A stretch of DNA of 64,000 nt. Source: Flavobacteriaceae bacterium (GTDB lineage Bacteria; Bacteroidota; Bacteroidia; Flavobacteriales; Flavobacteriaceae). Under the pieces are notes generated by a model. The model worked only from the letters and a program-made list of their open reading frames with translations, ran no database searches and was not told the origin of the DNA. The position numbers were made by a program, and so were the translations under genes. Each line of letters begins with the position of its first letter. The first letter of the stretch is position 1. The stretch covers positions 105,209 to 169,208 of the forward strand of contig JAIPBH010000001.1 in NCBI GenBank assembly GCA_021739635.1. Direction: 5' to 3'. Positions 1 through 64,000 of this stretch are shown one piece after another.

Positions 1-325
1 CAATGGGTTTTGCTCCTACAATATTTGCCATGCTTTCGGTTAAAAATTCATGATATTTTAGCCATGGATTTTTGGCATTGGTATGACCTTCAACACCTAA
101 ATTTGCCCAATCTTCCAGTTCTTGATGAATATACTTTTTAGTGGTTTTTGGTTGTAATCCTAACGAATTTCCTGTCATGTAAATCAAGTCTTTGCCATAC
201 TTATCTTTAGGAATATGAAATTGATTTCTGTAAGTTGATAATTCGTCTTTTTGGTCTTCCTTTAAAGCAAAATCAAGACTTAATTGATAGTTGAGCAAAG
301 TAAATTGTTTTAGCGTTTCAAACAA
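1..325 (-). CDS. kynU: kynureninase, N-terminal part (gene continues past the window edge)
   Basis: My own minus-strand translation reads ...YRNQFHIPKDKYGKDLIYMTGNSLGLQPKTTKKYIHQELEDWANLGVEGHTNAKNPWLKYHEFLTESMANIVGAKPI, typical of kynureninase N-termini. There is no in-frame ATG; the start is probably TTG at 325 or 298. Confidence 0.7.
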   Translation of the reverse strand, partial: MFETLKQFTLLNYQLSLDFALKEDQKDELSTYRNQFHIPKDKYGKDLIYMTGNSLGLQPKTTKKYIHQELEDWANLGVEGHTNAKNPWLKYHEFLTESMANIVGAKPI

Positions 326-413
326 AAATAAGAATTCTAAAGTTAGAAAGGAAGTGCATCTTATTAGTTATTGTATTATTTCATTTTTTGTATATTTATA
401 AAAAAGAGACGCC

Positions 414-833
414 ATGAGTAGCACAAAAAAATGCACTAACGGAGAAGTCACTATTGTTTGGGAAGCAGAAAAATGTATTCACTCAGCAATTTGTGTTAAA
501 GGATTGCCAGATATTTTTAAACCAAAGGAAAGACCATGGATAAAAGTCAAGCAAGCACCAACTCAAGCTTTAATCAATCAAGTAAAAGCATGTCCATCTG
601 GAGCTTTGAGTTTTTTTATGAATAATGCTAAAGACCAATCTGCTGAACATTTAGAAACACAAGTTGAGGTAAGAGAAAATGGGCCATTATTAGTGTATGG
701 AACTTTAAGTATTACGCATAAAGATGGTACTAAAGAAACAAAAAATAAAACTACCGCGTTTTGTAGATGTGGACTGTCTAATAACAAGCCTTATTGTGAT
801 GGCGCTCATGTGAAGGCGTCTTTTATTGGGTAA
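414..833 (+). CDS. CDGSH iron-sulfur domain protein with an N-terminal divergent 4Fe-4S mono-cluster domain
   Basis: The C-terminal CRCGLSNNKPYCDGAH matches the CDGSH signature C-x-C-x2-S-x3-P-x-C-D-G-A-H. The N-terminal CIHSAICV is ferredoxin-like. Confidence 0.85.
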   Translation: MSSTKKCTNGEVTIVWEAEKCIHSAICVKGLPDIFKPKERPWIKVKQAPTQALINQVKACPSGALSFFMNNAKDQSAEHLETQVEVRENGPLLVYGTLSITHKDGTKETKNKTTAFCRCGLSNNKPYCDGAHVKASFIG

Positions 834-847
834 TAATATTATACAAA

Positions 848-882
848 GAAAAGAGCTTCTGTAAAAACGGAAGCTCTTTTGA
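848..882. terminator. hairpin terminator between convergent genes
   Basis: 9-bp stem AAGAGCTTC (851-859) / GAAGCTCTT (870-878) followed by a T run. Confidence 0.5.
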
Positions 883-947
883 TATATAGACGCATAAAGC
901 GGAAAAATTTATAATTTATATACGTTTTATAAGCAAGTTTTGGATGT

Positions 948-1604
948 TTAATTCTTTAATAACTCTGGAAATTTTCCTTTAAACCTGTTTAATCTTGGAA
1001 TGGAAACACCTTGAACATATCTGTTTTCAGGATGTAATTTTTCATAATTTTGGTGATAGTCTTCTGCTTTCCAAAATTTTTGAAACGGATAGATTTCTGC
1101 GGCTACTTCTGCATTAAGTTTTTTAGATAAAGCTGCTTTTTTTGATTCTATAATTTGTTTTTGTTCTTCATTTTGATAAAAAATAATGGAGCGATATTGC
1201 GAGCCTTTGTCTGGACCTTGACCATTTACTTGAAGCGGATTTTGCGAACCAAAATAAATATCAACTAGGGTTGAAAAACTCACTATTTTTGGGTTATAAA
1301 TAACTTCAACAGCTTCAGCATGACCAGTTCTTCCAGTATTGCTGGCTTCATAAGTTGGGTTATTTGTATGTCCGCCAGAATATCCATTGATAACTTCATT
1401 TACACCATTTACACTTTCAAAAATGGCTTCAACACACCAAAAACAGCCACTTGCAAAATAAGCTTTGGCTTGGCCGTTTATTAAAGGAACTTCAATGGGT
1501 TTGGCATTTATTAAAGCATTATGATTATTGTTTACTTGTGCTTTATTTTGGCAACTAAATAATAAAGAAATTATAAGTAAAGGCATAAACTTTTTCATGA
1601 ACAT
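948..1604 (-). CDS. msrA: peptide-methionine (S)-S-oxide reductase, secreted/lipoprotein form
   Basis: GCFWCVEAIF active-site motif, a signal peptide with LLFSC, and MsrA-like sequence throughout. Confidence 0.9.
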   Translation of the reverse strand: MFMKKFMPLLIISLLFSCQNKAQVNNNHNALINAKPIEVPLINGQAKAYFASGCFWCVEAIFESVNGVNEVINGYSGGHTNNPTYEASNTGRTGHAEAVEVIYNPKIVSFSTLVDIYFGSQNPLQVNGQGPDKGSQYRSIIFYQNEEQKQIIESKKAALSKKLNAEVAAEIYPFQKFWKAEDYHQNYEKLHPENRYVQGVSIPRLNRFKGKFPELLKN

Positions 1605-1673
1605 AAATATTTTATTATTGTAGTCGAATAAAATTAAAAAACCTTAATTTATTAGTTGTGAAAATTTTATTAA

Positions 1674-1702
1674 ATAAAAAAGCCTTCACTTTTGAAGGCT
1701 TT
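1674..1702 (-). terminator. rho-independent terminator after the 1725-2504 gene
   Basis: Stem AAGCCTTCA (1680-1688) / TGAAGGCTT (1693-1701). The plus-strand A run gives a U run on the minus transcript. Confidence 0.5.
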
Positions 1703-1724
1703 AAAATCTGTATTTTTAAATGAT

Positions 1725-2504
1725 TTAAAGTTTAGCAAAAAACTTTTCCATTTTTTCTTTTTGTTCATTTGCAAGCTCTCCATCTACAAGTATTCTTCCA
1801 CTATGCTCATCGGTAATAATTTTTTTTCTTGAAGCAATTTCTACTTGTACTTGTGGTGGAATAGTAAAGAATGAACCGCCAGAAGCACCTCTTTCAATAG
1901 CTACAACTGCTAATCCGTTTTTTACATTTTGACGAATTCTTGTGTATGCAGAAACTAAACGATCTTCAATTTCTTCTTTGTAATCTTGAGATTTTGCAAT
2001 TAAAGCTTGTTCTTCTTTTTCAGTTTCGGCTAAAATGGCATCAAGTTCACCTTTTTTGTGTTTTAAGTGATTTTCACGTTCTTTTAAACGATCTTTTGTT
2101 TCAGCAATAACTTCTTTCTTTTGTTCAATTTGAACTCTGAATTCTTTTATATGTTTTTCAGCTAATTCAATTTCTAATTCTTGAAATTCTACTTCTTTAG
2201 TTAATGAATTGAATTCTCTGTTATTTCTAACGTTTTTTTGTTGTTCAGCATATTTTTTAATTAAAGATTTTGCTTCTTCAATTAAATTTTTCTTAGCAAC
2301 AATCTCATGATCAATCATGTCTAAACTAGATACTAATTTTTCTAATCTAGTGCTTAGTCCAGCAACTTCATCTTCTAAATCACGAACTTCTAATGGAAGT
2401 TCTCCTCTAACATTTCTTATTTCATCTATACGAGAATCTATAAGTTGTAAGTCATATAAAGCTCTTAAACGCTCTTCAACAGTTACTTCTTTCTTTTTAG
2501 TCAT
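1725..2504 (-). CDS. coiled-coil protein of the COG1579 (zinc-ribbon/DUF164-like) family
   Basis: Long heptad-rich coiled coil. Sits directly downstream of a Nif3-family gene, the usual pairing for this family. The cysteines of the zinc ribbon are absent. Confidence 0.55.
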   Translation of the reverse strand: MTKKKEVTVEERLRALYDLQLIDSRIDEIRNVRGELPLEVRDLEDEVAGLSTRLEKLVSSLDMIDHEIVAKKNLIEEAKSLIKKYAEQQKNVRNNREFNSLTKEVEFQELEIELAEKHIKEFRVQIEQKKEVIAETKDRLKERENHLKHKKGELDAILAETEKEEQALIAKSQDYKEEIEDRLVSAYTRIRQNVKNGLAVVAIERGASGGSFFTIPPQVQVEIASRKKIITDEHSGRILVDGELANEQKEKMEKFFAKL

Positions 2505-2506
2505 AC

Positions 2507-3601
2507 TTAAAAATACTTAACAGGATTGGTATGTGTCTTTGATAAAACGACTGCAAAATTAGTGATTTTTTTAATAAGAAATGCTACTAAAATATTTTTT
2601 GTGAATTGTTCGCTTTCAAAATGTCCAATATCAGCTAAAATGATGTCATTTTCAGCCGTAAAAAAGTCATGATATTTTAAATCGGCTGTTATAAACACTT
2701 GAGCACCATGTATTTTAGCGGCTTCAATGGCAAAACTTCCCGAACCTCCTAAAACAGCAATTTTTTTAATAGGTTTGCCCAATAATGCTGAATGTCTAAT
2801 GTGAGTGGTATTCATTTTTGCTTTTAAATAATTAAGAAAAGCCATTTCGTCCATAGATTGTTTTAGCTCGCCAAGCATTCCTATGCCAATATGCTGGTTT
2901 TTATTTTCAAGTGTTGTTATTTCATAGGCCACTTCTTCATAAGAATGTGTTTTAAATAGAGTTTTTAAAATCTTTGCTTCTAAATGTTTCGCAAATGTGA
3001 CAGATATTTGTGTTTCTTCTTCATGGTGAATATTTCCTTTTTCACCTTTTGTTGGTGAAGAAAGTTCATTGCCATTAAAAGTTCCAATGCCTTCTACATT
3101 AAAACTACAATCAGAATAATTTCCAATACTACCTGCGCCTGCTGTAAAAAGGGCTGTTCTTAACTGTTCTGCTTCATCTTTTGGAACAAAAGTGGTTAGC
3201 TTTTTTATGGTTTGTTGTTGAGGTATAAGTATTTGCTTGTTGATTAATTCCAGTTGATTACAAATGGCATTATTTACTCCTTGAAATGAATTGTCTAATG
3301 CGGTATGAATGGCATAAATAGCAATGTCATGCTTTATAGCTTTTAAAACCACGCGCTCTACATAGGTTTTTCCTGTTATTTTTTTTAAGCCTTTAAAAAT
3401 AATGGGATGAAAACTAACAATCAGGTTACAGTGTTCTTCAATAGCTTCATCAACAACAGCTTCAAGAGTATCTAAAGTTACTAAAATACCAGTGAGCTTT
3501 GCACTTTTGTTGCCAACTAATAAGCCAACGTTATCAAAATCTTCAGCATATGCTAAAGGCGCAAATTCTTCTAAATGATTTATAACGTCTTGTATAATCA
3601 T
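2507..3601 (-). CDS. Nif3-like dinuclear metal centre protein (GTP cyclohydrolase 1 type 2 homologue)
   Basis: N-terminal MIIQDVINHLEEFAPLAYAEDFDNVGLLVG and C-terminal HFESEQF are typical of NIF3. The ORF track opens at TTG 3622; ATG 3601 is preferred. Confidence 0.85.
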   Translation of the reverse strand: MIIQDVINHLEEFAPLAYAEDFDNVGLLVGNKSAKLTGILVTLDTLEAVVDEAIEEHCNLIVSFHPIIFKGLKKITGKTYVERVVLKAIKHDIAIYAIHTALDNSFQGVNNAICNQLELINKQILIPQQQTIKKLTTFVPKDEAEQLRTALFTAGAGSIGNYSDCSFNVEGIGTFNGNELSSPTKGEKGNIHHEEETQISVTFAKHLEAKILKTLFKTHSYEEVAYEITTLENKNQHIGIGMLGELKQSMDEMAFLNYLKAKMNTTHIRHSALLGKPIKKIAVLGGSGSFAIEAAKIHGAQVFITADLKYHDFFTAENDIILADIGHFESEQFTKNILVAFLIKKITNFAVVLSKTHTNPVKYF

Positions 3602-3714
3602 AGTTTTATTGTTTAATATCAAAGATAAAATATTTAGTTTGAACAGAACTTTTTATTTTCAATTGGAGACATAGACCTTTTAAAAAAAATAATCTTTACT
3701 TTGTCTTTTGATGA

Positions 3715-4749
3715 TTGATTTTAAACCAATTTACTGTAGTGAAGTTTTATAGAAAATTATTGTTTCCACTTGTTCCTGTGTATTATGCAGTGACCTGGTT
3801 GCGCAATGTATTGTATGATTTAGGCGTTAAAAAGTCAGTTTCGTTTGGTGTTCCTGTGATTTGTGTTGGAAATTTAAGTGTTGGTGGTACAGGAAAAACA
3901 CCTATGATTGAGTATTTAATAGCCTTGCTTAAAAACGATTTTTCTATTGCAACACTAAGTAGAGGTTATAAAAGAAAAACAAAAGGTTTTCAATTGGCAG
4001 ATATAAATGCTTCAGCCGAAATTTTGGGTGATGAGCCTTTTCAATTCTACTCAAAATTTAAAAATGATATTCAGGTAGCTGTTGATTCTAATAGAGTAAA
4101 TGGTATAGAAACATTACTTTCTTTAAAGAAATCTCCTGAAATTATTTTACTTGATGATGCCTTTCAACACAGAAAAGTAAAAGCTGGATTAAATATTTTG
4201 CTTAGTACTTATAATGCTTTTTTTGTTGATGATTTTGTGTTACCTGCAGGAAATTTAAGAGAACCAAAAAGTGGCTACAAAAGAGCTCATATTATTATTG
4301 TTACAAAATGTCCTATTGATTTAAGTGAAAGAGAAAAGAATGTCATTATTGATAAGATTAATCCTTTAGATTATCAAACGGTGTTTTTTAGTAGTATTGA
4401 ATATTCTAATGTTGTAAGGTCATTTAATAATGATAAAAACCTGATGGATTTTAATGATTTTACTTTGGTAACGGGTATTGCAAATGCACAACCTTTGGTT
4501 GACTTTTTAAACAGTAAACAATTAAAATTTGAGCATTTAAATTTTCAAGACCATTATGAATTTACATCAAGTGATATTGATGAATTGAGTAGAAAAAATC
4601 AAATCATTACAACCGAAAAAGACTTTATGAGATTGCAGAATTATTCTGTTTTAAAAGAAAAATTATTTTATTTACCAATAACTGTAAATATTAGTAAATC
4701 TGATAAATTTAGTGCTTTAATAAAGCAATTTGTGTCTTCTAAGAAGTAA
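3715..4749 (+). CDS. lpxK: tetraacyldisaccharide 4'-kinase
   Basis: VICVGNLSVGGTGKTP P-loop and LpxK-like sequence. The start is uncertain (TTG 3715 or GTG about 3739). Confidence 0.85.
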   Translation: MILNQFTVVKFYRKLLFPLVPVYYAVTWLRNVLYDLGVKKSVSFGVPVICVGNLSVGGTGKTPMIEYLIALLKNDFSIATLSRGYKRKTKGFQLADINASAEILGDEPFQFYSKFKNDIQVAVDSNRVNGIETLLSLKKSPEIILLDDAFQHRKVKAGLNILLSTYNAFFVDDFVLPAGNLREPKSGYKRAHIIIVTKCPIDLSEREKNVIIDKINPLDYQTVFFSSIEYSNVVRSFNNDKNLMDFNDFTLVTGIANAQPLVDFLNSKQLKFEHLNFQDHYEFTSSDIDELSRKNQIITTEKDFMRLQNYSVLKEKLFYLPITVNISKSDKFSALIKQFVSSKK

Positions 4750-6964
4750 CTGATTTATTGGTAGAAAGTGCATTAAACAGTTTTTTCTCAAACTCTTCTT
4801 GTTTAAAAGGCTTAGGAATAATATCTGTAAATCCTGCTTCATCAAACTCATGCATTTTATCTTCAATAGTAACAGCAGTTAAGGCAAAAATGGTTAATTG
4901 TTTATCAAAAGTTCTAATGATTTTAGTAGCTTCAATACCACTAATTCCTGGCATATGAATATCCATTAAAACAATATCATAATTGTTTGTTTTAACCATA
5001 TCAACTGCAGATTCACCATTGTCAACCACATCACAGTTAAGTTCCATTTTGGTTAAGATTTTCTTAGTAATCATTTGGTTGATTTTATTGTCTTCAACTA
5101 CTAAAACTTTCACTTTGGTTAAATCTAATTCTTTGGTTTCATTGAATTGTTTTGGAGCGGTTTCTACAATCTCTTGATCAGTATATTTTAAAGGAATTTC
5201 AAAATAAAATGTACTTCCTTTATCCAATTCACTTTTTAGATAAATTTTTCCTTTTAAAATTTCTATTAAACCTTTTACAATAGATAGTCCTAAACCAGTT
5301 CCACCGTATTTTCTGTTAATTTGTATAGAACCTTGAGAGAAACTTTCAAACATGTTTTCTTGTTTCTCTTGGCTGATGCCTATACCGTTATCTTCAACTT
5401 CAAAACGTAAGTTAAAAATGTCATTTTCTTCATTAATTTTATTAACTCTTATCCAAATGTCACCGTCTTTGGTAAACTTAATGGAGTTACCAATCAGATT
5501 AATTAATATTTGTGAAATTTTTAATTGATCGGCTATAAAGTTTTCAGGCAGTCCTTTTTGATATTCTAAATGAAGCTTAGTATTGTTATCTAAAGCCGAG
5601 TTATTTAATGCTAAAATGATATTATTTATTTTCTTTTTAAGGTTGAAAGATTCTGGCTCAATTTCAACTTTATTGGCTTCAATTTTATTGATTTGTAATA
5701 TGTCATTAATGAAAGTAAGCAAGTAATCGCCTGAAAATTTAAGAGATTTTAAATGCTGAACTTGTTCTGGCCTAGGATTTTCTTCAAGTAACATATTACT
5801 TAAACCAGTTACAGCATAAAGCGGTGTACGCAATTCGTGAGTTACCGTAGATAAAAAATTAGCCTTTGTTTTTGATGCTAGTTCAGCTTTTTCTTTAGCA
5901 ATAATAAGTTCCGCATTTTTTTTGTGGAGCATATTATTAGTTTTTAGTCTAATATTATTGTTTTTATAAAGTGATAGTGTTAATAGTGATAAAATAGTTA
6001 TTAAAGCTACACTCAAAATTGAAATTAATGTGCTTAAGTCATTTTTGCTTTTGGCTTCTTTTAATTCTTCTTCTTGTTTTTTATTATTTTCAATTTTGTC
6101 ATTAATTAAAAACTGAATTTTCTTTTCGGGCGATAAATTTTCTCTTTTAATTTTTCTAAGAGAATCAGAAAGTTTAAGATGATTTCTTAAATAACTGTTA
6201 GAAAGCATATAAGCTCCTTGGCTTTGAGTAATATCACTTAAAACTAAATAGCCTTCGTTTAAAATATCACCAAAATTGTTTTTCTTAGCTATAGTTACAC
6301 CTTCGTTTGCATACGAAATAGCTTTTTCATTATCACCTAAAATATTAAATACTTTTCCGTGATTTATAAGTGCGCTACTTTCAATTTTTGGTAAATTAAT
6401 TCGTTTGGCTAAAGCAAGTGCTTGTTCAATAAGCGACCTAGCTTTATTAAAATCTTTTAGTTTAATATATATTTCACCTTCACTTAACAAAACATCGGCT
6501 AAATTGTTTTTTAAGTCTTCTTGTTCAAAAAGGGTTTGTGCAGAAATATAATAATCTATGGCTAGTTTATAATTCTTTTTACTTTTATAAATATCACCAA
6601 ATGTTTTATAAGAATTTGCAAGATTAGCATTGTCTTTTGTAAAACGTTGAACTTCAATGGCTTTATTGGTTGAAATGATTGCTTCGTCTAACTCTTCAAT
6701 AATAAGTTGAAGTTTTCCTTTTTTTGAATAAATAAGCCCAATACTTGTTTTGTCATCAATTTTTTGAGCTATCTCTAAAGCTTCATCTAGTTTATTTTGT
6801 GCTTCAAAGTAATTAAATTTTTCAATATCATATTCTGATTGAGAAATTTTATAATTTATGGTGTTTTGTAGTATTTCAGGGTCTTTCTCAATAGAATCTT
6901 GAGATGTTACACTAAAAGTTAACAACATAAAAACGGCTAAAAAGTATGTATGGATTCGGGTCAT
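4739..6964 (-). CDS. hybrid sensor histidine kinase/response regulator with periplasmic TPR repeats
   Basis: Signal peptide, TPR-like repeats, a TM segment, H-box THELRTPL, HATPase G-box GGTGLGLSIV, and a C-terminal receiver (VLVVEDN...DIVLMDIHMPG). Confidence 0.85.
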   Translation of the reverse strand: MTRIHTYFLAVFMLLTFSVTSQDSIEKDPEILQNTINYKISQSEYDIEKFNYFEAQNKLDEALEIAQKIDDKTSIGLIYSKKGKLQLIIEELDEAIISTNKAIEVQRFTKDNANLANSYKTFGDIYKSKKNYKLAIDYYISAQTLFEQEDLKNNLADVLLSEGEIYIKLKDFNKARSLIEQALALAKRINLPKIESSALINHGKVFNILGDNEKAISYANEGVTIAKKNNFGDILNEGYLVLSDITQSQGAYMLSNSYLRNHLKLSDSLRKIKRENLSPEKKIQFLINDKIENNKKQEEELKEAKSKNDLSTLISILSVALITILSLLTLSLYKNNNIRLKTNNMLHKKNAELIIAKEKAELASKTKANFLSTVTHELRTPLYAVTGLSNMLLEENPRPEQVQHLKSLKFSGDYLLTFINDILQINKIEANKVEIEPESFNLKKKINNIILALNNSALDNNTKLHLEYQKGLPENFIADQLKISQILINLIGNSIKFTKDGDIWIRVNKINEENDIFNLRFEVEDNGIGISQEKQENMFESFSQGSIQINRKYGGTGLGLSIVKGLIEILKGKIYLKSELDKGSTFYFEIPLKYTDQEIVETAPKQFNETKELDLTKVKVLVVEDNKINQMITKKILTKMELNCDVVDNGESAVDMVKTNNYDIVLMDIHMPGISGIEATKIIRTFDKQLTIFALTAVTIEDKMHEFDEAGFTDIIPKPFKQEEFEKKLFNALSTNKSVTS

Positions 6965-6993
6965 TTTTTAACTATTATCGACAAATATAATTA

Positions 6994-7032
6994 TTTTTCC
7001 GATAAAGCGCACTTTTTTTCCGATAAATTGCA
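6994..7032. promoter_or_regulatory. tandem 19-20 bp direct repeat upstream of the hybrid kinase gene
   Basis: TTTTTCCGATAAAGCGCAC followed immediately by TTTTTCCGATAAATTGCAC, 30-70 bp upstream of the start at 6964. Confidence 0.3.
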
Positions 7033-7173
7033 CAATAAAGTAATATTTTTTCAAATAATCATTTTAATTATTGTGGGAGTCAATAAATTTTTAACATATT
7101 ATTTTATTGCTGAGGTTATTTTAAAACCAAAAAGTCACTAAAGCAAATTCACAATTATCAATATAATGCTAAT

Positions 7174-8052
7174 TTAGTATATGTGTTTTTGTGCTCTGTA
7201 TGAAGATCTTACTAGAGCGCTACTTTCTACATGACGAAATCCTAAACTTAAACCTATTTCTTCAAATTCTTTAAATTGATCTGGATTGATGAATTGTTTT
7301 ACTGGTAAATGTTTTTTACTTGGTTGTAAATATTGACCAATAGTTACTACATCAACATCATTTGCTTTTAAATCATGAAGTGTTTCTATTACTTCTTCTC
7401 TGGTTTCTCCAAGTCCTAACATTATACCAGATTTGGTTCTGTTTTGACCTTGTTGTTTCAAATATTTTAAAACGCCAAGACTTCTGTCATATTTAGCTTG
7501 AATACGTACCTCACGTGTTAAGCGTCTTACGGTTTCTATGTTATGAGAAACAACTTCAGGCGCTACATCAATAATACGGTCAATATGCTGTTCAATGCCT
7601 TGAAAATCTGGAATTAAAGTTTCAAGCGTAGTTTCTGGGTTCATACGTCTCACAGCTTTAACAGTTTCTGCCCACATAATACTTCCCATGTCTTTTAAAT
7701 CATCTCTATCAACACTGGTTAAAACAGCATGTTTAATATTCATGAGTTTAATAGAACGCGCTACTTTTTCAGGTTCATCCCAATCAATGGTTTCTGGTCT
7801 GCCAGTTTTAACACCACAAAATCCACATGAACGAGTACATATATTTCCTAAAATCATAAATGTAGCTGTTCCTTCACCCCAACATTCACCCATATTTGGG
7901 CAACTTCCAGAAGTACAAATGGTGTTGAGTTTATATTTATCAACTAAACCTCTAAGTTCTGTGTATTTTTTTCCAGTTGGCAACTTCACCCTTAACCATT
8001 TTGGTTTTGGTTCGCGTTCTGGTAATATATTTGAAATTATTTCTGTTTCCAT
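7174..8052 (-). CDS. lipA: lipoyl synthase
   Basis: Radical-SAM CxxxCxxC ([10 protein letters not shown]) plus the N-terminal [12 protein letters not shown] cluster motif. Confidence 0.95.
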
Positions 8053-8101
8053 AGCTTAAAAAGAAAGTCACAAAGATACAAAGTATTCTCTAAAACAACT
8101 C

Positions 8102-9316
8102 TTATAAAGTGGTAAGATACCAAATACTAAACCCAATTAAGAAAATAATTCCTAACCAACTTAATATGTGTAATTGTATTGAAGGACGCCATTCTTTTGG
8201 CGTATGAATACTTGAAATAAGTTTGTAGTTAATAATGGCATAGAAAGGTGCCGTTATGAATGATAATATGGTAGCTATTTTAATTAATAATCCCATTTCT
8301 GAGTCTAAAAAGAAAAAGATACCAATAGTTCCAAAGGTTAGAATAAGAATCCAGATTAAATAACCATATTTTGAAGATAGATTAAATAATAATTCTGTTG
8401 TTTTGTTCATAACTCTAGGAGAAGCATCTAATGTGGTAATGGTGGTACTAAACATAGTTGTAAAAGCTGCAATAGCGATGATATAATGTGCCCAATTACC
8501 TAAGCTTTTGGTGTATAAATCTATTAGCTGACCAGAAAAAGCACCTGCAGAATTACTAAATGTTTCACCGCTATTAAACATGATTAAGGCTCCTAACACA
8601 AGAAATCCTATACCAATTATAATAGTACTTAAATAGCCTATATTAAAATCAAATAAGGCAGATTTTGTGTTGTACTTTTTAGTGTCTTTGTTTTTTTCAA
8701 TAGCCCATAAAGATTGCCATACAGAAACATCTAACGGAGCAGGCATCCAACCCATAAAAGCAATTAAAAAAGCAATTTCTAAACCACCACTTGGAAGTAT
8801 TTGTTTGAATGAAAGTGGACTTGAGTTATTTGAAAGAGCCATGTAAACAGCTAAAATTGTACTAATTGTTAGCGTAAGAACAATCACTTTCATAAGATTA
8901 TCTAATAGTTTGTACTTGCCTAAAACTAATAAAGAAAAACAAACAAAAAGGATAATTACTGTCCAAATTTCAATACTTACAAAATCACCAAATAGCGTTG
9001 AAGCCAAACCTGCAGTTACAATGGTTACAGCAGTTTGAATGGTAAACATAGTAGCAATATTTAAAATATAATAGGTCATTAAAACACTTTTGCCTAATTT
9101 TTTATAACCATCAAGCAAACTTTCGCCGGTAGCAGTTGCATATCTTGGGCCAAATTGAAAAAAAGGATATTTGAATACATTTACTAATACTAGAGACCAA
9201 AGTAATCCCAACCCAAAATCTGCACCTGCTCTTGTAGATTGTACTAAATGTGATACACCTATTGCTGCACCAGCAAATAATAAACCCGGACCTAAGTTTT
9301 TAATTTTAGTAATCAT
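8102..9316 (-). CDS. NRAMP-family divalent metal cation transporter
   Basis: About 11 TM helices and NRAMP-like N-terminus GPGLLFAGAAIGVSHLVQSTRAGA. Confidence 0.8.
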   Translation of the reverse strand: MITKIKNLGPGLLFAGAAIGVSHLVQSTRAGADFGLGLLWSLVLVNVFKYPFFQFGPRYATATGESLLDGYKKLGKSVLMTYYILNIATMFTIQTAVTIVTAGLASTLFGDFVSIEIWTVIILFVCFSLLVLGKYKLLDNLMKVIVLTLTISTILAVYMALSNNSSPLSFKQILPSGGLEIAFLIAFMGWMPAPLDVSVWQSLWAIEKNKDTKKYNTKSALFDFNIGYLSTIIIGIGFLVLGALIMFNSGETFSNSAGAFSGQLIDLYTKSLGNWAHYIIAIAAFTTMFSTTITTLDASPRVMNKTTELLFNLSSKYGYLIWILILTFGTIGIFFFLDSEMGLLIKIATILSFITAPFYAIINYKLISSIHTPKEWRPSIQLHILSWLGIIFLIGFSIWYLTTL

Positions 9317-9861
9317 TAAGCTTTTTGAATAATTTCAGCAAGCAATTTTTTTGCTCGTAATAATTTTACTTTTACATTATTCATAGGTTCATTAAGCTGC
9401 TTTGAAATCTCTTTGTAACTTAACTCTTGAAAGTATCTTAAGTTTATAATTTCTTGATAGTGAGGATTTAACTTTTTAATATCTCTAAGTAATTTAGCTA
9501 AATTTTGCTCAATAATTAAAGTGTCTTCAGCTGATGGAGATTCATCTAAAATCTGAAGCGTTTTTTCATCATCATCAAAATTTCTTTGAGAAATATAGTT
9601 TTTTTCCTTTCTCAATAAATCAATATGAATGTTTTTTGAAATGGTGATAAGCCAAGTTTTAAACTGAAAATTATCATCAAATGTTTCAATTTTATCAAAG
9701 GCTTTTGAAAATGTTTGAATGGTAATATCTTCAGCATCGTTTTCATTTTCAATGCGCTTTAATTGAAAGCCATAAACATCATCCCAAAAAGTATCTAATA
9801 AGTAGTTAAAAGCTTTTTGGTCGTTTAATTTTGCTTTTTTAATAGCCTCTTTTATTTCCAA
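9316..9861 (-). CDS. RNA polymerase sigma-70 family (ECF-type) factor
   Basis: Region 2 (FNYLLDTFWDDVYGF) and region 4 (INLRYFQELSYKEISKQL) motifs. Its stop overlaps the NRAMP start. Confidence 0.85.
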   Translation of the reverse strand: MEIKEAIKKAKLNDQKAFNYLLDTFWDDVYGFQLKRIENENDAEDITIQTFSKAFDKIETFDDNFQFKTWLITISKNIHIDLLRKEKNYISQRNFDDDEKTLQILDESPSAEDTLIIEQNLAKLLRDIKKLNPHYQEIINLRYFQELSYKEISKQLNEPMNNVKVKLLRAKKLLAEIIQKA

Positions 9862-10964
9862 TGATTTGGTTTTGAAATAAGATTATTTATAAAGATAGTT
9901 AATTGTGTAATAATTAAAAATATTTCTAAAAAAGGAAGGAATAAAAGTATATCTTTTTCACCAAATTTTTTTGTTGAAAATCCAACAATGGTATATTGAA
10001 TAATAAGTCTTAATAGAAAAAGCGTAAGAACAATATGCCACTTAAATGTCGCTATTAAAAGAATTGTTGCTAAAACCCAAAAAAACAATTGAGATGTATA
10101 TAAGCTACCAAGTAATATTTTATGTTTTAATTTGTAATAATTTGCTGTAGAAACATGTCTTCTTTTTTGATTAAACCAATCTTTAAAACGTGTTTCTGGA
10201 ATAGATTTGGTGAAACTTTCTTGCGAAAAACAAATACTCGTATTGTTAATATTTGCAATTTGATTAACAAACAAATCGTCATCACCAGAGCGAATGTTCA
10301 TATGGTTAATAAATCCATTGGCGTTGAAAAACTCACTCTTTTTATAAGCTAAATTTCTGCCAACACCCATATAAGGTAATCCTATTTTGGCAAATGAAAA
10401 ATAATGAATAGCTGTCATTAAAGTTTCAAATCTTATGAGTTTATTTAGGAGAGATTTTTTAACTTTTTTATAAGCTCCATATCCTAAAACAATGGTTTTG
10501 GTATCATTAAAATGAGAGCTCATTTCAGAAATCCAATGTTCAGAAACGGGTTTGCAATCGGCATCTGTAAATAAAAGGTAATCATATTTAGCTGCCTTTA
10601 TACCAAGTGTTAGTGCATATTTTTTGTTTCCCCAAAAAGCTTCAATATTTTTTACATTAACAATTTTAATGGTATCATGTTTGCTTGCAAAAGACTCCAT
10701 AACCTTTAAGGTTTTATCTGTTGAAGCATCATTAATTAAAATGATTTCAAAATTTGGATAAACTTGGGAAATTATTGAAGCTAAAAATTTCTTTAAATTT
10801 TTAGCTTCATTTTTAGCACAAATAATAACAGAAATAGGAATATTACTTGAAAATCCTTTTTTTGATTTTTGGAATGCAAATTTTCCAAAGAAAAAAATAT
10901 ACAAACCAACTTGAATGCAAACTACAAATAAAAATAAGTAGAATAGAAAATCAAGTAATTTCAT
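9852..10964 (-). CDS. family 2 glycosyltransferase, membrane-anchored
   Basis: VIICAKNEA...LINDASTD...FTDADC, the typical GT2 DxD architecture, with TM segments at both ends. Confidence 0.8.
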   Translation of the reverse strand: MKLLDFLFYLFLFVVCIQVGLYIFFFGKFAFQKSKKGFSSNIPISVIICAKNEAKNLKKFLASIISQVYPNFEIILINDASTDKTLKVMESFASKHDTIKIVNVKNIEAFWGNKKYALTLGIKAAKYDYLLFTDADCKPVSEHWISEMSSHFNDTKTIVLGYGAYKKVKKSLLNKLIRFETLMTAIHYFSFAKIGLPYMGVGRNLAYKKSEFFNANGFINHMNIRSGDDDLFVNQIANINNTSICFSQESFTKSIPETRFKDWFNQKRRHVSTANYYKLKHKILLGSLYTSQLFFWVLATILLIATFKWHIVLTLFLLRLIIQYTIVGFSTKKFGEKDILLFLPFLEIFLIITQLTIFINNLISKPNHWK

Positions 10965-10967
10965 AAA

Positions 10968-11174
10968 CTACGAAGCATGTTTAGGCTCATTGCATTCGCT
11001 AAATTGATCTGGAGTTTTTCCGCAAAATCCACAAGCTTGACCATCTTTGTTTAACATTGGGTTTTGACTTGCACAAGTTCCAGCAAATTTACCATCTTTT
11101 TTTGCCCAAAGTTTTATAGCTATTCCTGCTATTCCTAAACCTAGTAAAATGATAGTTATTAATAGAAGTTTCAT
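10968..11174 (-). CDS. small Cys-containing membrane protein, unknown function
   Basis: One N-terminal TM helix and four cysteines including CGFCG. Lies 3 nt upstream of the GT2 gene. Confidence 0.45.
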   Translation of the reverse strand: MKLLLITIILLGLGIAGIAIKLWAKKDGKFAGTCASQNPMLNKDGQACGFCGKTPDQFSECNEPKHAS

Positions 11175-11250
11175 TTGAATTGAAATTTAGAACAAAGATA
11201 GTGGTTTTGAATAAAAAATTTATAAAAATAAAGAGTTGTATTTAATGCAA

Positions 11251-11292
11251 AAGAGTCTTATTTTAATTTTTAAAAATAAGACTCTTTTTTTT
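11251..11292. terminator. 14-bp hairpin downstream of the anti-sigma gene
   Basis: AAGAGTCTTATTTT (11251-11264) / AAAATAAGACTCTT (11273-11286). The T run is strong on plus and weaker on minus. Confidence 0.4.
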
Positions 11293-11305
11293 AAGTACTA
11301 ATAAT

Positions 11306-12094
11306 TTATTTTAATTGTATTTCAGCAACTGAATTTTCTAAAGAAGCAACGGTATTTCCTCCTTTAGGTTCAATAGTAATATTTAAACCAAGAGCATCTT
11401 CAGTATATGGAATAGCTCTAAGTTGTCTGTCAGTTTCATTTAAAATACCTAAACTTACCATTTTGCCTTGAAGCTCAGCCCAAATTTGGTAACATTTATC
11501 TTGTGGTAATTGGGGTAAAGCTACCACATCAATCATTGATGTTTTTTCTTTAGGATTTATGTAGGCAACAGTTTTTAAATTTTTTGCTCTGTTATTACCT
11601 TGCATAATGTATTTATAGGTTTCGGGGTCATTTAGTTGCTTAAACTGATGCATGATATCATCAAGTTTTTTATTATTCATTTCAATATCGCTTCGCAAAT
11701 CAAAAATTTCATCAACCACTACTTGGTTTTCTTCTGATAGTTTTTGATTTTTATTATGAAGATAAAATGATTGACCAGCAAAAATTAATGCTGCAATACT
11801 GGCTGCTATACTCAATTGATGCCACTTTTTATACTTTTTTGTAGTGTTCATTTGTATTACAGATTTTTCATCAAGTTCTTCTAAAATATTATTTAGAATA
11901 TTTCTTGGAGCTTCAACAGCATTTGTTTTTGCTACAACTTCTAAATTAAACTGTAAAGTATTATATGCATTTTCTACTTCTGGATGTCTTGCAATATAAG
12001 ACTCAATATGTTCAGTTTCTTCAGAAGAAGTTTCTCCTAATAGATATTTTTCTAATAGGCCAGAATTTAAAAAAGTAGTTATTTTTTCATTCAT
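11306..12094 (-). CDS. anti-sigma factor (RskA-like C-terminal domain)
   Basis: Central TM helix and C-terminal CYQIWAEL...IEPKGG resembling RskA. Lies immediately downstream of an ECF sigma gene. Confidence 0.7.
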   Translation of the reverse strand: MNEKITTFLNSGLLEKYLLGETSSEETEHIESYIARHPEVENAYNTLQFNLEVVAKTNAVEAPRNILNNILEELDEKSVIQMNTTKKYKKWHQLSIAASIAALIFAGQSFYLHNKNQKLSEENQVVVDEIFDLRSDIEMNNKKLDDIMHQFKQLNDPETYKYIMQGNNRAKNLKTVAYINPKEKTSMIDVVALPQLPQDKCYQIWAELQGKMVSLGILNETDRQLRAIPYTEDALGLNITIEPKGGNTVASLENSVAEIQLK

Positions 12095-12105
12095 GACGTT
12101 ATTTA

Positions 12106-12636
12106 TTAAGGATTATAAATTTTCTTCAATTCACGTAATCCAATTTTTAATCTTGATTTTATTGTTCCAAGTGGAATATCTAATTCTTCACTTGCTTCTT
12201 GTTGTGTCATGCCTTCAAAAAAGAGAGCATTTAACACAATTTGATACTTCTCATCTAAACTGCTTAAATGTTTTTGGATGTCTAAAACATCTTGATTCAA
12301 TTCGTTTGATGTTATTCTATATACGGGTGAGGTCTCAATTTGGACTTCATTAGTGTTTTTATTTTTTAATGATCTTACCTTGTCAATAGCTGTATTGTAA
12401 GCAATTCTATAAAGCCAAGTGAATAATTTTGCTTTACTAGGATCATATTTTTTTGAGTTTTTCCAGATTTTAACAAAACTTTCTTGCAAAACATCTTGAG
12501 CTATTTCTTCATCTGTAATTATTTTTAAAATAACGCCATAAATAGCATCAGCATAATATTCATATAACAAATTAATGGCTTTTTTATCGCCATTTTTTAA
12601 TAAGTTAACAATTTCGTTTTCTATGGGTGAAATCAA
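12106..12636 (-). CDS. ECF RNA polymerase sigma factor
   Basis: Sigma-70 region 2 and region 4 (LFFEGMTQQEASEELDIPLGTIKSRL). Confidence 0.85.
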   Translation of the reverse strand: MISPIENEIVNLLKNGDKKAINLLYEYYADAIYGVILKIITDEEIAQDVLQESFVKIWKNSKKYDPSKAKLFTWLYRIAYNTAIDKVRSLKNKNTNEVQIETSPVYRITSNELNQDVLDIQKHLSSLDEKYQIVLNALFFEGMTQQEASEELDIPLGTIKSRLKIGLRELKKIYNP

Positions 12637-12702
12637 GATAATTAAGTTTAGTTAGTGAATATTATAATGTTTAACGAAATCAAAGTTAGATATTTTTTTA
12701 AA

Positions 12703-13716
12703 TTATAAGATATTTACTTCAGCTTCAATAAAAATGTTGAAAAGGCGTAAAACTGTTTTTTGAATTAATTTTGAAAGTTCTAAAATGTCTGAACCTTTTG
12801 CTTGTCCATAATTAACCAAAACCAATGCTTGATTTTTATGGACACCATAATCACCAAATCGTTTTCCTTTAAAACCAGCTTTTTCAATAAGCCAACCTGC
12901 TGGCACTTTAACTTCAGTTTCAGAAATCGAATAGCTAGGAGCATCAGGAAAATTTAGCAATAAAGCGTTAAAATCTTCTTTTGAAATAACTGGGTTTTTA
13001 AAAAAACTTCCACTGTTTCCAATGTCTTTAGGATTTGGTAATTTACTTTCTCTAATAGAAATAACGGCTTTTGAAATGTCTTGAATTGTAGGGTTTGTAA
13101 TGTTCATGGATTCTAATTCAGATGAAATAGTGCCGTAATTTATATTTAGTTTGTGATTCCTTTTTGTGAATTTAAAAGTAACATTTGTAATAATGTACTT
13201 TTCTTTTTCTTGTTGTTTGAAAATGGAATCTCTGTACCCAAAATCACATTCAGATTTTGAAAATGTATGAGTTTCAAGAGTTTCTAAACACAAACCTTCA
13301 CAAGAAACAAAACTGTCTTTCAATTCTACACCATAAGCACCAATATTTTGAATTGGAGCTGTTCCTACATTTCCAGGAATTAATGATAAATTTTCAATGC
13401 CACCAAAATCTTGCTTCATACACCAAAGTACAAATTGGTGCCAATTTTCACCAGCTTGAGCTTTCACTATTACAAAATCATCATCTTGAGAGATGATTTC
13501 TATCCCTTTTAAGTTAATGTGAATTACTAATTTATCCTGATTTTTTGTTAGTAACATATTACTGCCACCACCTAAAATAAGCTTGTTTGGATAGTTTTTT
13601 GCAGACAAAACATCTTTTAGTTCTGTAGTATTATTTACTGAAACAAAAGATGTTGCTGTTACATCAATACCAAAAGTGTTGTATGGTTGTAGTGATATGT
13701 TGTGCTGAATTTGCAT
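12703..13716 (-). CDS. murB: UDP-N-acetylenolpyruvoylglucosamine reductase
   Basis: FAD-binding N-terminus (LGGGSNML) and C-terminal AGWLIEKAGFKGKRFG motif. Confidence 0.9.
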   Translation of the reverse strand: MQIQHNISLQPYNTFGIDVTATSFVSVNNTTELKDVLSAKNYPNKLILGGGSNMLLTKNQDKLVIHINLKGIEIISQDDDFVIVKAQAGENWHQFVLWCMKQDFGGIENLSLIPGNVGTAPIQNIGAYGVELKDSFVSCEGLCLETLETHTFSKSECDFGYRDSIFKQQEKEKYIITNVTFKFTKRNHKLNINYGTISSELESMNITNPTIQDISKAVISIRESKLPNPKDIGNSGSFFKNPVISKEDFNALLLNFPDAPSYSISETEVKVPAGWLIEKAGFKGKRFGDYGVHKNQALVLVNYGQAKGSDILELSKLIQKTVLRLFNIFIEAEVNIL

Positions 13717-14906
13717 TAATCTTTATAAACTTTTAAAGCTTGTTTAATAATATTTACTGCTTTTATTAAACTTTCTTTTTTAAGTACGTATGCAATTCTA
13801 ATTTGGTTTAAGCCAACACCAGGAGTTGAATAAAATCCTGCGGCAGGAGCAACCATAACGGTTTCGCCATTTACCTCAAAATGCTCTAAAAGCCATTGCG
13901 CAAAATCATCAGAATTTTTAACAGGCAATTCAACAATACAATAAAAAGCGCCTTTAGGTTTTGCAACTTTTACGCCATCTATCTTTTGTAGTTCTGCTAT
14001 TAAGGTGTTTCTTCTTTCTACATATTCTTCAATAACATCATCAAAATAACTTTGAGGTGTTTCAAGAGCTGCTTCACTAGCAATTTGTGCAAATGTTGGT
14101 GGACTAAGTCTTGCTTGAGCAAATTTTAAAGCGGTTTGAATAACAGCTTTATTTTTTGAAACAATACAACCTATTCTGGCTCCGCACATACTATAACGTT
14201 TTGAAACAGAATCAATCATAATGGCATACTCTTCTAAACCTTGCTCTTGCATAACAGAATAATGCGTATGGCCATCATAAGTAAACTCTCGGTAAACTTC
14301 ATCAGCTATCAAAAACAAATCATGTTTTTTAACAATAGCTGCCAGTTTTTTAATTTCTTCTTTTGAATATAAATAACCTGTTGGGTTTCCTGGATTACAA
14401 ATTAAAATCGCTTTTGTTTTTGGTGTGATAAGTTTTTCAAATTCTTCAATGGCAGGTAAAGCAAAATTATCTTCAATTTTAGAAATAACAGGAACAATAT
14501 TTATACTTGATGCTGTTGAAAAACCATTATAGTTTGCGTAAAATGGTTCCGGAATAATAATTTCATCATCAGTATCCATAATGCTTCCAAAAGCAAAAAG
14601 TAAAGCCTCACTTCCGCCAGTGGTTACAATAATATCGTCATGAGATACATGAATGTCTTTTTTTGAATAGTAAGTAGCTATTTTTGATCTGTACAGTTCA
14701 GAACCTTCAGATCTTGAATAAGCCAATACTTCAAGTGTATTTTCTTTTACTGCTTTTAAGGCAATTTCTGGTGTTTTAATATCTGGCTGCCCAATGTTTA
14801 AATAATAAATCTGTTTTCCGTTTTTAATTGCTTGTTCTGCATATGGTACCAATTTCCTTATTGGAGATTGAGGCATCAACAGCCCTTTGCTAGATATTTT
14901 TGGCAT
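13716..14906 (-). CDS. class I/II PLP-dependent aminotransferase (aspartate aminotransferase-like)
   Basis: NPGNPTG and SVSKRYSMCGARIG (PLP lysine) motifs. Confidence 0.85.
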   Translation of the reverse strand: MPKISSKGLLMPQSPIRKLVPYAEQAIKNGKQIYYLNIGQPDIKTPEIALKAVKENTLEVLAYSRSEGSELYRSKIATYYSKKDIHVSHDDIIVTTGGSEALLFAFGSIMDTDDEIIIPEPFYANYNGFSTASSINIVPVISKIEDNFALPAIEEFEKLITPKTKAILICNPGNPTGYLYSKEEIKKLAAIVKKHDLFLIADEVYREFTYDGHTHYSVMQEQGLEEYAIMIDSVSKRYSMCGARIGCIVSKNKAVIQTALKFAQARLSPPTFAQIASEAALETPQSYFDDVIEEYVERRNTLIAELQKIDGVKVAKPKGAFYCIVELPVKNSDDFAQWLLEHFEVNGETVMVAPAAGFYSTPGVGLNQIRIAYVLKKESLIKAVNIIKQALKVYKD

Positions 14907-15034
14907 TTGAAATAAGATTATAAGTTACAAAGTTGAGAAAATTATCTTAAAGTTTATTTAAAAATAGGGCATATTTGAATCAAGTGGCAAAAGGATTTGT
15001 AAATTAATAGCATATAGTTTAGACTCATGTTTTT

Positions 15035-16375
15035 ATGAAAAAATTATTAAGCATAGTATCATTGTTATTTTGCTTAAATAGCTTTGCATTTTATCAAGGA
15101 AAATTTACCATCCAAAACAAAAAGAAATCAGATAAAATTCATTTTCAACTAATTAATAATTTAATTATAATACCGGTTGAAGTTAATGGAATTGAATTGT
15201 CTTTTATATTAGATACTGGAGTAAGTAAAACTATAATTTTTAATTATTTAAATGTTTCAGATTCTTTGATAATTAAAGATCCAGAACCTATTTATTTAAG
15301 AGGTCTTGGAGAAGGAGAATCAGTTGAAGCTTTAAAATCAAGAAATAACATTTTTAAGGTTGGAGATGCTATAAATATGAGTCAAGATTTATTTGCCGTA
15401 TTTAACGAAAACATAAATTTTACACCAAGATTGGGTATTCCTATTCATGGAATTGTGGGTTATGATTTGTTTAAAGATTTAGTGATAGAAATTAATTATT
15501 CAAATAAATATATCAAGTTAACTCAACCAGAAAAATTTAATTATAAAAAATGTAATAATTGTGAAACGCTTAATTTAGAATTTTATAACAACAAGCCATA
15601 TCTTAATGCTTCAGTTAAAATTGAAAATAAGGAGATACCAATAAAGTTACTTATAGATTCTGGAGGAAGTGATGCTTTGTGGTTGTTTGAAGATGAAGCC
15701 TTAGGAATTAAGCATAGTAATAAATATTTTAATGATTTTCTTGGCCATGGTTTAAGTGGAAGTGTTTATGGTAAACGTTCTAAAATAGATGAAATTTCAT
15801 TACAAGGCTTTGTGCTTAAAAATTCTAATGTGGCATTTCCAGATTCTTCTTCTATTTCCTTTGCCAAGCAATTTAAAGATAGAAATGGAAGTTTGGCAGG
15901 AAATATTTTAAAAAGATTTAATATGATTGTTAATTATCAAAAGGCCACGTTAACTATCAAAAAAAATAGTCTTTTTAAACAAGATTTTAGCTATAATAAA
16001 AGCGGTATTGAGCTAGTTCATGATGGTGTTAGATTTATTAAAGAAAAAGATTATTCAAATTCAAATAATAAAAATATTTTAGCAAGTGAAGATGTACAAA
16101 ATAGGAATAAGATTATTTTAGATTTTAATTATAAACTAACCTTAAAACCAGCTTACGCCATTGCTGAACTTAGAGAAAATTCTCCAGCTTTCAATGCCGG
16201 ATTAAAAGTTGGTGATGTTGTTTTAAGTATTAATGGAAAATCAACCCATCAATTTACATTACAAGACTTAATGCTTAAATTTTATGATAAAGAAGGTACT
16301 AGAATAAAGCTGTCTATTGAGCGAGATGGAAAAGTGTTTTCTGTCTATTTTAATTTAGAAAACCTATTTGAATAA
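15035..16375 (+). CDS. secreted retropepsin-like aspartyl protease with a C-terminal PDZ domain
   Basis: Signal peptide, LDTGVSKT and IDSGGSDA aspartyl motifs, and a PDZ-like GLKVGDVVLSINGKS. Confidence 0.7.
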   Translation: MKKLLSIVSLLFCLNSFAFYQGKFTIQNKKKSDKIHFQLINNLIIIPVEVNGIELSFILDTGVSKTIIFNYLNVSDSLIIKDPEPIYLRGLGEGESVEALKSRNNIFKVGDAINMSQDLFAVFNENINFTPRLGIPIHGIVGYDLFKDLVIEINYSNKYIKLTQPEKFNYKKCNNCETLNLEFYNNKPYLNASVKIENKEIPIKLLIDSGGSDALWLFEDEALGIKHSNKYFNDFLGHGLSGSVYGKRSKIDEISLQGFVLKNSNVAFPDSSSISFAKQFKDRNGSLAGNILKRFNMIVNYQKATLTIKKNSLFKQDFSYNKSGIELVHDGVRFIKEKDYSNSNNKNILASEDVQNRNKIILDFNYKLTLKPAYAIAELRENSPAFNAGLKVGDVVLSINGKSTHQFTLQDLMLKFYDKEGTRIKLSIERDGKVFSVYFNLENLFE

Positions 16376-16378
16376 AAA

Positions 16379-16410
16379 AGGCCTAAACAAATTTGTGTTT
16401 AGACCTTTTG
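16379..16410. terminator. bidirectional hairpin between convergent genes
   Basis: AGGCCTAAACA / TGTTTAGACCT (one mismatch) flanked by an A run and a T run. Confidence 0.45.
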
Positions 16411-16433
16411 TAAGATTTTTAAGAAGTTAAAAA

Positions 16434-16862
16434 TTATTGTTCTACAACACTTTTGTCTTTCTTTTCTAATAAACTTTCTTTACTAGAATCAATAACTTCT
16501 CCTTTAATTTTTAAAGCAACAGTTGGAGTACTTGCATTTGAAATAACAGTTATAGTTTTTCTAATAGGATTTACTCTATTAGTATCATATTTCACTTGAA
16601 TTTCACCTTTTTGGCCAGGTAAAATAGGTTCTTTTGACCATTTAGGAACTGTACAACCACAACTAGAAGTTACTTTTGATACTATTAAAGGAGCATCCCC
16701 CGTATTTGTAAATTCAAATACTCTTAATCCGTCTGCACCTTTTTCAATAGTTCCGTAATCTACAGTATCAGATTTAAAATCAATTTTAGCTACTTTTTCT
16801 TGAGCATTAACATAAAAGCTGATTAAACCGATAAATAAAATAGTAATTAATTGTTTCATCAT
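16434..16862 (-). CDS. DUF1573 domain protein (secreted)
   Basis: Signal peptide and SSCGCTVPKWSKEPILPGQKG, characteristic of DUF1573. Confidence 0.8.
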   Translation of the reverse strand: MMKQLITILFIGLISFYVNAQEKVAKIDFKSDTVDYGTIEKGADGLRVFEFTNTGDAPLIVSKVTSSCGCTVPKWSKEPILPGQKGEIQVKYDTNRVNPIRKTITVISNASTPTVALKIKGEVIDSSKESLLEKKDKSVVEQ

Positions 16863-17007
16863 AAAAATTTTAAAATGTTAGTAAACATAGTTACTTTTTC
16901 CACAATCTGCAAAAAAAATAGATGAAATGCGTTTTTGTTAACACTTTGTTCTATCATCATTTTTTGTCAATAATAACTATTGGCTTTCACAGAAAAAGAA
17001 ATATAAG

Positions 17008-17015
17008 TACTTTTG
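17008..17015 (+). promoter_or_regulatory. candidate Bacteroidetes -7 promoter box for valS
   Basis: TACTTTTG fits TAnnTTTG and lies 31 nt upstream of ATG 17046. Confidence 0.3.
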
Positions 17016-17045
17016 CTAATCAATATTCAAAAACTATTCCAAAGT

Positions 17046-19676
17046 ATGCAAATTCCATCAAAATATGATGCAAGTCAGGTAGAAAGTAAATGGTATGAGT
17101 ACTGGATGAAACATCATTTTTTTCATTCAGAACCAGATGAAAGAGAACCATATACTATAGTGATTCCTCCGCCTAATGTTACAGGTATTTTACATATGGG
17201 GCATATGCTTAATAATACTATTCAGGATGTTTTAATTCGTCGCGCTCGTTTACAAGGAAAAAACGCTTGTTGGGTTCCTGGTACAGACCATGCATCTATT
17301 GCTACAGAAGCAAAGGTAGTTGCTAAACTAAAAGAACAAGGTATTGATAAAAACAATTTATCTCGTGAAGAGTTTTTAAAACACGCTTGGGATTGGACAC
17401 ATGAGTATGGTGGTGTAATTCTTGAGCAGTTAAAAAAACTAGGTTGCTCATGTGATTGGGATAGAACCAAATTCACAATGGATGATGACATGAGTGAAGC
17501 TGTTATAAAAGTGTTTGTTGATTTGTATAATAAAGGTTTGATTTATCGTGGTTACCGAATGGTTAATTGGGATCCGGAAGCAAAAACAACCCTTTCTGAT
17601 GAAGAAGTTATTTATGAAGAACGCCAAGGATTATTATACTATATAAAATATCAAGTTGAAGGCACTAATGATGCTTTAACCATAGCAACAACACGTCCTG
17701 AAACCATTTTTGGCGATACCGCTATTTGTATTAACCCAAATGATGACCGTTTTAAGCATCTTAAAGGAAAAAAAGCCATTGTTCCCATTTGTAATAGAGT
17801 CATTCCAATTATTGAAGACGATTATGTGGATGTTGAATTTGGTACAGGTTGTTTAAAAGTAACGCCAGCTCATGATGAAAATGATAAGGTTTTAGGTGAA
17901 AAGCACCAGCTTCAAGTTATCGATATTTTTAATGATAATGCAACTTTAAATAGTTTTGGATTGCATTATGAAGGAAAAGATAGGTTTTTAGTTAGAAAAG
18001 AAATTCAAAAAGAATTAGAAGAAAAAGAGCACTTAGTAAAAACAGAAAATTACCTTAATAAAGTAGGTACTAGTGAGCGAACTAAAGCAGTTATTGAGCC
18101 TAGATTATCAGACCAATGGTTTCTTAAAATGGAAGACTTGGTAAAACCTGCTATTAAAGCTGTTTTAGAAGATGGCGACGTCAAATTATTTCCTAAAAAG
18201 TTTGAAAACACCTATCGCCATTGGATGGAAAATATTCGTGACTGGAATATTTCTCGTCAATTATTATGGGGACAACAAATTCCCGCATATTACTATGGTG
18301 ATGGAAAAGAAGATTTTGTAGTGGCTGAAACCATTGAACAAGCTCTAACGCTAGCAAAACAAAAAACCAACAACCAACAACTAACAACTAACAACTTAAT
18401 TCAAGACACCGACGCTTTAGATACTTGGTTTTCATCATGGTTATGGCCAATTAGTGTATTTGATGGTATTCGGTATCCTGAAAATAAAGACATTCAATAT
18501 TATTATCCAACCAACGATTTAGTAACTGGTCCAGATATTTTATTCTTTTGGGTAGCTAGAATGATTATTGCAGGTTATGAATACAGAGATGAAAAACCAT
18601 TTCAAAATGTATATTTAACCGGTTTAGTGCGTGATAAACAGCGCAGAAAAATGAGTAAATCCTTAGGGAATTCTCCTGATGCCTTAAAACTGATTGAAGA
18701 GTTTGGAGCCGATGGCGTTAGAGTAGGCTTATTGTTAAGTTCTGCTGCTGGGAATGATTTGTTGTTTGATGAAGCTTTATGCCAACAAGGTAAAGGGTTT
18801 GCTAATAAAATATGGAATGCTTTCAGATTAATTCAAGGTTGGGAAGTAGCCGATATAGAACAGCCTAAATCCTCAAAAATTGCGATTGATTGGTTTGAAG
18901 CTAAATTCCAGGAAACTTTACTAACTATTGAAGACCATTTTAGTAAATACCGCATAAGCGATGCGCTAATGGAAACCTATAAGTTAATATGGAATGATTT
19001 CTGCTCATGGTTTTTAGAAATGATAAAACCAGAATACCAAAAGCCAATTGATAAAACCACCTATCAAGCAGCCATTGCAATTTTAGAAAATAATCTGAAA
19101 ATATTACATCCATTTATGCCGTTTTTAACTGAAGATATTTGGCAATATATTTCTGAAAGAACACCTAAAGAGGCTTTAATTATTTCTAAATGGCCAAAAT
19201 CTGTAAACTATAATAAAGCCTTAATTTCAGAATTTGATTTTGCTTCTGAAGTCGTTTCAGGCATCAGAAATATTAGAAAAGAGAAAAATATCCCTTTTAA
19301 AGATGCCATTCAGTTTTCTGTAATTAATAATGAAAACGTTACATCTACTTTTGATGAAGTTATTGTAAAATTGGGTAATATAGAATCTATCAATTACACA
19401 ACACAAGCCATTGAAGGCGCGTTAACGTTTAGAGTAAAATCAAATGAGTATTTTATTCCAATGGCAGGTGCCATTGATATTGAAACAGAAATTAAAAAGC
19501 TAACGGAAGAGTTAAACTATACCGAAGGCTTTTTAAAATCAGTTCAAAACAAACTTTCAAACGAACGATTTGTTGCTGGTGCGCCTGAACAGGTTATTAC
19601 AAACGAAAGAAATAAGGAAGCCGATGCATTAGCAAAAATAGAAACTATTAAAGCTAGTTTGCAGAGTTTGAAATAA
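17046..19676 (+). CDS. valS: valine--tRNA ligase
   Basis: HMGH (HIGH) and KMSKS motifs and a C-terminal coiled coil. ATG 17046 (MQIPSKYD...) is preferred over the TTG at 17013 used by the ORF track. Confidence 0.95.
18368..18395 (+). repeat. four tandem YAACAAC heptamers inside the valS reading frame
   Basis: CAACAAC CAACAAC TAACAAC TAACAAC read directly. This is the same unit as the intergenic array at 54298-54346. Confidence 0.85.
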
Positions 19677-19738
19677 ATTTATTAAAGCTTTTTTGTTTAA
19701 ATGGGTTTGTTTTATAAATATTAAATAAAGAATATAAT

Positions 19739-20920
19739 ATGAAGGTATTTCTAAAATGCTTTGTTCTATTTCTTTTTATAGGTTGTAAAAATGATGCCAT
19801 AAAAGAAGAAGCCTTAACAGGTGAAATATTAAGTATTAAAACCAAATATGCTCCAGATAAAAGAGTAGCATTATTTAATATTGAAGCTATAAAACGCAAC
19901 GAAAGTTATGTATTAAAAGGAGAAAGTAATTTACCAGAAGCCGTTATTGCTTTAAAAGATTCTCTAAAAGCAGCGAAAATAAATGTTGTAGATAGCATTC
20001 AAATATTGCCTTCGGCTGAATTACATGGTAAAACCTTTGGTTTAATTACTATATCTGTGGCAAACTTAAGGAGTAACCCAAAACATTCTGCAGAGTTGGC
20101 TACACAAGCACTTTTAGGAACTCCAGTAAAACTATTAAAAAAGGAAGGAAGTTGGGCGCTTATTCAAACACCAGACAACTATTTATCATGGGTAGATGAT
20201 GGTGGTATTGTAGAAATGTCTTCTTCTGAATTAGCCTTTTGGAAATCAAATCCTAAAATAATATATACTAATATTAGCGGAAGCACGTATTTAAGTACTG
20301 ATACGCAATCACAAGTTGTATCAGATATTGTTGCTGGTGGTATTTTAGAGCTTTTAGTTGAAGAAAAAGACTTTTTTAAAGTTAAATATCCTGATAACAG
20401 AATTGCTTTTGTAAGCAAAAATGAAGCCCAATTATATGATGATTGGTTGCAAAAAACCAAGCCAACAGCAGCATCGTTAATAGCTACATCAAAAAAATTA
20501 TTGGGATTGCCATATTTATGGGGAGGAACTTCAACAAAAGGAGTTGATTGTAGTGGTTTTACCAAAACAGTGTATTTTTTAAACGGAATGGTTATTCCGA
20601 GAGATGCTTCACAACAAGTAAATACGGGAGAATTAACCGATGAAACTAAAGATTTTGATAAATTACTTCCTGGAGATTTGTTGTTTTTTGGAAGAAAAGC
20701 AACAGATTCTACATTAGAAAAAGTAGTTCATGTTGGTATGTGGATTGGAAATAATGAATTTATTCATGCTTCTGGACAGGTAAAAATTAGCAGCATGGAT
20801 AAAGATTCTCCAAACTTTGATGCTGATAATTTAAACAGATATCTCCGTTCTAAAAGAATTATAAATAGCGAAGATGTTTCGTTAATTAACTTAATAAAAA
20901 CGCCAGTTTTTAAAGATTAA
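19739..20920 (+). CDS. NlpC/P60 (C40) cell-wall peptidase lipoprotein with SH3-like domains
   Basis: Lipobox LFIGC, catalytic GVDCSGF, and downstream H in VVHVGMW. Confidence 0.8.
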   Translation: MKVFLKCFVLFLFIGCKNDAIKEEALTGEILSIKTKYAPDKRVALFNIEAIKRNESYVLKGESNLPEAVIALKDSLKAAKINVVDSIQILPSAELHGKTFGLITISVANLRSNPKHSAELATQALLGTPVKLLKKEGSWALIQTPDNYLSWVDDGGIVEMSSSELAFWKSNPKIIYTNISGSTYLSTDTQSQVVSDIVAGGILELLVEEKDFFKVKYPDNRIAFVSKNEAQLYDDWLQKTKPTAASLIATSKKLLGLPYLWGGTSTKGVDCSGFTKTVYFLNGMVIPRDASQQVNTGELTDETKDFDKLLPGDLLFFGRKATDSTLEKVVHVGMWIGNNEFIHASGQVKISSMDKDSPNFDADNLNRYLRSKRIINSEDVSLINLIKTPVFKD

Positions 20921-20951
20921 GCAGTTTTCTGTGATGGAATTTTTTAGAAAC

Positions 20952-21539
20952 TTATTTTTCAGAATAGAAGTTTTTAATAATAGATTCCATTTCTTTTTTC
21001 TTTTCTGAAATAGCAATAATCTCATTCCATATATCATCAGAAATGAGTGATTGTAATGGCTGTTCAAGTTTTGGTATTTTATGAAAAACTTTAAGAAGCT
21101 TTTTATCCCATATTTTTGAATACTTCAATAAATCATCAGGATATACTACTTTTCTTTTGGTGCCTTCATCAATACCTCTAAAGGGCTTAGACACGTTTAA
21201 ATACCCATAATCATCAGTTAACTGTTCTCCTGGATAAATATCTCTTATAGCTATCTCAAAATCATAAGCTGTGCTTAGGCAATTAGAATTAAAACTATGA
21301 TTTACAAAACGACCATTATCCCAACAAAGCACTAAGTTTCCATTATTATTTCTAAAGGTATAAGTGTCTAGAATATCTTGATAAATACTATCCATTGTTT
21401 GAAAATCCAATGGGCTAAATTCTCTATCTAGCTTGTCTAATGCCCATGTAATGGTTCCTGCTGCAATAAATTCTGTAGCAACAACACCATAACCAATATC
21501 GTTGTTTATAAATTTAAGCTCCGTTTTTGGGTGAATCAT
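20952..21539 (-). CDS. SET domain protein (putative protein-lysine methyltransferase)
   Basis: RFVNHSFNSNC (NHSC motif) and GEQLTDDYG (ELxxDY motif). Confidence 0.7.
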   Translation of the reverse strand: MIHPKTELKFINNDIGYGVVATEFIAAGTITWALDKLDREFSPLDFQTMDSIYQDILDTYTFRNNNGNLVLCWDNGRFVNHSFNSNCLSTAYDFEIAIRDIYPGEQLTDDYGYLNVSKPFRGIDEGTKRKVVYPDDLLKYSKIWDKKLLKVFHKIPKLEQPLQSLISDDIWNEIIAISEKKKEMESIIKNFYSEK

Positions 21540-21591
21540 ATGGTTAATGGTTTATTTGATTTTGTTGAAAAAAGAAAAACAGTCTAATAAG

Positions 21592-21858
21592 CTATTTTCT
21601 ATAAAGAAAATAATTATTAACTAACTCAATGTAAGCAGTTTTAGCTTCATCAGGGGTAATGTCTTTAATTTGAAATAAAGCATTTGTTTTGAAAGCATTA
21701 ATAATAGGTTTTTTGCTTCCAGGTTTACTGTAGTTGTTTGTAGCTTTTTTATAATAAGCATATAATCTAAGTAAAAAATCGGCAGGAAAAGGCTCTGTGT
21801 ATTCATTTACACGGTCAACTGCCTCTTGAAATTCTTTATCTAAATCGGTACTACTCAT
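21592..21858 (-). CDS. acyl-CoA-binding protein (ACBP)-like
   Basis: FQEAVDRVN...LLRLYAYYKKAT...KPG...AYIELV follows the ACBP four-helix pattern. ATG 21858 overlaps the psd stop (ATGAGTAG). Confidence 0.65.
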   Translation of the reverse strand: MSSTDLDKEFQEAVDRVNEYTEPFPADFLLRLYAYYKKATNNYSKPGSKKPIINAFKTNALFQIKDITPDEAKTAYIELVNNYFLYRK

Positions 21859-22507
21859 TAATTTCAGCAATTATACTTTCCCCACCACGAACTCTTTGGT
21901 TGAGTTCTACTTTTATTTTAGTATTTAAAGGTAAAAATAAATCTACTCTTGAACCAAATTTTATAAAACCAGAATCAGTGCCTTGAGTAACCTGATCATC
22001 TATTTTTGCATAATTAACTATACGTTTTGCTAAAGCTCCAGCTATCTGTCTGTATAATACTTTTCCGTAAGTTTTGTTTTCAACTACAACAGTTGTGCGC
22101 TCGTTTTCTTCACTTGCTTTAGGATGCCATGCCACTAAGTATTTACCAGGATGATATTTGCTAAATATAACAGTTCCGCCAATTGGATACCGAGTCACGT
22201 GCACATTTATAGGCGACATAAATACACTAACTTGTAATCTTTTTTCTTGAAAATATTCTTTTTCAAAAACTTCTTCAATAACCACAACTTTTCCATCAAC
22301 AGGCGAAATAACTTGCGTATCATTAAGAACAGTATGTCTTTTAGGATTTCTAAAAAACTGAAGTATGAGAATTAAAAACCCTAATAACAAAAACCATAGA
22401 CAGTTTTGAAGCCAACGTTCTTGAATAAAAGCATCAATGAGTAAAAACGATGCTATAACAAATATAAATGTTGAAAATATTATTTTATGTCCTTCTTTAT
22501 GAAACAT
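21851..22507 (-). CDS. psd: phosphatidylserine decarboxylase family protein
   Basis: N-terminal TM segments and C-terminal FGSRVDLFLP, the pyruvoyl self-cleavage-type motif. Confidence 0.85.
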   Translation of the reverse strand: MFHKEGHKIIFSTFIFVIASFLLIDAFIQERWLQNCLWFLLLGFLILILQFFRNPKRHTVLNDTQVISPVDGKVVVIEEVFEKEYFQEKRLQVSVFMSPINVHVTRYPIGGTVIFSKYHPGKYLVAWHPKASEENERTTVVVENKTYGKVLYRQIAGALAKRIVNYAKIDDQVTQGTDSGFIKFGSRVDLFLPLNTKIKVELNQRVRGGESIIAEINE

Positions 22508-23318
22508 ATAGTGTAATTCTTAAATATAAATATATAAATGGCGCAGCAAAAATAATGCTATCTAAACGATCAAATAAACCGCCATGACCTGGCATAATCA
22601 TGCCACTGTCTTTAACGTTTGCTTGTCTTTTAAATTTTGATTCTATTAAGTCTCCTAATGTTCCAAAAACACTAATAATAATACTTAATATTAGCCAATT
22701 AGTAAAGGTTAAACTTTGTGTAAAGGTAGCAATAAAATAGCTTGCAATGCATGAAAAAAACAAGCCACCTAAGAATCCTTCAACCGTTTTTTTTGGTGAA
22801 ATTTTTTCAAATAATTTTTGCTTACCAAAATTTTTGCCAACTAAATATGCAAAAGTGTCATTAACCCAAATTAATATAAATGAACCCAATAATATGCTTG
22901 GATTATACGGTTTAAAGTAGTTTGCAATTAAAACTAAAAATACAAAGGCGCTTGATATATAAAAGGTTGTAAGAATAAAACGTTTTGATATAAATAATGG
23001 GATAGTCTTTTCTGAAAACAAATCTTTTATTAAAAAGAGTTCAACAAATATGCTTATAACCATAAGAATTTGAGTGGCTTCATCTAACCCTTTTGTTGGA
23101 TAACTAGTAAGTTGTGAGTACCCAAAAACAATAAATAAAGCTACAAATATAAAATAAGGAACCATGCTTTTTAATTGAATGAGCTTGTTGAATTCAAACA
23201 AACAGATGAGTCCAAAAATAAAAAAAAGCGCTATTAAACTTTGTAAATAGTAAAGCGAAGTAATTAATAGTAAAACATAAAACAAACCAGAAAGTGCCCT
23301 AATTAAAATATCTTTCAT
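22497..23318 (-). CDS. cdsA: phosphatidate cytidylyltransferase
   Basis: Polytopic membrane protein with the CdsA signature SKFKRQANVKDSGMIMPGHGGLFDRLDS. Confidence 0.85.
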   Translation of the reverse strand: MKDILIRALSGLFYVLLLITSLYYLQSLIALFFIFGLICLFEFNKLIQLKSMVPYFIFVALFIVFGYSQLTSYPTKGLDEATQILMVISIFVELFLIKDLFSEKTIPLFISKRFILTTFYISSAFVFLVLIANYFKPYNPSILLGSFILIWVNDTFAYLVGKNFGKQKLFEKISPKKTVEGFLGGLFFSCIASYFIATFTQSLTFTNWLILSIIISVFGTLGDLIESKFKRQANVKDSGMIMPGHGGLFDRLDSIIFAAPFIYLYLRITLYVS

Positions 23319-23365
23319 TTAAATGATTTGTTTTATAGAATCAAAGTGTCAATTGTAATTAAAGA

Positions 23366-23974
23366 TTAAAGATCTTCAAGAAGTAACAAATATAAATTTT
23401 TTGAACTACTTCCATAGCTTAAAAAGTCTTTTTCGTCTGAAGATTTAAAGTGTTTAATAGTAGTAATATTTGTAGGTATTTTTTGTTTGTTTTTATTTTT
23501 TATACCACGCAAACCTTCTCCAATATTTTCAACTATTTGACTAGTAGTAGCAAACACAATAAAGTTTATAGGAAGTTCTGTTAGTTTCTTTTCTGCTATT
23601 TGATTTGAAGAAATAAGTAATGAGCCATCATTACCAATAAGGTTTTCACAAGTGGTTAAAAATATGGTTGAATCACTTAATGTATCAGCGGCCACTAAAC
23701 CACTTTCTTTAAACTTGTCTTTTAAATTTTTGTCAAAAAAGAAAGTTTTTTTGTCTTCCCATTTATTTTCTTGAATAATGTTTTCTAGGCTTTCAAAAAC
23801 CTCCTCTAAATCTTCACAATATAAAAACTTGCCGCCATTTGCTTTAAAGTTTATTGTAAACTTTTCATCTATTGGCAACTTAATTTCTGGCATGTATTTA
23901 CCACGCTCACTAGATTTTAATTCTTCTTCTTTTTTATCAGATATAGAACCAAATATTTTTCTAAAAAGACTCAT
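23366..23974 (-). CDS. LUD (LutC-like) domain protein
   Basis: Size and C-terminal pattern resemble the YkgG/LutC family. The assignment is from memory of the family, not from a strict motif. Confidence 0.55.
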   Translation of the reverse strand: MSLFRKIFGSISDKKEEELKSSERGKYMPEIKLPIDEKFTINFKANGGKFLYCEDLEEVFESLENIIQENKWEDKKTFFFDKNLKDKFKESGLVAADTLSDSTIFLTTCENLIGNDGSLLISSNQIAEKKLTELPINFIVFATTSQIVENIGEGLRGIKNKNKQKIPTNITTIKHFKSSDEKDFLSYGSSSKNLYLLLLEDL

Positions 23975-24019
23975 TCAGGTTTTGCTATTAACTCAGTTTT
24001 CTTTCGAGCTTTTCAAATA

Positions 24020-24057
24020 TAAAAAATCTTAAATTAACCATGCGATTAATTTAAGAT
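24020..24057 (-). terminator. rho-independent terminator after ftsH
   Basis: 12-bp AT-rich stem ATCTTAAATTAA / TTAATTTAAGAT (24026-24057), with a U run on the minus transcript. Confidence 0.5.
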
Positions 24058-24089
24058 TTTTACAATTTGCATTTGAAAATTGTTATATT

Positions 24090-26030
24090 TTATTCGACAA
24101 CAGTCAAATTTTCTTCATTATTGAAATCACGCTTGCCAAAAATTTTCTCAAGATTATCTTTAAAAATCACTTCTTTTTCTAATAATACATTAGCAAGTTC
24201 AGTAAGTTTATCCTTGTTATCTTCAAGAAGTTTTATGGCACGTAAATATTGTGTTTCAATTAAATCTGAAATTTCTTTATCAATTAATTCAGCTGTTTTT
24301 TCACTGTATGGTTTTGTAAACCCATATTCATTTTGACCAGATGAATCATAATAGGTTAAGTTGCCCACTTTATCGCTTAAACCATAAATGGTAACCATGG
24401 CTCTAGCTTGTTTAGTCACTTTTTCTAAATCACTTAAAGCACCTGTTGAAATTTTGTTGAAAATGACTTTTTCTGCGGCTCTTCCACCTAAGGCAGCGCA
24501 CATTTCATCAAGCATTTGTTCTGGGTGAACAATAAGTCGCTCTTCTGGTAAATACCAAGCAGCACCTAATGATCTACCACGTGGCACAATGGTGACTTTT
24601 ACTAACGGAGCCGCATGTTCTAGCATCCAGCTTACGGTAGCATGGCCGGCTTCATGGAATGCAACGGCGCGTTTTTCATTAGGAGTTATAATTTTGTTTT
24701 TCTTTTCTAAACCACCAATAATTCTATCAACGGCATCTAAAAAATCTTGTCTATCAACTTCTTTCTTTCCATTTCTTGCAGCAATTAAGGCTGCTTCATT
24801 GCAAACGTTGGCTATGTCTGCGCCAGAAAAACCTGGGGTTTGTTTCGAAAGAAAATCTAAATCTAAATCTTGAGCTTTTTTAAGTGGGCGCAAATGCACT
24901 TCAAAAATTTCTTTTCGTTCTCTAACGTCTGGTAAGTCAACAAAAATTTGTCTATCAAAACGGCCAGCACGCATTAAAGCAGTATCTAAAATATCAGCTC
25001 TGTTTGTTGCGGCAAGTACAATTACATTGGTGTTAGTACCAAAACCATCCATTTCTGTTAGTAGTTGATTTAGGGTATTTTCACGTTCATCATTGCTTCC
25101 AGACATAGCATTTTTCCCTCTAGCTCTACCAATGGCATCAATTTCATCAATAAAGATGATAGAAGGAGATTTTTCTTTAGCTTGTTTAAATAAATCACGA
25201 ACTCTGGAAGCTCCAACACCAACAAACATTTCAACAAAATCTGAACCAGATAATGAGAAAAAAGGTACTTTAGCTTCACCAGCTACAGCTCTTGCAAGTA
25301 ATGTTTTTCCTGTTCCTGGAGGTCCTACAAGTAGGGCGCCTTTAGGTATTTTACCTCCTAAAGAAGTATATTTTTCTGGGAATTTCAAGAAATCTACAAT
25401 TTCTTGAACTTCTTCTTTTGCACCTTCAAGTCCGGCAACATCTTTAAAAGTTGTTTTTACTTCGGTATTTTGGTCAAAAAGCTTGGCTTTTGATTTTCCT
25501 ATGTTAAATATTTGACCGCCAGCACCTCCACCAGCACCTCCAGACATTCTACGCATTATAAATATCCACACGCCTATAAGCAGAACAAAAGGAAGAATGC
25601 CAATTAATAAATCACCAAAAAAGTTATCTTCAGTGATATAAACAGGTGTTAAATCTAGATTTTTTTCTTTAATAACCTCATTTAATTGGTTTTGAAAAAT
25701 CTGTAAGTCTCCAAACTCAAATTTATAATTTGGTAATTTTGTAGTAGATGGAATCAAAGTACTAGGCTTTGATTTTTTATGAATTTCTTTTTGCTCAGCT
25801 TCTCTTGTTAGATACACTTTGGCAATGCGTTTATTTACAATTTCTACTTTTTCAACATCACCATCGGCAACAAAATTTAAAAATTGTGTTGGATTTGTTG
25901 TACTACCATCTTGATAGCCAACACTACTAAATAATTGTATAGCTAAGAAAATAGCTATTATTATACCATAAATCCAGTAAGGATTAAATTTTGGTTTTTT
26001 GTCTTTTATGTTATTTTTATCGTTTGTCAT
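24090..26030 (-). CDS. ftsH: ATP-dependent zinc metalloprotease FtsH
   Basis: Walker A GPPGTGKT, Walker [12 protein letters not shown] region, and HEAGH zinc site. Confidence 0.95.
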
Positions 26031-26034
26031 TTTT

Positions 26035-26406
26035 TTAATAACTCGTTTCTATTAGTGTTGTTTTTGCGTCGCCCCAAAGACTTTCAATGTCATAATAATC
26101 TCTGATATGTTTTTGAAATACGTGTACAACAACATTTACATAATCTAGCAATATCCACTCGGCATTATCTTCTCCTTCAACATGCCATGGATGATCTTTT
26201 AGCTCTTTGCTTACCTTTTTTTGAATGGAATTAGAAATAGCGTTAACTTGTGTATTTGAAGTTCCTTCACAAATTATAAAGTAATCACAAACCGTATTTT
26301 CTATTTCTCTTAAATCAAGGATGCTTATTTCGTTACCTTTAACATCTTCAATGCCACTTATTATTACTGATATTAGTTGGTCTGCGCTTATATTTTGTTT
26401 CGCCAT
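26035..26406 (-). CDS. rsfS: ribosome silencing factor
   Basis: RsfS/Iojap-like sequence (DYFIICEGTSNTQV...WILLDYVNVVVHVF). Confidence 0.9.
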   Translation of the reverse strand: MAKQNISADQLISVIISGIEDVKGNEISILDLREIENTVCDYFIICEGTSNTQVNAISNSIQKKVSKELKDHPWHVEGEDNAEWILLDYVNVVVHVFQKHIRDYYDIESLWGDAKTTLIETSY

Positions 26407-26498
26407 TAATTTGATTTAATTTGTGCAAAGTTATTATTTTTTTAGTTCTTTATACTTAAATTATTCATAAGATTGTATATCACAATAATAACTAGTTA

Positions 26499-27230
26499 AT
26501 GCACATAATCAAACTTAATGCCATTGATTCAACAAACAGCTATTTAAGGACGCTTTCTAGTGAAGTTGTTTTGGTAGATTATACAGTTGTAGTGGCTAAG
26601 TTTCAAACGCAAGGTAGAGGTCAAATGGGCACTGTTTGGAATTCTGAGAGTTCTAAAAACCTTACTGTTAGTGTGTTTAAAGATATTTCAACATTATTTG
26701 TTGAGCATCCTTTTTATATTAGTATGGCAGTTTCTTTAGCTATTATTAAAGCTTTGCAAAGTTTTACTACGCCAAAATTAAGTATTAAATGGCCTAACGA
26801 CATTTTGTCAGAGAACAAAAAAATATGTGGCGTTTTAATTGAAAATGTCATAAAACAAAATAGTTTTAGAGCCACCATTATTGGCATAGGATTAAATGTG
26901 AATCAAACTGATTTTGAAGGATTACCAAAAGCATCTTCTCTAAAATTATTGACAGGAAAAACATTTAATCTTGATGAAGTTTTACATGTGTTGGTGAAGT
27001 ATTTAAAATATTATTTTATGCTTTTAAGAAAGGAAGAGTATGATTTTATAAATAAAGAGTATGAATCTTTTTTGTTTAGAAAAGACAAACCTTCAACATT
27101 TATGGATGCTGAAGGTTTGTTATTTTCTGGAATTATAAAAAATGTATCTGTAACTGGAAGTCTTCAGGTTTTACTTGAAGATAATATTGTAAAAGAATTT
27201 GATTTAAAAGAAATTACCCTTTTATATTAA
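26499..27230 (+). CDS. birA: biotin--[acetyl-CoA-carboxylase] ligase
   Basis: QTQGRGQMGTVW (GRGRxGRxW-type motif) and KWPNDIL. Confidence 0.85.
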   Translation: MHIIKLNAIDSTNSYLRTLSSEVVLVDYTVVVAKFQTQGRGQMGTVWNSESSKNLTVSVFKDISTLFVEHPFYISMAVSLAIIKALQSFTTPKLSIKWPNDILSENKKICGVLIENVIKQNSFRATIIGIGLNVNQTDFEGLPKASSLKLLTGKTFNLDEVLHVLVKYLKYYFMLLRKEEYDFINKEYESFLFRKDKPSTFMDAEGLLFSGIIKNVSVTGSLQVLLEDNIVKEFDLKEITLLY

Positions 27231-27622
27231 ATAGATTTAGGGATGCTTGTTGCAAGTGTCTCAATAAATTTACTTATTGGGCCTTTAATCATCATAGCCA
27301 TCATAGGGTTAAAATCGCCATTAAATTCTAATTGAACTTCACTTGAGGATTCATTAACCTCTTGTATGTTCCCAATTAATGAAAAATCTAGTTTGCCACC
27401 AGCAGCACCAAGTACAATTTTATTTGGAGCAATGACTTCTTTCTTTTTAAGAATAATCTCAGGCATTCCTTTTAATGCAAACAAAAAAGTATCCTCACTT
27501 AACACTTCAAACTTGCTAATATTTTCAGGCATTAAAGACTCAAAGTTTTTAATATCTGATAAAAAATCAAATACCTCTTGAGATGATTTGCTTACGTTTA
27601 TTTTTGGAGATTCTAAATTCAT
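27227..27622 (-). CDS. SRPBCC-fold protein, unknown function
   Basis: Size and alternating beta/helix pattern typical of START/polyketide-cyclase-like proteins. No catalytic motif. Confidence 0.5.
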   Translation of the reverse strand: MNLESPKINVSKSSQEVFDFLSDIKNFESLMPENISKFEVLSEDTFLFALKGMPEIILKKKEVIAPNKIVLGAAGGKLDFSLIGNIQEVNESSSEVQLEFNGDFNPMMAMMIKGPISKFIETLATSIPKSI

Positions 27623-27666
27623 TTTTTTATTTTTTATTATGATATAAGTTAATGATTAAACATATA

Positions 27667-28311
27667 TCAATTAGCATTCCATTCACTTGGGTTTGAATTC
27701 CAAACAGATAAAGTTTTTAATTCTTTTTGAGCTATATAGTTGGTTTCTAAAGCTTGCTCCAATAAATTTTCATAATTACTCAACGTATGAAGCGTGATGT
27801 TTTCCTTTTTAAAATTTTCAGTAGCTACATCAAATCCATAAGAAAAAATGGCAACCATTCCTTTCACATTAACTTTGGCTTCTTTTAATGCTTTTACAGC
27901 ATTCAAACTACTTTTTCCGGTGCTTATTAAATCTTCAACCACTACAACATTTTGTCCACTTTGAATAAATCCTTCAATTTGGTTCATCCTTCCATGGCCT
28001 TTAGCTTCGGGTCTCACGTAAATAAATGGCAAGCCTAAATATTCGGCTACTAACATACCAATTCCAATAGCTCCTGTTGCTACACCTGCAATAACATCGG
28101 GTTTTCCATAAAGCTTTTCAATTTCTTTTCCCATAGTTTCTCTTATGTAATTTCTTATGGTAGGAAAAGATAATATAATACGGTTATCACAATAAATAGG
28201 TGATTTCCATCCTGAAGCCCATGTAAAAGGCTCTTTAGGGCTAAGTTTTATAGCATTTACTTGCAACAAAACTTCAGCTGTTTTTCTAGCAGTTTCTTTA
28301 TTAAAAATCAT
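27667..28311 (-). CDS. pyrE: orotate phosphoribosyltransferase
   Basis: PRPP-binding VVVVEDLISTGKS. Internal ATG (MIFNKETARK) is preferred over the ORF-track start at 28356. Confidence 0.9.
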   Translation of the reverse strand: MIFNKETARKTAEVLLQVNAIKLSPKEPFTWASGWKSPIYCDNRIILSFPTIRNYIRETMGKEIEKLYGKPDVIAGVATGAIGIGMLVAEYLGLPFIYVRPEAKGHGRMNQIEGFIQSGQNVVVVEDLISTGKSSLNAVKALKEAKVNVKGMVAIFSYGFDVATENFKKENITLHTLSNYENLLEQALETNYIAQKELKTLSVWNSNPSEWNAN

Positions 28312-28441
28312 AGCAGCAAAATTACATATAAATTTAGTTTTTTGTAATGCTAGCATATGAATAAAAATATTTTTTTCAACAATTGTTTATTTGTAACGAA
28401 AAATGATATTTTTACCAAATTGTAATTGTTAAATACAACAC

Positions 28442-29023
28442 ATGTATAAAGTTTTTGTTAACGACAAACCTATTGTTTTAACAACTAAAGTTGAGCAAGA
28501 AATTGGTTTTAAGAATTATTTGCTTAATACAGTACATATTGGAAAAGTAATTAAGGAACTTAATAATACTTCTTTAAAAGAAGTTAGACTTATTCATAAA
28601 GATCCTGAAAAACTGCTGAAAAAGTTTTTAAAAAAGCTACCAAACGTTATTGCTGGAGGAGGAAAAGTTTACAATGATAAGGGCGAAATTCTATTTATTT
28701 ACCGAAATGATAAATGGGATTTACCAAAGGGAAAAATAGAAGGAAATGAATCTATAGAGCGAACAGCTTTAAGAGAAGTTACCGAAGAAACCGGCGTTAA
28801 TGGTTTAGAAATCATTAAACCTTTAGAGACAACCTATCATATTTTTAAGCGAAATGGCAGGCATAGAATTAAAATAACCTATTGGTTTGAAATGAAAACC
28901 AGTTTTTGTGGCAACTTGTACGCCCAAGAGGAAGAAGGTATTACAAAGGTTGAATGGTTAAATAATGAGCAGACTGTTGAAGCTCTACAAAACTCTTATG
29001 CTAATATTAGGTTGTTAATTTAA
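28442..29023 (+). CDS. NUDIX hydrolase
   Basis: Nudix box GKIEGNESIERTALREVTEETG. Confidence 0.8.
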   Translation: MYKVFVNDKPIVLTTKVEQEIGFKNYLLNTVHIGKVIKELNNTSLKEVRLIHKDPEKLLKKFLKKLPNVIAGGGKVYNDKGEILFIYRNDKWDLPKGKIEGNESIERTALREVTEETGVNGLEIIKPLETTYHIFKRNGRHRIKITYWFEMKTSFCGNLYAQEEEGITKVEWLNNEQTVEALQNSYANIRLLI

Positions 29024-29149
29024 CTTGTTTATAATAATTTATATTTTAAGTCTTATTTCAAACGTTTTAGCTTCAAATAATTCAAATAAGTTGTTTGCTT
29101 CTTGTCAATCTTTACATTAACTGTAAATTTGCTTCTTCAAAAAAATACC

Positions 29150-30772
29150 ATGACAGAATTTATAAAAAAGCAAACTGCAAACGCAAAAAATGATATTTTA
29201 AGTGGATTAACTGTGGCTTTGGCTTTAGTGCCAGAAGCTGTGGCTTTTGCTTTTGTAGCTGGTGTTGACCCATTAGTTGGTTTATATGCAGCTTTTATGA
29301 TAGGTTTTATTACGGCTATTTTTGGTGGAAGACCAGGTATGATTAGTGGGGCAACAGGTGCTTTAGCGGTTGTTATGGTGGCTTTAGTTGCTGAAGGAAA
29401 TGCAATGGGAACTGAAACTGAAAATCTTGGTTTGTACTATTTATTTGCAACCGTTATTTTAATGGGGATCATTCAAATGTTAGCAGGGTTTTTAAAATTA
29501 GGAAAATTTATCCGCTTGATTCCACATCCGGTTATGATGGGATTTGTAAATGGTTTAGCTATTGTGATATTTTTATCACAATTAAACATGTTTATGATTA
29601 TTGAAAATGGCGAAAAAGTATGGATGCATGGCACTCAACTATGGACCATGATTGGATTGGTAGCTTTTACCATGGGTATTATGTTTGGGCTTCCTAAAAT
29701 AACTAAAAAATTACCGGAAGCCTTAATCGCTATTTTAGTAGTTTCTGCTATTGTAATTTTTGGAAAGTTAGACGTTGCAACCGTTGGAAGTTTTATTAGA
29801 GATGGCGGCGGCGAAGGCTTAAAAGGAGGCTTGCCACAATTTCAATGGGATATTTTCAGCAATGTGCCTTTTAATTTAGAAACCATAAAATTCATATTTC
29901 CTTATGCTTTAATTTTAGCTGCCATAGGTTTAATAGAATCTTTAATGACACTTAATTTGGTTGATGAATTAACCGAAACCAGAGGCGATACCAACCGCGA
30001 ATGTCTTGCCCAAGGTGGTGCCAATATTGTTACAGGATTTTTTGGTGGCATGGGCGGTTGCGCTATGATTGGGCAATCACTTATTAATATAAAAGGTGGA
30101 GGAAGAGGAAGATTATCAGGTATTGTGGCTGCTTTGGCTTTGTTAATCTTTATTCTGTTTGCTTCTGGACTTATAGAAAAAGTGCCCATTGCAGCTTTGG
30201 TTGGTGTTATGTTTATGGTGGTTATTGGAACTTTTGCATGGAGCAGTTTCAGGATTTTAAATAAAATACCAATAAGTGATATGATTGTTTTAGTAGCAGT
30301 ATCATCCTTAACGGTCATTTTTGATTTGGCAATAGCCGTTATTTCTGGTGTTATTATGAGTGCTTTGGTGTTTTCTTGGGAAAACGCTAAAAGAATTAGA
30401 GCACGTAAGCGTTTGCGTGACGATGGTACCAAAGTATATGAAATTTGGGGACCATTATTTTTTGGTTCTACCATTGCTTTTAATGAAAAGTTTGATGTAA
30501 AAAAGGATCCTGAAAATGTAGAAATTGATTTTGTGGAATCACGTATAAGTGACCATTCGGCTATTGAAGCTATTTTTAATTTAGTTAATAAATATGAAGC
30601 TGAAGGAAAGTCAATAAAGTTGAAGCATTTAAGTGAAGATTGTAAAATATTGCTTTACAAGTCAAGCCCTAAATTCAAAGAAGTAATTGTTGAAGCTATT
30701 GATGACCCAAGATATCATTTAGCTGAAAACCCAGAGGCATTTACTAAAGGATTGGGGGAATATAAACTATAG
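29150..30772 (+). CDS. SulP-family inorganic anion transporter with a C-terminal STAS domain
   Basis: Polytopic SulP-like core plus a STAS-like tail. ATG 29150 is preferred over TTG 29102. Confidence 0.85.
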   Translation: MTEFIKKQTANAKNDILSGLTVALALVPEAVAFAFVAGVDPLVGLYAAFMIGFITAIFGGRPGMISGATGALAVVMVALVAEGNAMGTETENLGLYYLFATVILMGIIQMLAGFLKLGKFIRLIPHPVMMGFVNGLAIVIFLSQLNMFMIIENGEKVWMHGTQLWTMIGLVAFTMGIMFGLPKITKKLPEALIAILVVSAIVIFGKLDVATVGSFIRDGGGEGLKGGLPQFQWDIFSNVPFNLETIKFIFPYALILAAIGLIESLMTLNLVDELTETRGDTNRECLAQGGANIVTGFFGGMGGCAMIGQSLINIKGGGRGRLSGIVAALALLIFILFASGLIEKVPIAALVGVMFMVVIGTFAWSSFRILNKIPISDMIVLVAVSSLTVIFDLAIAVISGVIMSALVFSWENAKRIRARKRLRDDGTKVYEIWGPLFFGSTIAFNEKFDVKKDPENVEIDFVESRISDHSAIEAIFNLVNKYEAEGKSIKLKHLSEDCKILLYKSSPKFKEVIVEAIDDPRYHLAENPEAFTKGLGEYKL

Positions 30773-30780
30773 TTTTTTAA

Positions 30781-31236
30781 CTATTTTACCCTAACACTAT
30801 CAGGAACTAAAACGGTATAATCGCCTTGGTTTCTAATAACATCTCTTACAATACTAGAACTTATGTAAGATGTTCTTGCAGCTGTTAACAAGAAAACGGT
30901 TTCTATTTTAGATAAGCGTCTGTTGGTATGTGCAATGGCTTTTTCAAATTCAAAATCGGCAGGATTTCTTAATCCGCGTAATATAAAAGGGACTTTTATT
31001 TCTTTACAAAATTGTACAGTTAAGCCTTCATAAGTTACTACTTTTACTTTAGGTTCGTCTTTAAAGGCTTCTTCAATAAAATGTTTTCGTTCTTCTATTG
31101 AGAACATATATTTTTTATCAGAATTAATACCAATTGCTACAATAATTTCATCAAACAATTCCACGCCTCGTTTAATAATATCGTAATGCCCTAATGTTAA
31201 TGGGTCAAAAGATCCAGGAAAAAGTGCTTTTTTCAT
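30781..31236 (-). CDS. coaD: pantetheine-phosphate adenylyltransferase
   Basis: FPGSFDPLTLGHYDII (HxGH-type) and ISSSIVR motifs. Confidence 0.9.
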   Translation of the reverse strand: MKKALFPGSFDPLTLGHYDIIKRGVELFDEIIVAIGINSDKKYMFSIEERKHFIEEAFKDEPKVKVVTYEGLTVQFCKEIKVPFILRGLRNPADFEFEKAIAHTNRRLSKIETVFLLTAARTSYISSSIVRDVIRNQGDYTVLVPDSVRVK

Positions 31237-31280
31237 ATGTCTGTTTTTATTGTAAAATCGTTAAGTCTTGGTCCTAAGTT

Positions 31281-31356
31281 TTCATTGTTAATTTTTCATT
31301 ATCAATTATCAATTGTCAATTATCAATTGTCAATTGTCAATTATCAATTGTCAAAG
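31281..31356. repeat. RTCAATT heptamer tandem array (7 clean units at 31301-31349, degenerate flanks)
   Basis: ATCAATT ATCAATT GTCAATT ATCAATT GTCAATT GTCAATT ATCAATT read directly. Lies in the ddl-coaD spacer and covers the ddl stop codon. Confidence 0.9.
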
Positions 31357-32321
31357 GCTTCTTCAATAGCATTATCAAATAAATCACTCAAGCTAATCCC
31401 TGCTGCTGCAGCTTGTTGTGGTAAGATGCTTTCTCTTGTTAATCCCGGAACGGTATTTACTTCTAATAAATGAGGTTCTCCATTTTTAAAAATAAATTCA
31501 CTTCTTGAAAAGCCTTTCATTTTTAAAACTTCATAGACCTGTTTGGCCACTTTAGTAACTTTCGTTTCTTCGTCTTTGGTTAATCTGGCTGGAGTAATTT
31601 CTTTTGATTTTCCTTGGTATTTTGCTTCATAATCAAAAAAATCGTTCTCACTTACTATTTCTGTAATAGGTAATACTTTGGTTGCGCCTTTATAGGTTAT
31701 AACGCCAACAGACACTTCTTTTCCATCTAAAAAGGATTCAATAATAATTTCATCATCTTCTTTAAAAGCAATGTCAATGGCATTTTGTAAGTCTTCTTTT
31801 TTATAAACTTTTGAAACGCCAAAACTACTACCAGCTTTATTAGCTTTAACAAAACATGGCAATCCTACTTTTTTAACTATGGTATCTGCATCAATTTTAT
31901 CACCTAAATTTAGGTAATAAGATTCTGCGGTTTTAATACCATATGGTTTTAATGTGCTTATGCAATCACGTTTGTTGTAGGTTAAACTTGCCTGATACAT
32001 ATCACAGCTAGTTTGTGGAATGTTTAGCAATTTAAAATAAGCTTGCATAAATCCGTCTTCGCCTGGAGACCCATGAATAGCATTAAAAACACAGTCAAAG
32101 GTGACTTTTGAGTTGTTTACCGTAACCGAAAAATCGTTTTTATCTATTGTAAATTCATCATTGTTGGTATCAACATAAACCCATTTATCTTTAAAGATAT
32201 GAATTCTATATGGGGTATATTTTGAAGCATCTAAAGTTTCATAAACAACGTTTCCACTTTTTAAGGAGATTTTGTATTCGCTTGAATAGCCTCCCATGAT
32301 AATTGCTATGTTTTTTTTCAT
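31344..32321 (-). CDS. ddl: D-alanine--D-alanine ligase
   Basis: ATP-grasp Ddl sequence (HGSPGEDG, EVNTVPGLT). The last codons (..FDN, TGA) lie in the heptamer array. Confidence 0.9.
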   Translation of the reverse strand: MKKNIAIIMGGYSSEYKISLKSGNVVYETLDASKYTPYRIHIFKDKWVYVDTNNDEFTIDKNDFSVTVNNSKVTFDCVFNAIHGSPGEDGFMQAYFKLLNIPQTSCDMYQASLTYNKRDCISTLKPYGIKTAESYYLNLGDKIDADTIVKKVGLPCFVKANKAGSSFGVSKVYKKEDLQNAIDIAFKEDDEIIIESFLDGKEVSVGVITYKGATKVLPITEIVSENDFFDYEAKYQGKSKEITPARLTKDEETKVTKVAKQVYEVLKMKGFSRSEFIFKNGEPHLLEVNTVPGLTRESILPQQAAAAGISLSDLFDNAIEEAFDN

Positions 32322-32538
32322 GTGTTAAAAAAGTTTCTTAAATCAAATAATTGCTTCTAAAAAAGCGTTCTGTAAAAATATCATTTATTTATTCCAAACG
32401 ACAGCAACTCGAAAAAATTAATTCAACTTTTTTAAACTTTTTTAGGGTAGCTTAACGTATATTATTGAAACTATAATTAAACTAATTAATTTTTAGAAAC
32501 ATAAATTTGTTTAGTTTTGTTAAAACTATTAACTATTC

Positions 32539-33096
32539 ATGAGCCTTATTAAATTTCTTTCAAGTAAAACATTTTTAAAACAAATGATACTAGCTGTTGT
32601 AGCTTTTGCGGTATTAAGTTTTATTCTTTTAAAATGGTTAAACATTTCAACAAATCATGGAAAATTTGAAACGGTTCCTAATCTTACCGGAAAATCAATA
32701 AGTGTGGCTCAAATAGAGCTAGAACAAAATAATTTAGTGATTAAAATACAAGATTCAGCCAATTACAACCCAAAATATCCTAAGTTTTCTGTGATTGAGC
32801 AAGACCCCAAAGCAGGAGCAAAGGTTAAAAAAGACAGAAAAATTTATATCACACTTAATCCGTCTGGTTATAGAAAAATGGCTGTGCCAGATTTAAAAGA
32901 GCGTACTTACAGACAAGCAAAACCAACCTTAGAAGCCATTGGTTTTACCGTTGGTAAAATCACATATATTGATAATATTGGTAAAGACATGGTTTTAGGA
33001 ATGATGTTTAAGGGTAAAGAAATTAAGCCAGGTGAGATGTTACCTAAAACATCTAAAATTGATTTGGTACTTGGTAATGGAAACAGACCAGATTAA
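32539..33096 (+). CDS. PASTA domain-containing membrane protein
   Basis: N-terminal TM helix followed by two PASTA-like repeats (VPNLTGKSISVAQ..., VPDLKERTYRQAK...). Confidence 0.7.
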   Translation: MSLIKFLSSKTFLKQMILAVVAFAVLSFILLKWLNISTNHGKFETVPNLTGKSISVAQIELEQNNLVIKIQDSANYNPKYPKFSVIEQDPKAGAKVKKDRKIYITLNPSGYRKMAVPDLKERTYRQAKPTLEAIGFTVGKITYIDNIGKDMVLGMMFKGKEIKPGEMLPKTSKIDLVLGNGNRPD

Positions 33097-33098
33097 CA

Positions 33099-34142
33099 AT
33101 GGAAGACTATATTGAAAATTTACCAGAAGAGGAAAATGATGACCTCTACGAACATCATTATTTTACGGTAGATAAAGGGCAATCGCCACTTCGTATTGAT
33201 AAATACTTAATGAATCGCATTGAAAATGCAACGCGCAATAAAATTCAAGATGGTGCTAAAAACGGAAGCATTTTTGTAAACGGCACACCTGTAAAATCAA
33301 ATTACAAGGTCAAGCCTTTCGATGTTATTCGTGTATTATTTTCACATCCACCGTATGAAAATTTATTGGTTGGCGAAAACATCCCTTTAGATGTGGTGTA
33401 TGAAGATGAGACCTTGTTGGTAGTCAATAAACCTGCCGGTATGGTGGTGCATCCAGGGCATGGTAATTATTCAGGCACTTTAATTAACGCACTTATTTAC
33501 AGATTTGATAATTTACCAAATAACTCCAGTGACCGTCCGGGACTGGTGCATAGAATAGATAAAGATACCAGCGGACTTTTAGTCATTGCAAAAACCGAGC
33601 AAGCCATGGCACATTTGTCTTTACAGTTTGCAGAAAAAACAAGTGAACGCGAATACGTTGCTATTGTTTGGGGAAATATTGAAGAAGAAGAAGGTACCGT
33701 TGAAGGCAATATTGGCAGACATCCTAAAAACAGATTGCAAAACACAGTGTTTTTTGGTGATGAAGCCGAAAAAGGAAAACCTGCCATTACACATTACAAA
33801 GTTTTAGAACGTTTAGGCTATGTTACCTTAGTGTCATGCAAGTTAGAAACCGGCAGAACACACCAAATACGTGTGCACATGAAACACATAGGCCATACCT
33901 TGTTTAATGATGAGCGTTATGGAGGCGAAAAAATATTAAAAGGAACCACCTTTACCAAGTACAAACAGTTTGTGGAGAATTGTTTTAAGGTGTTACCTAG
34001 GCAAGCTTTGCACGCAAAAACATTGGGGTTTACACATCCAAAAACAGGAAAATTTATGCAATTCAATACAGAAATTCCTGATGATATGCAGCAATGTATT
34101 ACAAAATGGCGCACCTATATTAAGCATCAAGACATAGAGTAG
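33099..34142 (+). CDS. rluD: RluA-family 23S rRNA pseudouridine synthase (RluD-like)
   Basis: S4 domain at the N-terminus, catalytic HRIDKDTSGLL, and GRTHQIRVH. Confidence 0.85.
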   Translation: MEDYIENLPEEENDDLYEHHYFTVDKGQSPLRIDKYLMNRIENATRNKIQDGAKNGSIFVNGTPVKSNYKVKPFDVIRVLFSHPPYENLLVGENIPLDVVYEDETLLVVNKPAGMVVHPGHGNYSGTLINALIYRFDNLPNNSSDRPGLVHRIDKDTSGLLVIAKTEQAMAHLSLQFAEKTSEREYVAIVWGNIEEEEGTVEGNIGRHPKNRLQNTVFFGDEAEKGKPAITHYKVLERLGYVTLVSCKLETGRTHQIRVHMKHIGHTLFNDERYGGEKILKGTTFTKYKQFVENCFKVLPRQALHAKTLGFTHPKTGKFMQFNTEIPDDMQQCITKWRTYIKHQDIE

Positions 34143-34148
34143 TAGTTG

Positions 34149-34225
34149 GGCGTTCCCTTACAGGTCGCGCTTTCGGCAGTCGCTTTTTGCAAAGAGCTCC
34201 AACAAATGCCTCAATCGCTAACGCA
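34149..34225. repeat. possible degenerate copy of a dispersed Bacteroidetes intergenic element
   Basis: GGGCGTTCCCTTACAGGTCGCGCTTTCGGCAGTCGC...ATGCCTCAATCGCTAACGC resembles an element I recall from other Flavobacteria. There is only one copy in this window, so it is unverified. Confidence 0.2.
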
Positions 34226-34336
34226 TTAATGGTACTATAAATTCAATTTATTCATACATTACAAATAATTGTAGTATACATTTTATAATGTTATACAGTA
34301 GTTGTAAATTTGAAACACATATCATTTAACTCCAAT

Positions 34337-35095
34337 ATGAAACTTGTAATATCACCTGCAAAATCACTTGATTTTGAAACTAAATTGCCAACGACTCAGT
34401 CAACTCAAGCTTTATTTTTAAAAGAGTCAGAGCGCATTAATAAAGTGCTAAAAAAGAAATCCGCAAAAAGTTTATCTAAACTTATGAGTATTTCAGAGGC
34501 TTTAGGGCAATTAAATTATGAGCGCAATCAAGAGTGGCAATTGCCTTTTACATCTCATAATTCACGCCAAGCTATTTATGCTTTTAATGGCGATGTGTAC
34601 AGAGGTTTAGATGCTTATACCATTTCTGAAGATAAATTTGAAAATCTTCAAAATACAGTTCGTATTCTTTCTGGGTTATATGGTGTTTTAAAACCTATGG
34701 ATTTAATGCAACCTTATCGATTAGAAATGGGAACCAAGTTACCCATAGGAACACACAAAAACCTTTATCAGTTTTGGAGCAAAACCGTTACTAAAGCTTT
34801 AAATGATGAGCTTGAAACTGGCGAGTTGTTTTTAAACCTTGCAAGTAGTGAATATTTTAAAGTTGTTGATACCAAAAAACTAAAAGTACCAGTTATTCAT
34901 GTTGATTTTAAAGATCTTAATAAAGGCGAATATAAAACTATTGGCATTTTTGCAAAACTAGCCAGAGGTTTAATGACACGGTATATTTTAGATACCAATG
35001 CCAAAACCATAGACGATATAAAAGGCTTTAATTACGAAGGCTACGGTTTTAGCGAACCTATGTCTAAAAATAACACATTAGTGTTTATTAGGTAA
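34337..35095 (+). CDS. yaaA: peroxide stress protein YaaA (DUF328)
   Basis: MKLVISPAKSLDFE N-terminus and overall YaaA-like sequence. ATG 34337 is preferred over TTG 34310. Confidence 0.85.
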   Translation: MKLVISPAKSLDFETKLPTTQSTQALFLKESERINKVLKKKSAKSLSKLMSISEALGQLNYERNQEWQLPFTSHNSRQAIYAFNGDVYRGLDAYTISEDKFENLQNTVRILSGLYGVLKPMDLMQPYRLEMGTKLPIGTHKNLYQFWSKTVTKALNDELETGELFLNLASSEYFKVVDTKKLKVPVIHVDFKDLNKGEYKTIGIFAKLARGLMTRYILDTNAKTIDDIKGFNYEGYGFSEPMSKNNTLVFIR

Positions 35096-35230
35096 TTATT
35101 TTACTTGAGCTTTATTATCAATATCTATTTTATTGTCAACAGAACGTCTTTTTTTTATGCGTGGTCTTCTGCTGCCAAAAGTACCTCGGTTTATTTTTCC
35201 TCGTTTTGTTTTTTTATCGCCTTTCCCCAT
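35096..35230 (-). CDS. 30S ribosomal protein bTHX (44 aa; below the ORF-track size cut-off)
   Basis: My own translation, MGKGDKKTKRGKINRGTFGSRRPRIKKRRSVDNKIDIDNKAQVK, matches the MGKGDKK..RGK..G..G..RP pattern of Bacteroidetes THX. Confidence 0.75.
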   Translation of the reverse strand: MGKGDKKTKRGKINRGTFGSRRPRIKKRRSVDNKIDIDNKAQVK

Positions 35231-35292
35231 AATTTCATGTATTTTTGATAGTTAGTAAACTACAAAAATTTCAAGGAACTAGCAAGTAAACC

Positions 35293-35982
35293 ATGTTTAT
35301 ACACCAACATCCTTATCAACCATTTATAAAAAATGATACGACCAAACTCATTGTTGGTACCTTACCACCACCACGTTTTTCAATGGGAGAATTGCTTGAA
35401 AAAGATGTTAATTTTTGTTATGGCAGTTATTATAATTCTCTGTGGTTATATATTGACAAAATTCATCATTTAAAACTTCGGTTCGATAACTCGCAAGAAG
35501 CCATTTACCAACGTCAAGAATTTTTGATAAACCATAAAATAGGTGTTTGTGATATTGTAGAAAGTTGTGAAAGAGCCAAAATTGATGCCTCAGATTTAGG
35601 CATGCAAAACATCAAACTGCGCAATTTAATTGGGTATTTAAAGAAATACCCAAATATTAATACCCTGTTGTTTACAGGAGGAAATAGCAAAAATGGTCCA
35701 GAATATTTCTTTAGAAAACACATTAAGGAGCATGGAATTAACTTAGAACTGGTTTCAAATGATATTCCACGAATTCACCAATTTGAATTACCCGTCATTG
35801 CGAGTGGAACGAAGCAATCTCAAAAATTATATAGAACAGTCAAAACAGTATCACTAACCTCAGGTTCTGGTGCTGCAAACATATCAATTAGTAAAATGCC
35901 ATTGTATAAACATTTTAAAAGTAAAAATCCTCAATTCAATACCTTCGATTTTAGAGTCATGCAATACCGAGAGTTTTTTTAG
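35293..35982 (+). CDS. uracil-DNA glycosylase superfamily protein (family uncertain)
   Basis: An N-terminal VGTLPPP (motif-A-like) and a C-terminal LTSGSGAAN (motif-B-like) suggest a UDG fold. Contains an inserted hairpin motif (see repeat 35794-35821). Confidence 0.45.
   Translation: MFIHQHPYQPFIKNDTTKLIVGTLPPPRFSMGELLEKDVNFCYGSYYNSLWLYIDKIHHLKLRFDNSQEAIYQRQEFLINHKIGVCDIVESCERAKIDASDLGMQNIKLRNLIGYLKKYPNINTLLFTGGNSKNGPEYFFRKHIKEHGINLELVSNDIPRIHQFELPVIASGTKQSQKLYRTVKTVSLTSGSGAANISISKMPLYKHFKSKNPQFNTFDFRVMQYREFF
35794..35821 (+). repeat. GTCATTGCGAG..CGAAGCAATCTC hairpin motif inside a CDS
   Basis: GTCATTGCGAGTGGAACGAAGCAATCTC read directly. ATTGC/GCAAT forms the stem. It shares both ends with the copy at 44168-44195 (opposite strand). 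Confidence 0.6.
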
Positions 35983-36017
35983 AAGTTTTGTTGAAAGTAA
36001 TTATTTTTTATAAAGCG

Positions 36018-36266
36018 TTACAATTGGTTTCGTTTTTTCAATTCATTTTTAATAGCTTCGTATTTCTTTGGTTTTTTTAAGAATATATAAATTAAATATA
36101 AGGGAATTAACGTAACAAAACCCCAAGAGCTAGCAACAACACTATAAATTAGGATGCCTACCAAAAACCCAATAAAAAAGGCATCTAGTATTGGTGAAGG
36201 TTTGCTACTTTTTAATACCTCGAGCAGCTCCTTGTCAGATAATTGAGATAGGTCTTTCTGGTTCAT
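36018..36266 (-). CDS. small two-TM membrane protein, unknown function
   Basis: ORF with two hydrophobic helices. No recognisable family. Confidence 0.4.
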   Translation of the reverse strand: MNQKDLSQLSDKELLEVLKSSKPSPILDAFFIGFLVGILIYSVVASSWGFVTLIPLYLIYIFLKKPKKYEAIKNELKKRNQL

Positions 36267-36432
36267 AAGGTTTACAGGTCGTTTAGTTTTTTAAATGTAA
36301 CACAGTTGCATCGTTTTTTATAATAGCAGCCAACGGCAAAGCAATCACAAATTCTATTGAAATATAATAAAATTAATGTGTAAAACCATGTTGGTGGTTG
36401 GTGTTATTTATTGTTTGGTAGGGTTAAGTGGG

Positions 36433-36855
36433 TTACTTTTTCTTCTTAAAATTAACTTCAACATTCGGATTTAATCTCTTAATGTCGTTGATAAATTCTA
36501 ACTTTTGTTTTGGTGAAATTATTACGGAGTCAAATTTTCCATAACTTATTTCAAGCCTGTCAAGTGAGGTCGCAGGCGAACTAAGCAAATTGTTTGTCTC
36601 AGTAATTTTTTTAATAGTTTTAATGTCGATAGTTTTATTAAACAAAAAACCACATTTTATGGTTAGTTCGTCACGCGCTATCGTATAGGTTGTTGTTAAA
36701 AACATATACACAACAAATAGTATTACAGGTAAAAGAATTGCAATGCCTATCCAACTTGGTTTTTCTGTTATGGTTTGAGCTAAAACGGCCCCAAATATAA
36801 GAACAAGAGGAATTACTAATTCAAGTCCTATTTTTGAGTGATATATTTTCTTCAT
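36433..36855 (-). CDS. membrane-anchored bacterial PH-domain-like protein
   Basis: Two N-terminal TM helices followed by an ~80-aa region resembling bPH/YdbS-type domains. Confidence 0.5.
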   Translation of the reverse strand: MKKIYHSKIGLELVIPLVLIFGAVLAQTITEKPSWIGIAILLPVILFVVYMFLTTTYTIARDELTIKCGFLFNKTIDIKTIKKITETNNLLSSPATSLDRLEISYGKFDSVIISPKQKLEFINDIKRLNPNVEVNFKKKK

Positions 36856-36903
36856 TTTAAAACGGTCTTTTTTTTAGTGGTAGGTTGTTATACACTATTC
36901 ACT

Positions 36904-37038
36904 AACGGTTTTGTATAAAAATAGTTGCGTTTTTGAGCGAGTCTGATTTTCCTACGGAAAATCAGACTTTACAAACACACAACGACCTTTTATTAAGCAT
37001 TGAGCCGTAATTATTTTTATATGTTGTTGGCAAACGTT
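36904..37038. repeat. 135-bp spacer element bounded by inverted repeats, with a central perfect hairpin
   Basis: The left arm AACGGTTTTGTATAAAAATA and right arm TATTTTTATATGTTGTTGGCAAACGTT are imperfect inverted repeats. A 13-bp perfect stem lies at 36940-36968 (AGTCTGATTTTCC tac GGAAAATCAGACT). Confidence 0.4.
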
Positions 37039-37047
37039 TTTTATCTT

Positions 37048-38007
37048 TTATTCCTTCACAAACTTAAAAGTATTACCATCTTCTAATTTTAAAAAGTACA
37101 TTCCTTTTGTCAAGTTTTGTATGTTTATTTCATCAATAGCAGAGATATTTCCTTTTTTAACAAGTGATCCCAAAGTATTATATATTGAATAATTTTTTAT
37201 TTTAAAAAGTCCCGATAATTTAAAAGTATCCTTTGCTGGATTTGGGTAAAGTCTTATTGTGTTTTTGACTGTAAAATCTAAAACAGAAAGTGTTGAAAAA
37301 TTAACACCTGAAGAAACCCAATTGGAATTTGTTCCAGTTAAAGAAAAATTATTTAATGTAGCATCATTATTAGCAGGTGAACTATCAATTAAAACAGTTA
37401 TGGTTGAATTAGCTCCATTAGCAATACCTTGATTAAAATTATAAGATGCAATTAAATCAGCAGTTGAAATTGGGTTTTCTAAATTCCAATCAGCACCAAT
37501 TTCCATAGGTGTTAGTACACGGTTATAAACTCTTACACCATCAATTTGACCCTTATAAAATCTATTATCGAAACTATGGCCTATTAACCAAGAACCAATA
37601 TTGGTTAAAAAATTTGCTCCTCCAGTTGTTACTGAAGTTTGCTGAACTCCATTAATATATAATTGAATTATATTGCCATCGTATGTGCCAGCAACGTGAT
37701 ACCATTGTCCATCATTTATTGTATACTGTGTTGATGAATAATTACCATTATTTGTTAAAACCCAAAAAGCAATATTATTTCCTGATAATTCTAACGAACA
37801 CATTTGTGAAATAGATAATACCGGAGGAAATGTTTGACTAGCAATGTTTGTCGTATTAATCCAAGCCTCAACTGTAATTGAATTTGTTGAGTTAATTGAA
37901 CCAGCTGGTCCAATGTAATCATCTATTCCATCAAAATCTAATGCATTTTGAGAAGTTATAGTAAAAGAGAATAATAGTACTATAATTGAAGCGTGAATTT
38001 TTTTCAC
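37048..38007 (-). CDS. LamG/concanavalin-A-like lectin domain protein with a T9SS type A C-terminal sorting domain
   Basis: Signal peptide, LamG-like core (WYHVAGTYDG...LYINGV), and C-terminal LYPNPAKD...GMYFLKL CTD. Confidence 0.75.
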   Translation of the reverse strand: MKKIHASIIVLLFSFTITSQNALDFDGIDDYIGPAGSINSTNSITVEAWINTTNIASQTFPPVLSISQMCSLELSGNNIAFWVLTNNGNYSSTQYTINDGQWYHVAGTYDGNIIQLYINGVQQTSVTTGGANFLTNIGSWLIGHSFDNRFYKGQIDGVRVYNRVLTPMEIGADWNLENPISTADLIASYNFNQGIANGANSTITVLIDSSPANNDATLNNFSLTGTNSNWVSSGVNFSTLSVLDFTVKNTIRLYPNPAKDTFKLSGLFKIKNYSIYNTLGSLVKKGNISAIDEINIQNLTKGMYFLKLEDGNTFKFVKE

Positions 38008-38066
38008 AATTAATATGAGTGTTAAATTTTCTATTAGTTTAGCTATTTTTAGTAAAATTTAATCTT

Positions 38067-38813
38067 TTATTCTTTCATAAACTTATAAGTATTTCCATCT
38101 TCTAATTTTAAAAAGTACATTCCTTTTGTCAAGTTTTGTATGTTTATTTCATCATTAGCAGAGATATTTCCTTTTTTAACAAGTGACCCCAAAGTATTAT
38201 ATATTGAAAAATTTTCTGTTTTAAAAAGTCCCGATAATTTAAAAGTATCCTTTGCTGGATTTGGGTAAAGATCAATCGTATTATTGATTGTTACTTCATC
38301 AATTGATAATGTTAATGTTTCAGCAAGTCCAAAAGTATATTGAACCTCATTTGTGTCTCCCGCAAGATATGTTATAGTTAATGTTGTAATAGGATTAGTA
38401 AATTCAATAATTCCATTCCCCCATAAAACTGAATTTAGTTGAGTGCCATTATGGGTAGACATATTGACGCTTCCTTCTAAAATTGTAAAAGGCTGATCAA
38501 AGGAAACCGCAGAAGATCTTAAATATCTACAATAAAGTCTTAAATTTGGTATTGGAGAGTCAAAAGTTACAGTCCAATTACTATCTGCTCGAATCGCAAA
38601 CACAGTAGTATTACCAGTAATAGGTGCATATTCAAATCCTACTCCAGATAAATCTGCTCCACTAGCACGCGTTGCACTATTAGTAAATACAAAAGGCACT
38701 CCAGATAAAGTTCCTGTATTAGTGCCTGTCCAAGAAGCTACTATTTGCTGCGAATGCGATTTAAAGGTAATTGCTAAAATAAAAATTGCTGTGAATAAGT
38801 AAATTTGTTTCAT
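38067..38813 (-). CDS. secreted protein of unknown function with a T9SS type A C-terminal sorting domain
   Basis: Signal peptide. The C-terminal ~70 aa are nearly identical to those of the neighbouring gene. Confidence 0.65.
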   Translation of the reverse strand: MKQIYLFTAIFILAITFKSHSQQIVASWTGTNTGTLSGVPFVFTNSATRASGADLSGVGFEYAPITGNTTVFAIRADSNWTVTFDSPIPNLRLYCRYLRSSAVSFDQPFTILEGSVNMSTHNGTQLNSVLWGNGIIEFTNPITTLTITYLAGDTNEVQYTFGLAETLTLSIDEVTINNTIDLYPNPAKDTFKLSGLFKTENFSIYNTLGSLVKKGNISANDEINIQNLTKGMYFLKLEDGNTYKFMKE

Positions 38814-38853
38814 AAAATTATATTTTTAATATTTGGTTTTTTTAATGTTTGTT

Positions 38854-38942
38854 AACGTTTAGTTTATAATAGAAGCACGTTTTTAAGCACTTCCTTTCGT
38901 ATTTGCACTTTGCCATATTTTTATATACATTGCTTAGCAAAG
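38854..38942. repeat. 89-bp spacer element related to 36904-37038
   Basis: Left AACGTTTAGTTTATAATAGAAGCACGTTTTTAAGC aligns with AACGGTTTTGTATAAAAATAGTTGCGTTTTTGAGC of the other copy. The right arm TATTTTTATATACATTGCTTAGCAAAG is also shared. Confidence 0.35.
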
Positions 38943-38948
38943 TAATTT

Positions 38949-39854
38949 TTAGTTCATATTTCGATATTGTTTGGGACTTATTCCTACTTTGCTCTTGAAA
39001 ACCTTACTAAAATGTTGAGGATATTGAAATCCCAAATTAATTGCTATCTGACTGATAGTGTATTCAGAATTTAATAATCTATTTTTCGCTCTATCTATAA
39101 TATGTAAATGAATGTGTTCGATGATACTTTTCCCAGTTTCTTTTTTAAGTAAATCACTAAGATATTTTCCTGACATTTTTAAATGTTCACCGCAAGCCTC
39201 TATTGATGGTATTCCTTTTTCTAACGGCAAATCAGAACTAAAATACTCGTTTAGATATTTTTCAAATAATATAACGTAATCCTTGTGATGATTTTTTCTT
39301 GTTTGAAACTGCCGGTCAAAATATCGTTGACTGTATTTTAACAAGGATTCAATGTTATGAACAATTATTTTTTCTGTATGGTTGTCAATGTTTTGTTGCA
39401 ATTCATATTCTATCTTTTCAATAATTGTGGCAAGTGCATACTTTTCCTTTTCCGATACTTGCAAAGCTTCGTTACTACCATAATCAAAAAAAGTATATTG
39501 ATAAATGGTATCTGCAAGTTTATGAGATCGAATTAAATCTGGATGAAAAAAAATAGTCCAACCACTTAAATCTGGTTCGATTTCGGTCGTTTGTGATGTG
39601 ATTTGTTTAGGACGCATAAATACCAAGCTGCCTTCTTGAAAATCGTAAGATGTTAAACCGTATTTAAAAGCACATTGAATATTCTCTTTTAAAGAAATAA
39701 AGTATAAGTGATTATTTATACGTATACCATTCCCAAAATTTAAGTTCATATCTTTTGTATGCCTAACAACTGATATTAAAGGGTGATTAGGTTTGTCAAT
39801 ATTCAGTAATCGGTGCATTTCACTAATACTTTTTATATGTAAAATATCTTTCAT
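38949..39854 (-). CDS. AraC-family transcriptional regulator
   Basis: C-terminal double HTH (YTISQIAINLGFQYPQHFSKVFKSKVGISPKQYR). Confidence 0.85.
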   Translation of the reverse strand: MKDILHIKSISEMHRLLNIDKPNHPLISVVRHTKDMNLNFGNGIRINNHLYFISLKENIQCAFKYGLTSYDFQEGSLVFMRPKQITSQTTEIEPDLSGWTIFFHPDLIRSHKLADTIYQYTFFDYGSNEALQVSEKEKYALATIIEKIEYELQQNIDNHTEKIIVHNIESLLKYSQRYFDRQFQTRKNHHKDYVILFEKYLNEYFSSDLPLEKGIPSIEACGEHLKMSGKYLSDLLKKETGKSIIEHIHLHIIDRAKNRLLNSEYTISQIAINLGFQYPQHFSKVFKSKVGISPKQYRNMN

Positions 39855-39959
39855 TATAAATAATCGATTTTAATTAACCCAATACCAAACTTCTTGTTGC
39901 CATTGTTTTGGCGTTTGCACTAGAGACATATTTTAAATATTTGTTTTAGGTCCTAAATA

Positions 39960-40420
39960 CTCAGGGTCTGTTTTATATTTGTTATGATTTTACATTATTT
40001 TGTCTACTTTACTTGCTTTTGCATACACTGCGTATACTCTTCTTGCAAGTCTAATTGCAGTTTCTTGTCCCATTCCTATGGATATTCTAGTGACTAAAAT
40101 TAGTTTCTAATTTTAAGAAAAAGCAAATTTAAAAGCTATTTCAATTTTAAATTGCAATAAAAAACGAAAAAACTAATATATTTTGCTGTTTTTATTTTTA
40201 GGTATTTCAGAATGCTACCAACGATAATTAGAATAATTGAAGGATAAAAACTCAGCATAGATATTATCAATGGGCCTTTTTTGTTTCCTGAGTCAATTAG
40301 TCCAAATGCATCAAGTTCTTATAAAATTAATAAAGGGCCAGTCTCTAAAATGAATATTATTATTCCAAACTTTAATGTTTTATGTAATTTACTCCAAGTT
40401 GATTACATGTTAATTAATTT
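39960..40420 (-). pseudogene. decayed gene fragments (a membrane-protein remnant with in-frame stops and a 3'-terminal fragment)
   Basis: Minus-strand reading gives ..STWSKLHKTLKFGIIIFILETGPLLIL*ELDAFGLIDSGNKKGPLIISMLSFYPSIILIIVGSILKYLK.. with in-frame TAA. A separate tail reads ..VTRISIGMGQETAIRLARRVYAVYAKASKVDKIM*. Confidence 0.3.
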
Positions 40421-40664
40421 TAGTCTAGGTTTACTAATGGTTAGTTTGTGAATTTATGATAATTTTTGGCGAAACATTTGCTTTTACATTTTGTTATATT
40501 CAAAGTTAGTTTTTGTTTACCGTTTCCAAAGTCATTCAGCCATAACATTATCGTTTTACTTGGAGTTAGTCAGAAGTTTTTTTAAAAAAATCGATGTTTT
40601 TTTTAAATCAATATAATTATTATTCGTTTTAAAAATACTTTACACATATTGGTCATAATGTTTG

Positions 40665-40870
40665 CCAACTTGTTTATATGCGGAACTTTCATCGGCTTAT
40701 CCAACCAATTTGGCAGGATATGCCCAAGTTTTAATAGCTGTTGTTCGGTTTGGGTTTTAACATGTTGCCAAGTTAGCCTTTTCTTACAAAATATACAAGC
40801 GGTAGGGGTGTTATGTTGGTTTGTTTTTGCCCTTGTTGGGCCAAAGTTCCATTTAAACCATATAACCCAA
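40665..40870 (+). repeat. direct repeat, copy 1 (~205 bp; 149-bp core at 40722-40870)
   Basis: The core aligns base for base with 43104-43252 (offset 2382), with about five mismatches by hand alignment. An upstream CAACTTGTTTATAT block is also shared. Confidence 0.85.
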
Positions 40871-41012
40871 TTAAAAAAACAAAGTATTTCTTTCCAAAAT
40901 AACCCACTACTTGAAAAGTTAAAAGAAACCATAAAAATTAAGGACTTATTAACGCCTTACATTTTTTTTGCAGTGGCCAAATGTTTAATTTCGAAGGCTT
41001 AATTTATTTTTT

Positions 41013-41975
41013 ATGATGGTTTGGGGGTTATTTCTTTTAGGAATATTTATTTTTTTAGCATTAGACTTAGGGGTTTTTAATAAAAACCCACATATTATAA
41101 GCGTTAAGGAAGCTTCTGCCTGGACTGGTGTTTGGGTAACCTTATCCTTTTTGTTTTCTGGGGTTATTTATTGGCTGTACAGCACCGGCAAAATTGATAA
41201 TGTAAATTCCTTAACCCCTATGGATGCCACTATAAAATACATTACAGGGTATTTAATAGAATTATCCTTAAGCATTGATAACATTTTTGTAATAGCGGTT
41301 ATTTTCGGCTCTTTCCACATTCCACAGAAATACCAGCACAGAGTGCTGTTTTGGGGTATATTAGGAGCCATTGTATTCCGGGCACTCATGATATTTTTTG
41401 GTATAGCGCTCATCAATAAATTTAGTATTGCCACCTATATATTTGGGGCTTTTTTGTTGTTTACCGCCTTTAAAATGTTGTTTTCAAAAGAAGAAACGTT
41501 TAACCCTAAAAAATCATTTGTTTACAGAAACTTACGAAAAGTTATGCCCATAACCACGCACATGCAAGGGCAAAAATTTTTTGTTAAAATGCGTCATATC
41601 ACGGCCGCAACACCCTTATTTATTGCCTTGGTAGTTATTGAGTTTACAGACATTTTATTTGCCCTAGACAGCGTACCCGCCATCTTGGCCATAACCTCAG
41701 ACCCTTTTTTGGTGTTTAGCTCCAACATTTTTGCCATCTTGGGCTTACGCTCCATGTATTTTTTTCTTGCCAACATGTTGGACCGCTTTAGTTATTTAAA
41801 ATACAGTTTAGTGGCTATTTTAAGTTTTGTAGGGGTTAAACTTATTTTGGTGCACCATTACAAATTTCCAGAATGGGTCTCCTTAAGTTTTATCGCGGTA
41901 GCACTGCTTACGGGTATCATCGTTTCTTTAAAACAAGAACCTGCTAAGAACGTAGAGGATAAGAGCGTAGATTAA
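41013..41975 (+). CDS. terC: TerC-family integral membrane protein
   Basis: Polytopic protein with TerC signatures (ELSLSIDNIFV, EFTDILFALDSVPAI). Confidence 0.85.
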   Translation: MMVWGLFLLGIFIFLALDLGVFNKNPHIISVKEASAWTGVWVTLSFLFSGVIYWLYSTGKIDNVNSLTPMDATIKYITGYLIELSLSIDNIFVIAVIFGSFHIPQKYQHRVLFWGILGAIVFRALMIFFGIALINKFSIATYIFGAFLLFTAFKMLFSKEETFNPKKSFVYRNLRKVMPITTHMQGQKFFVKMRHITAATPLFIALVVIEFTDILFALDSVPAILAITSDPFLVFSSNIFAILGLRSMYFFLANMLDRFSYLKYSLVAILSFVGVKLILVHHYKFPEWVSLSFIAVALLTGIIVSLKQEPAKNVEDKSVD

Positions 41976-42105
41976 AAGACTTTTACTATACTTCAAGGGC
42001 TTGTTTAATTACATGTTTTAACGATTCGCGGCTTGGCGAAGTGACGAATTTAGTAGCACGTACTTTTATTTTAGCACAGAAACCCGCCATTTTGCAAAAC
42101 TGCTG

Positions 42106-42915
42106 TTAGCTGTTGTTTTTCTTTGTTGCTGTTACTGAATAAACCATTGGTATTTTGTTGTTCAAATGCTCAATTCTAAATTTTTTCGGTTCAAACTCTA
42201 TGGTTTTGCTAAAGCAATTGTAAGGTGAATAATCAAATTCGTCAAGAGAATTAATTTCAAGCCCATTACCAATTAAACTATTTATTACTTCACTTAAACC
42301 GTGATTCCACATGACGTATGATTGGGTTATGTTTGCATTTTTGTCTGCGTAAGTTCCACTTTCTGTTTCTATAATTGCTCCCGAATTAAAATATCTGTAA
42401 CCAATTTTGTCAAAGTTGTCGTCAAACATCCAAACAACAGGATGAAACTCTACAAATATAAATTGTCCATTAGGCTTTAAAAACTGGGAAATGATTTTTG
42501 CCCACTTGTCCAAGTCAGGTAACCAACCTATGGTTCCGTAACTTGTAAATACAATATCAAATTTTTCGCTTAAATGGTTTGGTAAGTTGTAAATGTCGCA
42601 ACAAATAAACTTTGCATTTGAATTGGTGTCTTTTGCAATTTGTTTTGCACAATCAATTGCTTTGTCTGATAAGTCAACGCCTATAACATCTGCACCAAGT
42701 CGGCTCAACGAAATTGAGTCTTGTCCAAAATGACATTGTAAATGTAAAATTGTTTTTCCTTTTAAGTCGCCAAGCAAGTTTAATTCAATCTCATTTAAAG
42801 AGGTTTTTCCATTCAGAAATCCATCAAGGTCGTAAAATTCCGATTTTAAGTGTGTGTCAGTTCTATTGTTCCAGGACTGTCGGTTTATTTCTATATAATT
42901 TTGTTCTTGCTCCAT
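42106..42915 (-). CDS. class I SAM-dependent methyltransferase
   Basis: Motif I region ILHLQCHFGQDS and post-I VIGVDLS. Substrate unknown. Confidence 0.75.
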   Translation of the reverse strand: MEQEQNYIEINRQSWNNRTDTHLKSEFYDLDGFLNGKTSLNEIELNLLGDLKGKTILHLQCHFGQDSISLSRLGADVIGVDLSDKAIDCAKQIAKDTNSNAKFICCDIYNLPNHLSEKFDIVFTSYGTIGWLPDLDKWAKIISQFLKPNGQFIFVEFHPVVWMFDDNFDKIGYRYFNSGAIIETESGTYADKNANITQSYVMWNHGLSEVINSLIGNGLEINSLDEFDYSPYNCFSKTIEFEPKKFRIEHLNNKIPMVYSVTATKKNNS

Positions 42916-43048
42916 TTTTTCTAAGGTCGGTTTTTTAAAATAACTGCTAACGTGTTTATTACGGAATTTTCATTAACTTATAAAACCCCTATGCTAGCGC
43001 TTGTTTGCAACGAGTGCCACAATTCAATTATTAGGCGCGAGCGGGGGC

Positions 43049-43252
43049 ACAACTTGTTTATATACCTACTTTTAATAACCTATACCGCAAATAGCCAGCA
43101 TAAGCCCACGTTTTAATAGCTGTTGTTCGGTTTGGGTTTTAACATGTTGCCAAGTTAGCCTTTTCTTACAAAATATACAAGCGGTAGGGGTGTTATGTTG
43201 GTTTGTTTTTGCCCTTGTTCGGCCAAAGTTCCATCTAAACCATATATACCAA
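43049..43252 (+). repeat. direct repeat, copy 2
   Basis: See copy 1. Same orientation, 2.38 kb downstream. Confidence 0.85.
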
Positions 43253-43262
43253 AGTGGTAGCT

Positions 43263-43295
43263 GAACAAAACCCGAACAAAACCCGAACAAAACCC
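43263..43295 (+). repeat. 3 x 11-mer GAACAAAACCC tandem repeat
   Basis: Three perfect units read directly. Confidence 0.95.
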
Positions 43296-43312
43296 CTACT
43301 TTTTTTGGCACG

Positions 43313-43372
43313 TGTGTCAATATGTGTCAATATGTGTCAATGTGTGTCAATGTGTGTCAATATGTGTCAATA
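43313..43372 (+). repeat. 6 x 10-mer TGTGTCAATR tandem repeat (iteron-like)
   Basis: TGTGTCAATA x2, TGTGTCAATG x2, TGTGTCAATA x2 read directly. Confidence 0.95.
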
Positions 43373-43380
43373 GCTATCAC

Positions 43381-43431
43381 GGGGTTGCATATGTGAAGCC
43401 TGCTTTATAGCTTCACATTATTATTAACCCC
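43381..43431 (+). promoter_or_regulatory. 50-nt imperfect inverted repeat (cruciform/hairpin) upstream of the 43448 ORF
   Basis: Outer stem GGGGTT/AACCCC. Inner 9-bp stem ATGTGAAGC (43391-43399) / GCTTCACAT (43410-43418) with loop CTGCTTTATA. Confidence 0.5.
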
Positions 43432-43447
43432 TAAATATGTAAAAATC

Positions 43448-44092
43448 ATGGGAACATTTAGTAAAGGCATCCTTGGAGGCTTCTCCGGAAAAGTGGGCAA
43501 CGTTGTGGGTGCACGTTGGCGAGGTAAAGATATTATGCGCAGTTTACCACAGCGAGGTACCTACTTACCTACACAAGCACAATTAGACCAGCGCGACCGG
43601 TTTAAAACGGCTATTTTATTTTTAACGCCAATTAAAGACATTGTATCGGCTTATTTTGGCAAGCAGCAAGGCGATAAAAGCACCTTTAATTTGGCAACAG
43701 GCTACCACATTAAGTATGCCTTATTGCCAGATGCTATCGAGGGGTATGTTATTGACTACCCCAAAGTACTGATAGGTAAAGGTGATTTGCGTGGACTTGC
43801 CAATGGCAGTGTAAGCCCAGATACCAACCAAGAGCTTACCATTGCTTGGGATGATAATAGCGGGCAAGGTAATGCCGCCGCTACTGATGAGCTGGTGGTT
43901 GTGGTGTACTGTGAGGCACTCGATTTGTTTGAAACGGCAAACCCTGCTGGCACGCGTGATGTGGTTACGGTGCAAATGCAGTTACCTGCTTACTGGGCAG
44001 GGCAAGAGGTGCGCGTTTGGGCTACTTTTGTTACTGCCGACCAAAAACTGGCTGCTACCAGTACGTATCTGGGAGCTGTAACGCTTACTTAA
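43448..44092 (+). CDS. hypothetical protein, GC-rich orphan (I recall it as DUF6266-like; unverified)
   Basis: 214-aa ORF with a Gly/Lys/Arg-rich N-terminus MGTFSKGILGGFSGKVGNVVGARWRGKD. About 50% GC against ~30% in the flanks. Followed by a strong hairpin. Confidence 0.6.
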   Translation: MGTFSKGILGGFSGKVGNVVGARWRGKDIMRSLPQRGTYLPTQAQLDQRDRFKTAILFLTPIKDIVSAYFGKQQGDKSTFNLATGYHIKYALLPDAIEGYVIDYPKVLIGKGDLRGLANGSVSPDTNQELTIAWDDNSGQGNAAATDELVVVVYCEALDLFETANPAGTRDVVTVQMQLPAYWAGQEVRVWATFVTADQKLAATSTYLGAVTLT

Positions 44093-44104
44093 TCATAGTT
44101 TTTA

Positions 44105-44150
44105 ACAGATTGCTTTTTACCTTATTGCGTGGTACGAAGCAATCTGTTTT
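44105..44150 (+). terminator. rho-independent terminator after the 43448-44092 ORF
   Basis: 11-bp perfect stem ACAGATTGCTT (44105-44115) / AAGCAATCTGT (44137-44147) followed by TTTTATT. The loop is 21 nt, which is long. Confidence 0.55.
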
Positions 44151-44167
44151 ATTGTGTTTGTTATCAT

Positions 44168-44195
44168 GAGATTGCTTCACTAGGTTCGCAATGAC
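44168..44195 (-). repeat. GTCATTGCGA..GAAGCAATCTC hairpin motif (minus orientation)
   Basis: The reverse complement reads GTCATTGCGAACCTAGTGAAGCAATCTC. Both ends are identical to the copy at 35794-35821. Confidence 0.6.
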
Positions 44196-44209
44196 GGTTT
44201 AATGGCTTT

Positions 44210-44458
44210 TTAAACAGCCTCACTTTGGTTTATATAGTGGTTTTCTTGTAATAGAATGTTTTGTAGTTTATAACCCAAAAGTTGTTGTATATACACTTTT
44301 GGAAAGTAGAGTACACCACCCATTTTAGTAAAGGGTAATTGCTTGGTTTTGCACCAGCGGTATAAGGTGCTTCTGCTTACTTTTAAAAAATGTTGGGCTT
44401 CATCTGAGGTCATCCAGTAATCATCTTTAAAAGTTGTAGGTTTTAACTGTTGTAACAT
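44210..44458 (-). CDS. helix-turn-helix (excisionase/MerR-like, HTH_17-type) DNA-binding protein
   Basis: WMTSDEAQHFLKVSRSTLYRWCKTKQLPFTKMGGVLYF matches the excisionase-family HTH pattern common in Bacteroidetes mobile elements. Confidence 0.75.
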   Translation of the reverse strand: MLQQLKPTTFKDDYWMTSDEAQHFLKVSRSTLYRWCKTKQLPFTKMGGVLYFPKVYIQQLLGYKLQNILLQENHYINQSEAV

Positions 44459-44592
44459 GATGTTTGGGGTTTAAAATAATGCAGTGGTACTTTTTACATA
44501 TAACGTGCTTATAAATTTGTTAGCAAACTACATAGTTAATAAAAAGCCTTTAAATAAAAAATACTTACTTGTGCGTATTTTTTTGTTGAGGT

Positions 44593-44981
44593 GTTCGGTG
44601 GTCAGTGGTCAGTATTCAGTGTTCAGTGGTCAGTGATTTTAATCATTAATCATTAATCATTAATTATCAATTATAATGTCACCCTGAGCGCAGTCGAAGG
44701 GCAGTGTTCAGTGTTCAGTATTCAGTGTTCGGTATTCAGTGTTCAGTGGTCAGTATTCAGTGTTCAGTATTCAGTGGTCAGTGTTCAGTGGTCAGTGTTC
44801 AGTGATTTTAATTGTTAATCATTAATCATTAATCGTTAATCGTTAATCGTTAATCATTAATCATTAATCGTTAATCATTCATCATTAATCGTTAATCATT
44901 AATCGTTAATCATTCATCGTTAATTGTCAATTATCAATTATCAATTATCAATTGTCAATTATCAATTGTAAATTGTCAATT
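44593..44981 (+). repeat. composite heptamer satellite: (RKTCRGT)n-GATTTTA-(RTTMATC)n-(RTMAATT)n, present twice
   Basis: Unit-by-unit reading gives block 1 = 6+3+1 units (44593-44672), a hairpin motif at 44678-44702, then block 2 = 14+16+8 units (44706-44981). Confidence 0.95.
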
Positions 44982-44991
44982 AAAATAACCG

Positions 44992-44999
44992 TACCTTTG
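44992..44999 (+). promoter_or_regulatory. candidate -7 promoter box for rhlE
   Basis: TACCTTTG fits TAnnTTTG. It lies 10 nt after the last heptamer and 57 nt before ATG 45056. Confidence 0.3.
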
Positions 45000-45055
45000 C
45001 AGCTAAATAAAAAAATGACACTAATAGTTAGATGGTCATTTACCAAAAACTTTAT

Positions 45056-46339
45056 ATGTCATTCAACCAATTAGGCTTATCTGAAGCCTTGCAAAAAGCT
45101 ATTAGCAAAAAAGGATATACTACCCCAAGCCCTATTCAAACAAAAGCCATCCCGCCTATATTAGAAGGGAAAGATATATTAGCTTCGGCACAAACAGGCA
45201 CCGGTAAAACAGCAGGGTTTACTTTGCCCTTATTACAATTATTATCGCAAGGGCAACCCTTAAGACAGCGCCCAGTACGAGCGTTAGTGCTTACCCCAAC
45301 TCGTGAGTTGGCAGCCCAAGTGTATGAAAACGTGAAGGAATACAGTGTGTTTCTCGATTTGCGTTCGGTCGTTATTTTTGGCGGTGTTAATCAAAATCCG
45401 CAGGTTAATCAATTACGGCAAGGGGTTGATATTTTGGTAGCCACACCGGGTCGACTTCTGGATTTGCACAATCAAGGCATGTTATCACTTTCAAAAGTAG
45501 AAATATTAGTGCTTGATGAAGCCGACCGTATGCTAGATATGGGTTTTTTACGCGATATAGAGCGCATTATGAAACTTATGCCCACCAAACGGCAAAACCT
45601 GATGTTTTCGGCAACCTTTTCACCCGATATTAAAAAGCTGGCACAAGGTATTTTAAACCATCCGGTACAGGTAGAGGCTACGCCCGAAAATACCACTGTG
45701 GAGGCCATTTCACAAAAAGTATATAAAGTAGCTAAAGGCTTAAAAACAGGCTTGATTATTAAACTAATTTCTGACGGAGATTGGAAACAAGTACTGGTGT
45801 TTACACGTACCAAACATGGCGCCAATAAACTTTGTGAAAAAATGGTGCAAGCTGGTATTACGGCCGCTGCTATACATGGTAATAAAAGTCAGGGAGCCAG
45901 AACCAAGGCCTTAAGCGGTTTTAAAACTGGTGCCGTACGCGTGTTGGTGGCTACTGATATTGCAGCTCGCGGATTGGATATTCCGTTATTGCCCCATGTG
46001 ATTAATTTTGAATTACCTAATATTCCTGAAGACTATATTCACAGAATAGGTAGAACGGGTAGAGCAGGTGCTAGTGGGGAAGCCTTATCGTTAGTAAGTG
46101 CCGATGAAACCACCTTTTTAAGAGATATTGAAAAACTGGTAGGCACGCGCTTTCCGGTTGAGATTGTAGAAGGTTTTGAACCCGACCCCAATGCATCAAC
46201 CGAGCCCGAAAAGAGACAACAACGCCAAGGTGGCAACAGAGATAAAAATAATGCTCAGCCCAAGACGTCTAACGATAAAAAATCAAATCGTCCAAAACGT
46301 AACAGAAACAAATTTTCTGACCATAAAAGGAAACCTTAA
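45056..46339 (+). CDS. rhlE: DEAD-box ATP-dependent RNA helicase (RhlE-like) with a basic C-terminal tail
   Basis: Q motif, [15 protein letters not shown] and [10 protein letters not shown] motifs. ATG 45056 ([12 protein letters not shown]) is preferred over 45032. Confidence 0.9.
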
Positions 46340-46345
46340 GGACCT

Positions 46346-46582
46346 ATGGAAACACAACCCAATAACCCGCTACACGGCATTACTTTAGAAAAAATCTTGA
46401 CTGATTTGGTGGCGCATTACGGTTGGGAATATATGGGTTATACCATTAAAATTAAATGTTTTACCGATAATCCTTCCATAAAATCTAGCTTAGTATTTTT
46501 ACGTAAAACACCATGGGCACGTGCCAAAGTGGAGACTATGTATTTAAACATGTTGAAAAAAAGAAAACAACAAGAACAATAA
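46346..46582 (+). CDS. VF530/DUF2132-family small protein
   Basis: [24 protein letters not shown]...PWARAKVE matches my memory of DUF2132. Confidence 0.7.
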
Positions 46583-46618
46583 ACTAAAGCACCTTTACTG
46601 AAAATGTTATAGAGTCTT

Positions 46619-47722
46619 TTATTTTTTTATTTTAACTGTTTTATGGGTTTTGGCACTATTAATGGCAGCTTGCAATATTTCCATTACTATCATATTGTTT
46701 TCCAAAGAAGTTGGATTGTATGGTGATAAGATGACGTTGTTTTTTACAACTGCTGCAAACAATGAAAAAGGGTCATCAAAAGGAGCTGGACGTTCTTCAA
46801 GATTAAAGGCCTCTTCTTGGTAACCATCATAACCTTCAGATATGCGAATCCTTAAATGATGTCTATTATCTGAATAGATGGCCCCGTTAAGTCCATAGAG
46901 TTCCATATCTTTTCTTCCAATAGGCCAATCCCAAGAAGCTTGAATGGTGGCATTACAATCATCATATGTTAGAATAATAGTGGCATCATCCTCAACTTTT
47001 GGATTGTTTTCTGGTTGAAACTGTTGGGTTATTGCAGTGACCGTGTTAGGTTTTTTACCTTTCAAAAGCCAGGTCATTAAATTTATACCGTAGCACCCAA
47101 AATCTGTAAGGGCTCCACCTCCATTTTGTATTGGGTCAGTCAACCAGTCTAAAAACTCCATATTGACACCTATCTTTTTGGGGCCTTTATGCCCGTCTCT
47201 TATAATAACCTTACGTAAATCACCAATTTTTCCAGCTTCAAGTAATTCGTATGATTTATGGTTTGTGGGATACCAAGTAGTTTCATAATTGGTAAGTAAA
47301 TGAATTTTGTGTTTTTTAGCCAAAATTTCCATTTTTTTCGCATCCTTTAAAGTTGTAGCCAATGGCTTTTCAACCATAACATGAATACCTAAAGGCGCAC
47401 AAGTTTCAACTATTTTTAAATGTTCATAAATAGTACCAAAAGCAGTAACGGCTTCAGGGTGAACAGCTTTTATCATGTCGTTCATAGTAGTATAAACAAT
47501 ATTCATTGAAAACTCATATTGGTTAGCATATTTTTGCGCTAATTCATTATTCGGTTCTACAATTCCAATAATTTGAATATCACCACGTTTTTCACTATCA
47601 AAAATCCAATGGACATGCGTATGTGTCAACCCAACTATACCTATTTTTAGAGGTTTATTTTGGGAAATCATGTGAAATGATAATAAAATAAAGCTAATAA
47701 AGTATATGAATTTATGTGTCAT
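46619..47722 (-). CDS. Gfo/Idh/MocA-family oxidoreductase, secreted
   Basis: Signal peptide, then the Rossmann start KIGIVGLTHTHV and EKPLA motif. Confidence 0.85.
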   Translation of the reverse strand: MTHKFIYFISFILLSFHMISQNKPLKIGIVGLTHTHVHWIFDSEKRGDIQIIGIVEPNNELAQKYANQYEFSMNIVYTTMNDMIKAVHPEAVTAFGTIYEHLKIVETCAPLGIHVMVEKPLATTLKDAKKMEILAKKHKIHLLTNYETTWYPTNHKSYELLEAGKIGDLRKVIIRDGHKGPKKIGVNMEFLDWLTDPIQNGGGALTDFGCYGINLMTWLLKGKKPNTVTAITQQFQPENNPKVEDDATIILTYDDCNATIQASWDWPIGRKDMELYGLNGAIYSDNRHHLRIRISEGYDGYQEEAFNLEERPAPFDDPFSLFAAVVKNNVILSPYNPTSLENNMIVMEILQAAINSAKTHKTVKIKK

Positions 47723-47822
47723 ATTTTTTATAGTTATGTTATGTAAAACAACTTAAGAATTCATAATTGATAAAAGGTTCTGAAACAAAAATAAAATATT
47801 TATCCCAAAGTTTCAATTTTGA

Positions 47823-48419
47823 TTAAAGCACACGGTTTAAAAAGGCAGCAACACTCTCTTGATTGGCTCTAATAAGTTCTGCTTTGGCATTGGCAATATC
47901 CTGTGGTTTTTTGTCTTGCGAGAGTTTAAATTTGCCTTCCCAACTTGCCATGCTTATTTCAAAACCAATAACATAAGCTAAAGCACCTTCCATTTTGGGG
48001 TTGTTTGGTTCTAACACATACTTGTGTTCAGGCTGTTCTAAAAAAGCAGTCATGGCTATCATACTCTCTTTAATAGCTTCTGCATCATGTATGGCTTTTA
48101 CAGTGCCAGTGATATGCACTTTAATATAGTTCCAAGTTGGTAATTGGGTGGTGCTGTAAATGCTTGGTGAAATGTAGCATTGTGGTCCAGAAAAAATAAT
48201 GGTAATAGGGGCATCATCCTGCAACAAAAGCGCCTGCGGGTTAAATTTATCAATATGTCCAATAAGTTTGCCATCTGCTTCTCTGTAAATTAAGGGCAAG
48301 TGTGTTATAAAAGGCTCATGGTTCTGCACAGAAATAAGAGTAGCCAACGGATAGGTTTTTATCACGTCTATCAGGTGATTGATGTTGCTGTCCTGGTGGT
48401 GCTTTGGAGGATAGTTCAA
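47823..48419 (-). CDS. paiB: FMN-binding negative transcriptional regulator (PaiB family)
   Basis: PaiB-like sequence (PLATLIS...THLPL...VPTWNY...GKFKLSQ). Confidence 0.8.
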   Translation of the reverse strand: MNYPPKHHQDSNINHLIDVIKTYPLATLISVQNHEPFITHLPLIYREADGKLIGHIDKFNPQALLLQDDAPITIIFSGPQCYISPSIYSTTQLPTWNYIKVHITGTVKAIHDAEAIKESMIAMTAFLEQPEHKYVLEPNNPKMEGALAYVIGFEISMASWEGKFKLSQDKKPQDIANAKAELIRANQESVAAFLNRVL

Positions 48420-48481
48420 GTTGTTGTTAATTTAAATTAATGATTGTTGATTTATAAAATTACAATATTTATCTTTATCAA

Positions 48482-49180
48482 ATGCAAGAAAAACCTACCT
48501 CGTTCTCTATTAAAAACTGGTCGCAAGATGACCAGCCACGAGAAAAATTACTCTATAAAGGAAAAGCGGCTTTAAGCGATGCCGAGTTGGTGGCTATTTT
48601 AATAGGCTCGGGCAATAAAGAAGAAAGCGCGGTTGATTTATGTAAGCGCATTTTGGCACGTGTTGATAATAACTTAAGCGAGTTGGGAAAATTATCCATC
48701 AAACAGCTCATGGATTTTAAAGGCATTGGTGAAGCCAAAGCCATTACCATAGCAGCTGCTTTAGAGTTAGGAAGACGCCGAAGGGGAGAAGAAGCCTTAG
48801 AAAAAAAGAAAATAACCTCCAGTAAATCTGTTTTTGAGTTGATGCAACCTATAATAGGCGACTTGCAGCATGAAGAGTTTTGGATTATTTATTTGAATAA
48901 TTCCAATAAAGTGATTCAAAAAAACCAATTAAGCAAAGGTGGTATAACTGGTACTTTGGTAGATGTAAGACTGGTATTAAAAAATGCTTTAGAAGTAGGA
49001 GCAACAGGCATTATTTTAGCACATAACCATCCATCAGGCACTTTAAAACCCAGCGAAGCCGATAAACAACTTACCAATAAACTAAAACTGGCCTCAGAAA
49101 GTTTAGACATAAAAGTATTAGACCATTTAATTATCACTGAAAAGGCATACCTTAGTTTTGCCGATGAAAACCTTCTTTAG
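48482..49180 (+). CDS. radC: RadC-family JAB-domain protein
   Basis: N-terminal HhH region and C-terminal JAMM motif ILAHNHPSG. Confidence 0.85.
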   Translation: MQEKPTSFSIKNWSQDDQPREKLLYKGKAALSDAELVAILIGSGNKEESAVDLCKRILARVDNNLSELGKLSIKQLMDFKGIGEAKAITIAAALELGRRRRGEEALEKKKITSSKSVFELMQPIIGDLQHEEFWIIYLNNSNKVIQKNQLSKGGITGTLVDVRLVLKNALEVGATGIILAHNHPSGTLKPSEADKQLTNKLKLASESLDIKVLDHLIITEKAYLSFADENLL

Positions 49181-49276
49181 AAAGCAAAAAAATTAAGGTT
49201 CAAAACTCTAAATTCCAAAAAAATCATAAGATAACCTTTGGAATTTGTTATTTTTAATTTGGAATATGCAAACCCT

Positions 49277-50590
49277 ATGCTTTTAGTTTACACACATAAA
49301 ATAACACCAAGATTGCGATATGTTTTTAAACATATATGTACCAGAGTATTAGGTGTAGAAGTTTCTTTTACCACAACTATTGAAGAGTTTATAGCACACG
49401 ATAGTTTAAAAATGTCGTACACCAAACAACAACTAGGGAATGAGTTTTTTGTAAAAAGTAATGACATTTTGTTTGAACAAGGGCTGTCTGATATCGAAAT
49501 AAGTGTTCATGATTGGGAAGACACCAAAGGGTTTTTTTATATAGGCGATAAAAGTGCCATTCCTTATGATATTTTTGCAGCATCGTTTTATTTGCTGTCA
49601 CGATATGAAGAGTATTTACCACATGTTAATGATGAATACGGAAGGTTTTCAGCCACCGAAAGTATTGCCTATAAATATGGGTTTTTGCATCAGCCAGTAG
49701 TAGATATTTGGGCGTATAAATTTAAAGACCGATTAAAAAACCAATATCCAGAGTTTGTTTTTCCAAGCAGAACGTATGGTATAAAGCCCATTATAGATGT
49801 GCCAAGTGCCTATAATTTTAAATTAAAAGGTTTTATGAGAACCTTTGGTGGTACGGTAAAAGATTTATCACAATTAAAATTAAAAAGCTTGTACTACAGG
49901 TATATGGTTATTTTAGGATTTAAACATGACCCTTTTGATACCTTTAAATATATTATAAACCGACAAAAGCTAACAAAACATCAGTTTCTGTTTTTCTTTT
50001 TAATTGGTGACTATTCTACCTATGATAAAGGTATTAATCCCAATAAAAGGAAATTTATATCTCTAATAAAACGAGTTGCCGATTATTGTAAAGTTGGGTT
50101 AAAGGCATCGTATTTTGCTATTCACGACCCAGTTATTTTAAAAAAGGAAAAGCTTAAAATGGAAGCTATTATAAACCGGTCATTAACAGCTTCAAGACAG
50201 TCATTTTCAAAACTTAATTTACCAGAATCATACAGGAATTTGATAGAACTTGAAATTCAGGAAGACTATACGATGGGGTATGTAAATCAAATAGGTTTTA
50301 GGGCAGGAAGTTGTACGCCATTTCTGTTTTATGATTTAGACTATGAAGTACAAACACCTTTAAAAATATGGTCTTATAATGTAATGGATTATGCCTTGCT
50401 TAAAACACAGTCGCTTTTAGATAAAAAGAAAGTATTAAAAGAAATTATTGATGAGGTAAAAAAGGTAGATGGCGAATTTGTACCAGTTTTTCACAATTAT
50501 ACGTTTAGTGAATTAGAGCGATGGAAAGGTTTTAAAGACTTGTTTAATATGATTTTAGAATCGGCTCATGAAACAAGTCATGACCATTGA
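49277..50590 (+). CDS. conserved hypothetical protein (possibly polysaccharide-deacetylase-like)
   Basis: Long ORF with normal composition. N-terminal MLLVYTHKITPRLRYVF resembles proteins I recall in Flavobacteria. No motif is verifiable here. Confidence 0.4.
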   Translation: MLLVYTHKITPRLRYVFKHICTRVLGVEVSFTTTIEEFIAHDSLKMSYTKQQLGNEFFVKSNDILFEQGLSDIEISVHDWEDTKGFFYIGDKSAIPYDIFAASFYLLSRYEEYLPHVNDEYGRFSATESIAYKYGFLHQPVVDIWAYKFKDRLKNQYPEFVFPSRTYGIKPIIDVPSAYNFKLKGFMRTFGGTVKDLSQLKLKSLYYRYMVILGFKHDPFDTFKYIINRQKLTKHQFLFFFLIGDYSTYDKGINPNKRKFISLIKRVADYCKVGLKASYFAIHDPVILKKEKLKMEAIINRSLTASRQSFSKLNLPESYRNLIELEIQEDYTMGYVNQIGFRAGSCTPFLFYDLDYEVQTPLKIWSYNVMDYALLKTQSLLDKKKVLKEIIDEVKKVDGEFVPVFHNYTFSELERWKGFKDLFNMILESAHETSHDH

Positions 50591-50655
50591 GTTGATACAA
50601 AGTTAAATGATTATTTGCGAATGGCATCTGACCTCTAAAACAATAAAAATAACAG

Positions 50656-51345
50656 ATGAAAATTAATAATATAACCGATGTTTTTTTTGATTTAGACCAT
50701 ACTCTTTGGGATTTTGATAAAAATTCTAGGCTCACCTTTGAAAAGATTTTTAACCTGAATAATATACGTGTAGATATTACTGAATTTTTAAAGTATTATG
50801 AGCCTATTAATTTAGAATATTGGAAACTATACAGAGAAGAAAAAATAGACAAGGCTTCATTACGATTTGGCAGATTACATGACGCATTTTTAGCCATAAA
50901 CCAAGAAGTAGATAAAAAAATAATCATGAAGTTATCTGATGATTATATAACCTATTTAACGACGTTTAATCATCTTTTTGAAAATACTATTGACATATTA
51001 GAATACTTAAGTGGCACGTATAATCTTCATATCATCACCAATGGATTTGAAGAAGTTCAACAAAAAAAGTTAAACCATTCAAATATTGCTCATTATTTTA
51101 AAACAGTAACCAATTCTGAGCAAGTTGGCGTTAAAAAGCCTAATCCTAAAATATTTAATTACGCTATTGAAATAGCAAAAACCAGTATAAAGAAAAGCAT
51201 TATGATTGGTGATAATTTAGAGGCAGATATCCTTGGAGCTAAAAATATTGGGATGGATGCTATCTTTTTCAATAGTAATAATGAGGTTTTTGAGGGTAAC
51301 ATCAAACAAATAGATAACTTAATTCACATAAAAAAATATCTTTAA
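50656..51345 (+). CDS. HAD-family hydrolase (YjjG-like pyrimidine 5'-nucleotidase)
   Basis: HAD motif I FFDLDHTLWDF, motif II ITNG, and motif III/IV KKPNP...IGDNLEADI. Confidence 0.8.
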   Translation: MKINNITDVFFDLDHTLWDFDKNSRLTFEKIFNLNNIRVDITEFLKYYEPINLEYWKLYREEKIDKASLRFGRLHDAFLAINQEVDKKIIMKLSDDYITYLTTFNHLFENTIDILEYLSGTYNLHIITNGFEEVQQKKLNHSNIAHYFKTVTNSEQVGVKKPNPKIFNYAIEIAKTSIKKSIMIGDNLEADILGAKNIGMDAIFFNSNNEVFEGNIKQIDNLIHIKKYL

Positions 51346-51378
51346 TACTTTCTTAAAAAGTGTTTCGTTAAATAATTG

Positions 51379-51936
51379 ATGATTAAACAACTGTTAAAAT
51401 ATTTAGTCTTAATACATGGGTTGCTCATAATTAATGTTGGGTGTACTAAAGATGTAGATTTTGGTCAGGTAAATGATATCGTGCTAACTCCGGTTGTGGA
51501 ATCCAGTTTAATTTATATCAATGAGCCAACAAGCAGGTTTTTAGTAGAAGGTGTTGAGGTTTCTGTTATTCAGGATTTTGTAAATATCAATATATTTCAA
51601 GAAACATTTACAAGTAGTTACCTTATAAAGGCAGTCTTGTTTATTGAAACCAACAATACCATCAACAGAGCGTTTATAGTACAGGTAGATTTTTTAGATG
51701 ATTTAGAGCAGTTGCAACACACCTTTTCGTTTTCGTCTGCTGCATCTCCTACCAATAGTCCTATCGTTACAGAACATGAAGAAGTTTTTGAAAATGCCAG
51801 TTTAGAGCGTTTAAAAAACACGACCAAACTAGTATTTACTTTAAAGGTTCTTCCAGGAGAACCTATAAACAACAGTACGCCGGGTAGAATTATCCTAAAA
51901 TCTAAAGGCTCTTTTTATTTGAATATTGAAAATTGA
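51379..51936 (+). CDS. putative lipoprotein, unknown function
   Basis: Signal peptide with INVGC lipobox. Stop overlaps/abuts the next gene. Confidence 0.45.
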   Translation: MIKQLLKYLVLIHGLLIINVGCTKDVDFGQVNDIVLTPVVESSLIYINEPTSRFLVEGVEVSVIQDFVNINIFQETFTSSYLIKAVLFIETNNTINRAFIVQVDFLDDLEQLQHTFSFSSAASPTNSPIVTEHEEVFENASLERLKNTTKLVFTLKVLPGEPINNSTPGRIILKSKGSFYLNIEN

Positions 51937-51938
51937 AT

Positions 51939-53351
51939 ATGAAAAGGATCTGTTTGTTTTTTATGCTAATAAGCGTGTTATCTTGGTGCCAAAACAAACA
52001 AATTCTTTATGGTTTTTCAGAAATTCCACAATCAATGCTCTTAAATCCAGGAGGCAAAGTAACTAATAAGGGGTATTTTGGCGTACCGTTACTGTCTCAA
52101 ATACATATAAATGCAGGAACCTCTGGCACAACCATGTATGATTTGTTTGCAAACGATGGGTTAGATTTTAACTTAAAGTTAGAAAAAGCATTATATCACA
52201 TGCAGGCGAATGATTTTGTTACCATCAATCAGCAATTAGAAGTTTTTTCAGGTGGGTTTGCCTATGGAAATCGTTTTGAAAAAGATAAATATCTTAGTTT
52301 TGGCTTATATCAAGAATTAGATTTTATAGCCTATTTTCCTAAAGATTATGCCGTTTTGGCTTATGAAGGCAATCAATCAAACATTAATAAAGTATTTAAT
52401 GCTGGGCATTTTAATGCCAAAGCAGAACTCATTTCGGTGTTGCATGTAGGAGTTAACAAAAAAGTAAGTGAACAACTTTCCGTGGGGTTTAGAGGGAAAC
52501 TTTATTCTAGTGTAATGGATATAGATGCTACAAACAATACAGGCTCTTTTGTAACGGTTAATGGTACCAATAATTTTTACAATCATATATTTAATTTAGA
52601 TTTGGAAGTAAAAACGTCTGGGATTGCCAGTTTAAATAACAATGGAGCAACTTCAGAAAGTGCTATCAAGGATTTAAGAAAACGGCTTTTTTTAGGTCCT
52701 AATTTAGGGTTAGGTGTTGATGTGGGTTTTACCTATCAATTAACAAAACAGTGGATGGTTGATGGCAGTTTACAGGATATTGGCTTTATAAGCCACAGTA
52801 AGGATGTAGAAAATTATAAAGTTTCGGGCAATTACGTTTTTGAAGGTGTTAACCCCTTATTTCCAGAAACAGGAGTAGGCCAAACAGCCGAAGATTATTG
52901 GAATGCTATTGAAGATGAATTTAATGAGTTGTTTAAAGTAGATACCACACAAACAGCATACACTACATGGCGACCCGTAAAACTAAATGCGTCTTTAAAT
53001 TACGCGTTTGGTAAAAAAAAATATAAAGATTGTAATTGTTTAAGAGACGAAAGTGGGTATCAAAATGCGGTTGGATTGCAGTTATACGGCATAAAACGGC
53101 CTAAGCAACCACAAATGGCCTTAACAGCCTATTATTTTAGAAAAGTATGGAATGGCTTGCAAACCAAGGTAACCTATACCATCGATTCGTTTACATTTTA
53201 TAATGTAGGTTTAGGGATTTCGGCTAATTTAGGAATGTTTAATTTTTACATCATGGCAGATAATATTTTTCAATATAAAAACATATATGATGCACAAAGT
53301 GTATCTTTACAAGTAGGATTTAACGTTTTATTTAAGAAAAATGAAGATTAA
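51939..53351 (+). CDS. putative outer-membrane beta-barrel protein, unknown function
   Basis: Signal peptide and alternating beta-strand-like pattern with aromatic-rich C-terminal strands (SLQVGFNVLF). The family is not identified with confidence. Confidence 0.45.
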   Translation: MKRICLFFMLISVLSWCQNKQILYGFSEIPQSMLLNPGGKVTNKGYFGVPLLSQIHINAGTSGTTMYDLFANDGLDFNLKLEKALYHMQANDFVTINQQLEVFSGGFAYGNRFEKDKYLSFGLYQELDFIAYFPKDYAVLAYEGNQSNINKVFNAGHFNAKAELISVLHVGVNKKVSEQLSVGFRGKLYSSVMDIDATNNTGSFVTVNGTNNFYNHIFNLDLEVKTSGIASLNNNGATSESAIKDLRKRLFLGPNLGLGVDVGFTYQLTKQWMVDGSLQDIGFISHSKDVENYKVSGNYVFEGVNPLFPETGVGQTAEDYWNAIEDEFNELFKVDTTQTAYTTWRPVKLNASLNYAFGKKKYKDCNCLRDESGYQNAVGLQLYGIKRPKQPQMALTAYYFRKVWNGLQTKVTYTIDSFTFYNVGLGISANLGMFNFYIMADNIFQYKNIYDAQSVSLQVGFNVLFKKNED

Positions 53352-54195
53352 GTGTTTTGTATTAGTTTTATTAGGCATCATATCTAGTGCCTTTTCACAA
53401 ACCAATTTAAATGACTATAAATACGTCATCGTTCCAAAAAAATATGATTTTTTAAAAGAAGAAAATCAGTACCAAATCAATTCATTAGCAAAATTCTTGT
53501 TTCAAAAATACGGCTTTGAAACCTTGATGGAAGGCGACGATTATCCATTAGATTTAGCTAAAGACAGATGTTTGGCGTTAAAATCTAATCTTATCAATGA
53601 TTCAGGACTGTTTAAAACCAAACTAAAGATAGTTCTTAAAGCTTGTAATGATAAAATAGTGTATGAAAGTCAATTAGGAGAAACTAGAGAAAAAGAATAT
53701 GATAAGGCTTATAATTTAGCTTTAAGAGAAGCCTTTAAATCTCTAGAAACACTTAATTATAAATATGAACCAAAAGAAACTATTGCTATAGTGGAAGAAC
53801 AAGCAGTAGCTACTGAAAAAAATGAAACGGCTCAAGAAATTCAAAAACTAAAACAAGAAATTGAAGCTTTAAAGCAAGAAAAAATAGTAGAAGTTATTAC
53901 TATAGAACCAGTAAAAGAAGAACCTGCAAAAGCTGAGGTTATTACTGAAACTCCAAATGAAGAAATAAATATGGAGCCTGTTTTAAATGTATTGTATGCA
54001 CAACAAATTGAGAATGGCTTTCAACTGGTAGATAGTACGCCCAAAGTGGTGTATAAAATCAAGAAAACAGGTTTAGACAATGTGTATTTAGTTGAGAATA
54101 TGAATGCTACTTTATATAAAAAAGGAGACCAATGGATTCTTGAATATTATGAAAATAGCACTTTAAAACAAAAAGCCTTAACTATTAAATTTTAG
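53341..54195 (+). CDS. secreted protein with a central Glu/Lys-rich coiled segment, unknown function
   Basis: Signal peptide. Overlaps the upstream gene by 11 nt. Confidence 0.45.
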   Translation: MKIKCFVLVLLGIISSAFSQTNLNDYKYVIVPKKYDFLKEENQYQINSLAKFLFQKYGFETLMEGDDYPLDLAKDRCLALKSNLINDSGLFKTKLKIVLKACNDKIVYESQLGETREKEYDKAYNLALREAFKSLETLNYKYEPKETIAIVEEQAVATEKNETAQEIQKLKQEIEALKQEKIVEVITIEPVKEEPAKAEVITETPNEEINMEPVLNVLYAQQIENGFQLVDSTPKVVYKIKKTGLDNVYLVENMNATLYKKGDQWILEYYENSTLKQKALTIKF

Positions 54196-54208
54196 TTTAT
54201 TGGCTGAG

Positions 54209-54288
54209 ATATAAGGTTAAAAGGTTATAAGGATATAAGGTTATAAGGATATAAGGTTAAAAGGATATAAGGTTAAAAGGTTATAAGT
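54209..54288 (+). repeat. 10 x octamer WTAWAAGG tandem array
   Basis: ATATAAGG TTAAAAGG TTATAAGG ATATAAGG TTATAAGG ATATAAGG TTAAAAGG ATATAAGG TTAAAAGG TTATAAGT read directly. Confidence 0.95.
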
Positions 54289-54297
54289 TAGTTTTAC

Positions 54298-54346
54298 TAA
54301 CAACTAACAACTAACAACTAACAACTAACAACTAACAACCAACAAC
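54298..54346 (+). repeat. 7 x heptamer YAACAAC tandem array abutting the rarA stop codon
   Basis: TAACAAC x6 then CAACAAC read directly. Its last base is the first base of the rarA stop triplet (minus strand). Confidence 0.95.
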
Positions 54347-55623
54347 TAATACCCATACTTATCTTTCCAGCGTTGTTTTAAAAAATCCTGATACGCTTTT
54401 TCGCGTGTGTTATTTCCAGGTTCATAAAGCTTTAAGCCTTTCAGGTCATCGGGCATAAACTCTTGGTTTACAAAATTATGTTCGTAGCTATGGGCATATT
54501 TATAATCTTCACCATAACCAAGCTCTTTCATTAATTTAGTTGGCGCATTTCTAATATCTAATGGCACCGATAAATCACCAGTTTCTTTTACGATCTGTTG
54601 CGCCTTACTAATAGCCATATAAGCTGCATTACTTTTAGGTGAACACGCTAAATAGGTAGCGCATTGGCTAAGAATAATTCTAGATTCTGGGTAACCAATA
54701 GTTGCAACTGCTTGAAAGGTATTATTGGCAATTACTAAAGCGGTTGGATTGGCATTGCCAATATCTTCACTGGCTAAAATTAAAAGGCGTCTGGCTATAA
54801 ACTTAACATCTTCACCACCTTCAATCATTCTGGCTAGCCAATAAACGGCAGCATTGGGGTCGCTTCCTCTAATTGATTTTATAAAAGCCGAAATAATATC
54901 ATAGTGCTGTTCACCCGTTTTATCATATCTAACGGTATTATTTTGAACTTTTTTCAGTACAGACTCATCTGTTATAATAATGTTATAAGTATCTTCTGAA
55001 TTGATGATGAGTTCAAAAATGTTTAAAAGTTTTCTAGCATCACCTCCAGAAAGTTTTAAAAGCGCATGAGTTTCTTTAAGGGTTATATTTTTTTTTGATA
55101 AATAAATATCTTGTTTAATAGCACGGTTTAAAAGAGTTTCTAAATCACTTTTATCAAACGAATTAAGAATATAAACCTGACAGCGTGATAAAAGGGCAGG
55201 AATCACTTCAAAACTTGGGTTTTCTGTAGTGGCGCCAAAAAGTGTTATCCAACCTTTTTCAACAGCTTGTAATAAAGAGTCTTGTTGAGATTTGCTAAAT
55301 CGATGAATCTCATCAATAAATAAAATAGGGTTTTTGGTGGTAAATAAGCCACCACTTTGCTTGGCTTTATCTATTACATCACGAATGTCTTTTACACCAG
55401 AATTAATAGCACTTAACGCATAAAATGGCCTTCCAGATTCATTAGCAATAATATTTGCTAAGGTTGTTTTGCCTGTTCCTGGCGGACCCCAAAAAATCAT
55501 GGAAGGAATAAGTCCTTGTTTAATTTGCTGCGTTAACGACCCTTGTTTGCCAACTAAATGAGTCTGACTCACATAGTCATTGAGAGTTTTGGGTCTTAAT
55601 CGTTCAGCTAAAGGTTCATTCAT
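54346..55623 (-). CDS. rarA: replication-associated recombination protein A (AAA+ ATPase)
   Basis: Walker [10 protein letters not shown], Walker B LFIDEIHRF, and a MgsA C-terminal domain. Confidence 0.9.
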   Translation of the reverse strand: MNEPLAERLRPKTLNDYVSQTHLVGKQGSLTQQIKQGLIPSMIFWGPPGTGKTTLANIIANESGRPFYALSAINSGVKDIRDVIDKAKQSGGLFTTKNPILFIDEIHRFSKSQQDSLLQAVEKGWITLFGATTENPSFEVIPALLSRCQVYILNSFDKSDLETLLNRAIKQDIYLSKKNITLKETHALLKLSGGDARKLLNIFELIINSEDTYNIIITDESVLKKVQNNTVRYDKTGEQHYDIISAFIKSIRGSDPNAAVYWLARMIEGGEDVKFIARRLLILASEDIGNANPTALVIANNTFQAVATIGYPESRIILSQCATYLACSPKSNAAYMAISKAQQIVKETGDLSVPLDIRNAPTKLMKELGYGEDYKYAHSYEHNFVNQEFMPDDLKGLKLYEPGNNTREKAYQDFLKQRWKDKYGY

Positions 55624-55836
55624 AAACGTAAAATTAAAGTAATTTTTTAAGTTTTAGTCTGGGTACAGATAAAATAAATTTGATAATTAACTGACATTTT
55701 AACATTCATAGTAATGTTGGTTGACTATTTGCTATTTTTATAATTATGAAATGAGCATGACCAATAAAGCTATCCCAAAAACCTATGAAGATATGTGAAT
55801 TACATATCACCTTTAAAAAACAAGTATTATCTAGAT

Positions 55837-56562
55837 ATGAATGAAGAAGAGCATTTTAAATTTTCTAATGGAGTTGTTGCCTATCCAATAGCCATCATAC
55901 TTTTTATTTGGTTGGTTTTTTGGTTTGAAGTTCGCTTTGGATTTAATTTTAGCAAATTTGGAATTTATCCTCAAACCATAAAAGGCTTAAAAGGAATTAT
56001 TTTTAGCCCTTTTATTCATGGTGATATGCAGCATATATATCACAACACAGTCCCTTTATTTATATTGTCAATGGCATTGTTTTATTTTTATAGACCCATT
56101 GCTTGGAAGGTGATTGTTTTTGGGATTTTATTTTCTGGGTTTTTAACCTGGTGTCTAGGAAGACCATCCTATCATATTGGTGCTAGCGGATTAATATATG
56201 TGCTAGTGAGCTTTATTTTTTTTAAAGGTGTATTTGCAAAATATTATAGGCTTATTGCATTGTCATTAGTAGTTGTTTTTCTCTACGGAAGTATGATTTG
56301 GTATGTATTTCCAATTGAAGAAAACGTATCATGGGAAGGACATTTAGCTGGATTAATTACAGGATTTCTTTTTGCTTTATATTTTAAAAAGAGCATACCT
56401 AAGACTAAAAAATATGTATGGGAAGAGGATAACTTCAATCCAGAAAATGATCCTTTTTTAAAACAATTTGATGAAAACGGTAATTTTATAGAAATTGAAA
56501 AAGCTCAAATAGAGGAGGAGTCACCTATAGTAAATGATACATTTAAAGAAAATAAAGATTAA
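55837..56562 (+). CDS. rhomboid-family intramembrane serine protease
   Basis: Six TM helices, GASGLIY (GxSG) and H in EGHLAGLITG. ATG 55837 is preferred over GTG 55795. Confidence 0.8.
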   Translation: MNEEEHFKFSNGVVAYPIAIILFIWLVFWFEVRFGFNFSKFGIYPQTIKGLKGIIFSPFIHGDMQHIYHNTVPLFILSMALFYFYRPIAWKVIVFGILFSGFLTWCLGRPSYHIGASGLIYVLVSFIFFKGVFAKYYRLIALSLVVVFLYGSMIWYVFPIEENVSWEGHLAGLITGFLFALYFKKSIPKTKKYVWEEDNFNPENDPFLKQFDENGNFIEIEKAQIEEESPIVNDTFKENKD

Positions 56563-56633
56563 TTCTTAAATAATAATTCGTTAAGCGAAAATCTTAAATC
56601 CAAGGAGTCTAACAATCTAAGATATTTAAAAAT

Positions 56634-57371
56634 CTAAGCAAGTCTTTGTCTTACCGCTTCATATAAAAAAGCACCACAAGCTACAGATACATTTAGCGAT
56701 TCTATATCTCCAAGTAAAGGTAACTTAGCTTTATCATCAACTATTTTTAATATGGATGGGTTAATACCTCTGTCTTCAGAGCCCATAATAATTGCACATG
56801 CTTCATTAAAGGTTACATCATACAAAGTATTGTCCGTTTTTTCAGTAGCAGCAATCACTTTTATGCCAGATGCTTGCATATAAAAAACGGCATCTTTAAT
56901 ATGATCTACTTTACAAATAGGCACTTTAAAAACTGCTCCAGCACTTGTTTTAATGGTATCGCCATTTACAGGAGCTCCACCTTTTTTCTGGATTATAATA
57001 CCGTTTACACCGGTACATTCTGCAGTTCTTATAATAGCTCCAAAGTTTCTAACATCACTTATTTGATCTAACAATAAAAATAAGGGTGTTTTACCTGATT
57101 CAATAATATTTATCAATAATTGTTCTAAATCATGAAATTCAATAGGTGATATTTGAGCTACAGCACCTTGGTGATTACTTTTTGTAAGTCGGTTTAGTTT
57201 TTCAACAGGAACATAGGACGAATTGACATCTTTCTTTCTTAATAGACTTTCTAACTCTGTAAAAAGCTCTCCTTTAAGTCCCTTTTGAAGAAATACTTTG
57301 TCAATAGTCTCACCGGCATTAATGGCTTCAATAATGGCTCTAATTCCAAAAATTTGTGTTTGATCTTGCAT
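56634..57371 (-). CDS. rlmB: 23S rRNA (guanosine-2'-O)-methyltransferase, SpoU/TrmH family
   Basis: SPOUT motifs (NFGAIIRTAE, IMGSEDRGI, LNVSVACG) plus the N-terminal substrate-binding domain. Confidence 0.85.
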   Translation of the reverse strand: MQDQTQIFGIRAIIEAINAGETIDKVFLQKGLKGELFTELESLLRKKDVNSSYVPVEKLNRLTKSNHQGAVAQISPIEFHDLEQLLINIIESGKTPLFLLLDQISDVRNFGAIIRTAECTGVNGIIIQKKGGAPVNGDTIKTSAGAVFKVPICKVDHIKDAVFYMQASGIKVIAATEKTDNTLYDVTFNEACAIIMGSEDRGINPSILKIVDDKAKLPLLGDIESLNVSVACGAFLYEAVRQRLA

Positions 57372-57380
57372 GGGGTAAAG

Positions 57381-57414
57381 GTAAAAAAAAGAGACTGAAT
57401 ATATCAGTCTCTTT
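57381..57414 (-). terminator. rho-independent terminator after the M4 protease gene
   Basis: 11-bp stem AAAGAGACTGA / TCAGTCTCTTT with an 8-A run (a U run on the minus transcript). Confidence 0.55.
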
Positions 57415-57439
57415 TAAAGTTTATAATTTGAGTATTAAT

Positions 57440-59998
57440 TTATTTAATAATTAACTTTTTGGTGATTGATCCAGAATCAGATTTTAATTTGATAAAGTAA
57501 ATACCTTTTGAGTAATTGCTTAAATCTAGATTGAAATTATTTTTAAGAACATCTATTTTACTCATAATTACTTTTCCAGTAATGTCATAAATATCAAACT
57601 GAAAATCTGTAATGCTCTTCATTTCAATGTTAAAAATGCCTGAAGCCGGATTTGGATAAATATGAATGTTATTATTTAAGAAATTAAAATCATTAGCAGA
57701 TAAAGCTTCTGAACAATTGTAAATTACAATATCATCAAGATACCAGCCATCTATACCATTACAACCATCACTACCAAACTCCCATCTAAGTTTTAATGAA
57801 GAATTTGCTGTTACTCCTAACTCCGTTAAATTGATTACAGTTTGTCCCCAAGAACTACTTGTAAAAGACCCTTGATCTACTCCAGAGAACGCATCTTCAC
57901 CCATCATAGGGTTATCATTATTTGTATTGTTAAGTGTTACATTATATCCATTTGCAATAAAAGCTACAGCTGGTATGACTGTCCAAGCACCTCCGTCTAT
58001 GCTGTATTTAACATTTCCACCATCATAGTTAACTTCAGAAGCAATATTATGATCAAAAGCTAATTCAAAATTTCCAGTTGTATAATTTGGTATTACAATA
58101 GTTGGGCTTTCTAAACGTATTATCCCATTTTGCAAATCAGTATCGCAATCTCCATTTACTGGATTTGGAGCATAAACTCCTTGACCAGCTCTTTGTTTTG
58201 GTAAACTAGTTTCAATAATCCATTCTCTTGATTCCCAAGTACCTGCATTTGTAGGTAGCTGTGAAACGGTCCATCCATTAGTGATACCTGACTCCCAATC
58301 TTCTTGAAAAATAGGATTAGTTCCTGCGGCTTCGCAGATAGGATCGTTAGCAGCTAGAATAGTAGTATACGCACAATCTTTTTCCAGTCTTAATTCAACA
58401 GCCAATAGTGCTTTAACAACTTCATTGTAATCACTTATTGTAATTATTTGTCCTGATAGTCCAGCTGGTGTTGATGTTGTGGAAAGGCCTTGTAAATTAA
58501 TACCAATCAAATCGTTGCAAGCAGCTTCAACGGCATCAGCAAATTCTGCATAACCACTGGTTTGAGTTAAATATTGACTTTGGGCTCTCCAAATAATGTG
58601 AACAGCTTTTGTGAATCCTAAACCTGCTACTGTTTGTCCATTATAGGTTCCGCCATCAACCATAAGAGCGTACGCATGGTTAGTGATTCCAGAATTAGAA
58701 TGCACGCCTCCATTATCAGATAAAGTAATATCACAGGTATAATTTGCGTCAGTAACTTTACCAGGATCAGCCCCAATACAATTTGGATCCCACATATCAC
58801 GTATTGCGCCACCAAAGGCCGATGCATCTTCACCCATTTTCCATCTATCTGAACTATTACAACCAGTACGTAACGCAAGGTTTTCTCCAACATCTTCATA
58901 ATTATTCAAGATATCAACTGTTTCACCCCATATGTCTGATAAGGATTCATTAAGTGCACCAGCTTCATAGGCATAAATTAAGTCACAAGTATATTCGGTA
59001 TAAGCATGACCCCACTCATGGGCTACAACATCATCTGAAGCAGTACCAGTACAATAGTTTGTTGTTACTCCATTCCAATTGGCATTAGGGCAATTAATAT
59101 CTGGGTTATTATTTATAGTTATCATTTTTGCACCAGCATTGTCATATGAGTCAATACCAAATGCGTTATAAAATAAGTAGTATGTATGACCAGCAGTTTC
59201 AACTTCATTTTTTTGCCATTGATTTAGAAAAAAGATAGATCCACCTTCGGTGTATTTTTTTGTACTGTAATCTACTTCGTAAAGTTCTCTAAATAAAGCA
59301 TGTGCCATTCCTGTAAATTGTTCAATCAATTTTCCCGAATGAGCATCAATAAATAAATATTCCCTAACATCTAAATCATTTCTAACTTCAATTCTATATG
59401 TTAAATATTTTGATGTAACAAAACCTTGAGCTAATCCTTTAGGAAAAACGTATAAGGTATTATTAATAATTTTGAGTGGAGCTCCAGAATTATTGATGTT
59501 TTGTTCTTTTACTAAATTTAAGGCTTTTAAATTAGCTTCTTCTTTAGTTAGAGTGGGCATTATATCTAAATTTATATCAGGTATAATATTTCCGTTAATT
59601 GAATTTAACTCCTCATTTTTATTGAAGTGAAAACGTAATTCACTATCATAAATAGGAACTCCTTTGTAATACTGTTGTACGATATAGTGTTTTAATCCAT
59701 AATTATCTGTTTTAATAATACCTGAATTAAAAGATTCACTCACATTTTTAATAGCATACATGTTTTTATTTGCTATTAAAAAATTATCAACTTTATTTTT
59801 AATAGTATTACCATTTAATACTAATGGTTTATTATTAGGAAATTTGATGAATGATGGTATATTTAAATTTTTATTTATACTAATGTTTGCCTGAGTATTT
59901 TTTTTAAAATTATCAATGGACTTTTTTGTGCTTTCTTGAGAAATTACAAAAAGTGAGGTAAATAATAAGGTAAGTGTTATAAGAGTAGTTTTCTTCAT
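57440..59998 (-). CDS. M4 (thermolysin-family) zinc metalloprotease with extra beta-rich domains and a T9SS type A sorting domain
   Basis: HEWGH zinc motif plus GALNESLSDIWGE (third ligand Glu). C-terminal IYPNPASG...GIYFIKL CTD. Confidence 0.85.
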   Translation of the reverse strand: MKKTTLITLTLLFTSLFVISQESTKKSIDNFKKNTQANISINKNLNIPSFIKFPNNKPLVLNGNTIKNKVDNFLIANKNMYAIKNVSESFNSGIIKTDNYGLKHYIVQQYYKGVPIYDSELRFHFNKNEELNSINGNIIPDINLDIMPTLTKEEANLKALNLVKEQNINNSGAPLKIINNTLYVFPKGLAQGFVTSKYLTYRIEVRNDLDVREYLFIDAHSGKLIEQFTGMAHALFRELYEVDYSTKKYTEGGSIFFLNQWQKNEVETAGHTYYLFYNAFGIDSYDNAGAKMITINNNPDINCPNANWNGVTTNYCTGTASDDVVAHEWGHAYTEYTCDLIYAYEAGALNESLSDIWGETVDILNNYEDVGENLALRTGCNSSDRWKMGEDASAFGGAIRDMWDPNCIGADPGKVTDANYTCDITLSDNGGVHSNSGITNHAYALMVDGGTYNGQTVAGLGFTKAVHIIWRAQSQYLTQTSGYAEFADAVEAACNDLIGINLQGLSTTSTPAGLSGQIITISDYNEVVKALLAVELRLEKDCAYTTILAANDPICEAAGTNPIFQEDWESGITNGWTVSQLPTNAGTWESREWIIETSLPKQRAGQGVYAPNPVNGDCDTDLQNGIIRLESPTIVIPNYTTGNFELAFDHNIASEVNYDGGNVKYSIDGGAWTVIPAVAFIANGYNVTLNNTNNDNPMMGEDAFSGVDQGSFTSSSWGQTVINLTELGVTANSSLKLRWEFGSDGCNGIDGWYLDDIVIYNCSEALSANDFNFLNNNIHIYPNPASGIFNIEMKSITDFQFDIYDITGKVIMSKIDVLKNNFNLDLSNYSKGIYFIKLKSDSGSITKKLIIK

Positions 59999-60070
59999 AA
60001 GGTTTTTTTAGCGTATTAAAATACAAATAATTAACTAAAGTTAAACAACTATTTTGTGTAAAAATTGTTA

Positions 60071-60103
60071 AAAAAAAGCCACCAAATTTTTGGTGGCTTT
60101 TTT
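60071..60103 (-). terminator. rho-independent terminator after the SusC/D-linked lipoprotein genes
   Basis: Stem GCCACCAAA / TTTGGTGGC flanked by A and T runs. Confidence 0.55.
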
Positions 60104-60130
60104 AAATATTTTAATTATAATTAAAAAAGA

Positions 60131-61423
60131 CTAATCTAAAGTTAGAACTTCTTTAAATGGGATACCACCAAATTCAGGGCCATTAAATGTTCCTCCTGAT
60201 TGATGGAAAGTTGGATAAACAATCATTTTAATAGTTCCATTATCATCTATTATTGTACCATAACCACTTAACCCATATGCTGGTTGAGGAGCATCATTAT
60301 AAGTTGACGTTAAATAAGGTTGTTCGCTAATAACAAATGAACCTGTACAAGGATCAGTTAAAGTAACTTTAACAGGAGTGTTTGTAACAATAACTTCACC
60401 CCACCAACCTTCAAACCATTGGAAAGCTATTCCATTAACCCATAAATCCCCATTTGAATCAATTGTTGTAACAACTTCCGATGTATATCCAAAATATTCA
60501 TACCAGGTTGCAGGACCAGACCAAGTTCCAGCAAAATTTGATAAATCTATAGTACTTTTTGTTCCTACTTCTTGAAATGAATAAGTATCACCAGTTTTAG
60601 TAACCTTAGCTAAGATAAAATATAAATCAGCGCAAATATCTGTAGTGTTTAAAGCTGCAGCAAATGAGTGCGTTTGACCGTTAATAACACCAACTTGATC
60701 AAAAGATAAAGTTAAATTTAAATCAACAGGAATATCTGTTGCATCATAGAAATCTGCAACAATGTAATATTCACCGTCAGGAGCAGCACCATCTAAAACA
60801 TAATGTTCAGCACTTCCACCATCTGCACCGTCTAATAAGGTAGTGTAAGGTACATCTGTAAGTAATAAACGTAAATCTGCAGCAGCATAAGCTCCTATTT
60901 CATTACCATAATTATCAGTAATAGTTTCTGCTGTTTCCCACTCTAATCCAATAGCTAAATCACCTTCTGTAAGATTGGCAATATTAAACGTTATAGTTTG
61001 AGATGATATACCACCAACATTAGATTCAAGTCCTGTACCAATTTTAATAGTAGCAGTCTCTGTATCTTCAATTAAATCGTCAGCGTGTAATAATATAACA
61101 TCCGATGCAGTAGTTTTACCTGCTGGAATCGTAATATTTGCTGGCATTGAAAAATCATCGCCATTTGTAGCAGTACCGCTTATTTGTTCTAAATAAACTC
61201 TAACATCTGCTATTTGAGGCTCACTTAAAGTAACTGTAAAAGCATAAGTAGCTTCTTGTTCAACTAGCGTTTGCGAATTAGCAAAATCTAAAGTAACACT
61301 TAACGATGGACTTTTGGCAGTTACTGTAGCTGCTCCAGTAGCATCATCTTCGTTACACGCAATAGTAAGAATGGCTGCACTCAATACTAAAGCTATTTTT
61401 ATAATATATTTTTTCATTTTCAT
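60131..61423 (-). CDS. surface lipoprotein with a Calx-beta-like domain
   Basis: Lipobox LTIAC. The segment ..VYLEQISGTATNGDDFSMPANITIPAGKTTASDVILLHADDLIEDTETATIKIG resembles Calx-beta. Confidence 0.55.
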   Translation of the reverse strand: MKMKKYIIKIALVLSAAILTIACNEDDATGAATVTAKSPSLSVTLDFANSQTLVEQEATYAFTVTLSEPQIADVRVYLEQISGTATNGDDFSMPANITIPAGKTTASDVILLHADDLIEDTETATIKIGTGLESNVGGISSQTITFNIANLTEGDLAIGLEWETAETITDNYGNEIGAYAAADLRLLLTDVPYTTLLDGADGGSAEHYVLDGAAPDGEYYIVADFYDATDIPVDLNLTLSFDQVGVINGQTHSFAAALNTTDICADLYFILAKVTKTGDTYSFQEVGTKSTIDLSNFAGTWSGPATWYEYFGYTSEVVTTIDSNGDLWVNGIAFQWFEGWWGEVIVTNTPVKVTLTDPCTGSFVISEQPYLTSTYNDAPQPAYGLSGYGTIIDDNGTIKMIVYPTFHQSGGTFNGPEFGGIPFKEVLTLD

Positions 61424-61429
61424 TTTTTT

Positions 61430-62347
61430 TTATTCTACTATTTTTTCAAGTACTTGATAAAATGTTCTTGGCCCAGAATTAGGCGTATAATATCCAAAAG
61501 ACATTACAAGTTGATCTGCACCATTTACATCGTCACGAATAACTATATTTGTATCAGCACCACAAGGTACTGTTGCCATGTCAGTAGGGTTTGATTCACA
61601 AGTGATAAATGGTTGTCCGTTTCCTGTTTGAGCATCGCCTGCAGGTGTTTCATCTGGATATGTAATTTTGTCATTTTCATCAATTTGAAAATACCACTCA
61701 TTACCATTAAAAGCTCCAAAATATTCAACAACTCTATAAGTTGTAGCATCAACAGATTCAATAACTGTTACCGCAGGATAGTCTACTTCAGTATAGGTTA
61801 AAACACCAATTCTGTAATAGGCAGCATCAACAGTTCTGTATAATCCAGCAAAACGAGTACCAACAGAAACTTTAGTTGTATTAGCATTGCTTACAACTTC
61901 TCCAGTACTTAAGGTTGAAACATAGCGAAGAGTCCAATAATCACCAATGGCTAATTCACCATCATTAGCAGGAAGTGGGCTACCAGCTAAAGTAAGTCCA
62001 GAAATTAAATCTTCGTAAGTGAATGAGGTTGAAAAGGTACCATTATCACCTATTGCAGTATCAGAAATAGTTATAGTATCATATAAAGCTTCGTTACTAG
62101 TTCCCGCAGAACTTGTAAAAGATTTATAGATTTCTACTTTTACTGTTTGTACGTCACCTTGGTAAACACTACCAGTTGCAGTATAGGTAGAACCGTTGCC
62201 CACAACATAACCAATTGCAGTATTATTCAGGGTTAATAAACCACCAGTAATGGCATTTCCTGTTAATTCATCATTATCTTCATCAATACAAGATGTAACA
62301 AAAGATAACGCTAGAATTAATGTTAAAAATATTTTTAAATTTTTCAT
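61430..62347 (-). CDS. surface lipoprotein, unknown function (SusD-adjacent)
   Basis: Lipobox FVTSC. Position immediately downstream of susD-like, as for SusE/F-type accessory binding proteins. Confidence 0.45.
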   Translation of the reverse strand: MKNLKIFLTLILALSFVTSCIDEDNDELTGNAITGGLLTLNNTAIGYVVGNGSTYTATGSVYQGDVQTVKVEIYKSFTSSAGTSNEALYDTITISDTAIGDNGTFSTSFTYEDLISGLTLAGSPLPANDGELAIGDYWTLRYVSTLSTGEVVSNANTTKVSVGTRFAGLYRTVDAAYYRIGVLTYTEVDYPAVTVIESVDATTYRVVEYFGAFNGNEWYFQIDENDKITYPDETPAGDAQTGNGQPFITCESNPTDMATVPCGADTNIVIRDDVNGADQLVMSFGYYTPNSGPRTFYQVLEKIVE

Positions 62348-62359
62348 ATTAATTTTTTT

Positions 62360-63805
62360 TTATTGCCAAAATAAAGGCGAAGTTAATAAATCACCACCAA
62401 TAGATGCAGCAGCTGCATCATAATTAGCTTTATTCAAAGATACTTCAGTTGTTGGGTAATAATAACGTGAAGGTACTTGACTGATATCTCCCTCAACAGC
62501 AGGAACTAAAGCTGGTACATTGGTTCTTCTTACTTCTGTCCAAGCTTCAAAACCTTGAGCAAATAAAGAAAACCATTTTTGCTCACCAATTTTTTGTCTA
62601 CCATCATTTTGATTTGCTAATACTAAACCTAATTGAGAAATATAAGAAGCAGAGCTTAATCCATTAAATTCAAAAGAAGCAGTAATACCATCAAAATAGT
62701 GAGCTTGAGCTCCAGCTAAACCACCTGAAATATAACCTTCATTAGCAGCTTCTGCCATTAAGAATTTTAATTCATAATAAGACATTAAAACACCAGGAAG
62801 TTCTGGATCTAAATAAAAATCTCCCAATCCTGAAATATTTGAGTAAGTGTAACCAAGATCTTCATTAGGTAGCGGAGTAGCATCTCCATAACCAGCTGGT
62901 TTACCAACTATTTGTCCACTAGCGTTTTTAGCAGCATAAACTGCTAAACGTCCATCATTTAAAGTAACCATTCTATCTACTAGTAATGAATTTACTTTAT
63001 ATTCTAATCTAGCTCCAAATACAATTGTTTCATAAATAGGGTTAGCATCAGGTTGTGCTGCTAAATAACTTACTTGAGCATTATCTGCATTTGAAGTCAT
63101 TAAGCCACCACCATTTACTAAAGCTTGTAATTCACTACCAACACTTCTAGTTGATGAAATTCTCATTAAAGCTCTAAATTTTAAGGAATTTGCAAGTTTT
63201 CTCCATTTTGAAGTGTCACCACCATAAAATAAATCTGAAGTTGCAACTATGTCACCAGTACCAGAAGCTAACATGGCTGCGGCATCAGTATACATACTAA
63301 TAATTCCTTCATATACTGTAGCTTCATCATCATAAGCAGGTTTAAGAATAGCTGGATCTAAGGCTTCTGTAAAAGGAATTGGACCATATAAATCAGTTAG
63401 GAATTGAAAACTACTAGCTTTCATAATCATTGCTACAGCTTGTAAGTTTGTGTTTCCTTCTTCTATGGCTAATTTCTCCATAGCATCAGCTTCAGAAATT
63501 ACACTAGCGTAGGTAGTATTCCAAATATTATCAATAACACTTCTACGTGGCTCATAACGCTCTTCAGAATTGTATTGTACTTTGGTCCATTGTTGAGCCC
63601 AAATAGAACCCATATCCCCACCAGTGCCACCAAGAACACCGTGCATAACGTTCATATAGACTCTTTGAGTTGTACCCAATAATAAATGAGCAGGTATTGC
63701 TACGGCATTATTTGGGTCTGTATTAAGTTCCTCAAAGTCCTTAGTGCAACTTGAAATTACCGATAAGGTAATAAAAGTGCATAATATTAATTTTATTTTT
63801 TTCAT
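62360..63805 (-). CDS. SusD/RagB-family nutrient-binding outer-membrane lipoprotein
   Basis: Lipobox VISSC, TPR-like helical SusD architecture, and a position directly after a SusC-like gene. Confidence 0.85.
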   Translation of the reverse strand: MKKIKLILCTFITLSVISSCTKDFEELNTDPNNAVAIPAHLLLGTTQRVYMNVMHGVLGGTGGDMGSIWAQQWTKVQYNSEERYEPRRSVIDNIWNTTYASVISEADAMEKLAIEEGNTNLQAVAMIMKASSFQFLTDLYGPIPFTEALDPAILKPAYDDEATVYEGIISMYTDAAAMLASGTGDIVATSDLFYGGDTSKWRKLANSLKFRALMRISSTRSVGSELQALVNGGGLMTSNADNAQVSYLAAQPDANPIYETIVFGARLEYKVNSLLVDRMVTLNDGRLAVYAAKNASGQIVGKPAGYGDATPLPNEDLGYTYSNISGLGDFYLDPELPGVLMSYYELKFLMAEAANEGYISGGLAGAQAHYFDGITASFEFNGLSSASYISQLGLVLANQNDGRQKIGEQKWFSLFAQGFEAWTEVRRTNVPALVPAVEGDISQVPSRYYYPTTEVSLNKANYDAAAASIGGDLLTSPLFWQ

Positions 63806-63817
63806 AATATAATTTTT

Positions 63818-64000
63818 TTAGAATTTTAAATTGATATTGAAACCTATGTTTCTAGCAGATGGATATTGTCCAAATTCTTGACCTTGATTTCCATTAGAAC
63901 TACTAAATCCTGTTTCTGGATCAATATGAGGAGCCACTTTATATAATATAGCTAGATTTCTACCAACTACAGAAAACTTAAGAGACTCTATTGGCGTATT
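63818..64000 (-). CDS. SusC/RagA-family TonB-dependent transporter, C-terminal end (partial)
   Basis: My own translation ends ..PSARNIGFNINLKF*. The terminal aromatic residue and beta-strand pattern are typical of SusC. Continues beyond the window. Confidence 0.7.
   Translation of the reverse strand, partial: NTPIESLKFSVVGRNLAILYKVAPHIDPETGFSSSNGNQGQEFGQYPSARNIGFNINLKF

Follow-up and report, generated by a model that had tools for sequence, protein, structure and literature searches.

Phased 11-mer and 10-mer arrays upstream of DUF6266 genes in Flavobacteriaceae: a probable operator for a BldC-like HTH_17 protein

Two short tandem arrays followed by an inverted repeat precede a GC-rich gene in a Flavobacteriaceae bacterium, and the question is what purpose such an arrangement serves. 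It could be an origin of replication or transfer, an arm of a recombination site, an RNA leader, an operator, or simply the outcome of repeat slippage. The window considered here, i.e., the whole 64-kb stretch of DNA that was analysed, was compared with related loci from other genomes. The arrays, a gene of the DUF6266 family and a convergent gene for a small HTH_17 protein appear to form a chromosomal module of two genes, approximately 1.4 kb in size, with a conserved control region, in which the 10-mers probably constitute a phased operator for an HTH_17 filament that controls the DUF6266 promoter. This kind of mechanism is already known from BldC and Xis; what is new is the length and regularity of the array, its dedication to one gene, the presence of a second array of 11-mers and the natural co-variation between residue and base.

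Layout and conservation of the control region

The 11-mer array contains 3.0 copies of GAACAAAACCC with 100% identity, and the 10-mer array consists of 6.0 copies of TGTGTCAATR with 96% identity, in which the last bases are A A G G A A (TRF; Table 1). Exact matches to either unit within the 64-kb window are confined to the respective array, with three matches for GAACAAAACCC and six for TGTGTCAAT. The inverted repeat further downstream has a folding energy of -11.4 kcal/mol, compared with -3.9 +/- 1.6 kcal/mol for shuffled sequences (z = -4.6), and overlaps the putative core promoter because both the TTG and TAGCTTCA fall within it. TRF and folding thus agree with the coordinates and sequences originally given for the arrays and the inverted repeat. 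As a conserved element, the 50-nt hairpin is ruled out, since 14 relatives do not have it at the corresponding position (z between -1.5 and +1.7), and the original view of it as part of the arrangement is not supported. The inverted repeat is lineage-specific and outside the conserved design, and might represent a local operator or a chance occurrence.

Table 1. Features of the DUF6266/HTH_17 module and their positions in the window
Feature	Position	Strand	Basis or detail
Whole conserved module	43208..44583	.	control region, DUF6266 gene, terminator-like inverted repeat, convergent HTH_17 gene and its upstream region
Inverted 11-mer copy CCCTTGTTCGG (reverse complement CCGAACAAGGG), "left arm"	43212..43222	+	
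Spacer between the arms, here CCAAAGTTCCATCTAAACC; conserved A-run / GTnCCAT / T-run centre	43223..43262	+	
Three direct 11-mers GAACAAAACCC	43263..43295	+	TRF
Linker, C-run then T-run, CTACTTTTTTTGGCACG	43296..43312	+	upstream sequences compared
Six TGTGTCAATR units (43313-43372), directly followed in phase by a degenerate seventh unit GCTATCACGG (43373-43382); proposed head-to-tail HTH_17 sites	43313..43382	+	TRF
Putative core promoter: -33 TTG (43385-87), 20-nt spacer, -7-like TAGCTTCA (43408-15)	43385..43415	+	motif
50-nt inverted repeat over the putative core promoter and start of the 5' UTR; outer stem GGGGTT (43381-86) / AACCCC (43426-31), inner stem ATGTGAAGC (43391-99) / GCTTCACAT (43410-18)	43381..43431	+	folding
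DUF6266 gene, 214 aa	43448..44092	+	Pfam PF19781
Inverted repeat with 18-nt arms between the convergent genes	44104..44148	.	89% complementary, 9-nt loop
HTH_17 gene, 82 aa; recognition helix V27-S-R-S30-T-L-Y33-R34-W35	44210..44458	-	Pfam HTH_17, TIGR01764

The limits of the module are apparent from blastn comparisons with 12 close relatives, in which the match starts at 43208-43213 and ends at approx. 44583, and the flanks differ. In Salegentibacter (L060/L066), a comparable 1.45-kb unit is duplicated with 91-95% identity. The inverted repeat between the two convergent genes is likely a bidirectional terminator; it was not among the calls of a simple terminator scan. Another inverted copy of the 11-mer is located farther away, at 43121-43130. 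The window also contains a 165-nt direct repeat (40706-40870 and 43088-43252), which is confined to close relatives and whose 3' end corresponds to the left arm of the control region. This repeat was considered as a possible att-like site.

A genome scan for DUF6266 loci provided 456 matches, of which the best 80 were analysed, resulting in 81 upstream regions when the window is included. CGAAS cores at an exact spacing of 11 nt are present in 65 of these 81 upstream regions (best 80 of 456 loci plus the window), with at least three cores in 50 of them; spacings of 9, 10, 12 or 13 nt are found in none or one. Most loci among the best 80 of 456 contain approximately three 11-mers of the CCGAACAAAAC type in the same upstream layout, as revealed by TRF and direct reading. 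In most loci, an inverted 11-mer copy with an STTCG core precedes the first direct CGAAS by 44-55 nt, and the arms co-vary, as exemplified by CTCCCA/TGGGAG in L031, L068 and Aequorivita. The spacer with its A-run, GTnCCAT and T-run centre is seen across the upstream sequences of the best 80 of 456 loci. In four of them (L060, L070, L075 and L077), it contains a tight palindrome such as TTCGGTAAAA-GTTCCA-TTTTACCGAA, and such palindromes are weak in the window. The arms of the 11-mers are complementary only within cores of 5-6 nt, and the spacers between these cores are not complementary. The latter suggests a protein-binding arrangement of the 11-mers rather than a hairpin, and with complementarity restricted to the cores, the 11-mer arms are ruled out as the stem of a long hairpin in RNA or DNA.

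A linker composed of CCCC, a T/A-run and GG recurs between both arrays in most loci. The 10-mer arrays themselves are found in most of the best 80 of 456 loci and comprise 4-21 units with a strict 10-nt period. The period-10 signal is confined to the upstream region, with a median best score of 34.5/50 versus 25 elsewhere (best 80 of 456 loci). The 11-mers are far more conserved than the 10-mers. The last 11-mer is 131-301 nt away from the ATG, and this distance shows quantisation modulo 10 (R = 0.61, Rayleigh p ~3e-11), with R <= 0.27 for the other periods tested. The original prediction had regarded the arrays as functional DNA sites and had named their absence beside homologues of the downstream gene as the finding that would speak against this. 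They are kept in most of the best 80 of 456 loci, at the same position and with the same period and layout, which argues for conserved functional DNA sites rather than chance repeats.

The promoter-proximal end of the 10-mers and the neighbouring HTH_17 protein

The last 10-mer unit always lies about 5 nt before a TTG, which is followed 17-21 nt further on by a TAnnTT box and then by a short A-rich leader. The consensus of flavobacterial sigma-A promoters contains TAnnTTTG at -7 (PMC9723704). A sigma-70 promoter/terminator scan is uninformative for Bacteroidota, and promoters were therefore assigned by a phylum-specific motif, modelled on the Bacteroidetes sigma-A promoter with its -33 TTG and -7 TAnnTTTG approximately 19 bp apart. 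The pattern TTG-N17-21-TAnnYT[YA] occurs within the last 110 nt of 55 of the 81 loci (best 80 of 456 plus the window), most commonly at -60, versus 11% of control windows. In the window, the corresponding sequence is TTG-N20-TAGCTTCA, and TAGCTTCA agrees with 4/6 specified positions of the -7 consensus. A Bacteroidetes-type promoter of the TTG-N20-TAnnTT form, which would fit the flavobacterial sigma-A consensus, is thus presumably located at the end of the array. Downstream of it, the 5' UTR contains a TTAACCCC(T/A)AA motif that is widely conserved, even in a Bacteroidales homologue with only 38% identity.

The convergent gene on the opposite strand encodes a protein that matches Pfam HTH_17 (PF12728) with 47.9 bits (cut-off 27) and the excisionase-domain model TIGR01764 with 30.5 bits (cut-off 28.8). 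Of the best 80 of 456 loci, 63 have a convergent HTH_17 gene no further than 2.2 kb downstream, and five more have one upstream. Other neighbours are unrelated, with 125 Pfam families among 137 flanking proteins of the best 80 of 456 loci. When a profile of 24 HTH_17 sequences was compared with the PDB, the best match was BldC (6AMA, E 5e-7; 6AMK, E 4e-6), and the top matches of a fold search included BldC, RacA, Tn916 Xis, pSK1 Par and RdfS. The fold match to BldC has an rmsd of 1.9-2.0 A over 49 residues, with a Foldseek E-value of just 0.04. Members of the BldC family are devoid of the effector and coiled-coil dimerisation domains found in MerR proteins. The HTH_17 protein has no effector domain, and its single-sequence AF2 model shows a long C-terminal helix (residues 53-78), which is absent from BldC. 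In BldC, Lys26 and Arg30 are the two residues that contact bases in the major groove, with Arg30 reading a YpG (pyrimidine-guanine) step, and the protein assembles into head-to-tail oligomers on direct repeats, whose number varies (PMC5859096). The HMMER alignment places S30 of the HTH_17 protein at the position of Lys26 and R34 at the position of Arg30, with the Trp also aligned, and R34 is the sole invariant column among the 24 aligned HTH_17 sequences.

The sequence of the 10-mer unit diverges between genera, and an in-phase CA is kept, which corresponds to a TG step on the other strand. This CA is mostly preceded by T, in some loci by A and in a few by G, and the preceding base correlates with the residue at position four of the HTH_17 recognition helix. 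Among the loci from the best 80 of 456, a TCA core coincides with Ser at this position in 43 loci and with Ala in one, an ACA core with Arg in seven, and G-type cores with Val, Asn or Ser in one locus each. L009 from Aquaticitalea, which is below the scoring cut-off and left out of these counts, combines Arg with mixed ACA/CCA units and has no TCA. At least 3-4 lineages have the Arg/ACA state, and both the DUF6266 and the HTH sequences place Ser/TCA loci as their closest relatives. The residue-to-base code is not one-to-one, and Ser is found with a G-type core in L014 and in Leeuwenhoekiella (TPSC).

Because the repeat core co-varies with the residue that is aligned to a base-contacting position of BldC, the neighbouring HTH_17 protein is most likely the binder of the 10-mers. 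There is good indirect evidence that it reads them with one monomer per helical turn. The co-variation also supports the original proposal of this protein as an array binder, specifically for the 10-mers. Autoregulation of HTH_17 via 10-mer units is ruled out, since copies near its start are found in 0/34 loci.

Close relatives provide insights into how the arrays change over time. A metagenome contig encoding an identical DUF6266 protein also has six units, whose last bases read A G A A A A, compared with A A G G A A in the window, and two contigs encoding one identical relative carry six and seven units, respectively. These differences in unit pattern and number between strains indicate turnover by whole units, which alters the length of the array and keeps the helical phase. 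The genome is in general rich in short tandem arrays, among them many heptamer arrays (TRF).

Operator model and alternative explanations

The reading that fits best, and that we consider probable, is that the 10-mers serve as a phased operator for an HTH_17 filament at the DUF6266 promoter. HTH_17 monomers would occupy the unidirectional 10-mers, which follow each other at intervals of one helical turn, in a head-to-tail manner. As in the case of BldC and Xis, the result would be a filament along a single face of the DNA. The array extends to the -33 element, and this filament would switch or tune DUF6266 transcription, by activation or by repression. Slippage by whole turns would change the length of the filament, and the 11-mer block and the promoter would remain in the same helical phase relative to each other. 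The 11-mers, with three direct copies and at least one inverted copy, would constitute the site set for a different second factor, for which DUF6266 itself, a host factor or a recombinase are candidates. Among the functions originally suggested, an operator array controlling the downstream gene agrees best with the phasing of the arrays to the DUF6266 promoter and with the co-variation between the core and HTH_17.

Several observations are less easily reconciled with the operator reading. The promoter is assigned by motif and its -7 box in the window matches the consensus only partially, and Ser is not restricted to TCA cores. Approximately 17 of the best 80 of 456 loci are without a convergent HTH_17 gene within 2.2 kb, and some of them still have arrays (e.g., L047, L050, L069, L070 and L075). 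The HTH_17 promoter is not accompanied by 10-mers in any of 34 loci, and the repeats of BldC have a 9-bp period and number 2-4, so that 6-21 units at 10 bp exceed that model.

Known systems show both parallels and differences. BldC of Streptomyces (6AMA, 6AMK) is a MerR-like protein and, like HTH_17, a small single-domain winged helix, and its targets are variable-number direct repeats bound head to tail on one DNA face at promoters, as proposed here. However, BldC sites are 2-4 imperfect repeats of ~9 bp that are spread across a regulon, whereas the arrangement described here is one dedicated array of 6-21 near-perfect 10-bp units with a single target gene. It is furthermore found in Bacteroidota, pairs the 10-mers with a second array of 11-mers, and its binding is predicted from sequence. 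The excisionases lambda Xis, Tn916 Xis, TorI and RdfS and the CTnDOT proteins Xis2c and Xis2d belong to the same HTH_17/excisionase class and share its fold. They bind tandem sites cooperatively, and Xis2c/Xis2d and RdfS also regulate promoters from upstream; in the case of Xis2c and Xis2d, the outcome is activation of a promoter in Bacteroides, which provides a precedent within the phylum (PMC3809561). In contrast to excisionase systems, a partner integrase is absent from the window and from 76 of the best 80 of 456 loci, no att core was identified, and the arrays are much longer than the 2-3 sites bound by Xis. Partition arrays, such as R1 parC-ParR, the pSM19035 omega heptads and pSK1 Par, likewise consist of short phased direct repeats at a promoter that are coated by a small DNA-binding protein, but a partition NTPase and a plasmid context are lacking here and DUF6266 is an FN3-like protein. 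The tandem half-sites of OmpR/PhoB are 10-11-bp direct repeats, which are bound head to tail just upstream of the -35 element or replace it. These regulators belong to another protein family, whereas HTH_17 is without a receiver domain and has far more units at its disposal. Iteron origins resemble the window in that direct-repeat arrays adjoin an inverted repeat, but they differ in unit length and in having a Rep protein, DnaA boxes and a plasmid context, which are absent here, and the arrays described here have a fixed link to a promoter.

The excisionase-like features of HTH_17 raise the possibility that the region is, or was, the att-site arm of a small integrative element. In that case, the 11-mers would be arm-type sites of a tyrosine integrase, comparable to the three tandem P' sites of lambda, and the 10-mers the sites of HTH_17 acting as an excisionase, i.e., a recombination directionality factor. 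We regard this explanation as rather unlikely, and it would be compatible with a regulatory role. It is in line with the match of HTH_17 to TIGR01764 and its structural resemblance to Tn916 Xis and RdfS, and the inverted and direct 11-mers around the GTnCCA centre look like a core site with accessory sites. The contexts of the module are also varied, it is duplicated in three genomes, and it is sometimes found near restriction-modification systems or Cas9. In four of the best 80 of 456 loci, which belong to four genera, a homologous tyrosine integrase gene is divergently oriented 270-620 nt upstream of DUF6266. The original statement that the window has no integrase is confirmed by tblastn, which found no homologue of this enzyme in the 64 kb, yet these four related loci do carry one. 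With no integrase within 4 kb in the window and in the other 76 of the best 80 of 456 loci, it is ruled out as a constant partner. The integrases next to these loci come from a very large family of general island integrases in Flavobacteriaceae, which are tRNA-linked elsewhere, and the L024 enzyme is closer (64%) to a tRNA-linked Polaribacter integrase than to the other three. Further arguments against a recombination site are the lack of complementarity between the spacers of the 11-mer cores and the fixed phase and distance of the arrays relative to the DUF6266 promoter, for which recombination has no need. An att core of a tyrosine recombinase comprises two inverted binding elements around a 6-8-bp overlap and is duplicated at both ends of the element. 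Flanking direct repeats, as expected for such duplicates, were not noticed at the module ends during general repeat inspection. In the window, L003, L004 and L082, the module furthermore occupies a syntenic position beside DEAD/VF530 or PaiB/RadC genes, which argues for its long residence in this clade.

An iteron-type replication origin or an oriT of a plasmid-like or satellite replicon, as originally considered because direct-repeat arrays adjoin an inverted repeat, is highly improbable, although the A/T-rich linker would also fit it. Rep, relaxase and primase are absent from the neighbourhood in the window and, among the 25 families listed of the 125 to which the 137 flanking proteins belong, from the best 80 of 456 Flavobacteriaceae loci. 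The units have 10-11 bp instead of 17-22 bp, the nearest match resembling a DnaA box is more than 4 kb away, and a tblastn search with DUF6266 against 72,556 plasmids and 50,697 phages gave no match. Moreover, the inverted repeat is not conserved and the arrays are locked to the promoter. That the arrays are neutral or contingency microsatellites, i.e., slippage products comparable to the heptamer arrays of the genome, without a specific binder and at most a spacer of variable length, is improbable as well. The abundance of short tandem arrays in this genome and the different unit numbers and patterns in near-identical strains would be explained in this way, and the 10-nt quantisation would arise from gain and loss of whole units alone. 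Pure slippage is nevertheless insufficient, because position, period, orientation and the CA core are kept across genera despite diverged units, and because changes in the core go together with changes in a DNA-contacting residue of the adjacent protein; the heptamer arrays show no such positional conservation. It is quite improbable that the repeats and the hairpin are transcribed into an RNA leader acting as an attenuator, a protein-binding leader or an sRNA. The hairpin of the window is thermodynamically strong and the 5' UTR motif is widely conserved, but the hairpin is not, the arrays are located upstream of the conserved promoter-like boxes, and the limited complementarity of the 11-mer arms does not extend to the spacers. 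The Rfam 15 covariance models gave no match at the gathering threshold in the window and only chance-level matches at E <= 5 within 40400-45100, and a tRNA scan of the window returned nothing.

The DUF6266 protein and the possible origin of the module

The presumed target of the operator is not an orphan, as which it had originally been described. The open reading frame encodes a full-length member of DUF6266 (PF19781; E 7e-42, 143.6 bits versus a cut-off of 23.4, model positions 2-198 of 198) with 793 homologues at E <= 1e-3, nearly all of them in Flavobacteriaceae, and the best 120 are 57-96% identical. The mean G+C content of the DUF6266 genes is 48.3% versus 34.9% in their surroundings, and this gap exceeds 5 points in all of the best 80 of 456 loci. 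The G+C excess is a trait of the DUF6266 family and no sign of recent transfer. The AlphaFold (AF2) model of DUF6266 (pLDDT 81.6) predicts a disordered basic N-terminus of 36 residues, which is almost invariant, followed by two helices and an FN3/Ig-like beta-sandwich. Fold and profile searches retrieved generic FN3 domains only, with nothing below E 0.4 when the profile was compared with the PDB, and PHROGs, NCBIfam and PADLOC contain no family matching DUF6266. In the searchable literature, no mention of DUF6266, PF19781 or the repeat sequences was found.

A scan of IMG/VR with DUF6266 revealed a single distant match (L088), which led to a branch of the family in Bacteroidales. In this branch, DUF6266 heads an operon with holin, endolysin-like and lipoprotein genes, and the upstream region differs. 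This operon is part of small elements that also carry HTH_17 genes, a gene for a DUF3987 primase and, in some cases, an integrase gene, a context that lends some support to a recombination site and suggests that the module may descend from an integrative element. A more far-reaching and rather doubtful interpretation is that the module is a self-contained circuit of two proteins and two arrays, the remnant of a small integrative element of Bacteroidota with a lysis cassette. The length of the filament, set by the fast-evolving 10-bp array, would then be a heritable rheostat of expression that is adjustable in whole helical turns, and the invariant, disordered and basic N-terminus of DUF6266 would bind the nearly invariant 11-mer palindrome and thereby feed back on its own promoter. 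If this were true, the natural switches between Ser and Arg that accompany T and A would represent an existing code for DNA recognition by winged-helix proteins of the BldC-like and Xis-like type.

The proposed operator offers a testable target and a putative DNA-recognition rule for the small BldC-like and Xis-like HTH_17 proteins, a widespread and unstudied class in Bacteroidota, and dozens of natural pairs of protein and array variants are available in which a single residue of the recognition helix tracks a single base of the repeat. It also provides a first functional handle on DUF6266. Long phased arrays beside a gene need not indicate an origin or a transfer site, and the arrays account for the breaks of metagenome assemblies at this locus.

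Repeats bordering the module

The genes for TerC and a methyltransferase are enclosed by two copies of a roughly 200-nt direct repeat, both of which end at their 3' side in the left arm, the part of the DUF6266 control region that comprises the inverted 11-mer and the CCAT box. The first copy lacks the arrays that would be expected downstream of the left arm. Portions of the repeat are also found in the related locus L082, and in L001, a locus with a divergent upstream tyrosine integrase, they lie on the far side of the integrase. The repeat could mark an insertion or duplication here.

The intergenic DNA of the window contains many heptamer tandem arrays and one octamer array. The largest, with about 50 units of the types GTGGTCA/CAGTGTT, TTAATCA/TTAATCG and AATTGTC, is placed between the HTH_17 gene and a DEAD-box helicase gene, and consists of two blocks flanking the GC-rich core TGTCACCCTGAGCGCAGTCGAAGGGCAG (44678-44704). 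This core and similar arrays also occur at the borders of DUF6266 modules in other genera (Salegentibacter L060/L066, and loci L002, L013, L016, L061 and L070), and metagenome contigs stop at such arrays.

Coordinates of repeats, gene sets and neighbouring genes
Feature	Location	Remarks
Direct repeat, ~200 nt	window 40666-40870 and 43050-43252	core 165 nt, 94% identical
Short tandem arrays (heptamers, one octamer)	window 18365-18396, 31284-31354, 44598-44982, 54210-54349	intergenic
Inverted block	L004 4001-7341 vs window 43448-46582	
Cas9-like / type I restriction-modification genes	L072 5033-8410; L073, L076, L078	downstream of DUF6266
Bacteroidales DUF6266 gene sets	L088 810-2757; L089 6001-7800; L090 6001-7804; L091 773-2848	
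Two adjacent paralogous genes	window 37048-38007 and 38067-38813	- strand; type IX secretion C-terminal sorting domains

DUF6266 genes and their neighbours in other genomes

The original prediction described ORF 43448-44092 as GC-rich, which proves to be a family trait, since in all 80 loci (the best 80 of 456 genome hits) the G+C content of DUF6266 genes exceeds that of their surroundings by 6-20 points (means of 48.3% and 34.9%). In Gaetbulibacter, the HTH_17/DEAD helicase/VF530 block is wholly inverted relative to DUF6266; thus, one of the break points falls between the module's two convergent genes. The surroundings in Flavobacterium and Chryseobacterium are defence-island-like, with DUF6266 adjoining a Cas9-like gene or type I restriction-modification genes, and no adjoining HTH_17 gene was found in these loci except upstream in L077.

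In the Bacteroidales, DUF6266 leads a set of four genes, whose other members encode a holin (Phage_holin_4_1), a small lipoprotein and an endolysin-like protein (phrog_873). The small elements that house these four genes also encode a BT4734-like protein, a PriCT_2/DUF3987 primase and, in some cases, an integrase, in addition to two HTH_17 genes. The upstream region of the set, with two copies of TACCAAGTCCG downstream of the -7 box, is shared by these loci and distinct from that of the Flavobacteriaceae.

Paralogous genes with type IX secretion sorting domains

The sorting domains of the two adjacent paralogues are nearly identical (…LYPNPAKDTFKLSGLFK…YFLKLEDGNT.KF.KE), suggesting a recent event, either tandem duplication or gene conversion of the tail.

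Follow-up and report, generated by a model that had tools for sequence, protein, structure and literature searches.

An rhlE-type DEAD-box RNA helicase gene and a divergent gene for an excisionase-like HTH_17 protein flank a compound array of heptanucleotide repeats in this marine Flavobacteriaceae genome. The array was analyzed within a 64,000-nt stretch of DNA, referred to here as the window. Two heptamer modules, each with units in the order A-B-C, lie at 44593–44981 and are parted by a 25-nt motif. The features of the region, with the evidence for each, are:

44210–44458, minus strand: HTH_17 (excisionase-like) gene, divergent from rhlE (ORF, domain match)
44523–44530, minus strand: candidate −7-type box of the HTH_17 gene, TAGTTTGC (from sequence only)
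44593–44634, plus strand: module 1 A array, 6 × RKTCRGT (parse, TRF, dimer count)
44635–44677, plus strand: remainder of module 1, with the GATTTTA+ATC junction, B and C units, and ATAAT (parse)
44678–44702, plus strand: spacer 25-mer GTCACCCTGAGCGCAGTCGAAGGGC, single copy in the window
44703–44803, plus strand: module 2 A array, AGT and then 14 × RKTCRGT, the units at 44706–44803 (parse, TRF)
44804–44813, plus strand: module 2 A–B junction, GATTTTAATT (parse)
44814–44925, plus strand: module 2 B array, 16 × RTTMATC, quasi-palindrome ATTAAT+C, last unit GTTAATT (parse, TRF)
44926–44981, plus strand: module 2 C array, 8 × RTMAATT, quasi-palindrome CAATTG+T (parse, TRF)
44992–44999, plus strand: rhlE sigma-A −7 box TACCTTTG, predicted start near 45004 (invariant across four genera)
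45015–45039, plus strand: rhlE 5′-UTR hairpin, ATGAC-N15-GTCAT, conserved in four genera (alignment)
45056–46339, plus strand: rhlE-type DEAD-box RNA helicase gene (ORF, protein comparison)

Array architecture and the rhlE promoter

A unit-by-unit parse counted all of the approximately 50 seven-base units, and TRF on the window recovered the same arrays. The A units of module 1 are, in order, GTTCGGT, GGTCAGT, GGTCAGT, ATTCAGT, GTTCAGT, and GGTCAGT. They are followed after the junction by ATTAATC, ATTAATC, and ATTAATT (three B-type units, ATTAATY), one C-type unit (ATCAATT), and ATAAT. The GATTTTA+ATC junction recurs in module 2 and in three sister assemblies (L001, L002, and L004). Tandem dimers of A, B, and C units were observed 18, 15, and 14 times, versus 0.00, 0.02, and 0.11 expected from dinucleotide-preserving shuffles. 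TRF scores were 55–157, and the arrays consist of head-to-tail units of 1–11 nt in tracts longer than chance, the criterion for long simple sequence repeats (LSSRs). The first-pass annotation had described the array unit by unit, and its description was correct to the base by independent parse and TRF. Its view that the module is duplicated was borne out by a 195-nt higher-order period in TRF and by the three modules of L002. The A/G alternation that it claimed at unit position 1 did not hold in the window, where the position is polymorphic without strict alternation; A and G alternate with a period of 14 in module 3 of L002.

The flavobacterial sigma-A −7 box, TAnnTTTG, sits at −12 to −5 (PMC9723704); the same consensus and a −33 element, TTTG, are given in PMC2483708. 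At rhlE, TACCTTTG begins 10 nt past the array and lies 57 nt before the ATG at 45056, and the array ends upstream of the −7 box, 74 nt before the ATG. From the position of the −7 box, transcription is predicted to start near 45004, which places the array at approximately −23 to −411. In an alignment of the rhlE upstream regions of four genera, conservation starts abruptly at GTACCTTTGC and continues to the ATG, and nothing further upstream is conserved. The array is therefore predicted to lie upstream of the promoter and outside the leader. The −7-box-like sequence noted in the first pass was supported as such, because GTACCTTTGC and the leader are the sole upstream sequence conserved in the four genera. 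The accompanying idea of a long 5′ leader containing the array was discarded, since the conserved −7 box lies downstream of the array and array-free relatives keep the promoter and leader. On the HTH_17 side, TAGTTTGC fits TAnnTTGY, a described variant of the −7 box (PMC9723704).

The ATGAC-N15-GTCAT hairpin lies within the predicted 52-nt leader of rhlE and could have a regulatory role in the helicase mRNA.

Alleles, relatives, and other arrays

Five independent assemblies of one species, from different samples, were compared (the window, L001, L002, L003, and L004). RhlE in L001–L004 is 99–100% identical to that of the window, and the flanks are nearly identical. With the reservation that copy numbers of arrays exceeding read length are uncertain in short-read assemblies, the window allele has 20 A, 17 B, and 9 C units (C 8–9), two junctions, and one motif, and L002 has 23 A, 16 B, and approximately 31 C units in three modules, with three junctions and two long-form motifs. 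The intergenic region upstream of rhlE is 909 nt in length in L002 versus 573 nt in the window. L004 carries a short allele of approximately 5 B and 5 C units, with an array small enough to fit within one read. The L003 contig, which is broken inside the array, contains at least 19 C units, and in L001 the module 1 units are in a different order. Contigs L001, L003, and L004 all end inside the array.

Copy number thus differs among the sister strains, the check for polymorphism proposed in the first pass, and does so in 7-nt and module-sized (~195-nt) steps. The four alleles that extend as far as the promoter (window, L002, L003, and L004) have the same sequence over the last three C units and the 10-nt linker, and unit numbers vary upstream of these. 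Because the array–promoter junction is identical in all alleles, copy number cannot alter −33/−7 spacing, and the suggestion that array length sets promoter geometry was abandoned. The array is real and hypervariable, since the five assemblies share its architecture and differ in unit numbers. An assembly artifact, which had been considered earlier, does not account for the same architecture in five independent assemblies, one allele of which (L004) fits within a read.

The RhlE protein of the window matches one from a Flavobacteriaceae MAG at 100% identity, and Gaetbulibacter, Yeosuana, and Mariniflexile are its closest relatives among named genera. No arrays were found upstream of rhlE in five lineages (Gaetbulibacter M235, a Baltic lineage, a contig with 86% identity, a "Yeosuana sp." MAG, and Mariniflexile), and array-free relatives (84–92% RhlE identity) retain the −7 box and leader. 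As judged from the promoters compared, the array is not needed for the rhlE promoter, and it apparently exerts no control over the cold-shock-type helicase.

Yeosuana sp. AK3 (RhlE 88% identical) has arrays at the same two positions as the window, with different units. The first part of its rhlE upstream region reads GAACAAACCTC GAACAAAACCC GAACAAACCCC ... TGTGTCAATA ... (GTTTAATC)x3, and the next part reads GTTGAGGTG TTTCATT GTTAATC GTTCATT GTTAATT GTCAATT G (AACTTTAT)x5.8 TTTTTAACCGTACCTTTGCA. This stretch is equivalent to window 43263–43372 joined straight to 44585–44999. B- and C-type units are present in only one or two copies, and GTTGAGGTG with the five heptamers that follow it is read, by resemblance, as a proto-array without the hairpin motif. 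The contiguity in Yeosuana implies that the pair of DUF6266 and HTH_17 genes (~43373–44584) was inserted into a repeat-rich region or was lost from such a region. The pair has 38% GC content versus 31% for the window, and Yeosuana AK3 has repeats at rhlE without the DUF6266 and HTH_17 genes (L006, 9760–9840). The rhlE upstream region looks like an insertion hot spot. A PHROGs search with DUF6266 returned no match. Genes beyond the pair differ even within the species (window versus L002). Gaetbulibacter carries IS110 and IS3 elements in this upstream region.

The window contains further arrays. With a period of 5–12 and at least four copies, 8 to 9 arrays were found in the 64 kb, and there are at least six short-period array loci. 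Those outside the rhlE intergenic region include:

18365–18396, plus strand: heptamer array AACYAAC × 4.6 (AACCAAC/AACTAAC), in frame inside valS
31284–31354, plus strand: second C-type array, ATTGTCA/ATTATCA, ~10 units, between ddl and a cytidylyltransferase gene, overlapping the ddl stop codon
43263–43372, plus strand: 11-mer GAACAAAACCC × 3 and 10-mer TGTGTCAATA × 6, upstream of the DUF6266 gene (TRF)
54210–54349, plus strand: 8-mer array TATAAGGT × 10 and then ACTAACA × 7.7, filling a convergent intergenic region

Array contexts in this genome are therefore divergent, tandem, convergent, and coding. Compared with Thermus ValRS (1gax), the 13 residues encoded by the valS array belong to a variable insertion. 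The ddl/cytidylyltransferase intergenic region is only ~18 nt in the relatives L007 and L133, and their convergent region is 3–10 nt. Orthologous arrays, an 8-mer followed by a 7-mer, are found at the convergent site in Yeosuana AK3 (L006, 17648–17752). Their edges are common to both genera (TAGTTTTACTAACA ... ACCAACAACTAATACCC), and their interiors have been homogenized to ACTAACA or CCTAACA, depending on the genome, a pattern taken here as concerted evolution of orthologous arrays. The concern that the array might be unique to one locus or strain was thus dispelled by the tandem-repeat scan of the window, the sister strains, and Yeosuana. Periods 7 and 8 also dominate in an 867-kb sample of mostly Bacteroidota DNA gathered for another purpose, accounting for 26 and 14 of the 63 arrays with four or more copies. 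In the array upstream of the DUF6266 gene, the 10-mer TGTGTCAATA reads TATTGACACA on the minus strand and contains TTGACA. The three 11-mers GAACAAAACCC and the T-run after them are kept in Yeosuana.

The spacer hairpin motif and (CAATTRT)n arrays

The spacer between the modules is one copy of a dispersed motif, GTCA-CCC-TGAGCGNAGTCGAA-GGG, which occurs once in the window. Its exact 24-nt form, GTCACCCTGAGCGNAGTCGAAGGG (window 44678–44701), was found in more than 120 genome stretches of many phyla with unrelated flanks (L013–L132), including Bacteroidota, Clostridia, Chloroflexi, Zixibacteria, Ignavibacteria, Gemmatimonadales, and Planctomycetota, and in 17 viral contigs (L138–L154). A search with the loop only (TGAGCGNAGTCGAA) returned 201 copies, of which 180 have complementary 3-nt stems and 186 carry the 5′ GTCA. 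At least 11 different complementary triplet pairs occur among the 55 copies without CCC, so that the stem covaries. The first-pass annotation had called the 25-mer a hairpin. Alone, it folds no better than shuffles (−4.9 kcal/mol, z = +0.6); the hairpin is supported by the covariation among its relatives elsewhere.

Copies of the motif often form inverted doublets or tandem clusters, and their orientation relative to flanking genes shows a weak bias. In L002, 53 nt replace the apical GCAGTC, and this long form is duplicated with the module (5075–5146 and 5271–5342). Apical extensions are also found in L017, L028, L058, L068, L071, L075, and L118. A tie between the motif and neighboring arrays was rejected, with 17 of 141 copies (12%) near arrays versus 316 of 2199 control non-coding positions (14%). 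An Rfam scan of the whole window at gathering scores gave no matches, and Rfam searches at E-values up to 10 with the array regions and with a doublet of the motif gave noise only. Hammerhead and K-turn readings of the motif and of the 53-nt long form were rejected as misfits to the core consensus by hand. No paper containing the motif sequence, and no name for it, was found in the searchable literature.

C-type arrays were found next to −7 boxes elsewhere. A metagenome scan with the pattern (CAATTRT)3CAATT returned at least 120 contigs (L155–L274) with GC contents of 29–63%. TAnnTTTG lies 5–8 nt past the last CAATT in 13 of 122 distinct (CAATTRT)n arrays (examples are L160, L164, L176, L188, L217, and L234), with TTG-to-TA spacers of 18–21 nt, mostly 19. 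The mirrored arrangement was seen in 3 of the 122, and approximately one abutting box is estimated by chance. In arrays with a single G-unit (L160, L234, and L194), that unit is exactly at a −33-compatible position, and the arrays of L160 and L186 are flanked on both sides by −7 boxes in divergent orientation. C-type arrays are thus placed non-randomly beside −7 boxes in other Bacteroidota, which indicates that this unit type can be functional.

The same spacing is not found at rhlE. TTG-to-box spacers peak sharply at 19 nt among 54 candidate promoters of this clade, and the TTGs of the rhlE array lie 16, 23, and 37 nt from the −7 box, with none at approximately 19 nt. The array is therefore 3–4 nt out of register. 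The earlier proposal that TTGs at unit junctions serve as −33 elements is plausible in general, given the 13 other Bacteroidota contigs with spacers of 18–21 nt, and does not fit rhlE itself, where the nearest spacers are 16 and 23 nt.

In L167, L169, and L193, (CAATTRT)n is paired with a reverse-complement array ~50 nt away, forming a long interrupted intergenic inverted repeat.

A broader reading, which we regard as possible though doubtful, touches both sets of observations. Bacteroidota heptamer arrays would be more than debris of slippage and would be evolvable promoter modules, with (CAATTRT)n repeatedly donating a −33 TTG at 19 nt, in some cases to a pair of divergent promoters, and surplus units harmless upstream. 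Separately, the GTCA-NNN-TGAGCGNAGTCGAA-N′N′N′ hairpin would be an undescribed structured element common to many phyla.

Known repeat systems and origin of the array

LSSRs of 5–11 nt are mostly intergenic, are sporadic across lineages, and have been ascribed to polymerase slippage (Mrazek et al. 2007, as summarized in PMC4679880), and heptanucleotides are the commonest (PMC4679880). The rhlE array resembles them in its head-to-tail 7-nt units and intergenic location, and periods 7 and 8 dominate in the present sample too. The copy-number polymorphism of LSSRs was likewise found, with 8–9, 31, at least 19, and 5 C units in the window, L002, L003, and L004, and 17, 16, and 5 B units in the window, L002, and L004. 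Unlike LSSRs, the rhlE locus is compound: its three families follow a fixed order and are duplicated as a higher-order module, in which a hairpin motif is embedded.

The first pass knew of no such arrays in Flavobacteriia, and in this it was mistaken. Long heptamer arrays have been described in Gramella forsetii, Aequorivita sublithincola, and Elizabethkingia anophelis (MacGregor 2015, PMC4679880), so the class was already known there. In those genomes, several heptamers share one intergenic region, the arrays are absent from close relatives, and contigs break at them (PMC4679880). The rhlE locus is alike in its mixed heptamers within one intergenic region, in the short repeat-free region of relatives, and in its broken contigs. 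It differs in its units, which match TAACTGA-type units at best in 5–6 of 7 positions; the window holds no TAACTGA tandem dimers on either strand and seven singletons. It differs also in that strain-level alleles and orthologous arrays across genera are documented. In Beggiatoaceae, the TAACTGA pattern lies a few nt upstream of start codons, in contrast to the rhlE array and its distance of 74 nt from the ATG. By its units and setting, the rhlE array is placed in a repeat class known in this group, with units of its own.

The STRR repeats of cyanobacteria have the consensus heptamers CCCCAGT, TTGGTCA, and CAACAGT. They too consist of heptamers in tandem and are mainly intergenic, and a genome contains several families of them. 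They belong to another phylum, and no tandem dimers of the three heptamers were found in the window; a single mismatch separates the A variant GGTCAGT from TTGGTCA, a resemblance only. REPs are lineage-specific. The spacer motif recalls REP/BIME elements in being a short hairpin that is dispersed, begins with an invariant GTCA, and often occurs in inverted doublets and clusters, and differs from them in being identical across many phyla, with a conserved loop and a variable, covarying stem.

The locus is likely a hypervariable compound heptanucleotide satellite (A RKTCRGT, B RTTMATC, and C RTMAATT) in unconstrained DNA between the divergent core promoters of HTH_17 and rhlE. The array is probably a by-product of replication slippage and not a switch for the helicase gene. 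It would have grown from a stretch with one or two B- or C-type units, as in Yeosuana AK3, through 7-nt steps by replication slippage and module steps of ~195 nt by unequal recombination. The quasi-palindromic B and C units may favor slipped hairpins. The B array folds as DNA at −8.2 kcal/mol (z = −4.5), and the C array likewise folds better than shuffles (z ~ −4.5). Hairpin formation was rejected as a general cause, as the ACTAACA and 8-mer arrays fold no better than shuffles; with only B and C folding beyond shuffles, it is not a general requirement. The arrays would reflect a lineage-wide propensity rather than a device of the rhlE locus. Any effect on expression is probably small and indirect, acting via inter-promoter distance or the AT-rich upstream region. 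Two genera retain arrays at orthologous sites, a persistence that is not expected of purely neutral bacterial DNA and could involve selection.

Functional alternatives were weighed against slippage. The array could be a promoter module at rhlE itself, in which the C array supplies a −33 TTG, an AT-rich UP-like region, or both, and slippage upstream is tolerated. The (CAATTRT)n arrays that abut TAnnTTTG (13 of 122, versus 3 mirrored), the single G-units and divergent boxes among them, and the 19-nt peak of the clade argue for this reading. However, the rhlE linker is 10 nt and not 5–8 nt, its TTGs have spacers of 16 and 23 nt, the corresponding place in Yeosuana is occupied by an 8-mer array free of TTG, and four other lineages keep the promoter without an array or a conserved −33. 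We consider such a role rather unlikely. Unit number might instead switch or grade expression of rhlE or HTH_17, as at a contingency locus. Phase variation through heptanucleotide repeats is established for hmw1A and hmw2A of Haemophilus influenzae, where copy number varies by isolate and expression is graded by a tract located between the promoter and the start codon (PMC8262952 and PMC12721329). The strong unit-number differences among strains of one species are consistent with this. Contingency tracts lie in a promoter spacer, 5′ UTR, or reading frame, whereas the rhlE tract is upstream of the −33 region, outside the −33/−7 spacer and the predicted transcript, and meets the promoter at an invariant junction. 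Neither flanking gene encodes a surface antigen, one specifying a helicase of housekeeping type and the other a small HTH protein, and similar arrays fill a convergent intergenic region that is free of promoters. A rheostat at this locus is improbable.

Proteins of the HTH_17/excisionase type typically bind direct repeats, and the array begins ~65 nt upstream of the putative HTH_17 promoter. The repeats might thus be iterons on which this protein, or a nucleoid protein, polymerizes. Against this stand the Yeosuana repeats at the same place without the DUF6266 and HTH_17 genes, the C-type arrays at an unrelated locus of the window and in more than 120 unrelated metagenome contigs, and the three differing unit sequences, and we give iterons very little weight. 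An assembly artifact, or an array brought in by the mobile 24-nt hairpin motif instead of grown in place, would fit the contigs that break inside the array (L001, L003, and L004) and the dispersal of the motif, which amplifies in tandem elsewhere. The shared architecture of five assemblies from different samples, the short L004 allele within read length, the Yeosuana proto-array without the motif, and the lack of motif enrichment near arrays (12% versus 14% in controls) speak against both and make them highly improbable. The A–B junction had no matches in a JGI metagenome scan, in a collection evidently without the source sample of L002, so dispersal of the module is unsupported.

As a slippage-grown satellite, the locus is a well-documented natural case of bacterial satellite evolution, with 7-nt slippage, module duplication, and concerted evolution across genera, and the array explains the contig breaks upstream of rhlE in this group. 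Were the promoter-module reading true, the rhlE array would be an overgrown and slightly out-of-register module, and it would have persisted in two genera through selection on the upstream DNA of the promoter. The repeated, phase-locked positioning of (CAATTRT)n against −7 boxes may outweigh the rhlE locus in importance, and the 24-nt hairpin motif, identical across phyla, may matter more than the rhlE array itself.
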